From Alphaproteobacteria bacterium (GTDB lineage: Bacteria > Pseudomonadota > Alphaproteobacteria > Micavibrionales > UBA2020), in assembly GCA_030682495.1 (NCBI GenBank), contig JAUXOC010000039.1, positions 9,604 to 73,603 of the forward strand: 64,000 nt of DNA. The letters run 5' to 3'. Positions 1-64,000 of the stretch are shown one piece after another. The position numbers and the translations under genes are program-made. Below the pieces are notes generated by a model. The model had not been told where the DNA came from, did not search any database, and saw only the letters and a list, made by a program, of their open reading frames with translations. Positions within the stretch are counted from its first letter, which is position 1; the number at the start of each line of letters is the position of its first letter.

Positions 1-189
1 GAAGCGATGGAGGCGCTTGCGCCGGATGAATACCGCACCTCGTTCGACAAGGGGGTTCTTTATGCCAAATTGGGCCAGAAGAGGCAGGCCATGCAGGCGC
101 TGGAAGATTACATTATCCGCGCCCCTGATGCGCGCGACCGCCAGCAGGCGCAAGGCATCCTTGCGCAGATCAGGCAGCTACCGGACTGA
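1..189 (+). CDS. C-terminal fragment of a TPR-containing protein (SirB1/UPF0162-like); 5' end lies outside the window
   Basis: Frame 1 is open from base 1 to the stop at 187-189. The tail 'GVLYAKLGQKRQAMQALEDYIIRAPDARDRQQAQGILAQIRQL' looks like a terminal TPR hairpin. The family call is from memory only. Confidence 0.4.
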   Translation, partial: EAMEALAPDEYRTSFDKGVLYAKLGQKRQAMQALEDYIIRAPDARDRQQAQGILAQIRQLPD

Positions 190-290
190 GATCTTGCCCG
201 CCGCGCAAGCCTTGCCTTTATCGCCGGTTTGATTATGCTTTAGAAAGTGTTCGGCATCCGCCGGATTTTATAGTCAGAGGATATTTTACC

Positions 291-701
291 ATGGGCATTA
301 TCACGCTCTTGCTGCTGGGCGCCTTCACGATGATTTACCTCAGCAACTCCATCCCCAAAAAGCCGCCGTTTTTTGAAAAGGCACTGAACTTCCTGTTCGA
401 AAACATGAAATATCTGGGTATCGGCGGCCTCATCTATGGTCTTGTCGATGCGGTGATTACGCCGATTCAGGTGCCGAATGTCGATTATCTTGTCGTGCGC
501 ATGCTGTCTGACGTGATGATTGTGATGATGGCGCTGCCTTTCTGCTTCGACAAACTGGTCGAAAAATATAAAGACAAGGTCAACAAGGCCATCATCGACG
601 AAGTTGCGGGTAGCGTTGCTTGGGTGCGCAGCAAAGACAAAATTGTCGGTGGCGCCGGTGCGGTGCTTTGTATCGTCATGTTTGCTTTTATCTTCAGATA
701 A
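291..701 (+). CDS. Small integral membrane protein, function unknown
   Basis: 136-aa ORF with about 4 hydrophobic helices (LLLGAFTMIYL, GIGGLIYGLVDAVI, VMIVMMALPF, GAGAVLCIVMFAFIF). It is followed by a hairpin terminator. No family recognised. Confidence 0.5.
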   Translation: MGIITLLLLGAFTMIYLSNSIPKKPPFFEKALNFLFENMKYLGIGGLIYGLVDAVITPIQVPNVDYLVVRMLSDVMIVMMALPFCFDKLVEKYKDKVNKAIIDEVAGSVAWVRSKDKIVGGAGAVLCIVMFAFIFR

Positions 702-714
702 AACATCGCAATAT

Positions 715-749
715 AAAAAAACGGCCGCTTTTACAGCGGCCGTTTTTTT
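715..749. terminator. Bidirectional intrinsic terminator between convergent genes
   Basis: A-run, stem cggccgc (722-728), loop ttttaca, stem gcggccg (736-742), T-run 743-749. Confidence 0.65.
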
Positions 750-759
750 ATGCGCGCTG

Positions 760-2049
760 CTAGCGTTTGGGTGCGGGCGGTTTGCGCGTGCCGGCTTTGG
801 CTTCCGCCAGAATGTCTGCGATTTTTGGCAGCATCGGCGGCGGCGTGATGCCCATGTTGCGGTCGCCTTCGTCCGATCTCAGCCATTCATAGGCTTCGAC
901 GGGGAAAGGTTTTGCACCCGGCGGGCAGAAAGCGTTTTTCTTGGCTTTTGGCGCGGCATTGTACAAAAGAACCGTATGTCCGCCGACATCGACGACCTGC
1001 GGCACGGTGCCATTGACGCCGAGCATCTGGCCGATCTGATCTTTTTTGATGTCGAAATTTGCAAACAACTCCGGATAATCGCGCAGCCCCGGTGTCAGCG
1101 GAATGGCATCGATGAGCGCGGCGATTTTTTTGCCCTCCGGCGTGTCGCGGCGCGGGGTGACAGTGTATTCGCCGCCCTCGCGATCCGACAGTTCATAAGC
1201 GGCGGACTCCGGCGCATCTACCGTTTTGCCGGCATGCCACATATTATCTTTGCCTTCGCGCCGTATCGACAGCCGCAGCGTGGCCTTGTCGCCGCCACCG
1301 CTGGAATAACTATAGGTCGCGCTGATGCGCACATCTTCACCCAGCGGCAGGCCGATCAAAATTTCGCTTTTTTTCTTTTTTACTTCGGCTTCGATCTCGC
1401 GGCAGGCGGCTTTGATCTTGCGTTCCCAGTCTTTGGTGCGTGCGCGGTAATCGTTCACGATCTCAAGGCTGCGCCCTGCGGCCAGAAAACATACGCGGTC
1501 ATTCGGCATATACGAAAACGCCTTGCGCAGTTCGCTTGTGCTCGGCGGTACGTAATCGGCGGGGGTGGTGACACCTTGCTTCTTCACAGAAACGATCGGC
1601 GCATTGCCCAGCCAGCCGCCCGCAAACAGAAGATTATCGACCTTTTGCGTTTGCTTGTCGTTCAGCTGCACAGAATCAACGGGGGCAAAATGGTTACCTT
1701 TGTAATCGACGGGTGCGTACATAAAGTACACGGGCTTTTTCTCGGGCGAGGCAAAAATCATCGGATGCTCGGTATAGGCGCGCGGCAGCGTCTGCGGCCC
1801 TTTGAAGACCTGCACGGCAGGCGCTTTCAGGCCGGTCAGCGCCAGCACTTCCGGCGCCTCGCGCTCCAGCCGCGTCAGCAAACCTTTGTACATCGCATCC
1901 CAGCTGTCGCCGATATCTTTCATATTGCCGGTTTGCATGACGGGCACGGTTTGCAGCTCTTTGCGCAATTCCTGTGTCAGCCGCTCCGCCGCCTCCAGCG
2001 CGCGTCCGGCCAATGCATAAACCACGGTACCGTTGCGTTTCTGTGTCAT
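760..2049 (-). CDS. Hypothetical cytoplasmic protein, 429 aa, no recognised domain
   Basis: Long ORF with balanced amino-acid composition. The overlapping + strand ORF 604..2070 is Arg/Ala/Gly-rich shadow. No signal peptide and no motif I can name. Confidence 0.6.
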   Translation of the reverse strand: MTQKRNGTVVYALAGRALEAAERLTQELRKELQTVPVMQTGNMKDIGDSWDAMYKGLLTRLEREAPEVLALTGLKAPAVQVFKGPQTLPRAYTEHPMIFASPEKKPVYFMYAPVDYKGNHFAPVDSVQLNDKQTQKVDNLLFAGGWLGNAPIVSVKKQGVTTPADYVPPSTSELRKAFSYMPNDRVCFLAAGRSLEIVNDYRARTKDWERKIKAACREIEAEVKKKKSEILIGLPLGEDVRISATYSYSSGGGDKATLRLSIRREGKDNMWHAGKTVDAPESAAYELSDREGGEYTVTPRRDTPEGKKIAALIDAIPLTPGLRDYPELFANFDIKKDQIGQMLGVNGTVPQVVDVGGHTVLLYNAAPKAKKNAFCPPGAKPFPVEAYEWLRSDEGDRNMGITPPPMLPKIADILAEAKAGTRKPPAPKR

Positions 2050-2227
2050 GACTTTAAATTCCTTTTTTGATGCCTTTATTCATAAAACCGGAGCGGGGAA
2101 ATGTAAAGGGGCGGTTTTGCCTAAGGCGGGACGATATGCTATTGTCGCGCCCAGAAAAGCATAAAACATAAAAGCACTAAAGATTCTGAGCAGCCGCCGA
2201 TCTAAAAAACACAAGGAAAACAGCATC

Positions 2228-3910
2228 ATGGCATCTTACCAATACGTTTATGTGATGAAAGACCTGTCCAAGGCCTATCAGGGCGGGAAAAAGGTGCTGG
2301 AGAATATTTACCTGAGCTTTCTGCCCGGTGTGAAAATCGGCGTGCTCGGCCCCAACGGTTCGGGTAAATCGACCTTGCTCAAGATCATGGCCGGTATCGA
2401 AAAGGATTTTCAAGGCGAGGCTTGGTCGGCCGAAGGCGCGCGCGTGGGCTATCTGCCGCAGGAGCCGCATCTGGATGCCAGCAAGACTGTCATGGAAAAC
2501 GTGCTGGAGGCGCTGGGCGAAGTGAAAGCCGCGCGCGACGAGTTTGACGCGATCACCGCCAAATTTTCCGAAGAAGATGCCGATTTCGATGCACTGATGG
2601 CGCGTCAGGCGGAGCTGCAGGAAATCATCGACGCGGCCGATGGCTGGAATATCGAGCGTACGGTCGAAATCGCCATGGATGCGCTGCGCTGCCCGCCGGC
2701 GGATAGCGCTGTGACCAACCTGTCGGGCGGTGAAAAACGCCGCGTCGCACTGTGCCGTTTGCTGCTGGAAAAGCCCGACCTGCTGCTGCTCGATGAACCG
2801 ACCAACCACCTAGATGCGGAATCGGTTGCATGGTTGCAGCGTCACCTGCTGGATTACAAAGGCACGGTTGTCATGGTCACGCACGACCGCTACTTCCTTG
2901 ATAATGTCACCGGCTGGATTCTCGAGCTCGACCGTGGCCGCGGTATTCCGTACGAGGGCAACTATACCGAATATCTCGACAACAAATCCAAACGTCTGGC
3001 GCAGGAAGGCCGCGAGCAGGAAGCCCGCGAAAAAACCCTGTCGCGCGAACTGGAATGGGTGCGTCAGTCGCCCAAGGCGCGTCAGGCGAAATCCAAGGCG
3101 CGTATCACGGCCTACGAAGATTTGTTCGCCGAAAGCCAGAAGTTCGAAAAGACCCGCACGTCGCAGATCGTTATCCCTGTGCCGCCGCGTCTGGGGCAGA
3201 ACGTCGTGGAATTTGAAAACGTATCCAAAGGATATGACGATCGTCTGCTGATCGAAAATCTGACGTTTAAATTGCCGCCGGGCGGTATCGTCGGTGTGAT
3301 CGGCCCCAACGGCGCCGGTAAAACCACGCTGTTCCGCATGATTACCGGCGAAGAAACACCGGATACGGGCAAGGTGACGGTGAGTGACAGCGTTGTCATG
3401 GGCTATGTGAACCAGAGCCGTGATTCGCTCGATGGCAACAAGACGGTCTGGGAAGAAATTTCCGAGGGAAATGATATCCTCGCCCTTGGCAAGCGTGACA
3501 TGCCGAGCCGCGCCTATTGCGGTTCTTTCGGCTTCCGCGGCCCCGACCAGCAGAAAAAAGTCGGCGTGCTGTCGGGCGGTGAACGTAACCGTGTGCATAT
3601 GGCGCGGATGATGAAAACGCCCGCCAACCTGCTACTGCTCGATGAACCGACCAACGATCTGGATACCGAAACGCTGGGCGCGCTCGAAGACGCGCTTGAA
3701 AACTATGCCGGCTGTGCGGTTGTGATCTCGCACGACCGCTGGTTCCTTGACCGTCTTGCCACGCATATCCTTGCGTTTGAGGGGGACAGTCAGGTTGTGT
3801 TCTTTGAAGGTAACTACGAAGACTACGAAAAAGACCGTAAGAAACGCTTCGGCGAAGATGCCGACCAGCCGCACCGCATCAAATACAAACCGCTGCGCCG
3901 CGCATCGTAG
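2228..3910 (+). CDS. ettA: ABC-F ATPase, energy-dependent translational throttle EttA
   Basis: 560 aa with two ABC cassettes. Walker A 'GPNGSGKST' and 'GPNGAGKTT', signatures 'LSGGEKRR' and 'LSGGERNR', Walker B 'LLLLDEPTN' twice. N-terminus 'MASYQYVYVMKDLSKAY' is typical of EttA. No TM domain. Confidence 0.92.
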   Translation: MASYQYVYVMKDLSKAYQGGKKVLENIYLSFLPGVKIGVLGPNGSGKSTLLKIMAGIEKDFQGEAWSAEGARVGYLPQEPHLDASKTVMENVLEALGEVKAARDEFDAITAKFSEEDADFDALMARQAELQEIIDAADGWNIERTVEIAMDALRCPPADSAVTNLSGGEKRRVALCRLLLEKPDLLLLDEPTNHLDAESVAWLQRHLLDYKGTVVMVTHDRYFLDNVTGWILELDRGRGIPYEGNYTEYLDNKSKRLAQEGREQEAREKTLSRELEWVRQSPKARQAKSKARITAYEDLFAESQKFEKTRTSQIVIPVPPRLGQNVVEFENVSKGYDDRLLIENLTFKLPPGGIVGVIGPNGAGKTTLFRMITGEETPDTGKVTVSDSVVMGYVNQSRDSLDGNKTVWEEISEGNDILALGKRDMPSRAYCGSFGFRGPDQQKKVGVLSGGERNRVHMARMMKTPANLLLLDEPTNDLDTETLGALEDALENYAGCAVVISHDRWFLDRLATHILAFEGDSQVVFFEGNYEDYEKDRKKRFGEDADQPHRIKYKPLRRAS

Positions 3911-4003
3911 GCATAGTCTTGCTGGCTCAAGCCCCCGCCTTGCCGCCGAAGGGGGCATGGCGATAGGGATTGGTTTTTAAGAATAGAGGCAGGCGCGCGC
4001 AAC

Positions 4004-4035
4004 AAAAAACCCGCCATCTTCTGGCGGGGTTTTTG
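4004..4035. terminator. Bidirectional intrinsic terminator (ettA / mlaC-like convergent pair)
   Basis: A-run, stem cccgcca (4010-4016), loop tcttc, stem tggcggg (4022-4028), then gtttttg. Confidence 0.65.
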
Positions 4036-4056
4036 TTTGCCGGTCGTCGGTGATCG

Positions 4057-4671
4057 TTATTTCTTGCGTCCGCGCAGGCTGACGAGGAGGCTTTCGACCT
4101 TGCCACCGCCGCGCTGGATAACCGCGTCAAAGTCGGAGCGTTGGGTGATCGCCATGCTGACGTTTTCGATGAAAACATCGATGACTTTTGGCTGGCCGCC
4201 GCTGTTGCGAACGCGCCATTCGATGGCAATCGGCGGGCCGCCCTGCTGGATGACCTGACTGGTCACGATGGTGTCGCGGTCATTGAGCACACGGGCGTTG
4301 TTGACCTTGAACTGCTGCCCGGAATATTCACTAAAACGCTGGGCATAGGTGCGCACGATCATGTCTTCGAACAGGGTTAGATATTCTTTGCGTTCTGCCT
4401 CGGTCGCGCTGCGCCAGTGCGTGCCCAGCGCGAAGCGGCCGATGGTCTGTACGTCGAAATTTTTGCGCAAGAGTTCACGCACGCGTTTCTGACGTTCCGC
4501 GCCGTTCAATTCTTTGTCAGTGAGTTCCGTCAGGGCGGAATCGCCCATTTTCTGCACAAAGCTAATGGTGGCATCCGTCTTTTTCTCGGCCATGGCAGCA
4601 GCGGCGGGCAGCAGCAGGGCGAGAACCATGCCTAGCATCATCACGCGGCGGGTCAGGGAGAGTGAAATCAT
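4057..4671 (-). CDS. mlaC: Periplasmic phospholipid-binding protein, MlaC/Ttg2D family
   Basis: 204 aa with a signal peptide (MLGMVLALLLPAAAAMA). Segments 'LLRKNFDVQTIGRFALGTHWRSAT..ER.EY..LFEDMIVRTYA' and 'WRV...GGQPKVIDV.IENVSM' resemble toluene-tolerance Ttg2D/MlaC. Lies downstream of the mlaA-like gene. Confidence 0.78.
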   Translation of the reverse strand: MISLSLTRRVMMLGMVLALLLPAAAAMAEKKTDATISFVQKMGDSALTELTDKELNGAERQKRVRELLRKNFDVQTIGRFALGTHWRSATEAERKEYLTLFEDMIVRTYAQRFSEYSGQQFKVNNARVLNDRDTIVTSQVIQQGGPPIAIEWRVRNSGGQPKVIDVFIENVSMAITQRSDFDAVIQRGGGKVESLLVSLRGRKK

Positions 4672-4713
4672 GTCCGTTCAGTTCCTTGTGTCGGTGGTAT
4701 GGAGGGGGCGGGA

Positions 4714-5508
4714 TTATTCCCAGCCCTCATCGTAATATTGAACCGCCTGCGGCTTGGCCGGAGCATCAGGGTTAATGTCGCGCACCAGCGAACGGCGCTT
4801 CTGCGTATAGGCGCTGCGCACGGCAGCGTAGTAATCAAGGCTGTTGCGGCGCATATCGCGCACGGCACTCACCAGTCTTGCACGGTTGTCGAGCCCCTCG
4901 ACCGCGCCGCGCGTGTAGTAAATCCATTTTTCGTCGCGGTTGAAGGCATAGAGCCTCACAGGATCCGCAAAAGTATCGACCGCAAGGCCTGCACCGTCAC
5001 GCAGGGAGGAAGGCCCCAGCACCGGCAAGACCAGATAGAAGCCCTCACCAAAGCCCCAGACGGCCAGAGTCTGGCCGAAATCTTCCGGCTCGTACGGCAG
5101 GCCGTTTGCGCCCGCCATGTCGAAAAGACCGCCAATACCGCCGACGGTATTCATGACGAAACGCGCTGTGGCCACGCCTGCGCCTTTGAAATCGCCTTGC
5201 AGTACATTATTTGCAACGATCAGCGGACTGCGAAGGTTCCGCATGAAATTTTGCACACCTGCGCGGAAGAAGTCGGGTGTCAGGAAATTATAAACCTTTG
5301 CAACGGGTTCGATCAGCGCACGGTCAAGTGCGTTGTTGAAAGCGAAGACACCGCGGTTCAGAGGCTCCAGCGGGTCATAAACCGCATTGGGTTGCAGCTC
5401 GCTCCGTGCGCTGCTGCAGCCGGTGGTGGCGGCCAGAAGAAAGGCGCACATCACCATGGCGATGGATTTGGAAGCGGTTTTGAGCAGGAAGGGGCGATTC
5501 TGGGGCAT
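4714..5508 (-). CDS. mlaA: Outer-membrane lipoprotein MlaA/VacJ family
   Basis: 264 aa with a lipobox-like 'LLAATTGCSS'. 'YDPLEPLNRGVFAFNNALDRALIEPVAKVY' matches the VacJ DP-E-NR signature. Confidence 0.85.
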   Translation of the reverse strand: MPQNRPFLLKTASKSIAMVMCAFLLAATTGCSSARSELQPNAVYDPLEPLNRGVFAFNNALDRALIEPVAKVYNFLTPDFFRAGVQNFMRNLRSPLIVANNVLQGDFKGAGVATARFVMNTVGGIGGLFDMAGANGLPYEPEDFGQTLAVWGFGEGFYLVLPVLGPSSLRDGAGLAVDTFADPVRLYAFNRDEKWIYYTRGAVEGLDNRARLVSAVRDMRRNSLDYYAAVRSAYTQKRRSLVRDINPDAPAKPQAVQYYDEGWE

Positions 5509-5573
5509 GGATGTCTCTCTGACGGGGCCGTTGTTTTTACTTTAACTATATATAATTACTCAATTCTTAATTG

Positions 5574-6665
5574 CTAGCCATCTTCCATATGCAAAAGAGC
5601 CGAGGCGCCCATGAGCAGACTGACGATGGCGGGTGTCCAGGCCGCCAGATACACAGGGATTTTCTGCGAAATGCCGAAAGCTTGAAGAATAGATTCCATG
5701 AAGAATATAAAGAAACCAACGCCCACGCCAAGACCTATCATAACCCCTGTACCCCCGAATCTTTGCGGGCGTAGCGAAAATGTCGCAGCCAGCAGCACCA
5801 TGGCTGCCAGCAGGAAGGGGAGTGCCAGCAAAGACTGGAAGTGAATGGCGAGCCGCGTGCCCGAAAAACCCGCCTCTGTCATAATGCGGAGATATTCTGG
5901 GATCCTCCAAAACGATACAGTTTCGGGATTGGCGAAAGATTCTTCAATCTGCCGCGCCGTGAGCTCTGTCGGCAGCTGAACGATATCGGCTGTGCGCGCG
6001 CCCTCTGCCGTATTGATCCGCGCATCGGCCAGTTCCCAAAACCCGTCATCAAGACGGGCGCGGGGACTGTCGACCCTTTTCTGGAAAGTGTCGTCACGGT
6101 CAAAAAAGAAGACAATCACGTCCTGCATGCGCCAATGCTGCTGGTCGAAACTGCTGGCATGGAACAGGGCATAGCCTTCCTCTGCCGGCTGGCGCAGCCA
6201 GATGCCGGTGCGCGAAACGGTGACCAGATTGGATGATGTGTTGAAATACGCGCTTTCCAGCCGCTCGAATTTTTCAAGCATAATGGCGCTTGCCGGATTG
6301 ACCGCCGTTGTTACCGCAACGCCGATCAGAAAAGCGCCCAAAATCATCGGGCTCAGAAATTGCCAGACCGAAATGCCGGCGGCGCGTATCACCACCAGCT
6401 CGGATGTCTTGTTGAGCTTCCAGCAGGTATAGATCGCGCCGAACAGCACGGCGAAGGGAATGACTTTCTGCCCGACTTCCGGCAGCTTCAGCGCGGCCAT
6501 CATCAGGACGATATTGATCGACACATCCTGCGCACCTGACGCGCGGCGCATCAGTTCGATGACATCAAAGATAAAAACAAGCCCGAAGAGAATCATCACC
6601 AGCGCGGCGAAATTCACCAGAAAGTGCCGGAGGATATAACGGAAAAGGGTTGCGCTGGCTGTCAT
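5574..6665 (-). CDS. lptG: LPS export ABC transporter permease LptG
   Basis: YjgP/YjgQ-type permease. The start was chosen at the internal ATG 6663-6665 ('MTASATLFRYILRHFL'), which makes an ATGA overlap with the lptF stop. The ORF track's earlier ATG is at 6707. Confidence 0.85.
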   Translation of the reverse strand: MTASATLFRYILRHFLVNFAALVMILFGLVFIFDVIELMRRASGAQDVSINIVLMMAALKLPEVGQKVIPFAVLFGAIYTCWKLNKTSELVVIRAAGISVWQFLSPMILGAFLIGVAVTTAVNPASAIMLEKFERLESAYFNTSSNLVTVSRTGIWLRQPAEEGYALFHASSFDQQHWRMQDVIVFFFDRDDTFQKRVDSPRARLDDGFWELADARINTAEGARTADIVQLPTELTARQIEESFANPETVSFWRIPEYLRIMTEAGFSGTRLAIHFQSLLALPFLLAAMVLLAATFSLRPQRFGGTGVMIGLGVGVGFFIFFMESILQAFGISQKIPVYLAAWTPAIVSLLMGASALLHMEDG

Positions 6666-7816
6666 GCTGTCGCCCCTTCTGCGGCTGTCACAGGGGACCG
6701 TCGCCATTTACGCAAGAGTGCCATCAGCCATTGTTCGCCGCGCAGGTGCATCAGAAAAGCCGCAACGATAATCGGTACAAAAGTAAGGGCGTAAAGCGTG
6801 GGCAACAACATGGGCTGCTTTTTGGCGGCGTTGCCCAGTGCCATTTCGGCAGCCTGCAGGCCGATGACAATAAGAATGGCGGCAAGAACCTTGCGGTTTT
6901 GTCCGCGCCGGTTAAAGGGGCCGAGCAAGATACAGGCGAGCGATACCAGCGTAAACCCGAGCGCATTGAACGGCGCGAGCAGGCGCAGATGTGCTTCGAC
7001 GATAAAGGCATCTTTGAAGCGCAGGTCGCGTTTGTCTTCCAGATCCGGACGCAGCAGTTCGGGCAGGGTGCGCTCGCTTGCTTCACGCCAGCGCTCCTGC
7101 GCCTCGCCCTCCAGCCCTTTGATCTCGATGGTGTAGCGCGAGAAGAACAGGCGCGACACCACGCCGTTCTGCGGGTCCATCTGCTGGCGCATGCCGTCAT
7201 AGACAAGAATATTCGGCTCTTCGCCGTTCATGAAAATGCGGCCGCGCTTGGCGGTGACGGTGACAGGGGGCTTGTCCGTATCGCGGCGGTCATGAATCAT
7301 CAGCCCGAGCAAATCGCCCGCGGCGTCGCGCTGGCGGACATAGACTGTCAGGTCGTTGCTGAAAGTATTGAACACTCCTTCGCGCAGCAAAAATGCCGAA
7401 TACTGCGCCTTGATCTCGCGGCGCAGCTTTTTCATCTCCCCGTGGCTCAAGGGGGAGATGAAGCAGGTGATCGCGATCAATACCACCATGAAGGCGCTGC
7501 ACAGGATCAGCGCCGGGCGCGCCAGTGTGAACTGGTCAAAGCCGCAGGCGCGCATGACGACCAGCTCATTGTCCATAATCATTTTATTATAGGTAAAGAG
7601 GATGCCGGTCACCAGCGCCAGCGGCAGGATCACCTCAAGAAACCGCGGCAGGGTCAGCGCGATCAGTTTCAGAAAAAGGCTTGGCGGTGCATCGGAATTG
7701 GCGACCAGCTCCAAAAGACGCAAAGACTGGCTCAGCCAGATAACCAAAGCCAGCGTGACGGCCACAAATACCGTTACGGAAAAAAGGTTTTTGAAAAGAT
7801 ACCGCGTGGTCAGCAT
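6662..7816 (-). CDS. lptF: LPS export ABC transporter permease LptF
   Basis: YjgP/YjgQ-type permease. The start was chosen at 'MLTTRYLFKNLF' (ATG 7814-7816). The 40-aa upstream extension in the ORF track is basic and low-complexity. Classical divergent arrangement with pepA. Confidence 0.85.
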   Translation of the reverse strand: MLTTRYLFKNLFSVTVFVAVTLALVIWLSQSLRLLELVANSDAPPSLFLKLIALTLPRFLEVILPLALVTGILFTYNKMIMDNELVVMRACGFDQFTLARPALILCSAFMVVLIAITCFISPLSHGEMKKLRREIKAQYSAFLLREGVFNTFSNDLTVYVRQRDAAGDLLGLMIHDRRDTDKPPVTVTAKRGRIFMNGEEPNILVYDGMRQQMDPQNGVVSRLFFSRYTIEIKGLEGEAQERWREASERTLPELLRPDLEDKRDLRFKDAFIVEAHLRLLAPFNALGFTLVSLACILLGPFNRRGQNRKVLAAILIVIGLQAAEMALGNAAKKQPMLLPTLYALTFVPIIVAAFLMHLRGEQWLMALLRKWRRSPVTAAEGATA

Positions 7817-7957
7817 CGGCGTTGCATCCGGGGGTGGCGTAACGCCTGTCGCCCTATTATGATCTTCATGGTTGCGGGGCGCCCGCGTTTGCGGCGCGCT
7901 GTCTGCATGCTTTGTTTTTACCTTCTCCTGCCTCAAAAAGAAAGAAAAATAGCCGCC

Positions 7958-9487
7958 ATGACCTCCACCTCAGCCAAGATTCTTTTCGACCAGAAGCCCG
8001 CCAAAAACGCCGATACACGGGTGGTTTTCGCCATCGAAGACGGCAAGCACGGCGCCAAGCTGACGGCCGGCGCGCGCGATCTGGACGCCAAAACCAAAGG
8101 CGCGATCAAACGCGCCGTGGCCGCCGCCGATTTCACAGGCAAGAAGGCGCAGATGCTGGCTATTCCAGGGCCGGAAGGCATTAGCGCCAAACATATTATC
8201 GTGGCCGGTCTCGGCAAACCGTCTGATCTGGGCACGCTTTGTTTTGAAAAAATCGGCAGCACACTGGCCGCGCAGCTGAACACGCGCAAATCGGCGGTCG
8301 CCGATGTCAGCTTCCCCGAAGAAGAAGCCAAGGCCTCCAAAATTAGTGCCGATGCCGCCGCGGCGCATCTGGCGCTGGGCGCGCTTTTGAATACATATCG
8401 TTTCGATAAATACCTGACCAAAGAGCCGAAGGATAAAAAGCCGACGCTGAAATCCGTGCAGCTGACCGTCAAAGACGCTGCCAAGACGCGCAAGGCTTTC
8501 AGCGGCGCGCAAAAAATTGCCGAGGGTGCGTTTCTGACGCGTGATCTGGTTTCCGAAGTGCCGAATGTGCTCTATCCCGAAAGCTTTGCCGCGATTATCA
8601 AAAAAGAACTCGCGCCCCTTGGTATCGAGGTCAAAATTCTGACCGACAAAGACATGAAAAAACTCGGCATGGGGGCCATCCTTGCCGTCGGGCAGGGCAG
8701 CGCGCGTCTGCCGCGTCTGGTTAGCATGGAGTATAAGGGCGGCAAAAAAGGCCAGCGCCCTGTGGCCTTCGTCGGCAAGGGCGTGACGTTTGATACCGGC
8801 GGTATTTCTCTCAAACCCGGCCCCGGCATGGAAGAAATGAAATGGGATATGGCAGGCGCCGGCACGGTTGTCGGCCTGATGAAGGCGCTGGCGTCGCGCG
8901 GCGCGAAGGCCAATGTCATCGGCATCGTCGGCCTTGCCGAAAACATGCCCTCCGGCAATGCCTATCGTCCCGGTGACATTGTAACGTCGATGTCTGGCCA
9001 GACGATCGAGGTGCACAATACCGATGCCGAAGGCCGTCTTGTCCTCTGCGATGCGCTTTGGTACGTGCAGCAAAAATTCAAGCCGACGCATATCGTTGAT
9101 CTTGCCACGCTGACGGGCGCTGTGATTATCGCGCTGGGTCATGAATATGCCGGTTTGTTCAGCAATGACGATGCACTGGCCTGGGATCTGGTCAGCGCAG
9201 GTCGCGAAACCGGCGAGCCTGCATGGTATATGCCGATGAATGACGCATGGGACAAAGCCATCGACAGCCCCGCTGCCGACATGAAGAATATCAGCGGTGG
9301 CCGCGATGCAGGCTCTGCCATCGGCGCACATTTCCTGAAGCGTTTCATTCAGGACGGCGTCAAATGGGCGCATCTGGATATCGCGGGCGTGGCATGGTCA
9401 AGCAAAGACCGCACCGGCGTACCCAAGGGGGCATCGTCTTTCGGCGTACGCCTTCTGGATCGCTACGTCGCCAATAACTGGGAATAA
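7958..9487 (+). CDS. pepA: Leucyl aminopeptidase (M17)
   Basis: 509 aa starting at ATG 7958 ('MTSTSAKILF'). M17 core motifs 'VGKGVTFDTGGISLKP', 'MKWDMAGAG' and 'NTDAEGRLVLCDAL' are present. The long N-terminal part of ORF 6650..9487 overlaps lptF and was rejected. Confidence 0.93.
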   Translation: MTSTSAKILFDQKPAKNADTRVVFAIEDGKHGAKLTAGARDLDAKTKGAIKRAVAAADFTGKKAQMLAIPGPEGISAKHIIVAGLGKPSDLGTLCFEKIGSTLAAQLNTRKSAVADVSFPEEEAKASKISADAAAAHLALGALLNTYRFDKYLTKEPKDKKPTLKSVQLTVKDAAKTRKAFSGAQKIAEGAFLTRDLVSEVPNVLYPESFAAIIKKELAPLGIEVKILTDKDMKKLGMGAILAVGQGSARLPRLVSMEYKGGKKGQRPVAFVGKGVTFDTGGISLKPGPGMEEMKWDMAGAGTVVGLMKALASRGAKANVIGIVGLAENMPSGNAYRPGDIVTSMSGQTIEVHNTDAEGRLVLCDALWYVQQKFKPTHIVDLATLTGAVIIALGHEYAGLFSNDDALAWDLVSAGRETGEPAWYMPMNDAWDKAIDSPAADMKNISGGRDAGSAIGAHFLKRFIQDGVKWAHLDIAGVAWSSKDRTGVPKGASSFGVRLLDRYVANNWE

Positions 9488-9534
9488 ACCACACGGCAGG
9501 AGAGGTATCTCCGCCGCCGCATCAAGGAGAGAGC

Positions 9535-12500
9535 ATGTCCATCCTAAAATCGCGGCGGTTTGTGCCGCTGTTTGTGACGCAGTTTCTGGGCGCGTTTAAC
9601 GACAATTTGTTCAAGAACGCGATGTTGATGCTCATCACCTTCCGCCTTGCCGAACAGGCGGGGATGTCACCGCAAATGCTGGTCACGATTGCGGCGGGTA
9701 TTTTTATCCTGCCGTTTTTCCTGTTTTCGGCCACGGCGGGGCAGCTGGCAGATAAATACGACCGCGCCCTGATTGCGCGGCGTGTCAAACTGGCCGAAAT
9801 CGCGCTGATGGTGCTGGCCGCAATCGGGTTTCTGAGCGGCAATATCTGGATTTTGATGTTCCTGCTCTTTTGCATGGGGACACAATCGGCATTTTTCGGC
9901 CCCGTCAAATATGCCATCCTGCCGCAGCATTTGCAAAAAGACGAGCTGCTGGCCGGTAACGCCTATGTCGAAGCGGCAACGTTCCTCGCGATCCTCGCGG
10001 GGACGATCGCAGGCGGGCTTCTGGTGATGAGCGCGCTCGGCGAATGGATTATTTCTGCCGGCATTATTCTTGTGGCGATTGCGGGCTACATTTCAAGCCG
10101 TCTGATCCCCGAAGCCCCTGGCCCCGTGCCAGCCCTTGCCGTCAATCCGCGTTTCTGGAGCGAGACGTATAAAATGATGCGCGACACGCAAAAAGATGTC
10201 GCGGTTTATCGCTGCATTCTGGCGATTTCGTGGTTCTGGCTGGTCGGCGCGACCTATCTGACGCAATTTCCCGCCTATGCTAAAGATTTTCTGGGCGGTG
10301 ATGAAACCGTGGTGACGCTGCTGCTGACGCTGTTCTCGATTGGTATCGGCGTCGGCTCGATTGCCTGTGAAAAGCTGCTGAAGGGCCGTGTACAGCTGAC
10401 CTATGTGCCGCTTGCCGCGATTGGTATGGCGATATTCGGGGTCGATTTATATTTCGCAACGGGCGGCGTGATGCCTTTGGTGAATGAGGGCGCACTCATG
10501 AATGCCGCTGGTTTCGCGGCGCAAGCTGGCGGCTGGCGCGTGATGCTCGATCTTTTTCTGGTCGCAAGCTGCGGTGGTATGTTTGTGGTGCCTCTTTATG
10601 CCATGGTGCAGCAGCGCGCGCCCGAAGGTATGGTTGCCCGCACTATCGCGGGCTTGAACGTCATGAACAGTCTTTTTATGGTCGTTTCAGCGGTTATTTG
10701 CGTTATTTTGCTGCAAATGGCTTTCACAATCCCTGCGATCTTTTTTGTGATGGCACTGTGTAATATTCTTGTCGCGCTTTATATCGTACATCTTTTGCCG
10801 GAGGATCTGATGCGCTCGCTTGCACGTACTGTTCTGGGCTGGGCTTATAAAGTCGAAATCAAAGGACTCGAGAATTTCGAAGCCGCCGGAAAGCGCGTGC
10901 TGATCGTCGCCAACCATACATCGTTTCTGGATGCGGCGCTGATCGCGGCCTATCTGCCGGTCAAAATCACGTTTGCCGTCAACAGTCACATCGCGCAGAA
11001 ATGGTGGGTAAAGCCTTTCCTGACGCTGGTAGACGCCTTCCCGCTCGACCCCACCAATCCGATGGCGGTCAAGGCGCTTGTCGAAGAAGTCAGGCAGGAT
11101 AAAATCGCCATGATCTTCCCCGAAGGCCGCATCACCGTCACCGGCGCATTGATGAAAATCTACGAGGGCCCCGGCATGATTGCCGACAAGGCGCAGGCGC
11201 GTCTTTTGCCTATTCGTATCGACGGGGCGCAATATACGCCGTTTTCGCGGCTGCGCGGCAAGGTCAATATCCGCTGGTTCCCCAAAATAACGCTGACAGT
11301 GCTGCCGCCCTGTGACTTCCAGCTGCCCGAAGAAGCGCGTGGCCGCCGCCGTCGCCAGCTGGCCGCATCCAAGCTCTATGACTTGATGTCAGGTATGATG
11401 TTTGAAGCCAGCGATTCAAATGAAACCCTGCTGCGTGCGCTGATGCGCGCACGGCGACTGCATGGCGGCGGGCATGTCGTCTGCGAAGATCCGATGCGTC
11501 AGCCGATGGGATATAAGCATCTTATTAGTGCCGCCATGGCGCTTTCGCGTGTGCTCAGCCGTGCCATGCCCCCCGCACCTGCCGATACGGCAGTGCCTGC
11601 TGTCGGCGTGCTGCTGCCAAACATGACGGGCACGGTATTGACGTTTTTTGCCCTGCATGCGGCGCGCCGTACGCCTGCGATGCTGAATTTCTCTTCAGGG
11701 CCTGCGCAGATTGTCAGTGCTTGCCAGACGGCGCGGCTGACGCATGTGCTGTCGTCGCGCCGCTTTGTCGAGATGGGAAAACTGGGTTCCGTGATCGAGG
11801 CGATGGCAGCCGCGGGGGTGGAGATGCTCTATCTCGAAGACCTGCGCAAAAAAATCAGCTTTGGCGATAAGCTTTATGGCCTTGCCGCGCGTGTCTGGCC
11901 GGAAGCGCTCGACCGGCTGCAAAAACCTGCCGCCACGCCGGACGATGCGGCGGTGGTGCTGTTCACGTCGGGATCGGAAGGCACGCCCAAAGGTGTTGTG
12001 CTATCGCACCGGAATATCCGCGCGAATTGCCACCAAATCGGCAGCCGTATCGATTTCGGCCCGTCGGATATCGTCTTTAACTGTCTGCCGATGTTCCATT
12101 CTTTCGGTCTGACGGGCGGCACACTGCTGCCGATCCTCTCCGGCCTGCGCACGTTTTATTACCCGTCGCCGCTGCACTACCGCATCGTGCCGGAGCTGGT
12201 CTATGACACCAACGCAACCATTCTGTTCGGCACCGATACGTTCCTGTCTGGCTATGCCCGTTTTGCGCATCCGTACGATTTCCATGCGATCCGGTATATT
12301 TTTGCGGGCGCGGAGAAGCTCAAGGATGAAACGCGCAAGACCTATGCCGATAAATACGGTGTGCGTATTTTTGAAGGCTATGGCGCAACCGAAACAGCCC
12401 CCGTCATCAGCATCAATACGCCGATGCACAACAAACCGGGCAGTGTCGGGCGGCTTTTGCCCGGCATCACGTCGCGGCTGGAGCCTGTCGAGGGGATTGA

Positions 12501-12972
12501 TGCTGCGGAGGCAGGCAAGCTCGTTATTCATGGCCCCAATATCATGAAGGGCTATCTTAAATCCGACGCACCGGGCGTGCTGCAGCCGCCAGAAGGTGGC
12601 TGGTATGATACCGGCGATATCGTCGCGATTGACGAGGCGGGTTATATCACCATTCAGGGGCGTATGAAGCGCTTCGCCAAGATCGGCGGTGAAATGGTGT
12701 CGCTCACGGCGGTCGAGGCTGCCGTGCAGAAACTCTGGCCCGAGGCGCAGCATGCGGTGGTCAGTGTCAAAGACGATAAGAAAGGCGAAAAGCTGATCTT
12801 GTTCACCACACAGCCGGAAGCGAAGGCCGATGCCCTTGCGCCGCATTTCCGCACGCTGGGGCTCAATGAACTATCGGTTCCGCGCCAGATACAGCCCGTA
12901 TCGACAATCCCGCTGCTGGGCACCGGCAAGACGGATTACGTGACGCTGCAAAAACAGGCGGCGGCGGTTTAA
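9535..12972 (+). CDS. aas: Triple fusion of an MFS lysophospholipid transporter (LplT-like), a PlsC-type acyltransferase and an acyl-ACP synthetase (Aas-like)
   Basis: 1145 aa. Residues 1 to about 420 form roughly 12 TM helices (MFS). The middle has the HX4D acyltransferase box 'ANHTSFLDAAL' and 'IFPEGRIT'. The C-terminal half has AMP-binding motifs 'LFTSGSEGTPKGVVLSH', 'EGYGATET', 'WYDTGDIV' and 'GRMKRFAKIGGEMV'. SD AAGGAG lies upstream. Confidence 0.85.
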   Translation: MSILKSRRFVPLFVTQFLGAFNDNLFKNAMLMLITFRLAEQAGMSPQMLVTIAAGIFILPFFLFSATAGQLADKYDRALIARRVKLAEIALMVLAAIGFLSGNIWILMFLLFCMGTQSAFFGPVKYAILPQHLQKDELLAGNAYVEAATFLAILAGTIAGGLLVMSALGEWIISAGIILVAIAGYISSRLIPEAPGPVPALAVNPRFWSETYKMMRDTQKDVAVYRCILAISWFWLVGATYLTQFPAYAKDFLGGDETVVTLLLTLFSIGIGVGSIACEKLLKGRVQLTYVPLAAIGMAIFGVDLYFATGGVMPLVNEGALMNAAGFAAQAGGWRVMLDLFLVASCGGMFVVPLYAMVQQRAPEGMVARTIAGLNVMNSLFMVVSAVICVILLQMAFTIPAIFFVMALCNILVALYIVHLLPEDLMRSLARTVLGWAYKVEIKGLENFEAAGKRVLIVANHTSFLDAALIAAYLPVKITFAVNSHIAQKWWVKPFLTLVDAFPLDPTNPMAVKALVEEVRQDKIAMIFPEGRITVTGALMKIYEGPGMIADKAQARLLPIRIDGAQYTPFSRLRGKVNIRWFPKITLTVLPPCDFQLPEEARGRRRRQLAASKLYDLMSGMMFEASDSNETLLRALMRARRLHGGGHVVCEDPMRQPMGYKHLISAAMALSRVLSRAMPPAPADTAVPAVGVLLPNMTGTVLTFFALHAARRTPAMLNFSSGPAQIVSACQTARLTHVLSSRRFVEMGKLGSVIEAMAAAGVEMLYLEDLRKKISFGDKLYGLAARVWPEALDRLQKPAATPDDAAVVLFTSGSEGTPKGVVLSHRNIRANCHQIGSRIDFGPSDIVFNCLPMFHSFGLTGGTLLPILSGLRTFYYPSPLHYRIVPELVYDTNATILFGTDTFLSGYARFAHPYDFHAIRYIFAGAEKLKDETRKTYADKYGVRIFEGYGATETAPVISINTPMHNKPGSVGRLLPGITSRLEPVEGIDAAEAGKLVIHGPNIMKGYLKSDAPGVLQPPEGGWYDTGDIVAIDEAGYITIQGRMKRFAKIGGEMVSLTAVEAAVQKLWPEAQHAVVSVKDDKKGEKLILFTTQPEAKADALAPHFRTLGLNELSVPRQIQPVSTIPLLGTGKTDYVTLQKQAAAV

Positions 12973-13493
12973 GCCGAAGGCTCAGCGAAAGGCGGCAGAA
13001 GGGCGAGGGATTCGTCGCTGCGCTTTTCTTTGTGGCTTTCGCTCAGCTCCCCGCGTGTGGAGAGGGTGACGGTGGTTTCGTAAGTGCCGGTCTTGTCGCG
13101 CATGCGCAGCGTTGCTTGCCAGCCGCCGCCGTATTTTTCGCACCGTGCGCGCAGCATCACAGCAGCCGCGCCGAAATAAAGCCGAAAAGAAAGATAATCC
13201 TCGATATTGTCCACATCCAGCGCCAGCGGCGCGGCGGCGTTTGCGGCGTGGATATTGGCGATGCTGCCATCCAGCGGGATCGTGTCCGCGTGCAGCACCA
13301 CGTAATACTGTGCGGGCGCTGTGGGCTGCGGTTTGAGCACACGCGCCAGCTGCGCCCCGTCGCCGTAAAAGGGCAGCGGCATCAGCGCCAGCGCGCAATC
13401 GCTGCCATAGCGCGTGACAGGTTCGGCCGCGTTGATTTTATGCAGAATTTCGGTCGTCTGTGCGATGGAGGGGGAATGCCAGCCGTCAGTCAT
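12969..13493 (-). CDS. Hypothetical protein, 174 aa
   Basis: ORF with ordinary composition, whereas the alternative overlapping frames are Arg/Ala-rich. It is convergent with aas and the two stop codons overlap (12969-12972). No domain recognised. Confidence 0.5.
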   Translation of the reverse strand: MTDGWHSPSIAQTTEILHKINAAEPVTRYGSDCALALMPLPFYGDGAQLARVLKPQPTAPAQYYVVLHADTIPLDGSIANIHAANAAAPLALDVDNIEDYLSFRLYFGAAAVMLRARCEKYGGGWQATLRMRDKTGTYETTVTLSTRGELSESHKEKRSDESLALLPPFAEPSA

Positions 13494-13582
13494 GCGGAGC
13501 CTCTTGCCTTTTGGAGGTGATCGCCGAATAATACCACATCGTTCGTTTTGTAAACAATGCTGCCGCGCAGCCGGGAAGTCTT

Positions 13583-14029
13583 ATGACCGATATACGATTT
13601 TATCACATGATCACAAAACGGCTGGAGCAGGCGCTGCCTGAGCTTTTGGCCAAAGCGATCACCGTGCAGCCGCGCATTGTTGTCAAAGCAGGCAGCCGCG
13701 AGCGTATCGAAACACTGGACAGCCTGCTGTGGACGTTTGATCCCGCAGGGTTTCTGCCGCACGGCTATATCCGTGACGGAAGCGAAGCCGACCAGCCGGT
13801 CTGGCTGACGACCGAAGATGACAACCCGAACGGGGCGAAAATGCTGGTCTTGACCGATGGCGCGACATCGCCGCAGGTAGCGGATTTTGATTTATGCTGC
13901 GAATTGTTCGATGGCAATGACGATGAGTCCGTTGCCGCGGCGCGGGCGCGCTGGGCGGATTATAAGGTTGCAGGGCACGATCTGACTTATTTCCAGCAGG
14001 ACGAACAAGGTCGCTGGGTTAAAAAATAA
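13583..14029 (+). CDS. holC: DNA polymerase III chi subunit
   Basis: 148 aa. 'IRFYHM....LEQALPELLAKA......IVVKAGS.ERIE.LD..LWTFDP.GFLPHG' is the characteristic HolC N-terminal pattern. Sits in the usual pepA neighbourhood. Confidence 0.85.
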   Translation: MTDIRFYHMITKRLEQALPELLAKAITVQPRIVVKAGSRERIETLDSLLWTFDPAGFLPHGYIRDGSEADQPVWLTTEDDNPNGAKMLVLTDGATSPQVADFDLCCELFDGNDDESVAAARARWADYKVAGHDLTYFQQDEQGRWVKK

Positions 14030-14031
14030 TC

Positions 14032-14388
14032 TTACTCGGGGCAAGGAAAGCCGCGGGCAATCGCAACGGCGACATTTTTTGCTGCCGCACCGCGCAGGTT
14101 TTCGGGGAAAATTTCGGCATAGCTGCGATAAAGGTCGATCAGCTGCTGGCTGCGCACCGGGCCGTGGCTGCAAGCGCGCTCCCCGCTGACGGGGCCGGCC
14201 AGCATGGCATTGGCGATACCGCTGACATAACCCGCGCAAAAGCCGTAATCCGTATCATAGCGGCTGTTGCACATGACCAGCAGCTCATGGCCGGTCATGC
14301 CATCGCTGTTGACAGCGGCAAGGGTGGAACGGATAGGCAGGGCGCAAAGCAGGCAGAAAAACAGTGTCAAAATAGAAAACGGGCGCAT
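14032..14388 (-). CDS. Secreted Rap1a/Tai4-like small cysteine-containing protein (putative amidase-effector immunity fold)
   Basis: Start at ATG 14386-14388 with a GGAGG SD 5 nt upstream. Signal peptide 'MRPFSILTLFFCLLCALPIRSTLA'. 'MTGHELLVMCNSRYDTDYGFCAGYVSGIANAM' matches the remembered G-x-ELL-x-C...C-x-GY-[IV]-x-G signature of Rap1a/Tai4 proteins. Confidence 0.45.
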   Translation of the reverse strand: MRPFSILTLFFCLLCALPIRSTLAAVNSDGMTGHELLVMCNSRYDTDYGFCAGYVSGIANAMLAGPVSGERACSHGPVRSQQLIDLYRSYAEIFPENLRGAAAKNVAVAIARGFPCPE

Positions 14389-14444
14389 CGAAGCCTCCGG
14401 CAAGAGGGGGAGCGTGAATAGGCGTTTGTACCATGCGCCGCCCA

Positions 14445-14480
14445 TAAAAAAAAGGCGGCTTCAATAAGCCGCCTTTTTTT
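14445..14480. terminator. Intrinsic terminator downstream of the M23 peptidase gene (hairpin flanked by A- and T-runs)
   Basis: A-run 14445-14453, stem ggcggctt (14454-14461), loop caat, stem aagccgcc (14466-14473), T-run 14474-14480. Confidence 0.7.
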
Positions 14481-14495
14481 AAAGTCTTTATACGG

Positions 14496-16097
14496 TTAGC
14501 GCGATGCCTGACGCGTGGGCTTGTTGCGTACCGGCGTACGGTCGGCAATCACCATGCCGTTCATCAGCTGCTGGAACTGTCCGTTACGCTCTGCGACCAG
14601 ACCGTCAAACTGCTTGCGCTCCTTGCCTTCCAGCATTTTACCCGTTGGCAGCTTGAGGGAGGTCGGGTTGACGTGTTTGCCATTGACCAGAATCTCGTAA
14701 TGCAGATGCGGGCCGGTCGAACGGCCGGTGGTGCCGACATAACCGATGATCTGGCCCTGTTTGACGCGGCTTCCTGCACTCAGACCGGCGCGGTAGCCAT
14801 TCATATGTGCATAGGCCGTTTGCAGGTCTTTGCGATGGCGGATGCGGATATATTTGCCATAGCCGCCGAGGACACCGATTTTCTCAACCGTGCCATCCCC
14901 TGCCGCATAGATCGGTGTGCCGGTCGGCGCGGCGAAGTCGATGCCTTTGTGCATCTTGCCGTAGCCAAGGATCGGGTGGCGACGCATGCCGAAACCGGAG
15001 CTGAGACGCGCACCATCAATTGGTGTTTTCATCAGCGATTTTTTGGCGGATTGGCCTTTGTTGTCAAAATAGTCCGAGTCGCCCGAGGGGGAGCTATAGA
15101 GATAGAAAGGCATGTCACGGCCACCAAGCTGCAGCTTGGCGTAAACGATGGTATTGCGGCCAGAAACCACGTCACCGCTATCCGTCGCGAATTCTTCGTA
15201 CATCACTTCGAATTTGTCACCGACTTGAATGTCGCGCTGGAAGTCGACGTTCCAGGAATACATTTTAATCAGGTCGAGGATGATCGCATCGGGCACGCCG
15301 CTGTTCTTGGCGGAGACATAGAGCGAGTTATCAATCGTACCGCGCGCGGCTTTCACGCTGCGGAAAATCGGCTTTTCATGCTGGCCGACTTTATAGCTGC
15401 CATCTTGGGCAAGGTTGACCATGACCGTATTGATCTTATCTTTTTCAATTTGCAGGCCGCTGAATTTGGGGTCTGCCACGGCAGGGTCTTTATTGAAAAA
15501 GACGGTGATGGCATTGCCGGGGTTGAGATCACGCGGGTTGTAGACTTTGCTGAGCGCCTGAATAGCGCTATAGGCTTCGCCACGCGGCACATCGTTGCGT
15601 ACCAGCAGTTCCATCAGCGTATCGCCGCGGCCGACTTCCAGTTTTTTCTCGGCGACAAAAAAATCGCTGCCTGCCTGCAAAAGGTTCTGGATGCTGCTGT
15701 GAATGAAGGCCAGTTTTTCGGCAACGGCAGGGGGCACGTCTTTGGCTGTGACCGTGTGCGCGGGCTGCGGTTTGTCGACAGGGCGCTGCTCTGTGCGCGC
15801 GAAGTCGCTGAATTCATAGGAGGCGGGGGCGGGTACATGATTGAAAGCGCTTTTCATGTTGCCGGGCACATTGCCGGGAATATTTTCAACGCCGGCAAAA
15901 TGCGCGGTGTTGGGGGCGGGCGTCATCACATCGGCTGCGGCCATGCGCGGAGAATTTTCCGGCGTGGTGGCGGGAGCGGAGAGGAGCGAGAGCGCGCCAT
16001 AGACAGCGGCAATTGCGACGAGCGGAAGAAAGGCCTGACGCAAACGGAAATGGCGTTTGCGGAACATTCTTGTGCGCGGTGAATAATACTGCTGCAA
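14496..16097 (-). CDS. Membrane-anchored M23 peptidoglycan DD-metalloendopeptidase (MepM/YebA-like, OapA + M23 domains)
   Basis: 533 aa with an N-terminal TM helix (LPLVAIAAVYGALSLL). OapA-like 'VEVGRGDTLMELLVRNDV'. M23 metal motifs 'HKGIDFAAPTGTPIYAAGDGTV' and 'GRSTGPHLHYEI'. An alternative start is at 16067. Confidence 0.87.
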   Translation of the reverse strand: MQQYYSPRTRMFRKRHFRLRQAFLPLVAIAAVYGALSLLSAPATTPENSPRMAAADVMTPAPNTAHFAGVENIPGNVPGNMKSAFNHVPAPASYEFSDFARTEQRPVDKPQPAHTVTAKDVPPAVAEKLAFIHSSIQNLLQAGSDFFVAEKKLEVGRGDTLMELLVRNDVPRGEAYSAIQALSKVYNPRDLNPGNAITVFFNKDPAVADPKFSGLQIEKDKINTVMVNLAQDGSYKVGQHEKPIFRSVKAARGTIDNSLYVSAKNSGVPDAIILDLIKMYSWNVDFQRDIQVGDKFEVMYEEFATDSGDVVSGRNTIVYAKLQLGGRDMPFYLYSSPSGDSDYFDNKGQSAKKSLMKTPIDGARLSSGFGMRRHPILGYGKMHKGIDFAAPTGTPIYAAGDGTVEKIGVLGGYGKYIRIRHRKDLQTAYAHMNGYRAGLSAGSRVKQGQIIGYVGTTGRSTGPHLHYEILVNGKHVNPTSLKLPTGKMLEGKERKQFDGLVAERNGQFQQLMNGMVIADRTPVRNKPTRQASR

Positions 16098-16423
16098 GGT
16101 CCATACCTTTGAGTTGTTGCGAAGGTGAGGGAAGTGAACACCAGTACAGATACGAATTCAAGACTTGACTTTGACCGAAAGGCCGATCCCCGAATACATA
16201 ATCTAACGCAAAGCGTACTGTTAACAAAGAGTAAAGCGTATATTCCATAGAGGGTTCCACAGAGGCCTGTAAATAATTATTTATGATATGAAAAACACCG
16301 AACATATATTACGAAACGTACAACGCGCTGGACGTGACTTTATAAGATTGTGTAGGATGCGCGGGATCATATCGTACGCAGGAAAACTCCATGAACGGAC
16401 AGCCTGAACAAAAGGGTGAAAAA

Positions 16424-17257
16424 ATGACACATGCCAGCACATTGATGAAGGGCAAGCGCGGATTGATTATGGGCGTCGCCAATGACCGCTCGATCGCCTG
16501 GGGCATTGCCGAAACCGCGCATAACCACGGCGCAGAGCTGGCTTTTACCTATCAGGGCGAAGCACTGGAAAAACGCGTACGCCCGCTGGCCGATGGTATT
16601 GGCTCCAAAATTGTTCTGCCCTGTGACGTGACAAATGCGGACAGCATTGATGCGACTTTTAGCCATATTGAAAAAGAATGGGGCGGGCTGGATTTCGTTG
16701 TGCATGCGATCGCTTATTCCGACAAAAACGAACTGGACGGTATGTATCTCAATACCAGCCGCGACAATTTCCTGAAAACCATGGACATTTCCGTCTATTC
16801 TTTCACGGCAGTCGCGCAGCGCGCCGTGCCGCTGATGAAAAACGGCGGCAGCCTTTTGACCATGACCTATTACGGTGCAGAACGCGTCATGCCGCATTAT
16901 AATGTCATGGGCGTGGCTAAGGCGGCGCTGGAAGCTTCGGTGCGCTATCTCGCCAGCGACGTCGGGCCGCAGGGCATCCGTGTTAATGCTATTTCCGCAG
17001 GGCCGATCAAGACGCTGGCTGCCAGCGGTATCGGTGATTTCCGTTACATTTTGAAATGGAACGAGCTGAACGCGCCCCTGCGCCGCAATGTCACCACGCA
17101 AGATGTCGGCGGGGCAGGGCTGTTCCTGCTCAGCGACCTCGGTGCGGGCGTGACGGGCGAAATCATGTATGTCGACAGCGGCTATAACACCATCGGCATG
17201 GTGCAGGTCGACAGCGCCAAGCAAACGGCAGAGCTTCTGGCGAGCATTTCCGGCTAA
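16424..17257 (+). CDS. fabI: Enoyl-ACP reductase FabI (NADH)
   Basis: '[23 protein letters not shown]' is the FabI glycine-rich N-terminus. '[22 protein letters not shown]' carries the Y-x6-K catalytic pattern. An alternative in-frame ATG is at 16391. Confidence 0.9.
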
Positions 17258-17280
17258 ATTTTTCAGAACGGCAGGAATGC

Positions 17281-18363
17281 ATGTCCGCCAATCTTTTCGG
17301 TACGTTGCTGCGTTATATCACCTGGGGCGAAAGCCACGGGCCGGCGATTGGCTGCGTCGTCGATGGCGCGCCGCCGATGATTGCGCTTTGCGAAGCCGAC
17401 ATCCAGTATCACCTTGACCGCCGCAAGCCGGGGCAAAACCGTTTTACCACCCAGCGCAAGGAAGCGGATGAAGTGCGAATCCTCTCCGGTGTCTTTGACG
17501 GCATGACAACCGGCGCGCCGATTTCGCTGATGATCGAAAATACCGATGCGCGGTCGAAAGATTACGAGAATATCCGCCACAAATACCGCCCCGGCCACGC
17601 AGATTTCACCTATGACCAGAAATATGGCATTCGTGATTATTGCGGCGGCGGGCGCTCTTCGGCGCGTGAAACCGCTTCGCGCGTGGCGGCGGGCGCCGTG
17701 GCGCGCAAAATCCTGCAAAGCGAGATTGGCGAAGATATCCTTATTCGCGGCGCTGTTGTTGAAATTGGCGGTATTGCGATCAACCGCAGTCGCTGGGACT
17801 GGGCGCAGACTGACCAGAATCCGTTCTTCTCTGCCGATGCGGCGATTGTGCCTGAGTGGGAAGCGGCGCTGGACGCCGCACGCAAAGACCTCTCCAGTCT
17901 TGGCGCGGTTGTCGAAGTGGTTGCCAGTGGCTTTCCTGCCGGACTGGGCGCGCCGGTGATCGACAAGCTGGATGCAGATCTTGCCAAAGCGATGATGAGC
18001 ATCAATGCCGTGAAGGGCGTCGAGATTGGTGCGGGATTTACGGCGGCACGGCTGCGCGGCGAAGAAAACGCCGACCAGATCCGTATGCAGGGCGGCGTGC
18101 CGCATTTTCTCAGCAATCATGCCGGCGGCATACTGGGCGGTATTTCGACGGGGCAGGATATTGTGGTGCGTATGGCCTTCAAGCCGACAAGCTCTCTGCC
18201 GCAGCCTTTGCTGACAATCGACGATAACGGCGATGAAACCGAAATTGCCACCAAAGGCCGCCACGACCCCTGCGTGGGTATTCGCGGTGTGCCGGTTGCC
18301 GAAGCCATGATGGCGCTCACGCTCTGCGATCACTGGCTGCGGCACAAGGCGCAGTGCCTGTAG
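17281..18363 (+). CDS. aroC: Chorismate synthase
   Basis: 360 aa with '[17 protein letters not shown]', '[17 protein letters not shown]' and '[18 protein letters not shown]', the canonical AroC signatures. Confidence 0.95.
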
Positions 18364-18602
18364 CCTGCAGGGGCGTAAAGATAAAGCGCCTGTGAGCTCT
18401 GTAAGCAAAGCAAAAGCCCTACGCACACCGCTTACGGCTTCTTTTAAAAATCAGAATCTTGGGGCTGTTTGTTCATGCGCGGGCGAATCGCCGAGGGCTT
18501 TCGTCTAAAAACGCAACCTTTTCAGACACAAAGCAGGTTGTGCGGCGGCTGGTTTTTCCGGAGTCTGTTTTTTAGGGTCTTGAAAATAAACAGTATTTTC
18601 TC

Positions 18603-18763
18603 GGGCGGGGGGCGCCTGTAAAAAAGACTCGACTCTTATCCACAGAGACACGACACTCTGACTCGAGGAAAAGCACCGCCCAATTTTTTGGCTACGGTGC
18701 CTCCCTTAATACTTCGCTTCGATGATTCTGCCCCATGTGCTTCGGCATGTGGGGCTTTTTTTT
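18603..18763 (+). ncRNA. Candidate small RNA ending at a strong orphan intrinsic terminator (5' end not defined)
   Basis: Lies in a 507-bp non-coding gap. An upstream 6-bp hairpin gcaccg/cggtgc (about 18673-18700) is followed by a single-stranded 'CUCCCUUAAUACUUCG' stretch and then the terminator at 18730-18763. No homology was checked. Confidence 0.25.
18730..18763 (+). terminator. Rho-independent terminator, + strand only
   Basis: 11-bp stem gccccatgtgc / gcatgtggggc (2 G-U pairs), UUCG tetraloop, 8-T run 18756-18763. It sits about 370 nt after the aroC stop and about 105 nt before the sppA start. Confidence 0.75.
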
Positions 18764-18870
18764 GGCTTGGTTGATGCAATGGAATATATCCGCAATTTAT
18801 GTGTCGTTCAACACGCAATCTTGAGTTAGTCTCATAAAAATTTTCCACACCTCCTTTAAAAGGTATTGAC

Positions 18871-20901
18871 ATGAGCGACATGCCACAGCGCCGCAAAGAA
18901 GATAAATTCTCCGCAAAAGTATGGCGGTTTTTCTATCGCTTCTTTTTCATGATCGGCGTCGCGATGTTTATCTCCAGTGTCATGCTCATCATGACACTGT
19001 CGCGCATGATGAATTATACGCCGTCGTCGTTGCCCGATGAAATGGTGCTGACCTTTGTCATCAAATCAGATCTTGTCGAAGTTGTCGGGCGTCCTTCGTT
19101 GTCTCAGCCGCTCTTGCGTCCGGCAACCACGTTGCAGGATGCCGTCTCCGCGCTCGACCTTGCCGCAAAAGATAAGCGTGTCAAAGGCCTTGTCGCACGT
19201 ATCGAAGACATGAGTCTTTCCGCGGCACAATTGCAGGAACTGCGTGACGCGCTGCTGCGCTTCCGCATGGCGGGTAAACGCGCCTATGTCTATGCCGATA
19301 CCTATGGCGGTTTCAGCGGCGGCATGGGCGATTATTATCTGGCTTCTGCCTTTGATGAAATCTGGCTTCAGCCCGTGGGGATTGTCTCGCTTTCCGGTGT
19401 GTCGGCCGAAGTGCCCTTTGTGCGCGATTTGCTGGATAAACTGGGGGTCGAGACGCAATTCGTCCATCAGGGAATCTATAAATCCGCGCCCGAAAGCCTG
19501 ACCGAACGCCAAATGAGCGCACCGCACCGCGAGATGATGCAATCCATCGTCAGCGACCTTGCCGCCCAGATGGTGGAAGGTATCGCGCTCAGCCGTGGCC
19601 TCTCTACGGCGGAGGTGCGCCAGAGGGTCGAACAGTCGCCCTTTGGCGAGAAGGATGCCCTGCGTCTGAAAGTCGTTGACCGTATCGGCTACTTCGACGA
19701 AATGGTGACGCATGCGCGCCGCACATTGTCGTCGTCTCTGGGCACTGACAAGGCCGCCCCCAAAAGCGCCGCACCGAAAAAACCGGCTGCCGCCCCGCCG
19801 GCAGAAAACACGATCGCCACACCGGATGCGGATAAGAAAGACGATGCGGATAAGAAAGACAAGGCACCTGCTCCCGCCACCGCGGCTGAAGAAAAACCTT
19901 CTGCCGAAACGATTGCGCTGCTGGGGTATTCTTTCGTCGCCGAGACGCAGGCGCTGGGCAAGGGGGTGCGCGGTTTCATGTCCAAGCTGACGCGGCGTGA
20001 AGCTCCGAAGACGGAGCTGAGCAAAAAAGACAAAATCGCGCTGATCTACGGATCGGGCGAAATCGTTCCTTTCACCTCTCGGACACAGGCCTCTCCCTTC
20101 GGTGCCAGTGATATGGCGGCAGATAAGGTCGTACAGGCTTTCCGCAGCGCGCAGGCCGATGATGGCGTGGCGGCGGTGATCTTCCGCATCGACAGCCCCG
20201 GCGGCTCTCCTGCCGCATCGGAAACCATTCGACGCGTCATTATGGAGACGCGCCGCAAAGGCAAGCCCGTGGTGGTCTCCATGAGCAGCAGCGCGGCTTC
20301 CGGCGGATACTGGATTGCCGCCCCTGCCGATAAAATCGTGGCGCAGCCCGGCACGCTGACCGGCTCCATCGGCGTTTTTGGCGGTAAATTTGTGTTTTCA
20401 GGCCTGTGGGAAAAACTCGGCGTTGGCTGGGACAGCGTCAGCGAAGGCGGCAATGCGCAGATGTGGTCATCGAACCGCAGCTTTACACCCGTGCAGTTGC
20501 AGCGATTTGACGACCTGATGGCAGAAACCTACGAAGCGTTTCTGGACCGCGTGGCCGAAGGGCGCAATATACCGCGCGACAAGGTCAAAAGCCTTGCCGA
20601 GGGCCGTGTCTACACGGGCAAACAGGCGAAAGAAAACGGACTGGTCGATGATCTGGGCGGTATTGATGTCGCTATCAAACACGCGCGCGCGCTGGCCAAA
20701 TTGAAAGACGACGAAGATGTACCGCTGGTACGTTTTCCGCCGCGTAAATCGACGCTGGAAATGTTTATCTCTCTGGCGACCGAGGGCGCGTTATTCCGCC
20801 CGCAATTCACCATCAGCGCCGCCGATGCGGCTCATGCGATTGAAGGTTCTTTGCCGGACGCAGGTATTGTCCTGCGCGCTCCCTATGCGGATGTGCGCTG
20901 A
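18871..20901 (+). CDS. sppA: Signal peptide peptidase SppA, 67K type (two S49 domains)
   Basis: 676 aa with an N-terminal TM helix (FFFMIGVAMFISSVMLIMTL). Two ClpP/crotonase-like halves: 'GLVARIEDMS...YVYADTYGG' and 'AVIFRIDSPGGSPAASE...PVVVSMSSSAASGGYWIA'. Also 'GRVYTGKQAKENGLVDDLGG'. The halves are joined by an Ala/Pro/Lys-rich linker. Confidence 0.85.
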   Translation: MSDMPQRRKEDKFSAKVWRFFYRFFFMIGVAMFISSVMLIMTLSRMMNYTPSSLPDEMVLTFVIKSDLVEVVGRPSLSQPLLRPATTLQDAVSALDLAAKDKRVKGLVARIEDMSLSAAQLQELRDALLRFRMAGKRAYVYADTYGGFSGGMGDYYLASAFDEIWLQPVGIVSLSGVSAEVPFVRDLLDKLGVETQFVHQGIYKSAPESLTERQMSAPHREMMQSIVSDLAAQMVEGIALSRGLSTAEVRQRVEQSPFGEKDALRLKVVDRIGYFDEMVTHARRTLSSSLGTDKAAPKSAAPKKPAAAPPAENTIATPDADKKDDADKKDKAPAPATAAEEKPSAETIALLGYSFVAETQALGKGVRGFMSKLTRREAPKTELSKKDKIALIYGSGEIVPFTSRTQASPFGASDMAADKVVQAFRSAQADDGVAAVIFRIDSPGGSPAASETIRRVIMETRRKGKPVVVSMSSSAASGGYWIAAPADKIVAQPGTLTGSIGVFGGKFVFSGLWEKLGVGWDSVSEGGNAQMWSSNRSFTPVQLQRFDDLMAETYEAFLDRVAEGRNIPRDKVKSLAEGRVYTGKQAKENGLVDDLGGIDVAIKHARALAKLKDDEDVPLVRFPPRKSTLEMFISLATEGALFRPQFTISAADAAHAIEGSLPDAGIVLRAPYADVR

Positions 20902-20907
20902 GTTTTA

Positions 20908-21867
20908 TCAGGTGTTGTAGCGCGGCTTCCTATTGTCGGAGATCAGGCTTTGCTGGATTTCCGCCAGCATCAGGATGCTCACCGGCGACACTTTTTGAAA
21001 GCCAAAAGGGTTTGACCGTGCGGCAAAGCCGCTTTGCGGATAAAAACGCGGGTCGTTGTCCCAGATAATATCGTCTTTTTCATTGGCATCATCAAACATA
21101 GGCAACTGCGCCAGCACCGCCGCGGGGATTGACCCGCGCGCGGGTGTAGCGGCCACTTTGGGCGCGGCAGGTTTTGTGGCGGCTTCTGCAACCTGTGTTT
21201 CGGGTTTGGGAGCCGTGCCGCTGCCGCCGAATTTTTTATCAAAAAACGCATAGACTTCGTTCAGGGTACGCGCTTCGCCGGAGGCCTTGTCGTAGAAAAC
21301 ATTTTTATTCGCCTTGGCGGCAGCGGGGAAAATATCGGCGGCAATCGCCTCACCGTTCACCGCGCGGCTGTTGAGGAATTTCGATGCGCCGCCTGCGCCC
21401 ATGAAATGCGCGAAATAAAGCTCGGTCGCGCCGACATCGCCTTTGGTGTTCTTTTGCAGATGCGTCTTGTTTTCAGATGTAAAGGCGCCGGCCATCAGCG
21501 CCGCAATCTCGGGGTCGTTGCGCAGCGCCAGAATGTCTTTGCGGTCGCAATCGCTCAGGCAGACGGCCTTGCCGTTTTTCATTTCGATTTTATTGGCATA
21601 ATCACCGAGACCGAATTTGTCGCCGTGTTTTTTGACCATATTCAGCCAGGTGCTTTCGATAAACTGGTACAGGCCGGTCGCGGAGGAGGTTTTGGCTTTG
21701 GCGGTAGGGTTAAAACTGCTCTCGGCGGAAGCTTTTTGCATCAGGAAGGCAAAATCTGCCCCGGTCTTGCGCGATGCGCTCTGGACGGCCTGAATGACAT
21801 CTTGCGATGCAAGCTTTTGATATTTTTGAATAATGTTGCCTTTTGCGGCACCGAAAGCTGCTGTCAT
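20908..21867 (-). CDS. Lytic transglycosylase (SLT-domain) protein
   Basis: Start at ATG 21865-21867 with an AAGGAG SD 7 nt upstream. 'FLMQKASAESSFNPTAKAKTSSATGLYQFIESTW' gives the catalytic E-S and GLxQ motifs of SLT family 1. 'AHFMGAGGA' follows. Confidence 0.65.
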   Translation of the reverse strand: MTAAFGAAKGNIIQKYQKLASQDVIQAVQSASRKTGADFAFLMQKASAESSFNPTAKAKTSSATGLYQFIESTWLNMVKKHGDKFGLGDYANKIEMKNGKAVCLSDCDRKDILALRNDPEIAALMAGAFTSENKTHLQKNTKGDVGATELYFAHFMGAGGASKFLNSRAVNGEAIAADIFPAAAKANKNVFYDKASGEARTLNEVYAFFDKKFGGSGTAPKPETQVAEAATKPAAPKVAATPARGSIPAAVLAQLPMFDDANEKDDIIWDNDPRFYPQSGFAARSNPFGFQKVSPVSILMLAEIQQSLISDNRKPRYNT

Positions 21868-22020
21868 ATCCAAACTCCTTAACCTGAGACGGGGCTTTCT
21901 GCCCTCTTCTGGAATATATCGTTGCAAACCCCGTGCCAGAGCGGGGGTTTGGCGGCGAGTGTCTTTCTTCGTGCGCGTAAATCCCTATACTCTTTTGAAA
22001 CAACTCTTCAGGAGACCCCC

Positions 22021-23811
22021 ATGCCCTATCACGCCCCTGTCAAGGAAATGCGCTTTGTGCTCGATCATATCGCCGGACTGGAAGAGCTCTCCACCCTGCC
22101 GGCCTATGGCCACGCCACGCCGGACATGGTCGATGCGATTTTGGAAGAAGCGGCACGTGTTGCCCGCGATGTCTGGGCGCCGACAAATAAAACCGGTGAC
22201 CGCCAGATGTCGAAAATCGCAGAGGGTGGCGTCAAAACGCCGGAGGGCTTCAAAGACGCCTACAAACAATTTGCCGACGGCGGCTGGAATGCTTTTGTTT
22301 GTGCGCCGGACCACGGCGGGCAGGGGCTGCCCTGGGCGCTCGGCATGGCGGTCAATGAAATGTGGCAATCGGCGAACCTTGCGCTCAGCCTTTGCCCGCT
22401 TTTGACCTCGGCCGCGATCGAGGCGATTGAAAAACATGGCACGCCCGCGCAAAAAGAAATGTATCTGCCCAAGCTGGTTTCCGGTGAATGGACAGGCACA
22501 ATGAACCTGACCGAACCGCAGGCGGGCACTGACCTTGCGGCCATTCGCACGGTAGCGACAAAGAACGGCGATCATTATTTGATGAAGGGACAAAAAATCT
22601 TCATCACCTTTGGCGAGCATGATTTCACCGACAATATTATCCATCTGGTGCTGGCGCGTATTGACGGTTTGCCCGAGGGGAACGACGGCCTCGGCCTTTT
22701 CATCGTCCCCAAGTTTTTGGTGAATGACGACGGCAGCCTTGGCGCACGTAATGATCTGGGCGTGGTGTCGCTGGAGCATAAAATCGGCATTCACGGCTCT
22801 CCCACCTGCGTTATGCAATACGGGGAAAAGGGCGGCGCGAAAGCATGGCTGGTCGGCGAAGAAGGCAAGGGCCTGCGCAATATGTTCACGATGATGAACA
22901 ATGCACGCATCGCCGTGGGGCTTCAGGGTGTGGCGCTGTCGGAAATGGCCTATCAGCACGCACTGCAATACGCCAAAGACCGCGTGCAATGTGCGCGCAT
23001 GGGCGATAAATCTGGCAAACGTGTTGCGATCATCGAACATGCCGATGTGCGCCGCATGCTGCTGACGATGAAGGCGAATACCGAAGCTTCGCGCGCGCTG
23101 TCCTATTACGCGGGCGGCATGCTTGACCGGATGCGTCATGCGGCAGACGAAACGGCGCGCACGGCAGCAGAGCTGCGGGCGGATCTGATGACGCCGCTGG
23201 TCAAAGCCTGGGCGACCGATCTGGCGCTGGAAACGACATCGACGGGTATACAGATTCATGGCGGCATGGGTTTTATCGAAGAAACCGGCGCGGCGCAATA
23301 TTACCGCGATGCGCGCATTTTGCCGATCTATGAAGGCACCAACGGCATTCAGGCCAATGATCTGGTCTTCCGCAAACTGCTGCGCGACGGCGGGGCAGAG
23401 GCGAAAAAATTCATGGATGAGATCGATGCCTTCCTGCCGCAATTGACGCAAAAGCCCAGCGACGACCTCGACGTCATCCGCGAAAGTGTTGCGGATACGC
23501 TGGCCGAGCTGCGGGGGACAACAGACTGGATGCTCGCCAATGCCAAATCGAATACCGAAGCGGTGGCAGCGGGCGCTGTCAGTTACCAGCGACAATTCGC
23601 GCTGGTGGCGGGCGGGTATATGATGGCGCGTTTGGCGCTGGCCGCGCACGAAGGGCTCTTTGACGGCGGTGCGGATGCATTGTTTCTGAACACGCGCCTG
23701 GTGACGGCGCGATTCTTTGCCGAAGCACTGTTGCCGCAAGTTTATGGCCTTAGCAAACCTGTCATGGGCGGCAATGCTGCGGCGTGTCAAATCGCCAACG
23801 ACCAGTTTTAA
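22021..23811 (+). CDS. Long-type acyl-CoA dehydrogenase (about 596 aa, with a C-terminal extension domain)
   Basis: Start 'MPYHAPVKEMRFVLDH' at 22021 with a GGAG SD. 'LTEPQAGTDLAAI', 'KIFITFGEHD', 'QIHGGMGFIEETGAAQYYRDARILPIYEGTNGIQ' are ACAD motifs. Confidence 0.88.
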   Translation: MPYHAPVKEMRFVLDHIAGLEELSTLPAYGHATPDMVDAILEEAARVARDVWAPTNKTGDRQMSKIAEGGVKTPEGFKDAYKQFADGGWNAFVCAPDHGGQGLPWALGMAVNEMWQSANLALSLCPLLTSAAIEAIEKHGTPAQKEMYLPKLVSGEWTGTMNLTEPQAGTDLAAIRTVATKNGDHYLMKGQKIFITFGEHDFTDNIIHLVLARIDGLPEGNDGLGLFIVPKFLVNDDGSLGARNDLGVVSLEHKIGIHGSPTCVMQYGEKGGAKAWLVGEEGKGLRNMFTMMNNARIAVGLQGVALSEMAYQHALQYAKDRVQCARMGDKSGKRVAIIEHADVRRMLLTMKANTEASRALSYYAGGMLDRMRHAADETARTAAELRADLMTPLVKAWATDLALETTSTGIQIHGGMGFIEETGAAQYYRDARILPIYEGTNGIQANDLVFRKLLRDGGAEAKKFMDEIDAFLPQLTQKPSDDLDVIRESVADTLAELRGTTDWMLANAKSNTEAVAAGAVSYQRQFALVAGGYMMARLALAAHEGLFDGGADALFLNTRLVTARFFAEALLPQVYGLSKPVMGGNAAACQIANDQF

Positions 23812-23931
23812 AGGTTTTCACACGGCTGATCGGGCGTTCATCTTTGCGGTTTACAAGGGCTGCGGCCTCGCATAGCATAACTTGTCCTTGGCGGGATAGA
23901 GGCGGTTCAACGTGAAAGCGACGGACGCCAG

Positions 23932-24702
23932 ATGAAGCACGAAAACGGCTTTGACTTTGTCGAATACCCTTGCGCATCAGGCAAGGCAGACGGGCTTGTG
24001 ATTATTTTACCCGGCCATGCCAACCACCCTGTGATGTTCGACAAACTGGCCAAGCAAATCCGCGACGAACGCCCCAATACAGATATTCTCATCGTCAAAG
24101 CACCCATCGCCATAGGCGCGACCAAGGAGCATATCCGCAAAAACGGTGCGCGCGGGGCGGACGACCTCTACACATGGCACAAGGTCAGCAAAAACACCGG
24201 CGAGAATGCGAAGCTGGTGCTGAGCCATTTCTTTAACCGCATACCGGTGGTTGACCAGCTGAATGTTTTCGCCGATGCGCAATTGGCCAAGCGCGGTCTT
24301 GCGGATGAGGCGCTTGCGCTTTTCGGTTTTTCACTGGGCGGCGCGATTGCCGTGCAGATGGGTACGCGGCGCGACAACAAAGTTGCCGCCGTCATCAACC
24401 ACTCCGGCCCCGTTTTTCCGATCATCCGACCCAAATCAAAACCGGAAACGCTTTTCGTCATGGGCGACAAAGACCATTTTTTCTACGAAGGAAAAATGAA
24501 CGTCCAGCCCAAAGGCAAGCTGAAAAAAGCCTTTAACGAAGCGGTGTCGCACGTCAGCCTGCATTTCGACGACAGCCTGCGCCGGCTCAAAGGCGCGAAG
24601 TTGCCGGTTGAAGAAAAAGTCGTCCCCGGTCTCGGCCATACCGTCAATAAAGACTCTTTCACGCCGACGATGGATTTCATCCGCCGCAAGCTCGGCAAAT
24701 AA
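23932..24702 (+). CDS. Alpha/beta hydrolase, phospholipase/carboxylesterase-like
   Basis: 256 aa. Nucleophile elbow 'GFSLGG', acid 'GDKD', histidine 'GLGHT' in the expected order. Confidence 0.65.
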   Translation: MKHENGFDFVEYPCASGKADGLVIILPGHANHPVMFDKLAKQIRDERPNTDILIVKAPIAIGATKEHIRKNGARGADDLYTWHKVSKNTGENAKLVLSHFFNRIPVVDQLNVFADAQLAKRGLADEALALFGFSLGGAIAVQMGTRRDNKVAAVINHSGPVFPIIRPKSKPETLFVMGDKDHFFYEGKMNVQPKGKLKKAFNEAVSHVSLHFDDSLRRLKGAKLPVEEKVVPGLGHTVNKDSFTPTMDFIRRKLGK

Positions 24703-24716
24703 AACATCTTTTGTAT

Positions 24717-24750
24717 AAAAAAAGCCCCGGCGTGAACCGGGGCTTTTTTA
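24717..24750. terminator. Bidirectional intrinsic terminator
   Basis: A-run, stem agccccgg (24723-24730), loop cgtgaa, stem ccggggct (24737-24744), T-run 24745-24750. Lies between convergent genes. Confidence 0.7.
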
Positions 24751-24767
24751 TCTGCGCAAGTTGGCGC

Positions 24768-24929
24768 TTATTTTTTCGGGTGGCAAGAACCGCCGCAGCA
24801 TTTCTTTTTAGGTGCGTCGGGTTCTTTTTGATCGTTGGCGGGCGGGGCGGCCGGCGTTTTCGGTGCGTCTTTGGCTTTGTCGAAAGCGTGGCAGCATTTG
24901 CCTTTGCCGCTGCATTTATGATTGCTCAT
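24768..24929 (-). CDS. Small (53 aa) Cys/His/Lys-rich protein, possibly metal-binding
   Basis: ATG 24927-24929 preceded by AAGGAG. Sequence 'MSNHKCSGKGKCCHAFDK...KKKCCGGSCHPKK' has 6 Cys and 3 His clustered at both ends of a Pro/Ala/Lys linker. Followed by a terminator. Confidence 0.45.
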   Translation of the reverse strand: MSNHKCSGKGKCCHAFDKAKDAPKTPAAPPANDQKEPDAPKKKCCGGSCHPKK

Positions 24930-25016
24930 GATCGATCTCCTTAAAAAGGGTGATAGAAGGTGTGCCTTATCATACGCCCGCCGCAGGGCGATGGCCATAG
25001 GCTGATTTGCGCAATT

Positions 25017-25664
25017 TTATGTCGCGACAGTTTTGCTTTCGGTGCGGATTTCATGGCTCCTGCGGTGCGCCCGCACATCGCCAATGGTTTTGAAAATTGT
25101 CAAAAGACCCAGTGCCCAGATCGGCTCGCCCATCATCATGGTGACGCCGCCGCCCAGAATAATCGTGATGTGCAGCGCAACGATCCGGCCATAGGGGGCC
25201 CGCATCAGCTGGGTAAGGCTGGTGCGATCAACTTCGCCACCACGCAGGAAATTGAAAATGAAGGAAAAGCCATGACTGACGACTAGCCCCAGCGCGACGA
25301 GCAAAAAGAACGGATCGGCGGCGATGCCGCGGAGCAGGGTTTCGACCTCGTGCCATTCCGCGCTTTGTCCAGCCAGAAGCTTCAGGCCGAACAATCCGAT
25401 CACAAAAACGCCATGCACCATCGTAAACATGCCGTAATGAAAGAAGAAAAATGGCACTATGGGAATAGCAATCCAGAGTCGCTTGCGGTTCATGACGGCA
25501 AGCATTTTGAAAACATTCAAAAGGCCGATGATGACGTTCTCGATCCAATAGAGCAGCAGAATATCAAAAACCTTCCAGCCCCACAGCGCCGCCCCCGCCA
25601 GCGGCAGCAGGTTGACGGCGACCAGCAAGGCTTCGGACGGGGTTTGGGGGCGGGGCAGCTTCAT
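25017..25664 (-). CDS. Polytopic membrane protein (DUF6498-like)
   Basis: 215 aa from 'MKLPRPQ' (ATG 25662-25664) with about 6 TM helices. 'LLLYWIENVIIGLLNVFKML' and 'FFFFHYGMFTMVHGVF' resemble the DUF6498 family as I remember it. Confidence 0.5.
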   Translation of the reverse strand: MKLPRPQTPSEALLVAVNLLPLAGAALWGWKVFDILLLYWIENVIIGLLNVFKMLAVMNRKRLWIAIPIVPFFFFHYGMFTMVHGVFVIGLFGLKLLAGQSAEWHEVETLLRGIAADPFFLLVALGLVVSHGFSFIFNFLRGGEVDRTSLTQLMRAPYGRIVALHITIILGGGVTMMMGEPIWALGLLTIFKTIGDVRAHRRSHEIRTESKTVAT

Positions 25665-25743
25665 TGTATGAAAGATCTCGAAAAAAACGGGATGCGGCGG
25701 TAAACAGATGCCGGATGTCTCACAATAATGTAAAAAGAAAAGC

Positions 25744-26838
25744 ATGACGACTGTTTTAGAAGCCTATGAACAAAAGCTGGCAGCAGGAACTCTTCTGCCC
25801 GATCCCGCGCAGGCGGCGGCGGTGGCTGCGCTGGACGGGCTTGCACGTGCGCTGGCTGGCTACGCACCGGCGCGGCGCGGATTGTTTCGCAAACCGGCCC
25901 CTGCGCCAAACGGATATTATTTTTATGGCGGTGTCGGGCGCGGTAAATCGATGGTCATGGATTTGTTCTTTGCCCATGCGCCGACCGCCAAAAAACGCCG
26001 CGTGCATTTTCATGCTTTTATGCTGGAAGTGCATGATTTTCTGCATGCGCAGCGCACGGCACGGCGCAAAGACGAAAAAGCCCGCATCGATGGCGACCTG
26101 ATCGCTTGTGCCGATGATATCGCCGCGCGCGCAACGCTTTTGTGCTTTGACGAATTTCAGGTACGCGACGTGGCCGATGCGATGATCCTTGGCCGGTTGT
26201 TTACCGCGCTGCTGGCGCGGGGTGTGGTTGTGGTGGCGACATCGAATATCAAGCCGGATGATTTGTACAAGGACGGTTTGCAGCGTGACCGGTTTTTACC
26301 CTTTATCGTCCTGCTTAAACAAAAACTGCACGTTGTCGAATTCGCAGGACATACCGATTACCGTCTGGGGCGCATCGCGGGACGCAAGGTTTATTTCTGG
26401 CCGCATGACAAGGATGCGCAGGAGTCGCTGGAGGGGATTTTCCGCACGCTCAGTGATGACGAGGCGGGCGCGCCGCAGGAAATCCATGTCAAAGGCCGCG
26501 TCATCCATGTGCCGCGCGCATCGCGTGAAGTCGCCTTTTTCAGCTTTGCCGATCTGTGCGAACAGCCCAAAAGTGCGCTGGATTATCTGGAGCTGACAAA
26601 GCTTTACCGCGTTCTTGTGCTGGCGCACGTGCCGGAAATGGATGATACGCGCCGCGATGCGGCTTTGCGCTTCGTCACGCTTGTCGATACGCTCTATGAC
26701 CATCATATTGTTTTGGTCATGTCCGCCGCGCAGCCTCCTGAACGCCTGTATCGTGGCACGATTCATGCAGGGGTTTTTGGCCGTACCGTCAGCCGTATCA
26801 TGGAAATGCAATCTCGAACCTACAGGGAAGCCGCGTAG
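25744..26838 (+). CDS. zapE: Cell-division ATPase ZapE (AFG1-like)
   Basis: 364 aa. Walker A '[18 protein letters not shown]', Walker B '[18 protein letters not shown]', '[14 protein letters not shown]', typical of AFG1/ZapE. Sits in the usual position upstream of mdh in alphaproteobacteria. Confidence 0.88.
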
Positions 26839-26839
26839 C

Positions 26840-28090
26840 ATGTTTTCTTTCTTTAAAAACTTTCAGGAAAAACGCCGCCAAAAACGCTATGACGTGCAAA
26901 AAAAACAATTGGCCGCGGGCGACGGGAAAAACTGGCTGATGCTGGCACAGGACGAGCAAACCAACCCTGAAATTCTCTACTATCTTGCCGACAAGGGCGA
27001 TGCCGAGGTGCGGCGCGCTGTTGCGCACAATAAATCAACCCCGCTCAAGGCCTCCAGCCTTTTGGCGCAGGACCGCAACGGTGACGTTCGTCTTGTACTG
27101 GCAGAGCGGCTTTTAAAACTTCTGCCGACGTTGACGCCGGAGCGTCATAGCCAGATATACGCCTTTACCGTGCAGGCGCTTGGTTTGCTGGCGCAGGATG
27201 AAATGCTGCAAATCCGGCGTGCACTGACAACATCGCTGAGCGATTATGCGCTTGCGCCGCCGCAGGTTGTCATTCGTCTGGCAAACGATCTTGCGCGCGA
27301 AGTGGCCGAGCCGATTTTGCGTTTCTGCATCGCGCTGAAAGACGAAGATCTGCTGGATATTATCGCAGGCTATTCGGCGCCCTGGGTCGTGGTGGCCATT
27401 GCCCACCGCGAGAGCGTTTCGGAGAATGTGTCCAACGCTGTCGTCAATACCCATGAAGTTGAGGCGACAACAGCACTGGTCAAAAACCCCGGCGCAAGAT
27501 TGTCGACCGAGGCGCTGCAATCGATCGTCGAGCGGGCAAAAGACCATCCGGAATGGCTGCAGCCGGTCGCAATGCGCAAAGAACTATCGACAGAACTTGC
27601 CCGCCAGATGATCGGCTTTGTCGACAAGGCGGTGCTGGATATGCTGGAAAAGCGCAGTGATTTTGACGCGCCCGCCCGCAAGCAAATATCCGAAATGGTC
27701 GGCCGCCGTCTGAGCTATCTGCACGATGCGCCGGAAGGCGAGACGGAAGAACACAAGGCCATCCGCTATATCAAATCCGGCAAAATGACGCCGGACGTGC
27801 TGGCCGATGCGCTGGCGTGGCATGAAACCGATTTTGTGATTTTCGGCATCGCGCATTTTGCCGAAGTGCATCCGCAGGTGGTCAAGCGTATCGTCGAAAC
27901 CATGACGCCCAAGCCGCTGGTGGCACTGTGCTGGAAAGCGAAACTACCGATGCGCTTTTGCATCGAAATCCAGCAGAGGCTGGCCAAAATCCCGCTCAAA
28001 GATATTCTCTACGCCAAGGGTGGCACAGAATATCCGCTGACTGTTGACGAGATCAAATGGCAGCTGGAATTCTTCGGGATTGAAAGCTAG
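26840..28090 (+). CDS. DUF2336-like helical-repeat protein
   Basis: 416 aa from ATG 26840, one base after the zapE stop. Repeated 'LA.D....VR..LA' HEAT-like segments ('YYLADKGDAEVRRAVAHN', 'LAQDRNGDVRLVLAERL'). The family call is from memory. Confidence 0.55.
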   Translation: MFSFFKNFQEKRRQKRYDVQKKQLAAGDGKNWLMLAQDEQTNPEILYYLADKGDAEVRRAVAHNKSTPLKASSLLAQDRNGDVRLVLAERLLKLLPTLTPERHSQIYAFTVQALGLLAQDEMLQIRRALTTSLSDYALAPPQVVIRLANDLAREVAEPILRFCIALKDEDLLDIIAGYSAPWVVVAIAHRESVSENVSNAVVNTHEVEATTALVKNPGARLSTEALQSIVERAKDHPEWLQPVAMRKELSTELARQMIGFVDKAVLDMLEKRSDFDAPARKQISEMVGRRLSYLHDAPEGETEEHKAIRYIKSGKMTPDVLADALAWHETDFVIFGIAHFAEVHPQVVKRIVETMTPKPLVALCWKAKLPMRFCIEIQQRLAKIPLKDILYAKGGTEYPLTVDEIKWQLEFFGIES

Positions 28091-28131
28091 AAAAATCAGC
28101 GTTTACGCCTAAAAAAAATCAGCGTTTACGC
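28091..28131. repeat. Perfect 18-bp direct duplication (period 23 bp) of the 3' end of the downstream minus-strand gene
   Basis: 'aaaaatcagcgtttacgc' occurs at 28091-28108 and 28114-28131. The second copy contains the stop and last codons (..RKR*) of the 28119..28664 gene. Confidence 0.9.
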
Positions 28132-28664
28132 TGTGGCGGCAAGTTTCGCGCGGGCGATGCTTCTGCCGATGGCGTTTGTGCCAACTGCCGCCACTTGTCG
28201 ATGCTGTTGTCCTCCAGCGGCGCCAGATTGATACACCATTTTGTCAGGTGGCCGCTTTCCGACACCCATTCGAGCGCATTGATATCGTCTTCGATCAGCT
28301 CATGGTGATAAGGGTCGTAATAGACCACGCGCTGTCCTTCGCGGCAGAGAAACAGCACATAGTGCCCTTCCTCCTGAATAATATTGGCAATTGCAACGCC
28401 GCCTTGATAGCAATCCTCGCCGCTGGAAACAAAGGGCAGCGTCTTTTCGGCCAGCGCCGCCATGTCGAAATTGTCAGAGCCGGTTTGCGGGTTGGGGCTG
28501 AGCGCGGCGCGATAGTTTTCGTAATCCATAGTCTTTGCGCCATAGACAGCGGCGGCGCTGGTCATACAGGCGGGGCCGCAGGAAAACTCGTCACGCTGGC
28601 GGCTCAGTAAGGCGCCCAAGGCGCTGCCGTCGAGCGGCAGATGTTCGGCAGTGGATTTGTTCAT
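28119..28664 (-). CDS. Stand-alone papain-like cysteine peptidase, C39-like
   Basis: 181 aa. 'RDEFSCGPACMTSAAAVYG' gives the catalytic Cys context. 'EEGHYVLFLCREGQRVVYYDPY' gives the H-[YW]-V-[VL]...DP context of C39-type peptidases. No ABC transporter domain is attached. Confidence 0.5.
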   Translation of the reverse strand: MNKSTAEHLPLDGSALGALLSRQRDEFSCGPACMTSAAAVYGAKTMDYENYRAALSPNPQTGSDNFDMAALAEKTLPFVSSGEDCYQGGVAIANIIQEEGHYVLFLCREGQRVVYYDPYHHELIEDDINALEWVSESGHLTKWCINLAPLEDNSIDKWRQLAQTPSAEASPARNLPPQRKR

Positions 28665-28824
28665 GCGCCATTATACCATCTGCACGGTGGCTGAAAAGCG
28701 GCTTTGAAACGATGTCTTGACATAATGACCAAGAGAAGATGCAGCGATGGCGCAGGCCTTCTGCGTAAAGTTTGTGCAAAGCAAAAATCAAGCCCCCATC
28801 TTGCGGAAAACAATTGTTTTTTGA

Positions 28825-29934
<1,110 letters not shown>

Positions 29935-29981
29935 GACCAGACCAGCCAAAGCCAGATCATCCAAAGAAGGACCAAGATAAA

Positions 29982-31154
29982 ATGAACATTCACGAGTATC
30001 AGGCCAAGCAGCTTTTGAAAGCGCGCGGCGTGCCCGTTCTGAACGGCGGCGTCGCCTATACGGTCGAAGAAGCCGTGGAAGTCGCAAAAACGCTGCCCGG
30101 CCCTATTTACGTGGTCAAGGCGCAGATCCATGCCGGCGGCCGCGGCAAGGGGGGCGGCGTCAAGGTCGTCAAATCGCTCGACGAAGTGAAAGAAGCCGCA
30201 ACCAAAATCCTCGGCATGCAACTGGTCACACACCAGACTGGTCCGCAAGGCCAGGAAGTGCGCCGCCTGTATATCGAAGACGGCTGCGACATTGGCCGCG
30301 AACTGTATCTCGGTATGCTGACCGACCGCGCGACATCGGGCATCACCATCATGGCCTCGACCGAAGGCGGGATGGATATTGAAGAAGTCGCCGACAAACA
30401 CCCCGAAAAAATTCTCAAAGTCCATGTTGACCCTGCTACGGGTTTTCAGGCTTTCCACGGCCGCGAAGTGGCCTTCGGTCTTGGCCTTGAGGGCAAGCAG
30501 GTCGGCAAATGTGTTGATCTTTTGCACAAGCTTTATAACACCTTTGTCGAGCTGGATGCCTCGATCGTCGAGATCAACCCGCTGGTCGTGACCAAGGCCG
30601 GCGATGTGCTGCCGCTGGATGCGAAAATGAACTTCGACGACAACGCGATGTTCCGCCAGAAGGCAATCGAAGAGCTGCGCGATGTTGCCGAAGAAGATCC
30701 GGCAGAAAAACGCGCGAAAGATCATGAACTGAACTACGTCAAGCTTGACGGCAATATCGGTTGCATGGTCAACGGCGCAGGCCTTGCCATGGCGACGATG
30801 GACATCATCCAGCTTTATGGCGGCGCGCCGGCAAACTTCCTTGATGTCGGCGGCGGCGCAACCAAAGAGCGCGTGGCCGAAGCTTTCCGCATCATCCTGT
30901 CCGATCCGAACGTCGAGGGCATCCTCGTCAATATCTTCGGCGGCATCATGCGCTGTGATGTGATTGCCGAAGGTGTGATTACTGCCGCGCGCGAACTGGG
31001 GCTGACCATGCCGCTTGTTGTGCGTCTCGAAGGCACGAACGTCGAGAAGGGCAAAAAGCTTCTCAAGGAGTCGGGTCTTAACATCATCGCTGCCGACAAC
31101 CTCGCCGATGCGGCGCAGAAAGTCGTCAATACTGTCAAAGCGGAGGCTGCATAA
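29982..31154 (+). CDS. sucC: Succinyl-CoA synthetase beta subunit
   Basis: '[12 protein letters not shown]...GVPV' start at 29982. '[18 protein letters not shown]' and '[15 protein letters not shown]' are present. Confidence 0.95.
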
Positions 31155-31156
31155 TC

Positions 31157-32035
31157 ATGGCCGTACTTATCAACAAAGACACCAAAGTCATCTGTCAGGG
31201 ATTCACCGGCGCGCAGGGCACGTTCCACTCCGAACAGGCTGTTGCCTATGGCACCAAAATGGTTGGCGGCGTCACGCCCGGCAAGGGCGGCACGAAACAC
31301 CTCGACCTGCCCGTCTTCAACACGGTCAAGGCTGCGGTCAACGATACGGGCGCGAATGCGTCGGTTATTTATGTTCCGCCACCGTTTGCGGCTGATGCCA
31401 TCCTCGAGGCGATTGATGCCGAGCTGGATCTGGTCGTGTGCATTACCGAGGGCATTCCGGTGCTCGACATGATTAAAGTCAAACGCAAGCTGATCGGCTC
31501 CAAAACCCGCCTGATCGGCCCCAACTGCCCCGGCGTGATTACGCCCGGCGAATGCAAAATCGGCATTATGCCCGGCCATATCCACAAACGTGGCAAGGTC
31601 GGTATCGTGTCGCGTTCCGGCACGCTGACCTACGAAGCGGTGGCGCAGACCACGGCTAATGGTTTGGGCCAGACGACCTGCATCGGCATCGGCGGTGACC
31701 CCGTCAATGGCACAAGCTTTATCGATGCGCTGGAAATGTTCCTCGCCGATGACGAAACCGAAGCCATCCTGATGATCGGTGAAATTGGCGGCAGCGGCGA
31801 AGAAGACGCAGCCGAATTCGTCAAGAGCCACAAAAAGAGAAAACCCATCGCCGGCTTTATCGCCGGTGTGACGGCCCCGCCGGGCCGCCGCATGGGCCAT
31901 GCCGGCGCGATTATCGCGGGCGGCAAGGGCGGTGCGAAGGATAAAATTGCGGCCATGCAGGCAGCGGGCTTTGTCGTATCCGACAGCCCCGCAGGCCTTG
32001 GCGATGCCGTGATGAAAGCCATCAAGGCGGCATAA
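31157..32035 (+). CDS. sucD: Succinyl-CoA synthetase alpha subunit
   Basis: 292 aa. '[17 protein letters not shown]', '[12 protein letters not shown]' and phospho-His motif 'MGHAGAII'. Confidence 0.95.
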
Positions 32036-32123
32036 GATGTTCAGGGGCGGCCGGTTGTGCCGCCCCGCGCGTCTCTGCCTTGCACGAACTTTGTTAAAGA
32101 CCGACACCTGAAAGACCGACAGC

Positions 32124-35003
32124 ATGTCAAACCATCACGCTCTCAGCTTCCTCTCCGCCGTCGATAGTGATTATATCGCAGGGCTGTACGAAAAATTTCT
32201 GCAAAATCCCGCAGCGGTCGATGCGAGCTGGGCGGAGCTGTTCAAGGATATGGGCGCGGAAGCGAAAGAGCTGATCGCCGAGTTGAAAGGCGCCAGCTGG
32301 ACACCTTCGCCCGAAAAACTCTCCGCGGTTTTATCGACCGCTGCCAATAACGAAGAGGGCGCCAGACCGGCGAAGAAAGCCGACAAAGCCGCGCCCGCCT
32401 CTGCAAATGCCGCCGATGTGCGCGCCGCCGCGCAGGATTCCATCCGCGCGCTGATGCTGCTGCGCGGTTACCGCGTGCGCGGGCATTTCCTTGCCAATCT
32501 TGACCCGCTGGGTCTGTCGCAGAAAAGCCGCCACGCCGACCTCGACATTCATACCTATGGCTTTACCGAAGCCGATCTGGGCCGCGAGATTTTTGTCGAT
32601 GGTGCTTTCGGTGCCGAAAAACTAACGCTCGCCGATATCGTGACGCGCCTTGAAGACACCTATTGCCGCTCTATCGGTCTTGAATATATGCATATTCAGG
32701 ACCTCGGCCAGCGCTTGTGGCTGCAGGAACGCTTCGAGCAGCCGCATGCCGGTATGAATTTCAGCGCGCCCGAGAAAAAACATTTTCTGCAGCGCCTGAC
32801 AGCGGCGGAAGGTTTCGAGAAATTTCTCGACATGAAATACACCGGCACCAAACGTTTTGGCGTCGAAGGCGGCGAGGCGACAATCCCCGCGCTCGAAGAA
32901 GTCATTGCGACCGGCGCGCGTTTTGGCGTGCGCGAAGTTGTCGTAGGTATGGCGCACCGTGGTCGCCTGAATGTGCTGACCAACGTGATGGGCAAGACCT
33001 TTACGGCCATGTTCTCCGAATTCCAGGGCACGCCGGCCAAGCCGGACGATGTGCAGGGTTCGGGCGATGTCAAATACCACCTCGGCACGTCTTCTGACCG
33101 CGATTTTGGCGGCAATATTGTGCATCTGTCGTTGACGCCGAACCCGTCGCATCTTGAATTCGTTGATCCGGTCACGGTCGGTAAAGTCCGCGCCAAACAG
33201 GATATCCGCAAAGACGAAGAACGCCTGTCGGTGATGACACTGCTCATTCACGGCGATGCCGCGCTGTCCGGTCAGGGCATTGTGCCTGAAACGCTGATGA
33301 TGTCCGATCTGCCCGGCTACCGCGTCGGCGGCACGGTGCATGTTGTCATCAACAACCAGATCGGCTTTACAACCGCGCCGCTCTATTCCCGCTCCGGCAA
33401 TTACTGCACGGATGTCGCCAAGATGGTGCAATCGCCGATTTTCCACGTCAACGGCGACGATGTAGAGGCTGTGATGCACGCCACACGTCTTGCGGTTGAA
33501 TTCCGCCAGACGTTTAAAAAAGACGTCTTCCTCGATATCATCTGCTATCGCCGCCACGGCCACAACGAGTCGGATGAGCCTGCCTTCACGCAGCCGCAGA
33601 TGTACAAAGTCATCAAAAGCAAAAAGACGACCCGCGCTATTTATGCCGAGCAGCTGAATGCCGAAGGCGTCATGACGCCAGAGGAAACCGACCAGATGTA
33701 CGCTGACTGGAACGCGTATCTGGAACGTGAATTCGAAGCCGCCACCAGCTATAAACCGAACCGCGCCGATATGCTGGAAGGCCATTGGTCCGGCCTTAAA
33801 CAGGCACATGGCGATGAACGCCGCGGTGAAACGGCGATCAGCGAAGAGATGATGCAAAAAATCGGCAAGGCGCTGACGACCGTGCCGGATGATTTCGACC
33901 TCAACAGCAAAATCGCGCGCCAGCTGGAAGCAAAAAAGAAAATGTTCGAAACCGGCGAAGGTTTCGACTGGGCAACCGCCGAGGCGCTGGCCTTTGGCGG
34001 TCTTGTGCTCGAAGGCCACCCCGTGCGCCTGTCGGGGCAGGATTGCGGCCGCGGCACGTTCTCGCACCGCCACGCCGCGCTGACCGACCAGACGAACGAA
34101 AAGCGTTATATGCCGCTCAACAATATCGACCCCGCGCAGTCAGCCTTTGAAGTGCATGACAGTCCGCTGAGCGAGGCGGCTGTGCTGGGCTTTGAATACG
34201 GCTATTCCACGGCCAATCCGAAATCACTGGTACTGTGGGAAGGCCAGTTTGGCGATTTCGTCAACGGTGCGCAGGTGATTATCGACCAGTTCATCGCCTC
34301 TGCCGAAACGAAGTGGCTGCGTATGTCGGGACTTGTCCTGCTGCTGCCGCATGGATCGGAAGGGCAGGGGCCGGAGCATTCCTCCGGCCGTCCTGAACGT
34401 TTCCTGCAGCTTTGTGCCGAAGACAACTGGCAGGTGCTGAATTGCTCCACGCCCGCCAACTACTTCCATGCGCTGCGCCGTCAATTGCGCCGCGACTTCC
34501 GCAAGCCGCTGATCGTCATGACGCCGAAATCGCTGCTGCGGCATAAACTTTGTGTCTCTCCCGCATCGATGTTTACGGGCAGCCAGACGTTCCACCGCAT
34601 TCTGCACGAAGATAATCCGCCGCCCGCCAAAGGCGTCAAGCGCGTGGTTATTTGCAGCGGCAAGATATACTACGATCTTTTCGAGGCGCGCGAGAAAGCG
34701 GGTATCAAAAACGTTGTTCTGCTGCGCCTTGAACAATTTTATCCCTTCCCCGAAAAACCGCTGGCGGACGAGCTGGCGAAATATCCGAACGCCGATGTGA
34801 TCTGGTGTCAGGAAGAACCTGAAAATCAAGGCGGCTGGCATTTTGTCGATCGCCGTATCGAAAAAACACTGACGGGCATTCAGCACAAGGCGGGACGCCC
34901 CGTTTATGTCGGCCGCCCTGCGGCCGCCGCACCGGCGACCGGCTCTCTCAAAACCCACAACAAGGAACAGGAAGCGCTGGTGATGACCGCGCTTACAGTC
35001 TGA
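32124..35003 (+). CDS. sucA: 2-oxoglutarate dehydrogenase E1 component
   Basis: 959 aa. 'LLRGYRVRGH..A.LDPL', 'KRFGVEGGE', 'MAHRGRLNVL', 'GDVKYHLG', 'HGDAA..GQG' and 'WEGQFGDFVNGAQ' are canonical SucA blocks. Confidence 0.95.
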   Translation: MSNHHALSFLSAVDSDYIAGLYEKFLQNPAAVDASWAELFKDMGAEAKELIAELKGASWTPSPEKLSAVLSTAANNEEGARPAKKADKAAPASANAADVRAAAQDSIRALMLLRGYRVRGHFLANLDPLGLSQKSRHADLDIHTYGFTEADLGREIFVDGAFGAEKLTLADIVTRLEDTYCRSIGLEYMHIQDLGQRLWLQERFEQPHAGMNFSAPEKKHFLQRLTAAEGFEKFLDMKYTGTKRFGVEGGEATIPALEEVIATGARFGVREVVVGMAHRGRLNVLTNVMGKTFTAMFSEFQGTPAKPDDVQGSGDVKYHLGTSSDRDFGGNIVHLSLTPNPSHLEFVDPVTVGKVRAKQDIRKDEERLSVMTLLIHGDAALSGQGIVPETLMMSDLPGYRVGGTVHVVINNQIGFTTAPLYSRSGNYCTDVAKMVQSPIFHVNGDDVEAVMHATRLAVEFRQTFKKDVFLDIICYRRHGHNESDEPAFTQPQMYKVIKSKKTTRAIYAEQLNAEGVMTPEETDQMYADWNAYLEREFEAATSYKPNRADMLEGHWSGLKQAHGDERRGETAISEEMMQKIGKALTTVPDDFDLNSKIARQLEAKKKMFETGEGFDWATAEALAFGGLVLEGHPVRLSGQDCGRGTFSHRHAALTDQTNEKRYMPLNNIDPAQSAFEVHDSPLSEAAVLGFEYGYSTANPKSLVLWEGQFGDFVNGAQVIIDQFIASAETKWLRMSGLVLLLPHGSEGQGPEHSSGRPERFLQLCAEDNWQVLNCSTPANYFHALRRQLRRDFRKPLIVMTPKSLLRHKLCVSPASMFTGSQTFHRILHEDNPPPAKGVKRVVICSGKIYYDLFEAREKAGIKNVVLLRLEQFYPFPEKPLADELAKYPNADVIWCQEEPENQGGWHFVDRRIEKTLTGIQHKAGRPVYVGRPAAAAPATGSLKTHNKEQEALVMTALTV

Positions 35004-35036
35004 TCCGCATCTTTTAAGCAAAGAAGGTAGTAAAAC

Positions 35037-36251
35037 ATGGCCACAGAAATCATCGTCCCCGCCCTCGGCGAATCCGTCAAGGAAGCGACTGTCGCGAAAT
35101 GGCTCAAAAACGTCGGCGATGCTATCGCCGTTGACGAGCCTTTGGTCGAACTGGAAACCGACAAGGTGACGCTGGAAGTGAACGCCAAATCCGCAGGCGT
35201 TTTGAAAGAAATCAAAGTACAGACCGGCAGCAATGTCGAGGTTGGCGCGATTCTGGGCTTTATCTCCGAAGGCGGCGTTGCTGCGGCCAAAGCCGATAAA
35301 AAAGCCCCCGCAGCGAAGGCCGAAGCGCCCAAGGCGCAGCAGGCCGCTGCCAAGGCCTCCAACAATGATACTTTTCTGTCGCCCGCGCCGCGCAAAATCG
35401 CCGATGACAACGCTCTGGATGTTTCCGGTCTGCAAGGCTCCGGCAAAGATGGCCGCGTGACCAAGGGGGATGTGCTCGAAGCGCTCAAAGCGCCCGCTGC
35501 TGCACCTGCCGCCAAATCGCCCGCGCAGCCGTCCGGTCCGCGCAGCAAGGCCGACCGCGAAGAGCGCGTCAAGATGACCCGTCTGCGCCAGCGCATTGCC
35601 GAGCGTTTGAAAGAAGCGCAAAACACTGCCGCACTGCTGACGACGTTCAACGAAGTCGACATGAGCCATATCATCGCCCTGCGCAACCAGTACAAAGACA
35701 GCTTTGAAAAGAAACACGGCATCAAACTCGGTTTCATGTCTTTCTTCGTCAAGGCGGCCATTCAGGCGCTCAAAGATTTTCCCGCCGTGAATGCGGAAAT
35801 CGACGGCACCGATATTGTTTATAAAAATTACTACGATATCGGCGTGGCCGTTTCGACGCCCAGCGGCCTTGTCGTGCCGGTGGTGCGTGATGCGGATATC
35901 AAAGGTTTTGCCGGTATTGAAAAAGAGATCGGCGATCTCGGCCTGCGCGCCCGCGATGGTAAACTGGGGCTGGAAGATCTCTCCGGCGGCACTTTTACCA
36001 TCACCAACGGCGGCGTTTTTGGCTCTCTGCTCTCCACGCCGATCATCAACCCGCCGCAATCGGCCATTCTGGGCATGCATGCGACCAAAGAGCGCGCCGT
36101 TGTTGTGAACGGTCAGGTCGTTGCGCGCCCGATGATGTATATCGCGCTCAGCTATGACCACCGTATCATCGACGGCAAAGAAGCGGTCTCCTTCCTCGTG
36201 CGCATCAAAGACGCCATCGAAGATCCGCAGCGCCTGCTGCTCGACGTTTAA
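35037..36251 (+). CDS. sucB: Dihydrolipoyllysine-residue succinyltransferase (E2o)
   Basis: 404 aa. Lipoyl domain '[10 protein letters not shown]', an Ala/Pro linker, an E3-binding segment, and the catalytic '[13 protein letters not shown]'. Confidence 0.95.
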
Positions 36252-36259
36252 AACAGGGA

Positions 36260-36279
36260 GGGGCGCCGCAAGGCGCCCC
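36260..36279 (+). terminator. GC-rich hairpin after sucB (weak or leaky terminator, or stabiliser)
   Basis: Stem ggggcgcc / ggcgcccc with GCAA loop, followed by 'gttcttatg'. The U-tract is poor, and the next start codon is 7 nt downstream. Confidence 0.35.
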
Positions 36280-36285
36280 GTTCTT

Positions 36286-37020
36286 ATGCGTATTGTTCTT
36301 TGCTTGCTATTGTTTCTGGCTTTTCCGGTGCCCGTGTTTGCGCAGCCCGCTGCACCGCAGGCCGTGGGTGATTACGTTGTGCTGATGCACGGCATCGGGC
36401 GCAGCCCTGCGGCCATGAAGAAAATGGAAGCCGATCTGCGCCGCCGCGGCTATGGGGTGCTTAATCTCGGCTATGACTCGCGCAAACATTCTATCGCGGC
36501 ATTGGTGGATAATATGCATGCAGATGTCGATGCCTTTGCGGTCGATAAAACGCGCAAGTTACATTTTGTCGGGCATTCGATGGGCGCACTTGTCATTCGT
36601 GCCTATGCGCAAAAATACAAACCGGCCAATATGGGACGCATCGTCGCGCTCGGCAGCCCGAATACCGGCAGCGAAGTGGCAGATTTCCTGAGCCAGAGCA
36701 GTCTCTACGAAAAATTTTACGGCCCCGCAGGGCTTGAACTGACGACGGTTTACCGCGCCGAACACACCTTTGACAAACCGTTTTACGAGATCGGCACAAT
36801 CGCGGGCGACCGGACGATTGACCCGCTGTCATCCGTGATTATTCCGGGCGACGATGATGGCAAGGTATCGATTGCCAGCACGCATGTGGCGGGCGAAAAA
36901 GACCACATCGTCCTGCATGCCAACCACGCCACGATGCCGTCAAATGCGGCGGTTATCATTGAAACCGCACATTTTCTGCAATACGGCTTTTTCAAGCGGG
37001 CGGGGAATATGCCGCGTTAA
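36286..37020 (+). CDS. Secreted alpha/beta hydrolase, lipase/esterase-like
   Basis: 244 aa. Signal peptide 'MRIVLCLLLFLAFPVPVFAQ', 'VVLMHGIGRS', nucleophile 'GHSMGA', later 'DDDGKV' and 'NHATM'. Confidence 0.6.
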   Translation: MRIVLCLLLFLAFPVPVFAQPAAPQAVGDYVVLMHGIGRSPAAMKKMEADLRRRGYGVLNLGYDSRKHSIAALVDNMHADVDAFAVDKTRKLHFVGHSMGALVIRAYAQKYKPANMGRIVALGSPNTGSEVADFLSQSSLYEKFYGPAGLELTTVYRAEHTFDKPFYEIGTIAGDRTIDPLSSVIIPGDDDGKVSIASTHVAGEKDHIVLHANHATMPSNAAVIIETAHFLQYGFFKRAGNMPR

Positions 37021-37030
37021 CGATTTTTTG

Positions 37031-37068
37031 GCGGGCATCACCCTATAATATTTAGCGGGCGTCGCCCT
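37031..37068 (+). promoter_or_regulatory. Candidate promoter/operator of the DUF433-DUF5615 pair
   Basis: TATAAT at 37044-37049 is flanked by imperfect direct repeats gcgggcatcaccct (37031-37044) and gcgggcgtcgccct (37055-37068). Located about 30-65 nt upstream of the DUF433 start. No convincing -35 element. Confidence 0.3.
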
Positions 37069-37096
37069 GTCATAACCGAGAAAGAGGGAGAGCCGT

Positions 37097-37321
37097 ATGG
37101 CGCTCGAGGAATGGCTGAGCCAAAGCGATGATGTGATGAGCGGGCAGCTGGTGTTTCGCGGCACGCGCGTCCCTGTCTGCGTGCTGTTCGATAACCTGCG
37201 TGATGGTCTGCCTCTTGATGAAATTCTGTCATCCTACCCGACCATCCCGCGCGCCGCGGCAGAGGCCGTTCTCGAATACGCGCTACAATGCGTGCAGGAC
37301 GGAGCGGAGGGCGGGCTGTGA
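37097..37321 (+). CDS. DUF433-family small protein (antitoxin-like partner)
   Basis: 74 aa with a GAGGGAG SD. 'MSGQLVFRGTRVPVCVLFDNLRDGLPLDEILSSYPTIPRAAAEAVLEYA' matches the DUF433 pattern (G-x-P-x-x-x-GTR[IV]-x-V ... YP-x-[LI]). Confidence 0.7.
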   Translation: MALEEWLSQSDDVMSGQLVFRGTRVPVCVLFDNLRDGLPLDEILSSYPTIPRAAAEAVLEYALQCVQDGAEGGL

Positions 37322-37743
37322 AGAAGAAAATCCTGATCGACGAATGCCTGCCCTTGCGCCTTGCTGCCTGGCTCGGTGACCATGATGCGGAAACAGTCTC
37401 CTACAGGGGCTGGGCCGGAAAAGACGATGGCGAAATTCTTAAACTGGCCGAGCAGGCCGGGTTTGATATCCTGCTGACGGCGGATGCCAATATCAAAGAC
37501 CAGCGCAAGCTGGAGGGAATGAACCTGTCCGTTGTCGCTATCCCGACCAATCGCCAGCATGTGGTTGAAAGTATTCTGCCGCAGATACGTCAGTCGGTCG
37601 GTCTTGCAGAACCGGGTGCCTTCGTGGTGTTGTCCTTCACCACGCCGGATTTCGGGCAGTGGCGCGACCGGTCGGAATGCACGGAAATACGCGCTGAAAA
37701 ATCCGTGCAGCACAAATACGCGCTGCCCGCGGTCAAAGGGTAA
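37318..37743 (+). CDS. DUF5615/Mut7-C-like PIN-fold protein (toxin-like partner)
   Basis: GTG 37318-37320 overlaps the DUF433 stop (GTGA), with a GGAGGG SD 6 nt upstream. 'KKILIDECLPLRLAAWLGDHD...GWAGKDDGEILKLAEQAGFDILLTADANI' matches the remembered DUF5615 pattern. An alternative ATG is at 37288. Confidence 0.62.
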   Translation: MKKKILIDECLPLRLAAWLGDHDAETVSYRGWAGKDDGEILKLAEQAGFDILLTADANIKDQRKLEGMNLSVVAIPTNRQHVVESILPQIRQSVGLAEPGAFVVLSFTTPDFGQWRDRSECTEIRAEKSVQHKYALPAVKG

Positions 37744-37755
37744 CTCAAAAGATCA

Positions 37756-38748
37756 TCAGATGCCGAGGGAGCCTTGCTTCGGCGCGGCGGGCGCGTTTTT
37801 CGGGTTCGGTTTTTCGTCGGGTGTGAATTGTGTTGCGCTCACAACCTTCCAGTGCATGTCGACAAAAACAACAGGGCGGTTTTCATCCAGCTCCCGCCGT
37901 GCGCGCTGCGCCTCGTGCCAATGCAGTGACGGGCGGGCGATCAGATGCACGACTTCACCACGCAGGGTCTGGCGGAATTTATCGTCGGTATCGGCGCGCT
38001 GCAGCAGCACGATGCGCTGGCCGGGTTTTTTGAAAATATTGATTGGCGTGCCGCGCAGTGCTTTGGTGCGTCCCTCGCGGCTGCCTTCGGTCGCGCTAAA
38101 GCGGATCAAGCGCGGGAAATCGGTGATCTCCTGCACGCTGTGAATGGCATCGGGACCGTCTTTGACCTGCCGCGGTGTCGATTGCAACGTCAGGTACATA
38201 TTGTTCAGCAGCGAGCGGTATTTATCTTTGCTGTCGATGACGAATTCATCAAGCGGCAGGGTCTTGCCCTGATAGTTTACGCGGGTTCTGGCGCGGGCGG
38301 CATCGCCGCCTTTTTCGTTGATGGTGTCGATATAATCCAGCATATCTTCGATATTGCGCGCACCGACGGCAACATAATCACGCACTTCATTCGTGCTCGA
38401 CTGGCAAACCAGCGCGCCGGCAACGCCGTTAAAATTTTCCATCAACCGGACGTTGAGGTTGATGACAATGTTTTTGTTTTCGCGAATGGCCTGTTCCAGC
38501 GATTTGCGGTGCTTGGCCTGAATGGCCAGCTGCTCATGCGCATTGCAGTCGTGGATATGATCTTTGACGCTTTTGGAAAAGAAATGCGCACTTTTGAGCG
38601 CAAGGCTGCCGTGGGTGAGGGCTTCTTTGCGAAACCCCATCTGTGCGCCGCAATCCGGATCGGCGCAGTGCAGGTCGCTGCCGTGCTCGTCGCGTTTATA
38701 TTGATGGGCCAAAACCACTTGTCCGTCGGCCAGTCGTGCTTTTTTCAT
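37756..38748 (-). CDS. Hypothetical 330-aa protein with an N-terminal CoiA-like zinc-ribbon/'HF' motif; the rest is unrecognised
   Basis: 'LHCADPDCGAQMGFRKE....KSAHFFSKSVKDHIHDC' shows C-x4-C ... HF ... H-x-H-x-C, reminiscent of CoiA-type N-termini. No PD-(D/E)xK or other catalytic motif found by eye. Convergent with the DUF5615 gene, 12-bp gap. Confidence 0.55.
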   Translation of the reverse strand: MKKARLADGQVVLAHQYKRDEHGSDLHCADPDCGAQMGFRKEALTHGSLALKSAHFFSKSVKDHIHDCNAHEQLAIQAKHRKSLEQAIRENKNIVINLNVRLMENFNGVAGALVCQSSTNEVRDYVAVGARNIEDMLDYIDTINEKGGDAARARTRVNYQGKTLPLDEFVIDSKDKYRSLLNNMYLTLQSTPRQVKDGPDAIHSVQEITDFPRLIRFSATEGSREGRTKALRGTPINIFKKPGQRIVLLQRADTDDKFRQTLRGEVVHLIARPSLHWHEAQRARRELDENRPVVFVDMHWKVVSATQFTPDEKPNPKNAPAAPKQGSLGI

Positions 38749-38855
38749 GTCCGTTGTCCCCGCTTGCGCGCATTTAACATAACAAAATAACCGGTGGGCG
38801 ACAAGAGAAAGTTGCCAAATCTCTGAAAAAGAATAGAATTCTCTTTATAAAAGGT

Positions 38856-38886
38856 GAAAGGGCCGGTGTTACGGACCGGCCCTTTC
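38856..38886. terminator. Orphan perfect 12-bp-stem hairpin in a divergent intergenic region
   Basis: gaaagggccggt (38856-38867), loop gttacgg, accggccctttc (38875-38886). U-richness is moderate on both strands (+: ttccttg; -: cacctttta). No annotated gene ends here. Confidence 0.4.
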
Positions 38887-39127
38887 TTCCTTGTAGACAC
38901 CCTCTATCAAGAAACTTCTTCGACAGCAAAGGAGATCGCTTGAATCGAAGATTCCCGAATATCAAACCACACGATTCGCGTCAAGAGAGTTTCTTTATAA
39001 AACAGCATTTTACAGAATGATTATGACCTTTCGGACGGGCGCGCCGCGGGGCATTTGACTCGAAAGCAGGGCATATTTCGCGTAGAGTCGGCACAGAAAA
39101 ACGCTGCAAAAAAACAAAGAGGGAAAT

Positions 39128-40534
39128 ATGTCTGACAGTTTTGATCTGGTTGTGATCGGCTCCGGCCCCGGCGGCTATGTTTGCGCCATTCGCGCCGCGC
39201 AGCTGGGTCTGAAAACCGCCTGCATCGAGAAAGACAATACGCTCGGCGGTACTTGCCTTAACGTGGGCTGTATCCCGTCCAAGGCGCTGTTGAGCGTGTC
39301 GGAAAAGTTTTCGCATGCGGAGCATGACTTTGCCGGCCTTGGCATCGATGTGGGCAAGCCGAAGCTCGATCTCAAAAAAATGATGACGCACAAAGATAAA
39401 GTCGTGGCAGCGAATACGCAGGGCATCAGCTTCCTGTTCAAGAAAAACAAAGTGACGCATCTGGTCGGCACGGGCAGCATTACGGCTGCGGGTACTGTGG
39501 AGGTCAGCGGAAAAGACGGTAAAAAAACAACGGTACAGGCAAAGAATATTGTCATCGCCACGGGGTCTGAATCGACGCCGCTGCGCGGGATAGAGGTTGA
39601 TGAAAAACAAATCGTGACGTCCACCGGCGCATTAACACTCGACAAAGTGCCTGCCAGTCTGGCGGTGATTGGCGGCGGCGTGATCGGTCTTGAAATGGGC
39701 ACGGTCTGGCAGCGCCTCGGCGCGAAGGTCACCGTGATTGAATTCCTCGACCGCGTATTGCCGGGTATGGACATGGAAGTGTCCAAGGAAATGAAAAAAA
39801 TCCTCGGTAAACAGGGGATGGAATTCAAGCTGGGTACCAAGGTCACCGGTGCGGAGACGAAGAAGGGTAAAGTGACCCTGACGCTCGAAGCGGCCAATGG
39901 CGGCAGTGCCGAAAAACTGGAAGTCGAAACGGTGCTGGTCGCCATCGGCCGCCGCCCTTATACAGCGGGTCTGGGGCTTGAGAAAGTCGGCGTGAACGTG
40001 GATAACCGCGGCGTTGTTGAAATCGACGATCATTTCCAGACCAATGTGCCCGGCATCTATGCCATCGGTGACGTCGTGCGCGGCCCCATGCTGGCGCACA
40101 AGGCCGAAGACGAAGGCGTGGTGGTTGCCGAAATTATTGCAGGGCAATCGGGGCATATCAATTACGATGCCATTCCGGGCGTGGTCTATACTTTCCCCGA
40201 AGCCGCCAGTGTCGGTAAAACCGAAGAGCAGCTGAAAGAGTCCGGCATCCCCTACAAAACCGGCAAGTTCCCCTTCATGGCCAATGGCCGTGCGCGCGCC
40301 ATGGCGGCAACGGATGGTTTTGTCAAAATTCTCGCGCATGCGGAAACAGATCTGGTCCTCGGCTGCCATATCGTCGGCCCCGAAGCAGGCACACTGATCG
40401 CCGAGGTGGTGGCGGTCATCGAATTTGGCGGCAGCGCCGAAGACATCGCACGCATCTGTCATGCGCATCCGACGCTCAACGAAACAGTCAAGGAGGCGGC
40501 GCTGGCGGTTGACGGCCGCCCGATCCACATATGA
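39128..40534 (+). CDS. lpdA: Dihydrolipoyl dehydrogenase (E3)
   Basis: 468 aa. FAD motif 'VVIGSGPGGYVCAIRAAQLG', redox disulfide 'GGTCLNVGCIPSKALL', NAD motif 'VIGGGVIGLEMG', C-terminal 'HAHPTLNE'. Confidence 0.95.
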   Translation: MSDSFDLVVIGSGPGGYVCAIRAAQLGLKTACIEKDNTLGGTCLNVGCIPSKALLSVSEKFSHAEHDFAGLGIDVGKPKLDLKKMMTHKDKVVAANTQGISFLFKKNKVTHLVGTGSITAAGTVEVSGKDGKKTTVQAKNIVIATGSESTPLRGIEVDEKQIVTSTGALTLDKVPASLAVIGGGVIGLEMGTVWQRLGAKVTVIEFLDRVLPGMDMEVSKEMKKILGKQGMEFKLGTKVTGAETKKGKVTLTLEAANGGSAEKLEVETVLVAIGRRPYTAGLGLEKVGVNVDNRGVVEIDDHFQTNVPGIYAIGDVVRGPMLAHKAEDEGVVVAEIIAGQSGHINYDAIPGVVYTFPEAASVGKTEEQLKESGIPYKTGKFPFMANGRARAMAATDGFVKILAHAETDLVLGCHIVGPEAGTLIAEVVAVIEFGGSAEDIARICHAHPTLNETVKEAALAVDGRPIHI

Positions 40535-41112
40535 TGTACCGCATGAGGATTATCGCCGCCGTTTTTCTGGTCGCTGTTTTATGCGCGCCCCTGCATCCCG
40601 CAGCGGCGCAGCAACCGGATACCGTGGCGACCGAAGCAAATACGCTGTTCGACAGTCTCTGCCTTGCCTATCTTGGCCACGGACACGAAATGCTGGATCA
40701 GGCTTATTCTATCGGCGCTTCCGCCATTCCGCAGATGTTTGCGCAGCAGTTTCTCGGCAAACACCGCGGCGTTGCACTGACGGTTCCGGGCAGCGGCAGT
40801 CTTTACATGCTGGGCTTAACCGAGCAGCCATCTTGTTTGATCGCCGCGCCAGAGGCCAATGCGGCAGCGGTGATGAAAGTCTTTGCCGAAGGCAGCCGCC
40901 GATTGCCTGTCACCTATGGCGAAGTAGACGGACAGCATCAACAGGTCTATGCGGTTATCCGGAAGGACGCTGTTTCGGGTCAGCAGAAGCGAATGATTGT
41001 CATTGCAACCATGTCGCCGCAAGAAGGCGTACGGGGCGTCATCTTGAATGCCCTACCTGCAAAAACGGCTGCCGATATCGGTATTGTGCCTGAAAAATGG
41101 CCGGAAGAATAA
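40531..41112 (+). CDS. Hypothetical exported protein
   Basis: The ATG overlaps the lpdA stop (ATGA). Signal peptide 'MRIIAAVFLVAVLCAPLHPAAA' (the start may instead be 40543). No domain recognised. A terminator follows. Confidence 0.5.
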   Translation: MMYRMRIIAAVFLVAVLCAPLHPAAAQQPDTVATEANTLFDSLCLAYLGHGHEMLDQAYSIGASAIPQMFAQQFLGKHRGVALTVPGSGSLYMLGLTEQPSCLIAAPEANAAAVMKVFAEGSRRLPVTYGEVDGQHQQVYAVIRKDAVSGQQKRMIVIATMSPQEGVRGVILNALPAKTAADIGIVPEKWPEE

Positions 41113-41124
41113 AAGCCGATTAAC

Positions 41125-41158
41125 AAAAAAAGGCCGAAGATATTCTCCGGCCTTTTTT
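41125..41158. terminator. Intrinsic terminator (A-run / hairpin / T-run) between convergent genes
   Basis: aaaaaaaggccgaaga-tat-tctccggccttttttat. The stem has one mismatch. Confidence 0.6.
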
Positions 41159-41175
41159 ATTGTCGATATGCGCGC

Positions 41176-41418
41176 TTAGGTTTTAAACGTCGGCACAACG
41201 CGGTGGCCACCGATGTTTTGCGGCATGCGCTCCAGATCGGGCGCGGTATTGTCCGCGAAAACAAAGCGGATCACCGGCTCGCGGCTGTCGATATCAATCA
41301 CCATATTCACGTCGACGAGTTGTGATGCAAAATCACGCGCCACGCTTTCGATTTGCTGGGCAACGCGGTTGAAAAGACTGTCCAGATCGCGGTCAGTCCA
41401 GTTACGGGGGGAAGTCAT
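41176..41418 (-). CDS. Hypothetical small acidic protein, 80 aa
   Basis: ORF with normal composition lying between a terminator and the hutU upstream region. No family recognised. Confidence 0.4.
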
Positions 41419-41612
41419 GGTATCACCTTCTATATCTTGTCTTTTTTATGGTTGGGTTTCGATCTTCAAAAAAATGCGGCGCTGCCGCAAGATCGAAGCA
41501 AGGGAATATCTGCCTGTTTTATGTAACTGTCAACCGCTTTGCAATGCCCTGTTGCTTTATGCGGCAATGGTGTATGGTTTTATATCATTATTTCAAACAG
41601 TTAAGGTGTGCC

Positions 41613-43316
41613 ATGTCTGCTGAACCCGCACGCGTGAACAAACGCATCATCAAAGCGCCACGCGGCAGCGTGCTGAATGCCAAATCATGGCTGACCGAAG
41701 CGCCGCTGCGCATGCTCATGAATAACCTCGACCCCGACGTTGCCGAAAATCCGGACGAGCTGGTTGTCTATGGCGGCATCGGTAAGGCGGCGCGCAATTG
41801 GGAATCTTTTGACAAGATTGTCGAGACGCTTAAAAATCTCAACGCTGATGAAACGCTTCTGGTGCAATCCGGCAAGCCGGTCGGCGTGTTCAGGACGCAC
41901 AAAGATGCGCCGCGTGTGCTGCTTGCCAATTCCAACCTTGTACCGAATTGGGCCGACTGGGCGCATTTCCGCGAACTGGATGCCAAGGGTTTAATGATGT
42001 ACGGCCAGATGACGGCAGGGTCGTGGATTTATATCGGTACGCAAGGGATTGTGCAGGGAACCTATGAAACCTTTGTCGAAGTGGGCCGCCAGCATTACGG
42101 CGGCGATCTGAAGGGCAAATGGTTTCTGACCGGCGGGCTTGGCGGTATGGGCGGTGCGCAGCCGCTGGCCGCCACCATGGCGGGCGCATCGATGCTGGCG
42201 GTAGAGTGCCAGATGAGCCGTATCGAGCGCCGCCTCGCCACGCGCTATCTCGACAAAAAAGCAACGGCGCTGGATGAAGCGGTGGAGATGATCCACGCCG
42301 CACATGCGCAGGGAAAAACGATATCTGTCGGCCTTCTCGGTAATGCGGCAGAAATTTTCCCCGAACTGGTCAAACGTGCAAAGGCAGACCCGAAATTCCG
42401 CCCCGATGCCGTGACTGACCAGACATCGGCGCATGATCCTCTCAATGGTTATCTGCCCGCCGGCTGGACATGGGCAGAGGCGGAGCAAAAACGCCAAAGC
42501 GCCCCCGATGAAGTGATCCATGCCGCCAAGCAATCCATGAAAGTGCATGTACAGGCGATGCTGGATTTCTACGCTATGGGCATTCCGACCCTCGACTACG
42601 GCAATAATATCCGTGCGATGGCCGAGGAGGAGGGGCTCGAAAACGCTTTCGGCTTTCCGGGATTTGTGCCCGCCTATATCCGCCCGCTGTTTTGCCGAGG
42701 CATTGGCCCGTTCCGCTGGGCGGCGCTGTCGGGTGATCCGGACGATATTTATAAAACCGACGCGAAGGTCAAAGAACTGCTACCTGACAATAAACATCTG
42801 CACAACTGGCTCGATATGGCGAGGGAACGCATCCAGTTTCAAGGGCTGCCCGCGCGGATTTGCTGGGTGGGGCTGGGCGACCGCGCACGCCTCGGCCTTG
42901 CGTTTAATGACATGGTAAAAAGCGGCGAGCTTTCCGCGCCGGTCGTCATCGGTCGCGACCATCTGGACAGCGGCTCCGTCGCCAGCCCTAACCGCGAAAC
43001 GGAAGCGATGAAAGACGGATCGGATGCTGTATCCGACTGGCCGCTCTTGAATGCGCTTTTGAATACCGCCAGCGGCGCGACATGGGTATCGCTGCATCAT
43101 GGCGGTGGTGTCGGCATGGGGTTTTCGCAGCACAGCGGCATGGTCGTTGTCGCGGATGGTACCGACGATGCCGCCCGCCGCTTGCAAAACGTGCTGACCA
43201 ATGACCCCGCCACAGGCGTGATGCGCCACGCCGATGCCGGGTATGATATCGCCATCGACTGCGCGCGTGAAAAGAAACTGCACCTGCCCATGATTTCCGG
43301 TGCCAAAGGAGCCTAG
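41613..43316 (+). CDS. hutU: Urocanate hydratase
   Basis: 567 aa from ATG 41613. '[26 protein letters not shown]', '[16 protein letters not shown]' and '[12 protein letters not shown]' are HutU blocks. Confidence 0.95.
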
Positions 43317-43318
43317 AG

Positions 43319-44860
43319 ATGAAAAAAATCGTAATCGAACCCGGCGAAATCAGCCTGTCCCTGCTGCGCATGGTGGCCAAACATCATTTCCCTATCGCGC
43401 TGGCGCCGTCGGCTTATAAAAATATTGATCTGTCGCATCGGCATATCAAAAACATCATCGATGATGGCCAGACGGTCTATAGCATCAATACCGGCTTTGG
43501 CGCGCTGGCCAAGGTGCGCATCGACCCTGCCCATTTTGAATCTTTGCAGCGTAACCTTATCTTGTCGCATGCGGCCGGTGTCGGGCGTTTTATGGATGAC
43601 GATATTGTGCGGCTGATTTTGCTGCTCAAGATTAATGCGCTGTCGCAAGGATACTCCGGTGTTCGCCGCGAGGTTGTTGATTTCCTGATTGAACTCTATA
43701 ACCGCGAGATTTATCCCTGTATTCCCGAAAAAGGATCCGTCGGTGCTTCGGGCGATCTGGCGCCGTTGGCGCATCTGGCGCTGCCGCTGATCGGGGCGGG
43801 GCAGGTACGTGTCGGCGGCATGCTCAAAGACGCACGCATGGAAATGAAAAAGCAGGGGCTCAAGCCGCTGCAACTGGCGCCCAAAGAAGGACTCGCGCTC
43901 ATCAACGGCACGCAGGTATCTGCTGCGCTGGCGCTGCGCGGCCTTTTCCGTGCCGAAGACTGCTTTGCGGCGGCGGTGGTCGCGGGGGCGCTTACCGTGG
44001 ATGCGGTCAAGGGCTCGACAACGCCTTTCGACCCCGATATCCAGCGGGTACGCCGTCAAAAAGGACAGATCGACGTTGCAAAAGTTTATATCAATCTGCT
44101 GAAAGGCAGCGCCATCCGCAAATCGCACGAAGGTGTAGACGACCAGAAAGTGCAAGATCCTTATTCCATCCGCTGCATGCCGCAGGTGATGGGAACGTGC
44201 CTCGACCATATCCGCTTTGCGGCCGATATCTTTTTGAACGAAGCGAATGCGGTCACAGATAATCCGCTGGTCTTTCTTGAAACCGGCGAAGTAAAATCCG
44301 GAGGCAATTTCCATGCGGAGCCGATTGCGATGGCGGCAGACAGCCTCGCCCTTGCGGTCGCCGAAATCGGCGGCATGAGCGAGCGGCGCATCGCCATGTT
44401 GATCGACAGCAAAATGAGCGGCTTGCCGCCGTTTTTGGTCAAAGATGCCGGCGTTAATTCCGGCTTTATGATCGCACATGTGACGGCCGCGGCCTTGACA
44501 TCGGAAAACAAGATGCTGGCGCATCCTGCCTGCGTTGACAGCATTCCGACATCGGCCAATCAGGAAGATCATGTCAGTATGGCCACGCACGGCGCGCGCA
44601 GGCTTAATGATATGGCGACGAATACGGCGAATATTGTGGGCATCGAACTGCTGGCGGCGGCGCAGGGAATTGATTTTCAGCTGCCGTTGCTAACCTCCCG
44701 ACCGCTGCAAGACGTGATGCATATTTTACGCGCGCAGGTCAGCCATTACAGCGAAGACCACTATTTTGCGCCCGATATCCGTATTGCCACACGGCTGGTG
44801 GAGGCGGGGGCATTCCTTCCCTTCGTCGGGCGCAAGACCTTGCCGTCTTTTGCGGCATAA
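43319..44860 (+). CDS. hutH: Histidine ammonia-lyase
   Basis: 513 aa. MIO-forming 'GSVGASGDLAPLAHL' motif, 'YSINTGFG', 'QDPYSIRC'. Confidence 0.95.
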   Translation: MKKIVIEPGEISLSLLRMVAKHHFPIALAPSAYKNIDLSHRHIKNIIDDGQTVYSINTGFGALAKVRIDPAHFESLQRNLILSHAAGVGRFMDDDIVRLILLLKINALSQGYSGVRREVVDFLIELYNREIYPCIPEKGSVGASGDLAPLAHLALPLIGAGQVRVGGMLKDARMEMKKQGLKPLQLAPKEGLALINGTQVSAALALRGLFRAEDCFAAAVVAGALTVDAVKGSTTPFDPDIQRVRRQKGQIDVAKVYINLLKGSAIRKSHEGVDDQKVQDPYSIRCMPQVMGTCLDHIRFAADIFLNEANAVTDNPLVFLETGEVKSGGNFHAEPIAMAADSLALAVAEIGGMSERRIAMLIDSKMSGLPPFLVKDAGVNSGFMIAHVTAAALTSENKMLAHPACVDSIPTSANQEDHVSMATHGARRLNDMATNTANIVGIELLAAAQGIDFQLPLLTSRPLQDVMHILRAQVSHYSEDHYFAPDIRIATRLVEAGAFLPFVGRKTLPSFAA

Positions 44861-44875
44861 GGCGGGGGCGCGGCT

Positions 44876-45676
44876 ATGCAGGTGCGTAAGCTTTTTCAGG
44901 GGAGTACACCCTTGCTTGTCAGTATTCCGCATATGGGCACCTATTTGCCTGCGGATATTAAACAGCGTCTGACACCGCTTGGCCGCACCCTACCCGATAC
45001 GGACTGGCATCTGGATCAGCTCTATGACTTTGCACCGGCGCTTGGCGCAGGGGTTCTTATGTCGACGCATTCGCGCTATGTCGTCGATCTAAACCGTGCG
45101 CAGGAAGATACCGATCTCTATCCCGGTCAGGTCAAAACCGGTCTGTGCCCGCTGCAAACGTTTGATGGCGAGGATATCTATGCCGAGGGCGAAACGCCCG
45201 ATGACATTGAAAAGATCAATCGTATCGCCGCCTATTGGTTGCCTTATCATGAGGCGCTGGCAGCCGAAATTGCGCGCATTAAATCGGTTTTCGGCTATGC
45301 GATTTTATACGACGCCCATTCGATCCGCGCCGAAGTGCCAAGGCTTTTTGACGGCCGTTTGTGGGATTTGAACTTGGGTACTGCACATGACAGCACCTGC
45401 GACGCCGCAATGTCGCAAGCGGCGCTGGCGGCGGCAGCTTCCGGAGATTATTCGGCGGTTCTCAACAAACGCTTTGTCGGGGGGCATATCACGCGGCACT
45501 ACGGACGCCCTGCCGAAAACGTGCATGCCATACAGATGGAATTGACATGGGATTTGTATATGGATGCAGGTGCGCCCTATCATTACCGTGCAGACAAGGC
45601 CGATCAGCTTAAACCGGTTTTGCGCGCTGTGCTGCAATCCCTGCTGGATTGGGGGCGCAGCCGCTACGGGGCCTGA
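44876..45676 (+). CDS. hutG: N-formylglutamate deformylase (amidohydrolase)
   Basis: 266 aa. 'LLVSIPHMGTYLP', 'THSRYVVDLNR', 'ILYDAHSI' and 'FVGGHITRHYG' are FGase family blocks. Co-directional with hutUH. Confidence 0.85.
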   Translation: MQVRKLFQGSTPLLVSIPHMGTYLPADIKQRLTPLGRTLPDTDWHLDQLYDFAPALGAGVLMSTHSRYVVDLNRAQEDTDLYPGQVKTGLCPLQTFDGEDIYAEGETPDDIEKINRIAAYWLPYHEALAAEIARIKSVFGYAILYDAHSIRAEVPRLFDGRLWDLNLGTAHDSTCDAAMSQAALAAAASGDYSAVLNKRFVGGHITRHYGRPAENVHAIQMELTWDLYMDAGAPYHYRADKADQLKPVLRAVLQSLLDWGRSRYGA

Positions 45677-45678
45677 TG

Positions 45679-46905
45679 TTATCCCGCAAACCCGTGCCAT
45701 TCACCGGATTTGACAACGCCGACGGCGGGGTTGTTGCCGAACATATAGCAAAGGTCGCGCGGGTGCGTGATATCCCACAGAACAAAATCCGCGGCCTTGC
45801 CTTTTTCCAGTGTGCCGATGTCATCTTGCCAGCCGAGCGCGCGCGCGGCGTGAAGGGTGGCGCCTGCCAAGGCCTCTTCGGGCGTCAGACGAAACAGGGT
45901 ACAGGCCATATTGAGCATCAACAGTAATGATAAACAGGGCGATGTGCCGGGGTTATGATCGGTGGCCACGGCCATGGATACGCCGTATTGGCGCAGCAAA
46001 TCCACCGGCGGCAGCTGCTTTTCACGCAGGAAATAAAACGCACCGGGCAGCAGGACGGCAACCGTGCCTGCGTCTTTCATCGCGCGTACGCCGTCTTCGT
46101 CCAGATATTCCAGATGATCCGCCGACAGCGCCTGATACTGCGCCGCCAGCCGCGCGCCGTGCAGGTTCGACAGTTGCTCGGCATGCAGTTTGACCGGTAA
46201 GCCAAGGTTGCGCGCGGTATCGAAGATACGCTGTACTTGTCCTGCGCTAAAGGCGATGTTTTCGCAAAAGGCGTCTACAGCATCAATCAGGCCTTCGGCG
46301 GTCAGCGTGGGCAGCATCTCGGCGCAAATCATGTCGATATAATCGTCGCCGCGCCCTGCGAATTCGGGCGGCAGGGCATGGGCACCCAGAAATGTACGCT
46401 GCACGCGAAAACCGTAATCATCACGCAGGCGCGTGGCGACCCGCAGCAGTTTGCGTTCGCTTGCCGTATCAAGGCCATAACCGGATTTGATTTCAAAAGA
46501 CGTGACACCCTGCCGGAACAGCGTCAGCAGGCGAAACAGGGTTTGATCAAAAATGATATCTTCGGATGTTTCGCGGACGCTTTGGACACTGGCATTGATA
46601 CCGCCACCGGCCGCCGCGATGTCCTGATACGAGACGCCGTGCAGCCGTTGTTCGAATTCATTTGCGCGGCTGCCGGCATAGGCCAAATGGGTATGGCAGT
46701 CGATCAATCCGGGGGTGACCCATTTTCCTTCACCGTCGAGGACGTAATCGCTGAGCGTATCGGGTGCGCCGGGTAAATCTTTTTTGTCGCCGATCCAGTC
46801 GATGCGACCGTCTTTGATACCGATCACGGCGTTATTGATAATGCCATAACCGTCACCTGCGGCCATTGTTGCGACATTGATATTTTTCCAGAGCGTATCA
46901 AACAT
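45679..46905 (-). CDS. hutI: Imidazolonepropionase
   Basis: 408 aa. 'GLIDCHTHL', 'SGYGLD', 'KLHAEQLS', 'ADHLEYL' and 'VATDHNPG' are amidohydrolase/HutI motifs. Confidence 0.93.
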
Positions 46906-46970
46906 GGCTTGGCCTTTTGCAGATGTGGATATACATTTATAAATGATTTTTTGATCAAGGAATATACGGC

Positions 46971-48353
46971 ATGACCACGATTTTCGCCCCCCAAGCGCTG
47001 CTGCCCGATGGTTGGGCTGAGAACGTCCTGATCGAATACGATAAGGAGGGCTGGATCGTCGGGGTCGACAGCTTTAAAACCGCGCCGCCCGCAGATGGCC
47101 GCGCCGATATCGTCACCGGTCCGTTGATCCCCGGCATGCCCAATGTCCATTCCCATGCTTTTCAGCGCGCCATGGCGGGGCTGACCGAGCGTGCTATCGG
47201 CAAAAAAGACAATTTCTGGAGTTGGCGCGAGACGATGTACCGTTTCCTCGCCTTTCTGACGCCGGAGGATATGGAGGCGCTGGCCGCCTATGTCTATGTC
47301 GAAATGCTGAAGGCCGGATATACCACTGTCGGCGAATTTCACTATATCCACAACGACGTGGAGGGGAATCCCTATGCCGACCCTGCCGCCATGTCGCGGC
47401 AGATGATTCGTGCGGCGCTTGAAACCGGTATCGGCATTACGCATATGCCGGTGCTGTATGCGCATGGCGGCTTTGGCGAAAAACCGCCCGCCGAAGGACA
47501 AAAGCGATTTATCGGCGATGTGGGCAGCGTGATGCGGATCGTGGAAAATCTCTATGGCGAATTTTCGAGCGTGCCGCAGGTGACCATCGGCTTCGCGCAT
47601 CACTCTCTGCGTGCCGTATCGCCTGCGATGCTGCGCGAAGGGACGGATGCCGTGCGCCGCCTGCTGCCCGATGCGCCCATTCACATCCACGCGGCAGAAC
47701 AGATGGCAGAGGTAGACGGCTGCCTTGAATGGTCAAACAAACGCCCTGTTGAATGGCTGCTGGAAAACGCGCGCGTCGATAACAAATGGTGCTTTATTCA
47801 CTGCACCCATATGACGCCGGAAGAAACCCGCGCGCTGGCCGCCTCCGGCGTTGTGGCCGGTCTGTGTCCGACGACCGAGGCGAACCTTGGCGACGGTATA
47901 TTTCCGCTGGTTGATTACTTTCAGGCGGGCGGCGCCTTCGCTATCGGTTCTGACAGTCATATCAGCGTGAATATGGTGGAAGAGCTGCGCTGGCTTGAAT
48001 ACGTACAGCGTCTGTTGCACCGTGAACGCACCCTTATCAAAGATCATGAACTGCCGTCAGTAGGTGCGATGCTTTTTGAACGGGCAACGCAGGGTGGGGC
48101 GCAGGCGCTTGGACGCAAATGCGGGCGCATCGACATTGGCCACCGTGCGGATTTTATCGTGCTGGATCCGAACATGGGCGTGATGACGGGCAAGCTGCGC
48201 GATCATATCCTCGATACCGCCATTTTTGCCGCCAGCCGCAACCCCGTGAAGGACGTCATGGCGGGCGGGCGCTGGGTGGTGCAGAACGGCCACCACAAAC
48301 GCGAAGACCAATACCGCGCGCGTTTCCGCGAGGTGCTGGCAAAGGTCGTCTGA
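46971..48353 (+). CDS. hutF: Formimidoylglutamate deiminase
   Basis: 460 aa amidohydrolase. '[13 protein letters not shown]', 'IHIHAAEQ', 'FIHCTHM' and 'IGSDSH'. Its size and partnership with hutG fit the HutF route. Confidence 0.85.
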
Positions 48354-48498
48354 TGGTGGAATATATATTTCATAATATAAAAATTTAATTTCAAAATAGG
48401 AATAAAACCGGCATTTTCTGTGCTGCTATGGCTAGGCAGCGCCGCCGTATTCCCCTAATATCGCCACAGTCAAAAAATCAAAATCAGGAGTACACGCA

Positions 48499-49701
48499 AT
48501 GGATTTGCGCATCCCTCGCACGCCCGAAGATGACGCTGGCGGCGCCCCGCTTGATCTCGCCGCTGCTATCCGTGAATTTTACAGCGACTTTCCGGAGCAC
48601 AAAGACGATGTGTTCATCCTCAATCATCAAGCCTTCACACGCGGGCGCGATGCGATTGAGGCGCTGGCGCCGCAAATCGCTGCGCTCGAAGCGCGTCATC
48701 CGGAAGCAAAAACCGGCATGGCAAAATCTTTTGCCCTCGGCGGGTTTGAAGGCAAGCTGCCGATGAGCGTGAACATCTCCGAATCCATGTTCAACAAGAA
48801 ATCCGAAAGCCAGATTTTTGCGCGTATCGTTATTCCGGCGGGCGACCAGTTCAGCGCGACGCTGCTGAAGTCTATTTTTGTTGCGGGCGATCACCAACCT
48901 AACGCGCGCTTCCCGACCATGGCAGAGGCGCATAACAATACCGAAATGTGGCAGCGCTATGTCCTCGACCATGAACTAGGACATGCTGTGACGATGTTGA
49001 CGCTGGATAAACAGAGCATGAAGACCAGCAGCTTCGGCAACAAGGCGGAATGCGAGGCAGATGCCTATTCGATGATCCGCCATTATCAACGTTACGGTGC
49101 AGGCAGCAGCTTCCCTGAATATGTGCGCGACCTGCGTAACATGAACGCCGTGCATAAAATGGACATCACCCATTGGACATCACGTGCGGTGCAAAAAGTC
49201 ATCGACCTCAACAAAGAAGACAAGCTGAAAGACCTGACACCGCAAGAGGCGCGTGATCTGGCCGTGAAAATCGCGCAGGAAACGCATTTGTCGACCGATG
49301 CCGAACACAATGTCGGCAAGGCTTTCAAGCCTATCGTTATGGGCACCATGACTCAAAAAATGGCAGATGCTGACAAGATTGCGTATTTGCGCGATGCAGC
49401 GGCACGTACAGGGGCTGAAACAAAATCCCCCGCAGTACTGGAAATCTGCAAGCTCTATATGGACACGATCGGGCGTTATATCCCCGCGCATCTGCCGCAA
49501 AGCAAAACGCCGGAGCAGGCGCAGAACATTGCAGAAAATACACGCCTGATGGCGGAAAAAGAATTGGCCAGAGAGCCGCAGATGACCGGCCTTGGCCGTA
49601 TTTTCCGCGACGCCATTCTGGATGTTCAGTCCGGCAAGGGAGCCGCGCAGAACGACAACAACAAGAAGCCGCCGCAAGGCCCGAAACCGCCGCGGTCATA
49701 A
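48499..49701 (+). CDS. Hypothetical protein with a zincin HExxH motif (putative metallopeptidase); no signal peptide
   Basis: 400 aa. 'RYVLDHELGHAVTML' is followed 24 residues later by 'ECEADAYSM', a zincin-like third-ligand context. The C-terminal tail is Pro/Lys/Asn-rich. An AT-rich 145-bp region lies upstream. Confidence 0.6.
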   Translation: MDLRIPRTPEDDAGGAPLDLAAAIREFYSDFPEHKDDVFILNHQAFTRGRDAIEALAPQIAALEARHPEAKTGMAKSFALGGFEGKLPMSVNISESMFNKKSESQIFARIVIPAGDQFSATLLKSIFVAGDHQPNARFPTMAEAHNNTEMWQRYVLDHELGHAVTMLTLDKQSMKTSSFGNKAECEADAYSMIRHYQRYGAGSSFPEYVRDLRNMNAVHKMDITHWTSRAVQKVIDLNKEDKLKDLTPQEARDLAVKIAQETHLSTDAEHNVGKAFKPIVMGTMTQKMADADKIAYLRDAAARTGAETKSPAVLEICKLYMDTIGRYIPAHLPQSKTPEQAQNIAENTRLMAEKELAREPQMTGLGRIFRDAILDVQSGKGAAQNDNNKKPPQGPKPPRS

Positions 49702-49784
49702 GCTGCGGGTTTTGCTTGCGATATTTTGCGCGGGGCGTTCGTTCAGTCGGTCGCCCCGCGCTGCTTTTGCATAGGGATAGAGAA

Positions 49785-49851
49785 GATGCCGGCGGCGCAG
49801 GCTTAGACAAGGTGCCGGGCGGCACGGGCCTAGACAAGGTGCCGGCGGCAC
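49785..49851. repeat. About 26-bp tandem repeat (2 good copies plus 1 partial) covering the 3' end of the hydrolase gene
   Basis: 'tagacaaggtgccgg' occurs at 49804-49818 and 49831-49845, each followed by (g)cggcac. A partial 'gatgccggcggcgcag' lies at 49785-49800. The second full copy holds the stop codon (49830-49832). Confidence 0.85.
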
Positions 49852-50606
49852 CACAGCATGATGGTTTCGGCGACGAATAAGGCATCATCGCCGCGGTTTT
49901 CAAACAAATGTGTGGCGGCATCGTCAAGGCGGATCAGCTCGGCATCCGCCTTTGCCGCGCGCGCAGTGATGGTTTCGGCATTATCGTAGCTGACAATACG
50001 GTCGTGCGGGGCGTGAAAGACCATCAGCTTGCGCGTGAGCGCCGCGGTATCTTCCGCCACGGTTTGCGACAGCATATCAGCCACAAAATGCGCGCCGAAA
50101 TGGTGCGGCGTACCCAAAACATTGATGGTGGCGCCATCTTCAGTTTCATCGATATCGCCATTGCGGCGGAATTTGGCGATAACCGCGGCTGGGTCGCTGG
50201 GCGATCCGATGGTGGCGATTAACCCGATATCCGGCATATGCCGCACGGCTGACAGCGCCGCCGTGCCGCTGATGCTATGGCCGATCATGATTTTCGGTGC
50301 GGTGTCATGCGCAGAAAGGAAATCATAGGCGGCGCGCATATCGCTGATGCGGCTGGTGAAATCGGTATCGGCCGCGCGGCCTTCGCTGCCGCCGACGCCT
50401 GTCACGTCAAAACGCAGCATGGCCACGCCGTCTTCGGCCAGTGCACGGCAGACTTTGGCGGCGGCATGGGTTTCCTTCGGGCAGGTAAAACAGGGGCCAA
50501 ACAGACCGTAAAACAGCGGCGTATCTGCCGGTGCGTCTAGAATAGCGGCCAGATTTTGGCCGCGGCCGTTCGGAAAAGAGACTTTGGTGCTGGTGCGTGT
50601 ATTCAT
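49830..50606 (-). CDS. Alpha/beta hydrolase
   Basis: 258 aa from 'MNTRTS' (ATG 50604-50606). Nucleophile 'GHSISG', 'FHAPHDRIV' (Asp), 'AATHLF' (His). Confidence 0.65.
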   Translation of the reverse strand: MNTRTSTKVSFPNGRGQNLAAILDAPADTPLFYGLFGPCFTCPKETHAAAKVCRALAEDGVAMLRFDVTGVGGSEGRAADTDFTSRISDMRAAYDFLSAHDTAPKIMIGHSISGTAALSAVRHMPDIGLIATIGSPSDPAAVIAKFRRNGDIDETEDGATINVLGTPHHFGAHFVADMLSQTVAEDTAALTRKLMVFHAPHDRIVSYDNAETITARAAKADAELIRLDDAATHLFENRGDDALFVAETIMLWCRRHLV

Positions 50607-50679
50607 GTGCAGATTATAAAGAAAAGAAAAAGCCGCAGGCAAGAAAAATGCCTGCGGCTCTTGTCTTTAAAGGGGCTGT

Positions 50680-51309
50680 TTATTCACCTGCAGGCGCGTC
50701 AGGTGCGGCAGGCGCTTCACCGCCTTTGCGGAATTCACCGCGTTTTTTGTGTTCGCCGTCTTTGCCTTTATGCTCGCCCCATTTACCGCCGCGCTCTTCA
50801 ATACGCTGGCGCATTTTGGCTTTGGCGGCTTCCTGTTCTTCCGGCGTCATTTTTTCGAGCCGTGCTTTCATATCGGCGTTCCATTGTTCACGCAGTTTCA
50901 TATGACGCTCTTTCAGCGCGGCTTTTTGCTCCGGCGTCATCGCGTCATAGGCGGCCTTGCCTTTTTCACGCTGGGCGGCTTTTTGCTCGTCACTCATGCC
51001 CTCCCAGGCTTTGCGCTTTTCCTCCATATAGGCGCGCTTCTGCTCGGCGTTCATGCCTTCCAGCTTGCCCAGTTCTTCTTCGCTCGGGATGCCAAAGCCG
51101 CCGCCGCGTTTGCCGCGGTGTTCGCCTTTTTCGCCTCTGTCACCACGTTCTTTACCCCATTTTTTGCCGGGAGTGCCTTCGCCACTGCGCTCTTTGGCGG
51201 CGGGGGTGGTGGGGGCGGCGGTTTCAGCCGCGGCGGGGGTGGATACGGCAAGCCCGAAAGCCAGCGCGATTGCGGAAAGAGCTATCAGGCGGGTTGTGGT
51301 GGGGGTCAT
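50680..51309 (-). CDS. Periplasmic LTXXQ-repeat (Spy/CpxP/ZraP-like) protein with Gly/Lys/Glu/His-rich ends
   Basis: Signal peptide 'LIALSAIALAFGLAVSTPAAA'. Four repeats: 'MNAEQKRAY', 'MSDEQKAAQ', 'MTPEQKAAL', 'MTPEEQEAA'. Flanking segments 'GKKWGKERGDRGEKGEHRGKRGGG' and 'GGKWGEHKGKDGEHKKRG'. Divergent from the ECF sigma operon. Confidence 0.6.
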   Translation of the reverse strand: MTPTTTRLIALSAIALAFGLAVSTPAAAETAAPTTPAAKERSGEGTPGKKWGKERGDRGEKGEHRGKRGGGFGIPSEEELGKLEGMNAEQKRAYMEEKRKAWEGMSDEQKAAQREKGKAAYDAMTPEQKAALKERHMKLREQWNADMKARLEKMTPEEQEAAKAKMRQRIEERGGKWGEHKGKDGEHKKRGEFRKGGEAPAAPDAPAGE

Positions 51310-51524
51310 GTTGTTACTCCTTTGATTTTAATAAAGAAAACCTATACGGCCGCTGTGGCCTTCAAGATTGTCACGCGCAAAAGACGTAAACCATGCGCGA
51401 AAAAGGTTTTAAAAAAACCGTCTATATCATACATAAAAACCAGCCGCCGCGCAGGATTTCGCCGCCCGTGCCGTGACATAAGCGGTACAGGCCCTAAAAC
51501 GCGATCTTCACAAGGGGGCGGACA

Positions 51525-52163
51525 GTGTTGCAGCTCAGACCTTTGGACCAGCGGATGCAGGAGCCTTTGAACATAACCCAGAGCACGGACGAGGCACGGG
51601 ATGACGCCCAGCTTATGTCACGCATCGCCACAGGCGACCAGCGCGCGCTACAGGCCCTTATGCAGCGGCATCTGGGACGTACGGTGCGTCTGGCCACGCG
51701 GGTATTGGGCAGCACGGCGGCCGCCGAAGACGTGGCGCAGGAAGCCTTTATCCGCGTCTGGAAACATGCTGACCGCTGGGAAACACCCGAAGAAGCCGGC
51801 GCAAAATTTTCGACCTGGCTTTACCGCATCGTCCTTAACCTGTGTATTGATGAAAAACGTAAAAAGACTTTTGGCAATATCGACGATGTACCGGAACAGC
51901 CCGACAGTGGACCCAATGCCGAACGCCGGATGCAGCAGCAGGAGCAATCCGTCCGCGTCCGCGCCGCGCTGGCGCAGCTGCCGGAGCGTCAACGATCTGC
52001 TTTCGTTCTGTGTTTCTACGAAGACTTTTCAAACCGCGAGGCGGCAGACATGCTCGGGATCAGCGTCAAGGCGCTTGAATCTCTTCTGGTGCGGGCGCGC
52101 AAGGCTCTACGCGACCTTCTACAGGGCGAACGCGACGATACTCTTCAGGAAAACGGGGGATAG
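51525..52163 (+). CDS. ECF-type RNA polymerase sigma-70 factor
   Basis: Region 2 'AEDVAQEAFIRVWKHADRW......FSTWLYRIVLNLCID'. Region 4 'LPERQRSAFVLCFYEDFSNREAADMLGISVKALESLLVRARKAL'. GTG start with a GGGGG SD; an alternative ATG is at 51555. Confidence 0.87.
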   Translation: MLQLRPLDQRMQEPLNITQSTDEARDDAQLMSRIATGDQRALQALMQRHLGRTVRLATRVLGSTAAAEDVAQEAFIRVWKHADRWETPEEAGAKFSTWLYRIVLNLCIDEKRKKTFGNIDDVPEQPDSGPNAERRMQQQEQSVRVRAALAQLPERQRSAFVLCFYEDFSNREAADMLGISVKALESLLVRARKALRDLLQGERDDTLQENGG

Positions 52164-52166
52164 GCC

Positions 52167-52619
52167 ATGATGACACGTGACGAATTTACAGACCTGCTTG
52201 ATCTTTACGGCGCTGATCTGTCGCGCTGGCCGCAGGACCGTCTGAAGGCCGCCCTGGCCCTGACCGAAAAAGATACCGAAGCCCGCGCACGTTTCGACAG
52301 CATGCTGGCGATGGAAGAGCATATGCGCGCATATACCGCGCCGCAGAGCGATCTTTCCGCGCTGGAAAGCCGCATTCTTTCGGCAGTCGCGGCACTGCCT
52401 GCGCAGCAGACAGCCGTTGTATCAGAAGGCGGTTTCTTGCGCTGGCGTCCGGCCTTTATCTTTGCGCCATCGGGCGGGCTTGCCGTGCTGGCGGTGATCG
52501 GTTTTTTCATCGGTATGCAGCCTGCGATCCAGCCGGAAAAGCTGATGAACGCGGTTTATTACCAGACAGAACAGATTCTGGTCGATGACAGCGAATTTTA
52601 CGACGGGAGAATTTTTTAA
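52167..52619 (+). CDS. Putative membrane-spanning anti-sigma factor
   Basis: 150 aa, starting 4 nt after the sigma stop. Cytoplasmic helical N-terminus and one TM helix (GGLAVLAVIGFFIGM). The call rests on position and architecture only. Confidence 0.5.
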   Translation: MMTRDEFTDLLDLYGADLSRWPQDRLKAALALTEKDTEARARFDSMLAMEEHMRAYTAPQSDLSALESRILSAVAALPAQQTAVVSEGGFLRWRPAFIFAPSGGLAVLAVIGFFIGMQPAIQPEKLMNAVYYQTEQILVDDSEFYDGRIF

Positions 52620-53279
52620 ATGAAACCGCAAAAACTGACAGTCGTCCTTGCGGCGGCGCTGTTTCTGTCTCTTTCGGTGAATTTCTTTTTGGCCGGTCTG
52701 ATGCTGGGCGATGCGGTTGCACCCGTCCTGTCGTTCGATAGCCCGAAAGACAAGCCGGTGGCCAGCAGCCGTGAGCAGCGCCGTGCCGAATGGCAAAAGC
52801 GCGAAGAGACTCTCTTTGCCGCTCTCGGCGATGCCGACCGTGCGGTGATGAAACAGTCCAAAGAAGCCTATGACGCGATTTTCGACGAACTGCGCCGCGC
52901 TCTTGACGAATCCCGCGCCAAAGTGGCCGCCGCGATGGACGCAGAGCCGCTGGATCAGGAAATTCTTGATGACGCGATTGCGACCGAAGCGGCGATCAAA
53001 TCCCGCTTGCTGCAAGAAATGACGGCCGCGCGCCTGAACACCATCGAACAGCTCTCGCCCGAGGGCCGTGCGCTTTTGCGCCAGATGATGCCCCTGCGCC
53101 GCGGTGGTGGAAGGCCGCCGATAATAGAGCATGGCGGAAAGCCGCCGCACGGTGGACGTGCCATGATGCCGCCGCACGAAATGCCTGTGCCCCCGCCCGA
53201 GCAGGACGAATTACCGGAAGAGGCTCCCCCGCCGCGGCACGATGATATAGAACAGCCTCCTGCGCCCGCGCTGCCTTGA
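52620..53279 (+). CDS. Periplasmic heavy-metal-sensor/Spy-like helical protein with a Pro-rich tail
   Basis: The ATG directly abuts the previous stop (TAAATG). Signal anchor 'VVLAAALFLSLSVNFFLAGLML', a helical core, 'QLSPEGRALLRQM' as an LTXXQ-like element, and a C-terminal 'PPHGGRAMMPPHEMPVPPPEQ'. Confidence 0.5.
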   Translation: MKPQKLTVVLAAALFLSLSVNFFLAGLMLGDAVAPVLSFDSPKDKPVASSREQRRAEWQKREETLFAALGDADRAVMKQSKEAYDAIFDELRRALDESRAKVAAAMDAEPLDQEILDDAIATEAAIKSRLLQEMTAARLNTIEQLSPEGRALLRQMMPLRRGGGRPPIIEHGGKPPHGGRAMMPPHEMPVPPPEQDELPEEAPPPRHDDIEQPPAPALP

Positions 53280-53370
53280 TTTTTACGCGGTTAAGCGGCC
53301 GTCTTGATTGGCGGGGTCGTTTTCTGCTATCCTGCCGGACAATAATCAACGTAAGAAGGGAGTGCCTGCC

Positions 53371-53526
53371 ATGAAAAAGTTCAAGAAATGGATACGCTGC
53401 CTCGCGCTTGTGACCGTTCTGCTGGCACCGCTGAGTGCCTGCAACACGATGGAAGGCCTCGGCCGCGACACCAAAGCCGCAGGCGACGCGCTGACCGGTG
53501 CCGCCAAGGATAACAAAGGCTATTAA
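53371..53526 (+). CDS. Entericidin A/B family lipoprotein
   Basis: 51 aa. The lipobox 'LLAPLSACNTMEGLGRDTKAAGDALTGAA' matches the entericidin pattern (L-x-A-C-N-T-x-x-G-x-G-x-D). A GAAGGGAG SD lies upstream and a terminator follows. Confidence 0.72.
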   Translation: MKKFKKWIRCLALVTVLLAPLSACNTMEGLGRDTKAAGDALTGAAKDNKGY

Positions 53527-53542
53527 GCGGCCTTTTCGCCAT

Positions 53543-53576
53543 AAAAAAACGCCCGCATGGTTGCGGGCGTTTTTTC
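53543..53576. terminator. Bidirectional intrinsic terminator
   Basis: A-run, stem acgcccgca (53549-53557), loop tggt, stem tgcgggcgt (53562-53570), T-run. Confidence 0.72.
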
Positions 53577-53591
53577 TATGTCTTGGTATTT

Positions 53592-56500
53592 TTAGCGCTT
53601 CGGTGCGGCGCGGTCTTTTGTTCTGTGCAATGTGGATGCCAGACGGGGCAGCGGATAGCGCAAGGTATCGCCGGTTGACAGCGGCGCGGTGGCCGCACTG
53701 AAGTCTGCGTTCAGCTCTGGCAGTTTGCGGGTTTCCTGTTTCGCTCCCATGGCCTGTGCCAGCAGATAAGGCGCGGCATCGTCGGTCAGGGCGGGTTTGA
53801 CGGAAATTTCAAAAGACTGTGCCATCGACAGGGTCTTGCCAAGGTCGCGTACCCACGGCATTTTCTGCGTCTGCTTCATCGCTTCGCCGCGGCCTTCTTT
53901 TTCAAGACGGTCAAACAGCGTGCGTGTCCAGATACGGTCAAGGCTGACATGGTACTTGTCCTGATCTGTGTGGACATAGGTCTGCTCTTGCGCGGGGCTA
54001 TAGGCAATCAGCGATGCGCGCGAAAGGTTGATGACATCCGCGGGTACTTCGGCCGTGCCGACGCCGTCCTTGGCCGGGTTTTCAATCAGGTTGGAGCCGA
54101 CGGTTTCAAAGCCTTTTTCCGACGCCAGTTTTTTCAGCGCGGCATAGGCGGTATCAGCATCGGTTTCCGTGCTCAGAATGTCCTGACCGACGATCATGTA
54201 AAACATGTTCTTTTCAGCGTTATAATAAGCATCTTCGATCATGCTTGTATGCGCAATCAGGTTTTCGACGGCGATCACGCCGGGAGATTTTTTCAGGCCT
54301 TGATAGAGCGCTGCGGCGAATTCCGGATCTTCCGTGCGAACAAAGCCGGGTTTGCGCGTCGGGCCGTATTTGTGGCAGGCGAAGCCAGCTTCGCCTTCGC
54401 TGCCGTCTTGGTAGCTCAGGTAGCCGAGGGCGCGCAGGTTGAGCGCCAGTGTATCTGCGGCCTCCAGCGGCGCGGCAAAGCCGTTGTCACCATTGATAAC
54501 CGCTGCGATTTTGGCGGCAGCAGCCTTGCCGGGCAAGGCGATGCTGTAGAGATATTCACCGCTCTCGGCGTGTTCCAGAAATTCGTCAAATTCTTTGCTC
54601 TCGGCGCGGAATTCCAGCGTCTTGCCATCGCCGCTGAGGGAGAGGATGGACGCCGCCTGCGGGTTGAACCAGATGCCGCCAAGGTCGAGCAGCGGCTCCT
54701 GCGTTTGCAGGCGAATTTTACCTTCCAGCACATGTGCGGCACCGTATTTGTCGACAAGAAGATGTGTGCCGTCTTCCAGCGGTTGCAGCAGCAAAACAGA
54801 TTTCTGGTTGATGCTGAATGTGCCGCCGCCTTGCGGGTCGTCTTCGTGCAGGAAATCCGCGCGGCGGTGCAGCGCTTCGGCCTGTGCGTCGGTGCCGTTG
54901 AAATCACCGGTATGGCGGTGCCATGCGATTTTGGTGCCTTGCGCCGAGGTGACGATACGGTCGATGTTTTCCGGTTTGACAAGGCCGTCGTATTCGGGCT
55001 CAAATCCGGCTTTGCGCTGGATGAGCGCGAGTGTTTCATCGGCCATGTGCTGGCTGACGTTTTCCTGCAACAGCTGGCCAACGCCGCTGATGGTGAAGCG
55101 CAGTGTTTTCGGCTCTGGATTGTACCAGATGTTCGCGATGCGCGACAAATTGGTCAGCAGGCGGTCATTGTCAAGGCGGATGTTCTCGCCCGTAAAGGCG
55201 GCTTCCATGCCGGAGAGAATTTTTGCAGCGGACGGCGCCGATGCATTGTCGGCGGCCTGATGCAGAATATTGGCGCGCACGATGTTGCTGGCATAGGGCT
55301 CGATCAAGGCCGCGACCCAGGCCAGTTTTTCTTTTTCAGAGAGGCTGTCCGAGGAGACAGCCTGCTCCAGCCAGCCGCCGCTGCGGGTCAACTGCGGGCG
55401 CAATTCGTCAAGCCCGCCGTTCAGGAAGCTGGTGGCCAGCATTTTGCGGGCGGCATTGATTTCAAAAGTTTCATCTGTCGACAGGCTCGGGATGATCTGT
55501 TCGGCGATAAAGGCGATGGCTTTGGCCGCGCTGCCTTTGACGGCGTTGCTTTCGGCGCGCCATTCGTCATGCATGCCGGCGGCGATCAGCGCTTCGGTCA
55601 GCTGGGCGATCATTTTGGGCGATGCGCCGGTTTCGGTAATTTGGCGGGTAATCGACTGGTCGGGGTATGTCAGCGCCCAGAGCGCCATAAAAGCCTGACC
55701 TTTGTCGGTGGTGCCGATGCTACGCAGGGTGTGCAGCAGGGCGGCGGTGTCCTTGTCTTTTGCCGCGGCGGCGAAATCGGCGACTTTTCCGGCAAGGGCA
55801 GTATCCTGTGCGCCAAGACCGGCCAGAATTTTTTCGTTCGCGGCGCCGATGCGCGCCGGTTCTTCCGCAAAACGCGCGGCGATGCGGCTGAACGGCGTAT
55901 TGTTCGGGGCGTAAAGCTGCAGCAGGTGAAATCCGCTGTCGATCTCGCGGCCTTTGCCTTTGCGCAGCTTGGTCAGGGTCAGTTCAAGCGCGGCGGGGTT
56001 TAGCGGTTCGGGCTTCAGCACTTCGCCGAGGACGCGCTCGAAGATCTGCGTGTCGGATTTCAGACCGGCAATTTCGAATTTAGGCTCATGGCTGAGCGCA
56101 GCAGACAGCAGCGCAATGCGGTCGGCATCTTTTTTGACATGCGTCAGCGCAAGCTCGGCAAAGCTATCAACGCCAAAATCGGTCAGCAGCAGTTTTTTGC
56201 TGCGCTTGCTTTCGGGGGTTTCCTCGCGCGGGAACAGGCCGGGCATCAGCTTGATAAAGCCGTCGATATCCTGCGTGTCCAGCTTGCGCGCCAGCGCGGA
56301 ATAATCAAGCGCCTGTGCGTTCAGACGCTGTGCGCGGCCCTGGTTCACTTCGGCATAATCGCTCTGGGCGAGGTCGATGACGTATTGCGGGTTCTGGTAT
56401 TGGTGCATCATCACAGGGGTGATGGCCTGCGGCTCTTCCGGCTCCAGATTTTCGCCGACCCAGTCCATGAAGCTGTCGACATAGTAATGACGGTCGCTTT

Positions 56501-57095
56501 GCAGGCTAATCAATTCGCCGCGCAGGTTGCGCCAATGGCGTCTGATCGCTTCTTCTTTGCGGCGCGCCTCTTCTTCAGGGTCTGCACCTTTGAACATGCC
56601 GCCGAGGGATGACCAAAAGCCTTTTTTCTGATCGTCTTCGCTGGCAGCAGGAATCTCGATGCGGGTATTCAGGCCGATGGCCTCGACGGTTTCGCCTTCT
56701 TTGGGGACGCGTACAGCGGGCAGATCTTCAAGAATATCGGCGGGAAAGCCGCGCGGCGCATCACTGATGGTTTTGGCCAGTTTGCCATTCTCGCCGAACT
56801 GCGCGCGCGCCAGAGCGGTAAAATCCTGCATATTGAGGATGAAACCGGCGGTTTCTCCCAGCTCGCCCAGAACCTTGAGCGCTTTTTGCTCGTCTTTATC
56901 AAAAGTGATGGCGCGGACAAGGCGGTGGTGGCCGACGATGATATTGTTCTGCTGTTGCTCCAGCCAGTCGCGGATGGAATCGGTATTGCGTTCCAGCGTG
57001 GCGAGGTAATCGCCCAGCTGGTCGCGCAGATGGGCGAGCACATGCACGTCATCCGGCAGTTTGAAAGGTGTCGTCGATGGAGTGGGATCGGCCAT
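53592..57095 (-). CDS. Very large (about 1167 aa) orphan protein; no signal peptide, TM helix, repeat or known domain recognised
   Basis: Uninterrupted ORF. The start is placed at 'MADPTPSTT' (ATG 57093-57095) because the 23 upstream codons to 57164 are AT-rich and atypical. Composition is normal, while the antisense ORFs are Arg/Gly/Ala shadows. Confidence 0.7.
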   Translation of the reverse strand: MADPTPSTTPFKLPDDVHVLAHLRDQLGDYLATLERNTDSIRDWLEQQQNNIIVGHHRLVRAITFDKDEQKALKVLGELGETAGFILNMQDFTALARAQFGENGKLAKTISDAPRGFPADILEDLPAVRVPKEGETVEAIGLNTRIEIPAASEDDQKKGFWSSLGGMFKGADPEEEARRKEEAIRRHWRNLRGELISLQSDRHYYVDSFMDWVGENLEPEEPQAITPVMMHQYQNPQYVIDLAQSDYAEVNQGRAQRLNAQALDYSALARKLDTQDIDGFIKLMPGLFPREETPESKRSKKLLLTDFGVDSFAELALTHVKKDADRIALLSAALSHEPKFEIAGLKSDTQIFERVLGEVLKPEPLNPAALELTLTKLRKGKGREIDSGFHLLQLYAPNNTPFSRIAARFAEEPARIGAANEKILAGLGAQDTALAGKVADFAAAAKDKDTAALLHTLRSIGTTDKGQAFMALWALTYPDQSITRQITETGASPKMIAQLTEALIAAGMHDEWRAESNAVKGSAAKAIAFIAEQIIPSLSTDETFEINAARKMLATSFLNGGLDELRPQLTRSGGWLEQAVSSDSLSEKEKLAWVAALIEPYASNIVRANILHQAADNASAPSAAKILSGMEAAFTGENIRLDNDRLLTNLSRIANIWYNPEPKTLRFTISGVGQLLQENVSQHMADETLALIQRKAGFEPEYDGLVKPENIDRIVTSAQGTKIAWHRHTGDFNGTDAQAEALHRRADFLHEDDPQGGGTFSINQKSVLLLQPLEDGTHLLVDKYGAAHVLEGKIRLQTQEPLLDLGGIWFNPQAASILSLSGDGKTLEFRAESKEFDEFLEHAESGEYLYSIALPGKAAAAKIAAVINGDNGFAAPLEAADTLALNLRALGYLSYQDGSEGEAGFACHKYGPTRKPGFVRTEDPEFAAALYQGLKKSPGVIAVENLIAHTSMIEDAYYNAEKNMFYMIVGQDILSTETDADTAYAALKKLASEKGFETVGSNLIENPAKDGVGTAEVPADVINLSRASLIAYSPAQEQTYVHTDQDKYHVSLDRIWTRTLFDRLEKEGRGEAMKQTQKMPWVRDLGKTLSMAQSFEISVKPALTDDAAPYLLAQAMGAKQETRKLPELNADFSAATAPLSTGDTLRYPLPRLASTLHRTKDRAAPKR

Positions 57096-57332
57096 CGTGC
57101 CTGTTATCCTTAGATGTTTGATATGAACCGTAGGCAATATAGCACCCGTATTTTCTTTATGCAAATCTTTTTCCGGAAAATGAATTCAGAAAAAATTGTC
57201 AATTATTTCATGGTTTTAGCTTTACAAACGGCGTGGTTTGTCTAGCATGCGCCCCGTGCCTTTTGACCGGTCCGCGCGGGACTCGGCGAGGGATGTTTTA
57301 ACCGGCCCCACCCCCCTTTGGAGACAGACAAG

Positions 57333-57761
57333 ATGATTCAGGAATTCAAAAAGTTTATTATGCGCGGCAATGTCATTGACCTGGCGGTTGGTGTGATTAT
57401 CGGTGCTGCCTTCGGCAAGATCGTGTCCTCGCTGGTCGATGACATTATTATGCCGCCGCTGGGCCTGATTGTCGGCAAAGTGGATTTCAGCAATTTCTTC
57501 ATTCCGCTGTCTTTCACGGATCAGGAATTCAATACAATTGCCGAAGCCAAAGCCGCCGGCGTGACAACATGGAATGTCGGTATGTTCGGAAATGCGATGT
57601 TCAGTTTCCTGCTGGTGGCCTTTGCGATTTTCTTCTTTATCGTCAAGCCGATCAACAAACTCAAACAAAAAGAAGAAGATAACGCAGCCAAGACGCCGCC
57701 CGCACCGCCCAAAAGCGAGGTTCTGCTGGCCGAAATCCGCGATCTGCTGAAAAACAAGTAA
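57333..57761 (+). CDS. mscL: Large-conductance mechanosensitive channel
   Basis: 142 aa. '[42 protein letters not shown]' is near-canonical MscL. GGAGA SD upstream. Confidence 0.94.
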
Positions 57762-57784
57762 AAGACATATCTGTTTCGTATGAA

Positions 57785-57820
57785 AGGCCGCCGGTTGACT
57801 CATGCCGGCGGCCTCTTTAT
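57785..57820 (+). terminator. Hairpin terminator after mscL
   Basis: Stem aggccgccgg (57785-57794), 10-nt loop, stem ccggcggcct (57805-57814), then 'ctttat' as a weak U-tract. Confidence 0.5.
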
Positions 57821-57851
57821 ATCTGAGGTATATTCATAAACAGGATCGGTC

Positions 57852-58514
57852 ATGACAGAGACCCTGCAAGATACGCTTGATAGAGCGCTTATCAAAGCTG
57901 CCGCTCAAGGAAAGGCGGAGCAGCTTTCATCTTTGTTGCAGCAGCGCGCCAATCCCAATGCGGGGGCGGGGGTATCGCCTGCGTTGTTCGCGGCGGCCGC
58001 CGGAAACCATGCCGCCTGTATCCGTCTTTTGCTCGCTGCGGGTGCCAAGGTTGATGTGACCAATAGCAAAGGCTCAACCCCGCTGATGGTGGCGGCCTTT
58101 AACGCAAATCTCAAGGCCATGCGTGTGCTGCTGGATGCGGGTGCCGACCGCAGCTTGAAAAACCGCGATGGCGCCGATGCGCTGACTTTCGCAAAGGCGC
58201 GTGAATCGTCCGAGGCCGTCGCGCTTTTAAACGAAGATGCGGATGAAATTATCCAGCGCAGCCGTCTTGGCGACCGCATGCTGGAAGAAATTTTCAATTT
58301 CCGGACGCTGGAGCGGATTTCGCTGGTGCGTAAAGGCGCAGGTCAGCCGATCGAGGCGCTCTACCGCGAGAGCTTTACGCAGATTGAAAATCTGCCCGCG
58401 CTGCGCGACGCGTTCCAGAAACACCGCCTGCGCGGCGGCAAGCGCACGGTGGAAGACGTCTTCCCACACCGCATCGACAAGCAAAAAGCCGGCCTGCGCC
58501 GTAAACCGGAATAA
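57852..58514 (+). CDS. Ankyrin-repeat protein
   Basis: 220 aa with 3-4 ANK repeats ('ALIKAAAQGKAEQLSSLLQQRANPN', 'ALFAAAAGNHAACIRLLLAAGAKVD', 'GSTPLMVAAFNANLKAMRVLLDAGADR', 'GADALTFA'). The C-terminal 90 aa are unrecognised. Confidence 0.75.
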   Translation: MTETLQDTLDRALIKAAAQGKAEQLSSLLQQRANPNAGAGVSPALFAAAAGNHAACIRLLLAAGAKVDVTNSKGSTPLMVAAFNANLKAMRVLLDAGADRSLKNRDGADALTFAKARESSEAVALLNEDADEIIQRSRLGDRMLEEIFNFRTLERISLVRKGAGQPIEALYRESFTQIENLPALRDAFQKHRLRGGKRTVEDVFPHRIDKQKAGLRRKPE

Positions 58515-58554
58515 ATTTCTGCAGCTGCTTACGAGATGTGTCTATTTCTCTTTT

Positions 58555-58695
58555 TGTCATACCGGCGCAGGCCGGTGTCTAGCCCAAGGCCGAAAGGCCT
58601 TGATGTATAAAGAGGCTACACGTTTTATGTCTTGCGCTTCGCGCACTGGATACCGGCAGCATGCCCCGCATGCAAAGCATGCTGCCGGTATGACA
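58555..58695. repeat. About 141-bp nested-palindrome element bounded by perfect 12-bp inverted repeats (MITE/REP-like)
   Basis: Terminal inverted repeats tgtcataccggc (58555-58566) and gccggtatgaca (58684-58695). Internal hairpins accggc/gccggt (58561-58576), aaggcc/ggcctt (58586-58601) and a 15-bp perfect stem ataccggcagcatgc/gcatgctgccggtat (58650-58691). Confidence 0.45.
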
Positions 58696-58729
58696 GGGTA
58701 CGTGCGTTAAGAGGATATCGCCGAAGTTT

Positions 58730-60091
58730 TTAGGCTGCGGCCAGATCGCCTTCAAGGTCGTATTCGTCCGATGCGGTGATCTTCACGCGTACGATGTCGC
58801 CCGGCTTCATGCCATCGCCACTGACGCGCACGATACCGTCGATTTCAGGCGCATCGGCGCTGCTGCGGCCGGTTGCGCCGCCTTTACCGGTTTCGTCGAT
58901 AATCACATCCAGCGTGCGTCCGACCTTTTTGGCAAGGCGTGCGGCGCTGATGCCCTGCTGCAGGGCCATAAATCTGTGCCAGCGTTCTTCCTGCACTTCG
59001 GGCGGCACGGCGCCTTGAAGCTCGTTTGCTTTCGCGCCTTGTACGGGTTCGTATTTAAAGCAGCCGACACGGTCAAGCTGTGCTTCCTGCATCCATTGCA
59101 ACAGAAATTCAAAATCCTCTTCCGTCTCGCCGGGGAAGCCGACGATGAAGGTGGAGCGGATGGCAAGGTCGGGGCATGTCTTGCGCCAGTCGTGGATACG
59201 GTCCAGCGTCTTTTCCTGATGCGCAGGACGGCGCATGTTTTTCAGCACCGCGGGCGATGCATGCTGGAAGGGGATATCGATATAGGGAAGAATTTTTCCC
59301 TCGTTCATCAACGGGAAAACCTCGTCTACATGCGGATAGGGATAGACGTAGTGCAAACGTGTCCAAATGCCCATCTCCCCCAATTCGCGGCAGAGATCGA
59401 TGAATTTCGTACGTACCGTACGATTTTTATAGGGATAGGCCTGATAACGGTTGTCGATGCCATAGGCTGACGTATCTTGCGAAATGACCAGCAGTTCCTT
59501 GACGCCGGCTTTGACCAGACGCTCCGCTTCCGCCAGCACCTGAATAATCGGGCGCGATACCAGATCACCACGTAAAGACGGAATAATGCAGAAAGAACAG
59601 CGGTTGTTGCAGCCTTCGGATATTTTCAGATAGGCGTAATGGCGGGGCGTCAGTTTAATCCCCTGCGGCGGGACCAGATCGACATAGGGGTCATGCGGCG
59701 GCGGCGCGACTTTGTGCACGGCGCTGACGACTTCTTCGTATTGCTGCGGGCCGGTGACGGCCAGAACCTTCGGGTATTCTTTGGTAATCTGCTCCGGCTC
59801 CGCGCCCATGCAGCCGGTGACGATGACTTTGCCGTTGGCGTCCATCGCTTCGCCGATGGCTTCCAGCGATTCTTTTTTCGCGCTGTCGAGGAAGCCGCAG
59901 GTGTTCACGATCACCACATTGGCATCTTCATAGTTAGGCGACAGTTGATAGCCTTCGCTGCGCAGCTGCGTCAGGATGCGTTCGGTATCCACCAGTGCCT
60001 TGGGACAGCCGAGGCTGACCACGCCGACGGTGGGGGCTTCCTCGTTCTTGGTGTTTTTCTTTTTGGCGGGTTTGTTTTGTGCGGCGGTCAT
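58730..60091 (-). CDS. rimO: Ribosomal protein S12 methylthiotransferase RimO
   Basis: 453 aa. UPF0004 domain '[16 protein letters not shown]', radical-SAM '[15 protein letters not shown]', C-terminal TRAM domain. Confidence 0.93.
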
Positions 60092-60211
60092 GAATTCCCT
60101 CGGTTTTGCGCCTGCTTATATATCAAAGCCTATAAGTTATGTAAAGATTTTGTTGAAAGTCTTTGAAAAAAGGGCGTGTATTCTATACATAATGTCTCGC
60201 AAGGAGCCATC

Positions 60212-61252
60212 ATGCAGGTCAAAAACCGGCAAAAACAAGACATCGCCAATCCGCAGAATGATCCGGCCATCGCCGCGGTCATGGACCGTTATGCCGTGTC
60301 GTTGACCGATACCGTGCTGGCGGCGATGGATCCGCAAAATCCGCAAGACCCCGTGGCGCGGCAATATCTTCCAGCCGCAGCGGAGCTTGTGAACACCCCC
60401 GAAGAACTCGACGATCCCATCGGCGACGAGGCGCATAGCCCCGTAAAAGGCATCGTGCACCGCTACCCCGATCGCGTGCTGCTCAAGCCCGTACATGTTT
60501 GTGCGGTCTATTGCCGTTTTTGCTTCCGCCGTGAAAAGGTCGGGCCGGGCAGCGAAGCTTTGAGCGCCGAAGAGCTTGCCACCGCGCTGGATTATATCCG
60601 AAACGCGCCCAATGTCTGGGAAGTGATCCTGACCGGCGGCGACCCGTTCGTGCTCTCGCCGCGGCGGCTGGCGGAAATCATGGCGGCTCTAAACGCTATT
60701 CCGCATGTCGAGGTCATTCGTTTCCATACCCGCGTGCCGATCGCGGCGCCCGATCGCGTGACGGCGGAGATGATTGCTGCGCTGGCATCGGACAAGGCGG
60801 TTTATGTCGTGGTGCATGCCAACCACGCGCAAGAGCTGACGGCTGCTGTAAAGGAATGCCTGCGCCGCTTTGTCGCGGCGGGCATGCCGCTGCTCTCGCA
60901 ATCGACCCTGCTGCGCGGTGTGAATGACAATCCGCAGGCGCTGGAAAATCTCTTCCGCGCGCTCACGGCTATCAAGGTCAAGCCTTATTACCTGCATCAC
61001 CCTGACCTTGCGCCCGGCACCTCGCATTTCCGCCTGCCCATCGCCGAAGGGCAGGCTTTGCTGCGCAGTTTGCAGGGGCGCGTGTCCGGTATCGCACTGC
61101 CGCGCTATATGCTGGATATTCCAGGTGGCCATGGCAAAGTGCCGGTAGAGCCGCGCTGGATCGAACCTGCCGTAGACGGCAATGGCTATAAGCTGCGCGA
61201 TTACCGCGGCGGCACACATACATACGAAATCAAAAAGCCCAAAGACGTTTAA
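60212..61252 (+). CDS. epmB: KamA-family radical SAM enzyme (lysine 2,3-aminomutase / EF-P beta-lysylation EpmB-like)
   Basis: 346 aa from ATG 60212 (AAGGAG SD). 'HRYPDRVLLKPVHVCAVYCRFCFRRE' (CxxxCxxC), 'VILTGGDP' and 'GHGKVP' are present. Confidence 0.85.
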   Translation: MQVKNRQKQDIANPQNDPAIAAVMDRYAVSLTDTVLAAMDPQNPQDPVARQYLPAAAELVNTPEELDDPIGDEAHSPVKGIVHRYPDRVLLKPVHVCAVYCRFCFRREKVGPGSEALSAEELATALDYIRNAPNVWEVILTGGDPFVLSPRRLAEIMAALNAIPHVEVIRFHTRVPIAAPDRVTAEMIAALASDKAVYVVVHANHAQELTAAVKECLRRFVAAGMPLLSQSTLLRGVNDNPQALENLFRALTAIKVKPYYLHHPDLAPGTSHFRLPIAEGQALLRSLQGRVSGIALPRYMLDIPGGHGKVPVEPRWIEPAVDGNGYKLRDYRGGTHTYEIKKPKDV

Positions 61253-61779
61253 TAACGGCGATTGTCGTTGGCGGGGCAGGGGTTGCGCCGTACGTTGAGC
61301 GGGTAGGCGGTAATAACCTCGCTTTTGTCACCATTCAAAATAATCCGCATGCGGATATCGTCCACCATCACATCTGCGGCGTAATAGCCGTTATCCTGTA
61401 GTTTCCACGGAATATTATCGTTGGCAGCTGCGCGCTCCACGGTGCCGATGATTTTTTCCGCGCTCCAGCCTGCCGGAAATTCGGATTTACAGGGTTTGCC
61501 CGCGCCGTGCAAATGTCCACCGCCGCTTTGGTCGCCATATAGAATATGCGTGCGGCGCAATCCGCTGATGACCGGCGCTTGACGTGCGGCCTCTTCATGG
61601 CCGCTACCCGTTTGTTCCTGCCCGTATTCGGGGACAAGCAAACGCGTCAGCCCCATCGGGTCTTTCTGGTCAAGGCGGGACAACTGGCTGACCGATAGCG
61701 GGCCGAGCAGCACAACCGCGATCAGGGCAATAATAATACGGCGGAAAGATGAACGGCGACGGCGGCGGGTGCGGACCAT
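61249..61779 (-). CDS. Membrane-anchored or secreted EndoU-like ribonuclease-domain protein
   Basis: 176 aa from ATG 61777-61779 with a GGAGAG SD. N-terminus 'MVRTRRRRRSSFRRIIIALIAVVLLGPLS' is a basic stretch plus a TM helix. 'RRTHILYGDQSGGGHLHGAGKPCKSEFPAGWSAEKIIGTV' matches the remembered bacterial EndoU toxin-domain signature (H...GGGH...K-[ST]-x-FP..W). Confidence 0.6.
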   Translation of the reverse strand: MVRTRRRRRSSFRRIIIALIAVVLLGPLSVSQLSRLDQKDPMGLTRLLVPEYGQEQTGSGHEEAARQAPVISGLRRTHILYGDQSGGGHLHGAGKPCKSEFPAGWSAEKIIGTVERAAANDNIPWKLQDNGYYAADVMVDDIRMRIILNGDKSEVITAYPLNVRRNPCPANDNRRY

Positions 61780-61819
61780 AAAACTCTCCAAAAATCTCTT
61801 CTGGGGCAACAGGGAAATT

Positions 61820-62800
61820 CTACACCGCAGCAGCAGGCGGCGGCAAGCGCCCTTCCATCGCCGCCATCGCCGCCGTCAGCGTCGGGGTGGCAAGCCGGAG
61901 AGCCTGCTGCGGCGGGGCGGTGTCATCTAGAGACAGCAGAATATCATAAGTTTCCGCAGCGGCCAGTGCACCCAGCCATGCAGGGGCGGCGCCAAAGAGG
62001 GTTTCTGCGTGGTTTTTAATATCCGTCAAAGTGGCTGCGTAAAAGAGCACGCGGTTGGCCTGCCGTGCCAGCGCTTCGCCCGATGCTTTCTGACCGCGCG
62101 CGATGGTGGCAAAATCACCTGCCCGCAACTGTGCGGCTGTCCAGCCGTTTATGTTGCGGCTAAAATCATGGATCAGCGTTTGCGTATAATCGGCGACGTG
62201 GCAGGTATGATAAGCCGCGGCCAGCTCAGCTGCCAGTTTGCTGCGTGCCGCGCTGTCGCCGCCGCAAATGCCCACGCGCTTTAAAAAAAAAGGGCGCACA
62301 ACAGGGTTCAAATGATTCCAATGCGTCCATGGGTCAGCGCGCAGTGCCGTGCCGGAAATCTGCACCGATCCGCGCGCCGTGTCGACAGGAATAAAGCGGA
62401 TACCCATCGCCCAGGCGACCTGATACCCATAGCTCTCCGAGGCGAAAAGCGCATCAAAATCATCGCGCGGGCAATGTTTACGCAGCGTATCGCGCCAGGC
62501 GTGGTAAAATTCGATATCATGCGGGTCTTTGGGCTCTTGCGGGATGTCGTGATCGTGATGCACGACGGTGCAGTCCGGATAAAGCTCTTTGATCCATTCA
62601 TAACGCAAATGTCCGGGGATCGGCTCGTTATCCAACGTCAGGACAACAATCGTCAGCCGTTTGCAGGACCGGCGTGCGAAGTCGATCATATACAAATGCC
62701 CGTTTGTCGGCGGCATAAATTTGCCAAAGACGAGCCCGTGCTCGGCCAGTGGCGCATCGATGCCATGCGTGATCTCTGTGGTGATTTCGATCCGGCTCAT
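61820..62800 (-). CDS. NadR-like NMN adenylyltransferase with a C-terminal RNK-homologous domain whose Walker A is degenerate
   Basis: 326 aa. 'GLVFGKFMPPTNGHLYMIDFA' (HxGH-type) and 'ISGTALR' (ISxTxxR) are nucleotidyltransferase motifs. 'VRPFFLKRVGICGGDSAARSKLAAELA' aligns to the NadR kinase P-loop but reads GGDSAARS instead of GxxxxGK[ST]. Confidence 0.72.
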   Translation of the reverse strand: MSRIEITTEITHGIDAPLAEHGLVFGKFMPPTNGHLYMIDFARRSCKRLTIVVLTLDNEPIPGHLRYEWIKELYPDCTVVHHDHDIPQEPKDPHDIEFYHAWRDTLRKHCPRDDFDALFASESYGYQVAWAMGIRFIPVDTARGSVQISGTALRADPWTHWNHLNPVVRPFFLKRVGICGGDSAARSKLAAELAAAYHTCHVADYTQTLIHDFSRNINGWTAAQLRAGDFATIARGQKASGEALARQANRVLFYAATLTDIKNHAETLFGAAPAWLGALAAAETYDILLSLDDTAPPQQALRLATPTLTAAMAAMEGRLPPPAAAV

Positions 62801-64000
62801 GCGGCTTTGGTTTCCTTGTTTTGCGCGTTCAGGCGATCAATTGCAGCGCAGGCGGCCAAGAACTTCTGATCCCATGTGCCGGATAGTTTCTGGTAGGGGA
62901 GGGTTTCATCGTGCAGCGTCTTTTCGCAAACGGCCAGAAAATCAGCGCGGTTGTCGGGTAGATAGCGGTGGATATCATCCACCCACGGCGTATCGATATC
63001 CATGAGCAGATAAAGATCGTAATGCCCGCCGCGCGCGAGCGCATCAATCCATGCCGGACAGCCGTCAAACAGCCAGCGGCTCCAGATCGTCGTCGTCAAA
63101 AGATCGGTATCGCAAATCAGCAGCCCGCGCGCGGCGGCCTCTGTTTCGGCCATAGATTCGGCGCGGCGCTGCCCTGCGGCAATCTGCGGAATATCGGCAA
63201 GTGTGAGCGCGCCGTCTTTTTTTTCGATATGCGCCTTGGCATATTCTTCGCATAGCGGGGCGGCAAAATGCGCGGCCAGCTTTGCCGCCAATGTTGATTT
63301 ACCTGTCGATTCCGGTCCGAACAGGCAGATTTTCAGCGGAGTGCGAACACCGCTGAAAATATTGCGCATATATAAATCCATCAGCGCGTCATCCGGTGCG
63401 GGGCAAATGATATCCGCGGGCAAAAGATACTTATCTGCCTCTACCGTATCAAAAATAACATCGGTCGCCTGAAACAAATCCATGATGCGGTGGCGCGCAT
63501 ATTGGTCTGGCGGCAAAGTGCGGCACAGCCCCAGTGCGGCGGCGCTTTCGGCCGTATCCATCGGACGGCTTTGCAGCATGTCCTGCCAATCTTCGGAATC
63601 GATGCGGACGATGTTCTGTCCGGCGCGCGCCATGGCAGAGACAAACCCGCCAAGCGACAAAGGCGTCTTTGCGGCGATGTGGTAAATACCGGCGGGCGCT
63701 GTGTTTGCCAGATGCAGCATAGCGCGCGCGGCATAATCAACCGGTGTGATATCGACATGCAGCCTGTCGTCAAATCCGTCCGGCAAGACGCCCAGTGCGG
63801 CAAGCCCGCGTCCGAACATAGAAAGAAAATCACGATCCGGCGCCGCGCCGCTTTGCGTATCGCCGGTCAGCAGGCCAAAACGATAATGCCAGATGCGGCA
63901 GGCGTTTTCGGGCACTTGCAAAAGCAGGCATTCTGCGGCGAATTTGGTCTGTGCATAACCGCCATAGACGCGGCGGACATTTTCAAGCCTGTCAGATTCA
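62797..64000 (-). CDS. Fusion of a thioester-reductase-type SDR domain (N-terminus outside the window) and an intact NadR-type ribosylnicotinamide-kinase-like P-loop domain
   Basis: The frame stays open to base 64000. Upstream of the listed TTG it reads '..RVYGGYAQTKFAAECLLL' (SDR YxxxK). The C-terminal domain has 'KICLFGPESTGKSTLAAKLA' (Walker A), 'LLICDTD' (Walker B) and 'TPWVDD'. An ATGA overlap links it to the next gene. Confidence 0.65.
   Translation of the reverse strand, partial: ESDRLENVRRVYGGYAQTKFAAECLLLQVPENACRIWHYRFGLLTGDTQSGAAPDRDFLSMFGRGLAALGVLPDGFDDRLHVDITPVDYAARAMLHLANTAPAGIYHIAAKTPLSLGGFVSAMARAGQNIVRIDSEDWQDMLQSRPMDTAESAAALGLCRTLPPDQYARHRIMDLFQATDVIFDTVEADKYLLPADIICPAPDDALMDLYMRNIFSGVRTPLKICLFGPESTGKSTLAAKLAAHFAAPLCEEYAKAHIEKKDGALTLADIPQIAAGQRRAESMAETEAAARGLLICDTDLLTTTIWSRWLFDGCPAWIDALARGGHYDLYLLMDIDTPWVDDIHRYLPDNRADFLAVCEKTLHDETLPYQKLSGTWDQKFLAACAAIDRLNAQNKETKAA

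Follow-up and report, generated by a model that had tools for sequence, protein, structure and literature searches.

Gene content of the sucB–lpdA interval

The genes for the E2 subunit of 2-oxoglutarate dehydrogenase (sucB) and the E3 dihydrolipoyl dehydrogenase (lpdA) are separated by about 2.9 kb in the window (the whole 64,000-nucleotide stretch of DNA that was analysed), with mdh, sucC, sucD, and sucA upstream of sucB at gaps of 2, 88, and 33 bp. All of the features listed for this interval by a first-pass annotation were found in the sequence with the same coordinates, and they are included in the following list.

35037..36251, + strand: sucB, left anchor (Pfam Biotin_lipoyl, E3_binding, 2-oxoacid_dh)
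36252-39127, ~2.9 kb: sucB–lpdA interval, from the sucB stop to the lpdA start
36260..36279, + strand: GC hairpin of 8 G-C pairs, just 3′ of the sucB stop
36286..37020, + strand: secreted alpha/beta hydrolase, lipase/esterase-like, 244 aa, with a GHSMG motif
37021..37755, 0.73 kb: toxin-antitoxin cassette, the sole accessory block, inserted where the hydrolase and orphan genes converge, between their stop codons
37031..37068, + strand: cassette promoter/operator-like region, TATAAT (37044-37049) between two 14-nt direct repeats
37097..37321, + strand: DUF433 (COG2442) predicted antitoxin (PF04255, 59.3 bits)
37318..37743, + strand: DUF5615 PIN-like predicted toxin of the COG4634/PIN_10, Mut7-C group (PF18480, 36.5 bits; PIN_10 weak)
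37756..38748, - strand: orphan, 330 aa, basic (pI 9.25), CCHC zinc site near the N-terminus (C28, C33, H64, C68)
38749-39127, 379 bp: spacer, GC 0.454 against 0.566 for the window, containing a perfect 12-bp hairpin
38776..38804, - strand: orphan promoter-like element matching consensus, -35 TTGTCG (38804..38799), 17-nt spacer, -10 TATGTT (38781..38776)
38846..38958, - strand: candidate small RNA gene, transcript probably ~38955 to 38846 (~105 nt)
38856..38886, - strand: 12-bp hairpin, predicted small RNA terminator (intrinsic), with loop CCGUAAC followed by ACCUUUU
38957..38984, - strand: small RNA promoter-like element, TTGACG (38984..38979), 12 nt, TTTGATATTC (38966..38957)
39055..39096, + strand: conserved block upstream of lpdA, TTGACTCGAA (39055-39064) ... 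GCGTAGAGTCGGCACAG (39080-39096)
39128..40534, + strand: lpdA, right anchor (Pyr_redox_2, Pyr_redox_dim), oriented away from the small RNA and orphan genes

Comparison with about 30 related loci (lineages designated by L numbers) established the gene order of the interval, the ages of its layers, and the structure of its RNA. The four-gene layout is identical in relatives with an orphan 86-96% identical, and at orphan identities of 70-76% the hydrolase and orphan are present with the toxin-antitoxin pair missing. The orphan stands by itself between sucB and lpdA at 50-52% identity and also at ~33% (L033), and the hydrolase reappears beside it at 44-46%. In L005, L010, and L031, sucB and the hydrolase are not beside the orphan, and the orphan and copies of the RNA still lie upstream of lpdA. 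Family-wide, gene content and order are shared for the orphan and largely for the hydrolase, not for the toxin-antitoxin pair. The proposed accessory or defence islet is borne out in the cassette layer alone, and fails for the orphan and hydrolase. One insertion of 2.9 kb is contradicted by the presence of the orphan at the locus in lineages without the pair. GC3 is 0.63-0.69 and codon usage host-like across all four genes, with the orphan codon score (-0.91) the same as those of sucB and lpdA; lower GC is real in the intergenic spacer and absent from the genes. None of the four proteins matched a PADLOC model, a search for direct repeats flanking the interval found none, and no tRNA was detected in the window with Rfam.

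The hydrolase and the toxin-antitoxin cassette

A GC hairpin occurs at this spot in seven of nine relatives examined (all except L008 and L007), mostly followed by a T-run, which in the window is weak (GTTCTTATG). The window hairpin probably terminates sucCDAB transcription intrinsically but leakily. The hydrolase start codon lies 6 nt past this hairpin, and the gene would be transcribed solely via read-through of the leaky sucB terminator or from a promoter inside sucB. The N-terminus of the hydrolase is signal-peptide-like (MRIVLCLLLFLAFPVPVFAQ), GHSMG is its nucleophile elbow, and it matches Palm_thioest (47.6 bits) and Abhydrolase_1/6, with Palm_thioest and Abhydrolase models above cut-offs. 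The GHSMG elbow, an N-terminal alpha/beta-hydrolase core, and a secretion signal are shared with family I lipases of Burkholderia and Pseudomonas (PDB 1hqd, 1ys1, 1tah) and with palmitoyl-protein thioesterase-like alpha/beta hydrolases, although the matches to family I lipases are weak and lie around the elbow (~70 residues, E about 1e-4) and the window protein has only 244 aa. Orthologues of 47-88% identity hold the same position in most relatives; the gene is, on these comparisons, vertically inherited in most lineages, and its patchiness is compatible both with repeated loss and with insertion at an early stage.

In relatives without the toxin-antitoxin pair, the stop codons of the hydrolase and orphan genes are ~0-10 bp apart. 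The pair is confined to the closest clade, in which the orphan is at least 86% identical (L014, L022, and L024/L001/L035/L038), and is missing where the orphan is at most 76% identical. Compared with L014, the nearest relative, nucleotide identity is 0.86-0.93 in the flanks of the cassette and 0.99 over the small RNA, and is 0.45-0.80 across 36996-37785; within the interval, identity collapses in the cassette block alone, with sharp boundaries.

The domain matches to DUF433 and DUF5615, both above Pfam cut-offs, bear out the earlier recognition of a toxin-antitoxin-like pair, here an accessory one of the closest relatives only, and the DUF433 protein also matches the DUF433 structure PDB 2ga1 (E 0.004). 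As originally described, the GTG start of the DUF5615 gene overlaps the DUF433 stop (GTGA) and a TATAAT-containing region lies upstream. Direct repeats GCGGGCaTCaCCCT (37031-37044) and GCGGGCgTCgCCCT (37055-37068) stand beside the TATAAT, and this region, which may act as promoter and operator, is unconserved in L014, L024, and L022.

DUF433 has been predicted to be the antitoxin of PIN toxins (PMC2701414), DUF433–PIN-like pairs are predicted toxin-antitoxin systems (PMC2701414, PMC5499597), and the DUF5615/COG4634-type toxin family has been classified (PMC5499597). By its domains, the pair in the window belongs to this predicted type II family, which is already known and includes, for example, M. 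tuberculosis VapBC45 (Rv2018/Rv2019) and Synechocystis pSYSG ssl8008/sll8007. It shares with such pairs the antitoxin-first order and a 4-nt gene overlap, and the likeness extends to the predicted promoter of the cassette and to patchy distribution. Plasmid homologues of the toxin, such as that of Synechocystis pSYSG, are likewise paired with DUF433, but identity to the plasmid toxins is only 33-42%, and the window toxin differs from known pairs in a ~35-aa C-terminal tail past the domain. Most members of the family are predicted only, and the window pair is known from sequence.

The cassette is the youngest layer. It would have landed with its own predicted promoter between the convergent hydrolase and orphan stops in an ancestor shared by the closest relatives, and then have diverged or been replaced much faster than its surroundings; rapid in-place evolution instead of replacement could account for this. 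As in other PIN-type pairs, a labile DNA-binding antitoxin would autoregulate the operon and neutralize a PIN-like RNase.

The orphan gene and the region upstream of lpdA

The orphan gene is convergent with the DUF433/DUF5615 pair, of which it had been considered a companion, but it is kept at the locus in lineages missing the pair. Among about 30 loci, it points toward sucB and away from lpdA at orphan identities of 44-100%, and in one case at ~33%; where sucB has moved, it remains with lpdA in the lineages examined, from 100% down to 44% identity. Its relatives form 41 clusters at 44-100% identity, a profile search gathered 164 clusters, and none were found on plasmids or phages. Judged from these comparisons, the orphan is an old resident of the locus in Micavibrio-like bacteria and a stable chromosomal gene, and this gene for a CCHC zinc-site protein is the oldest layer of the interval.

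The protein was rightly described as lacking annotation: its sequence has no match in Pfam, NCBIfam, PADLOC, PHROG, or PDB, and its predicted fold (AlphaFold2, pLDDT 78) has none in PDB or BFVD. In 66 distant family members, none of which matched PADLOC models, C28, C33, H64, and C68 are the only invariant residues. The label "CoiA-like" finds no support in profile searches, with no CoiA Pfam match to the orphan, its N-terminal 90 residues, or the 66 family members. CoiA does share an N-terminal Cys-X4-Cys ... His-X3-Cys with a short beta element before it, but the acidic catalytic PD-(D/E)xK nuclease residue is nowhere conserved across the orphan family. The orphan promoter-like block is kept in five single-copy lineages (consensus TTGCCT..ATTTTGTTATGTTAAAT) and not clearly aligned in L008 and L009.

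Upstream of lpdA, TCGAGTCAA is invariant in seven lineages, and the 22-nt spacing within the conserved block is not that of a plain sigma-70 promoter. It is the probable promoter/operator region of lpdA, which appears to be its own transcription unit and would be transcribed from this region. The orphan could be a DNA-binding regulator of the divergent lpdA promoter, the small RNA promoters described below, or both, in their shared intergenic region. The divergence from lpdA, retained from 100% to ~33% identity even with sucB unlinked, would suit this role, as would the basic character and invariant zinc site of the protein, the strongly conserved upstream blocks, and a motif, TTGACNCGAA, common to the lpdA upstream region and most RNA promoters. 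Yet no helix-turn-helix or known DNA-binding domain was detected in the orphan and no structural neighbour was found, the conserved lpdA and RNA upstream regions persist in lineages without the orphan at the locus, and synteny alone is weak evidence for regulation. Regulation by the orphan is unlikely on this balance, and although it is compatible with a layered interval, the function it assigns to the orphan is a guess.

A candidate small RNA gene and the layers of the interval

The perfect 12-bp-stem hairpin reported in the spacer is present at 38856-38886. It had been said to terminate no annotated gene; it is now the predicted terminator of an unannotated small RNA gene, made up of a 5′ stem-loop (P1), a single-stranded linker, and the terminator hairpin with its U-run. 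In P1, 38955-38943 pairs with 38925-38911, and the loop carries an invariant UCUCC (38935..38931); the linker includes UAGAGGGUGU (38906..38897) and carries an invariant UAGAGRGUG. The fold energy is -45.9 kcal/mol (z = -5.0). A covariance model matched the element at 114 bits, as a single copy in the window, and across 34 distinct copies pairing is 94.9% with compensatory changes at 11 of 25 pairs, counts biased toward structure because the counting alignment was fitted to the model. Most of these changes are concentrated in the terminator (8 of 12 pairs), and only 3 of 13 P1 pairs show double changes because P1 is so conserved in sequence.

The small RNA is conserved in seven of seven lineages aligned, even with flanking proteins about 45% identical, and was found solely in Micavibrio-like lineages in the searches made; all 26 pattern matches in genomes and metagenomes lie in this interval, ahead of lpdA. 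Most lineages have a single copy and the overall range is 1-4 tandem copies, the units ~180-330 bp apart. The motif tTTGAC..cgaatc....g.TTTGATATTC is kept with few substitutions in essentially all 37 distinct upstream sequences, each tandem unit included, and the -10 region GATATT/TATTCG fits sigma-70 spacing imperfectly. No Rfam 15 family matched at the gathering threshold, and none recurred below it. The spacer element is a candidate for a conserved, undescribed, free-standing small RNA gene; conservation and consensus are the basis on which the RNA, the position of its 5′ end, and the two promoters are predicted.

AbcR1/2 and CcsR1-4 of Alphaproteobacteria are trans-acting small RNAs present in several copies, with anti-Shine-Dalgarno loops rich in C/U. 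They resemble the window RNA in a length of ~100 nt, a CUCC-exposing stem-loop, an intrinsic terminator, and tandem arrays of 1-4 units with a promoter each. The window RNA differs in its single CUCC loop and conserved UAGAGRGUG linker, its fixed address upstream of lpdA, its restriction to Micavibrio-like lineages, and the absence of an Rfam 15 match. SdhX, an enterobacterial small RNA from the 3′ end of sdhCDAB-sucABCD, arises on the sense strand by processing of the sucD 3′ UTR. It is likewise embedded among TCA-cycle genes, but the window RNA has its own predicted promoter, lies on the strand opposite the suc genes and lpdA, and has no sequence relation to it.

The element precedes the orphan on its strand, with the terminator ~100 nt before the orphan start, a layout known from transcription attenuators, and it might be read as a cis-acting attenuator or riboswitch-like leader governing read-through into the orphan. 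This is improbable, as L036 and L041 retain the element between sucB and lpdA although no orphan follows it, tandem units each have their own promoter-like motif and terminator, a separate conserved promoter-like element stands between terminator and orphan, and no riboswitch or leader family matched.

Another reading makes the orphan and the RNA a dedicated pair, either type III toxin-antitoxin-like or with the orphan as the specific chaperone or nuclease of the RNA. An arrangement in which RNA repeats are followed by a terminator and then a protein gene does recall type III systems, the orphan is basic with a zinc site, and the RNA is present in all lineages with an orphan 44-100% identical in which the upstream spacer was read. 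The partners nevertheless separate: the RNA survives without the orphan in L036 and L041, the orphan without the RNA in L033, and distant orphan paralogues occur in unrelated contexts lacking the RNA. The mostly single copies and the widely spaced units are unlike processed 34-36-nt repeats, PADLOC found no type III toxins, and the orphan gene is stably vertical, not patchy; such a pair is very improbable.

Least credible, and largely refuted, is acquisition of the whole 2.9 kb by horizontal transfer as a single accessory, defence, or addiction islet in which the orphan partners the toxin-antitoxin pair: the interval does interrupt an otherwise tight operon, the pair is real, and an unannotated orphan adjoins it, but the orphan is at the locus in every lineage without the pair, composition is host-like, PADLOC matches, plasmid or phage orphan homologues, and flanking repeats were not found, and divergence from the nearest relative is limited to 37021-37755.

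The interval in this Micavibrio-like bacterium is quite probably a stack of four layers of different ages (the orphan, the small RNA, the hydrolase, and the toxin-antitoxin cassette) and not one island. Its small RNA, on the orphan strand and ahead of that gene, would be independently transcribed and intrinsically terminated. Tests of its loop and linker for pairing with neighbouring gene starts gave no more than background, with no consistency from lineage to lineage, and the RNA may act in trans, its invariant CUCC loop and UAGAGRGUG linker contacting purine-rich, Shine-Dalgarno-like mRNA regions encoded elsewhere in the genome.

Organization of the interval between sucB and lpdA

The genes mdh, sucC, sucD, sucA and sucB (35037-36251) follow one another with short gaps, and 2,876 bp then lie between sucB and lpdA (39128-40534). 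The features of this interval that were listed in the first-pass annotation (hairpins, a hydrolase, a DUF433/DUF5615 pair, an orphan gene and a low-GC spacer) are all present in the window:

36260-36279: GC hairpin of 8 bp, all G-C
36286-37020: alpha/beta hydrolase, 244 aa, with a signal-peptide-like N-terminus and a GHSMG motif (Palm_thioest, 47.6 bits)
37044-37049: TATAAT, upstream of the DUF433/DUF5615 genes
37097-37321: DUF433 gene (PF04255, 59.3 bits against a cut-off of 23.6)
37318-37743: DUF5615/PIN_10 gene (PF18480, 36.5 bits, above the cut-off), overlapping the DUF433 gene at GTGA
37756-38748, minus strand: orphan ORF, 330 aa
Between the orphan and lpdA: spacer of 379 bp, GC 0.454, containing a perfect 12-bp hairpin at 38856-38886

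The GC hairpin lies 3′ of sucB in seven of the nine relatives examined (L007 and L008 are without it), with a T-run after most copies, and because it is kept in this way it probably terminates the operon. The copy in the window directly adjoins the start codon of the hydrolase, which therefore needs read-through or a promoter within sucB.

Downstream of lpdA, hut genes are found in nearly all lineages (hutU, then Lyase_aromatic/hutH and FGase/hutG in relatives; window 41448-43316 and downstream, L001-L009), so that mdh-suc-lpdA-hut synteny is conserved around the variable interval. An ORF of 193 aa (40531-41112, plus strand) with a 4-nt overlap with the lpdA stop and no Pfam match is conserved in close relatives only (94% identity in L014, 63% in L024 and 47% in L022; absent from L003 and L006), and it may be a second lineage-specific addition to the lpdA transcription unit. 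Between these genes and hutU lies an ORF of 80 aa (41176-41418, minus strand), also without a Pfam match, which is probably a real small protein because L001, L003/L004 and L006 have a called gene of the same length, exactly 80 aa, in the same place and orientation.

Elements of different age and the predicted toxin-antitoxin cassette

With its unusual genes in the middle of a core operon, the interval resembled a single mobile islet, and the whole 2.9 kb had been proposed as an accessory or defence islet; comparison with relatives shows otherwise. Homologues of the orphan form 41 clusters (44-100% identity), every one of them from metagenome-assembled genomes, and genomic context was fetched for homologues across the identity range. 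We take the order mdh-sucCDAB-lpdA to point to the alphaproteobacterial Micavibrio lineage; in the NCBI taxonomy, Micavibrio is still placed in Bdellovibrionota.

Context of orphan homologues in related loci (L numbers), by identity to the orphan of the window
86-96% (L014; L001/L002/L024/L035/L038; L022/L039): same as the window, with hydrolase, DUF433, DUF5615 and opposite-strand orphan
70-76% (L003/L004, L006, L020, L042): hydrolase and orphan with stops a few bp apart, without the toxin-antitoxin pair
50-52% (L007/L013, L009/L023): only the orphan between sucB and lpdA
About 50% (L005/L012, L010, L031): neither sucB nor hydrolase beside the orphan, which is still divergent from lpdA
44-46% (L008/L015, L011, L016, L017, L019, L025, L026): hydrolase and orphan, without the pair
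About 33% (L033, a more distant alphaproteobacterial contig): orphan convergent with sucB and divergent from lpdA

Family members at 17-29% identity occur in unrelated housekeeping contexts. The occurrence of the orphan at the sucB-lpdA site across these lineages marks it as an old resident. The hydrolase, likewise an old neighbour but missing from some lineages, has diverged in step with the orphan, with identities of 88, 78, 71, 63 and ~50% for the hydrolase versus 96, 89, 86, 73 and ~45% for the orphan. The toxin-antitoxin pair is the only recent element of the interval; it is present in the closest clade only and forms a fast-diverging block.

Alignment with the nearest relative, L014, places the variable part precisely. 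Nucleotide identity is 0.86-0.93 over sucB, the orphan and lpdA, 0.79-0.93 over the hydrolase and 0.99 over the small RNA described below, and it drops to 0.45-0.80 only at 36996-37785; the proteins of the pair are 80% and 65% identical, and the flanking proteins 96-98%. This sharp drop, together with the limited distribution of the pair, identifies the accessory element as a cassette of 0.73 kb (37021-37755), which was inserted between two convergent stop codons and has since undergone fast divergence or exchange. The interval therefore consists of four layers, very unlike in age, of which only these 0.73 kb are accessory: the islet proposal holds for the cassette, which is of a known kind, but not for the orphan and the hydrolase, both kept in relatives.

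GC3 of the four interval genes is 0.63-0.69 versus 0.65-0.68 for sucA, sucB, lpdA and hutU, and the codon score of the orphan equals that of core genes, so that the four genes are host-like in composition. No flanking direct repeats were found at the interval, and no tRNA was detected by Rfam anywhere in the 64-kb window. By composition, repeats, tRNA and absence from relatives, the interval as a whole does not qualify as a genomic island, and a search of its four proteins against PADLOC-DB v2 gave no match to a defence system at E up to 0.1.

Several related loci carry other genes at this site. A TPR-sulfotransferase gene comes after the orphan in L005 and L031. In L031 (2025-3892; also L032), two tandem orphan paralogues, the orthologue P0024 and the 33%-identical P0049, adjoin three copies of the small RNA and are followed by the TPR-sulfotransferase gene as in L005. 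The lpdA-orphan spacer of L033, a lineage without the RNA, has a gene for a 99-aa MazG-like dATP/dGTP pyrophosphohydrolase (6638-6937). L041 lacks the orphan; two genes (3422-4459 and 5050-5757) lie there beside two RNA copies, one for the outer-membrane lipid A deacylase LpxR and one of 235 aa without annotation.

The genes of the cassette are small, adjacent and co-directional, with the antitoxin first, and their GTGA overlap indicates translational coupling. The DUF433 protein also matches PDB entry 2ga1 (E 0.004). The toxin has a further match to PIN_10 at 18.4 bits, below the cut-off, and by eye it shows an Asp after the first strand (ILIDE) and a TADAN motif. Homologues of the toxin, 33-42% identical and paired with DUF433, occur on cyanobacterial plasmids, one such pair being listed as sll8007/ssl8008 on Synechocystis pSYSG. 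DUF433 (COG2442) is a predicted antitoxin of PIN toxins (Makarova et al., PMC2701414), and COG4634/PIN_10 toxins with DUF433 partners, including M. tuberculosis VapBC45, have been placed in the Mut7-C group of PIN-like domains (Matelska et al., PMC5499597). Judged by sequence, the pair is a new member of this known, mostly predicted type II toxin-antitoxin family, DUF433-PIN(COG4634/PIN_10). Two 14-nt direct repeats, GCGGGCNTCNCCCT, lie on either side of the TATAAT (37031-37044 and 37055-37068), where they could plausibly serve as operators. An exact 12-nt direct repeat, AAATACGCGCTG (37685-37696 and 37714-37725, 29 nt apart), which may be a small duplication, is present in the 3′ tail of the DUF5615 gene; this tail reaches beyond the Pfam domain, and the toxin has 141 aa in the window versus 134 aa in L001.

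A candidate small RNA upstream of lpdA

The 12-bp hairpin had been described as terminating no annotated gene; the gene it ends appears to be an unannotated one. When orphan-lpdA spacers from seven lineages were aligned, a block was far better conserved than the flanking proteins, and the following elements can be recognized in it:

38984..38979, minus strand: promoter-like TTGACG
38966..38957, minus strand: promoter-like TTTGATATTC
38955-38943 paired with 38925-38911, minus strand: 5′ stem-loop P1, whose loop has an invariant UCUCC (38935..38931)
38906..38897, minus strand: linker with invariant UAGAG(R)GUG
38856-38886, minus strand: 12-bp terminator hairpin with loop CCGUAAC, then a U-run

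The hairpin is clearly predicted to be the intrinsic terminator of a small RNA gene. The RNA has a fold energy of -45.9 kcal/mol (z = -5.0) and contains no AUG. RNAalifold on an unfitted MAFFT alignment recovered the P1 stem and a terminator stem with compensatory changes, clearest in L007. A covariance model built from 11 copies, with the terminator register refined by hand, finds one copy in the 64-kb window at 114 bits and one to four tandem copies per locus elsewhere. Over 34 distinct copies, 94.9% of cells are paired versus 87.5% in shuffles, with double changes in 11 of 25 pairs; none of 500 shuffles reached the observed value, and sliding the partners by 1-3 columns gave far lower values. 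Covariation is mostly in the terminator, and the near-invariance of the P1 sequence suggests constraints beyond pairing. Rfam 15 gave no match in the window at the gathering threshold; below it, the best match was PtaRNA1 (26 bits vs 47), over the hairpin only, and other copies matched different families. A targeted literature search found no paper on Micavibrio small RNAs. The RNA is a candidate new family, with a fixed address upstream of lpdA.

A pattern scan of 185,579 species genomes returned 18 stretches, and metagenomes added 8; all 26 lie upstream of lpdA in the interval, 25 directly adjacent to it and one (L041) with a single gene between. In the tandem arrays a separate TTGAC...TTTGATATTC motif precedes each unit, and the motif before every copy is, by its consensus, a putative promoter.

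Copy number is one in the clade of the window and rises to three tandem units, with three and a fragment in L017 (3524-4163); it varies also in L005 (6147-6892), L031 (1296-1859), L019, L026, L027 and L016 with L018. In some units P1 and the linker are separated by an additional, inserted hairpin. The array of one genome is found at two contig ends (L011 and L021), which suggests that the repeats break assemblies.

Two readings that tie the RNA to the orphan were downgraded. An attenuator or leader of the orphan would fit a structured element ahead of that gene on the same strand, and a type III toxin-antitoxin system (ToxIN-like) would fit a tandemly repeated RNA with a terminator beside a protein gene. 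The RNA is kept in the interval of L036 and L041, where the orphan is missing, and the orphan is kept in L033, where the RNA is absent; it follows that the RNA is not a leader of the orphan and that the two are not obligate partners. Type III systems, moreover, have short tandem RNA repeats, a terminator and an endoRNase gene in strict co-occurrence, whereas the units here are ~105 nt long, have their own promoter-like motifs and are usually single, and no PADLOC toxin model matched. A plus-strand promoter-like site at 38812-38839, which would place the hairpin in a 50-nt RNA, was rejected since the stretch is not conserved and the plus-strand tail is T-poor.

As an independent gene, the small RNA would act in trans, as an anti-Shine-Dalgarno riboregulator. 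When duplex energies of the whole RNA were calculated for 51 start regions in the window, long spurious duplexes prevailed, and seed-restricted pairing with the start regions of mdh, sucCDAB, the hydrolase, the orphan, lpdA and hutU in ten loci gave z mostly within +/-2 and inconsistent. No conserved pairing of the RNA with these neighbouring genes was found, nor an excess of matches to the linker complement ACACCCTCTA in the window. A 15-nt complementarity between the RNA (38917-38931) and the orphan coding region (38226-38240) is no better than chance inverted repeats nearby and does not recur in other lineages.

The orphan protein and its pairing with lpdA

The orphan had been credited with a CoiA-like zinc ribbon. 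The Pfam CoiA models match neither the orphan, nor its fragments, nor any of 66 relatives, and the CoiA label has no support from these profiles. A profile search of 1.84 billion representatives puts the size of the family at 164 clusters (50% identity) or more, and among 66 distant members (~17-45% identity) only C28, C33, H64 and C68 are invariant. This pattern indicates a putative site of the zinc-ribbon or treble-clef type, with four ligands in two knuckles. A moderately confident AlphaFold2 model (pLDDT 78, pTM 0.65) has an N-terminal beta-hairpin zinc module and two alpha/beta domains.

The sequence has no match in Pfam, NCBIfam, PADLOC, PHROGs or the PDB, the last searched by single sequence and by profile, and Foldseek returned nothing credible in the PDB or BFVD (best E 0.11 and 0.023, TM-scores < 0.2). 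A weak YTH match (E 0.006, below the cut-off) was dismissed because it lies in a loop modelled with low confidence. Pfam and PADLOC showed no recurring family among the 66 relatives, with isolated single-member matches only from PADLOC; a word-indexed search with the distant alignment returned mostly the same orthologues, and no homologues were found on plasmids or phages.

The orphan is basic (pI 9.25) and is preceded by a conserved promoter-like element (38804..38776). Since it stays divergently paired with lpdA and the intergenic blocks are conserved, the best guess, although a doubtful one, is that it acts in regulation or binds nucleic acid. One of these blocks, at 39055-39096 ahead of lpdA, has TTGACNCGAA in common with the -35 regions of most RNA promoters. 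The motif stands at 39055-39064 on the lpdA side, where it is invariant in seven lineages, and at 38975-38984 in the -35 region of the small RNA, and a regulator or promoter type may be common to these two divergent units. More speculative still, and improbable at present, is a lineage-specific regulatory module of Micavibrio-like predators made up of the CUCC-loop RNA, the new-fold CCHC protein and lpdA, in which the orphan would be an unseen type of nucleic-acid-binding regulator acting on the intergenic region or the RNA, and the RNA, in one to four copies, would tune the translation of distant mRNAs with TCA-cycle or redox state.

Current views are not overturned by these observations, as new small RNA families and dark-matter protein families are often found. 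The toxin-antitoxin cassette belongs to a known kind, and what is new is the candidate small RNA family and the uncharacterized zinc-site protein family. Guilt-by-association searches for defence islands would be misled by the orphan at this locus. The orphan family, with its invariant zinc site and no detectable fold relatives, is a reasonable target for structural and functional work. An unexplained hairpin has become a concrete RNA candidate with defined ends, structure, a promoter motif and variable copy number, and its constant position ahead of lpdA hints at a connection with central metabolism.
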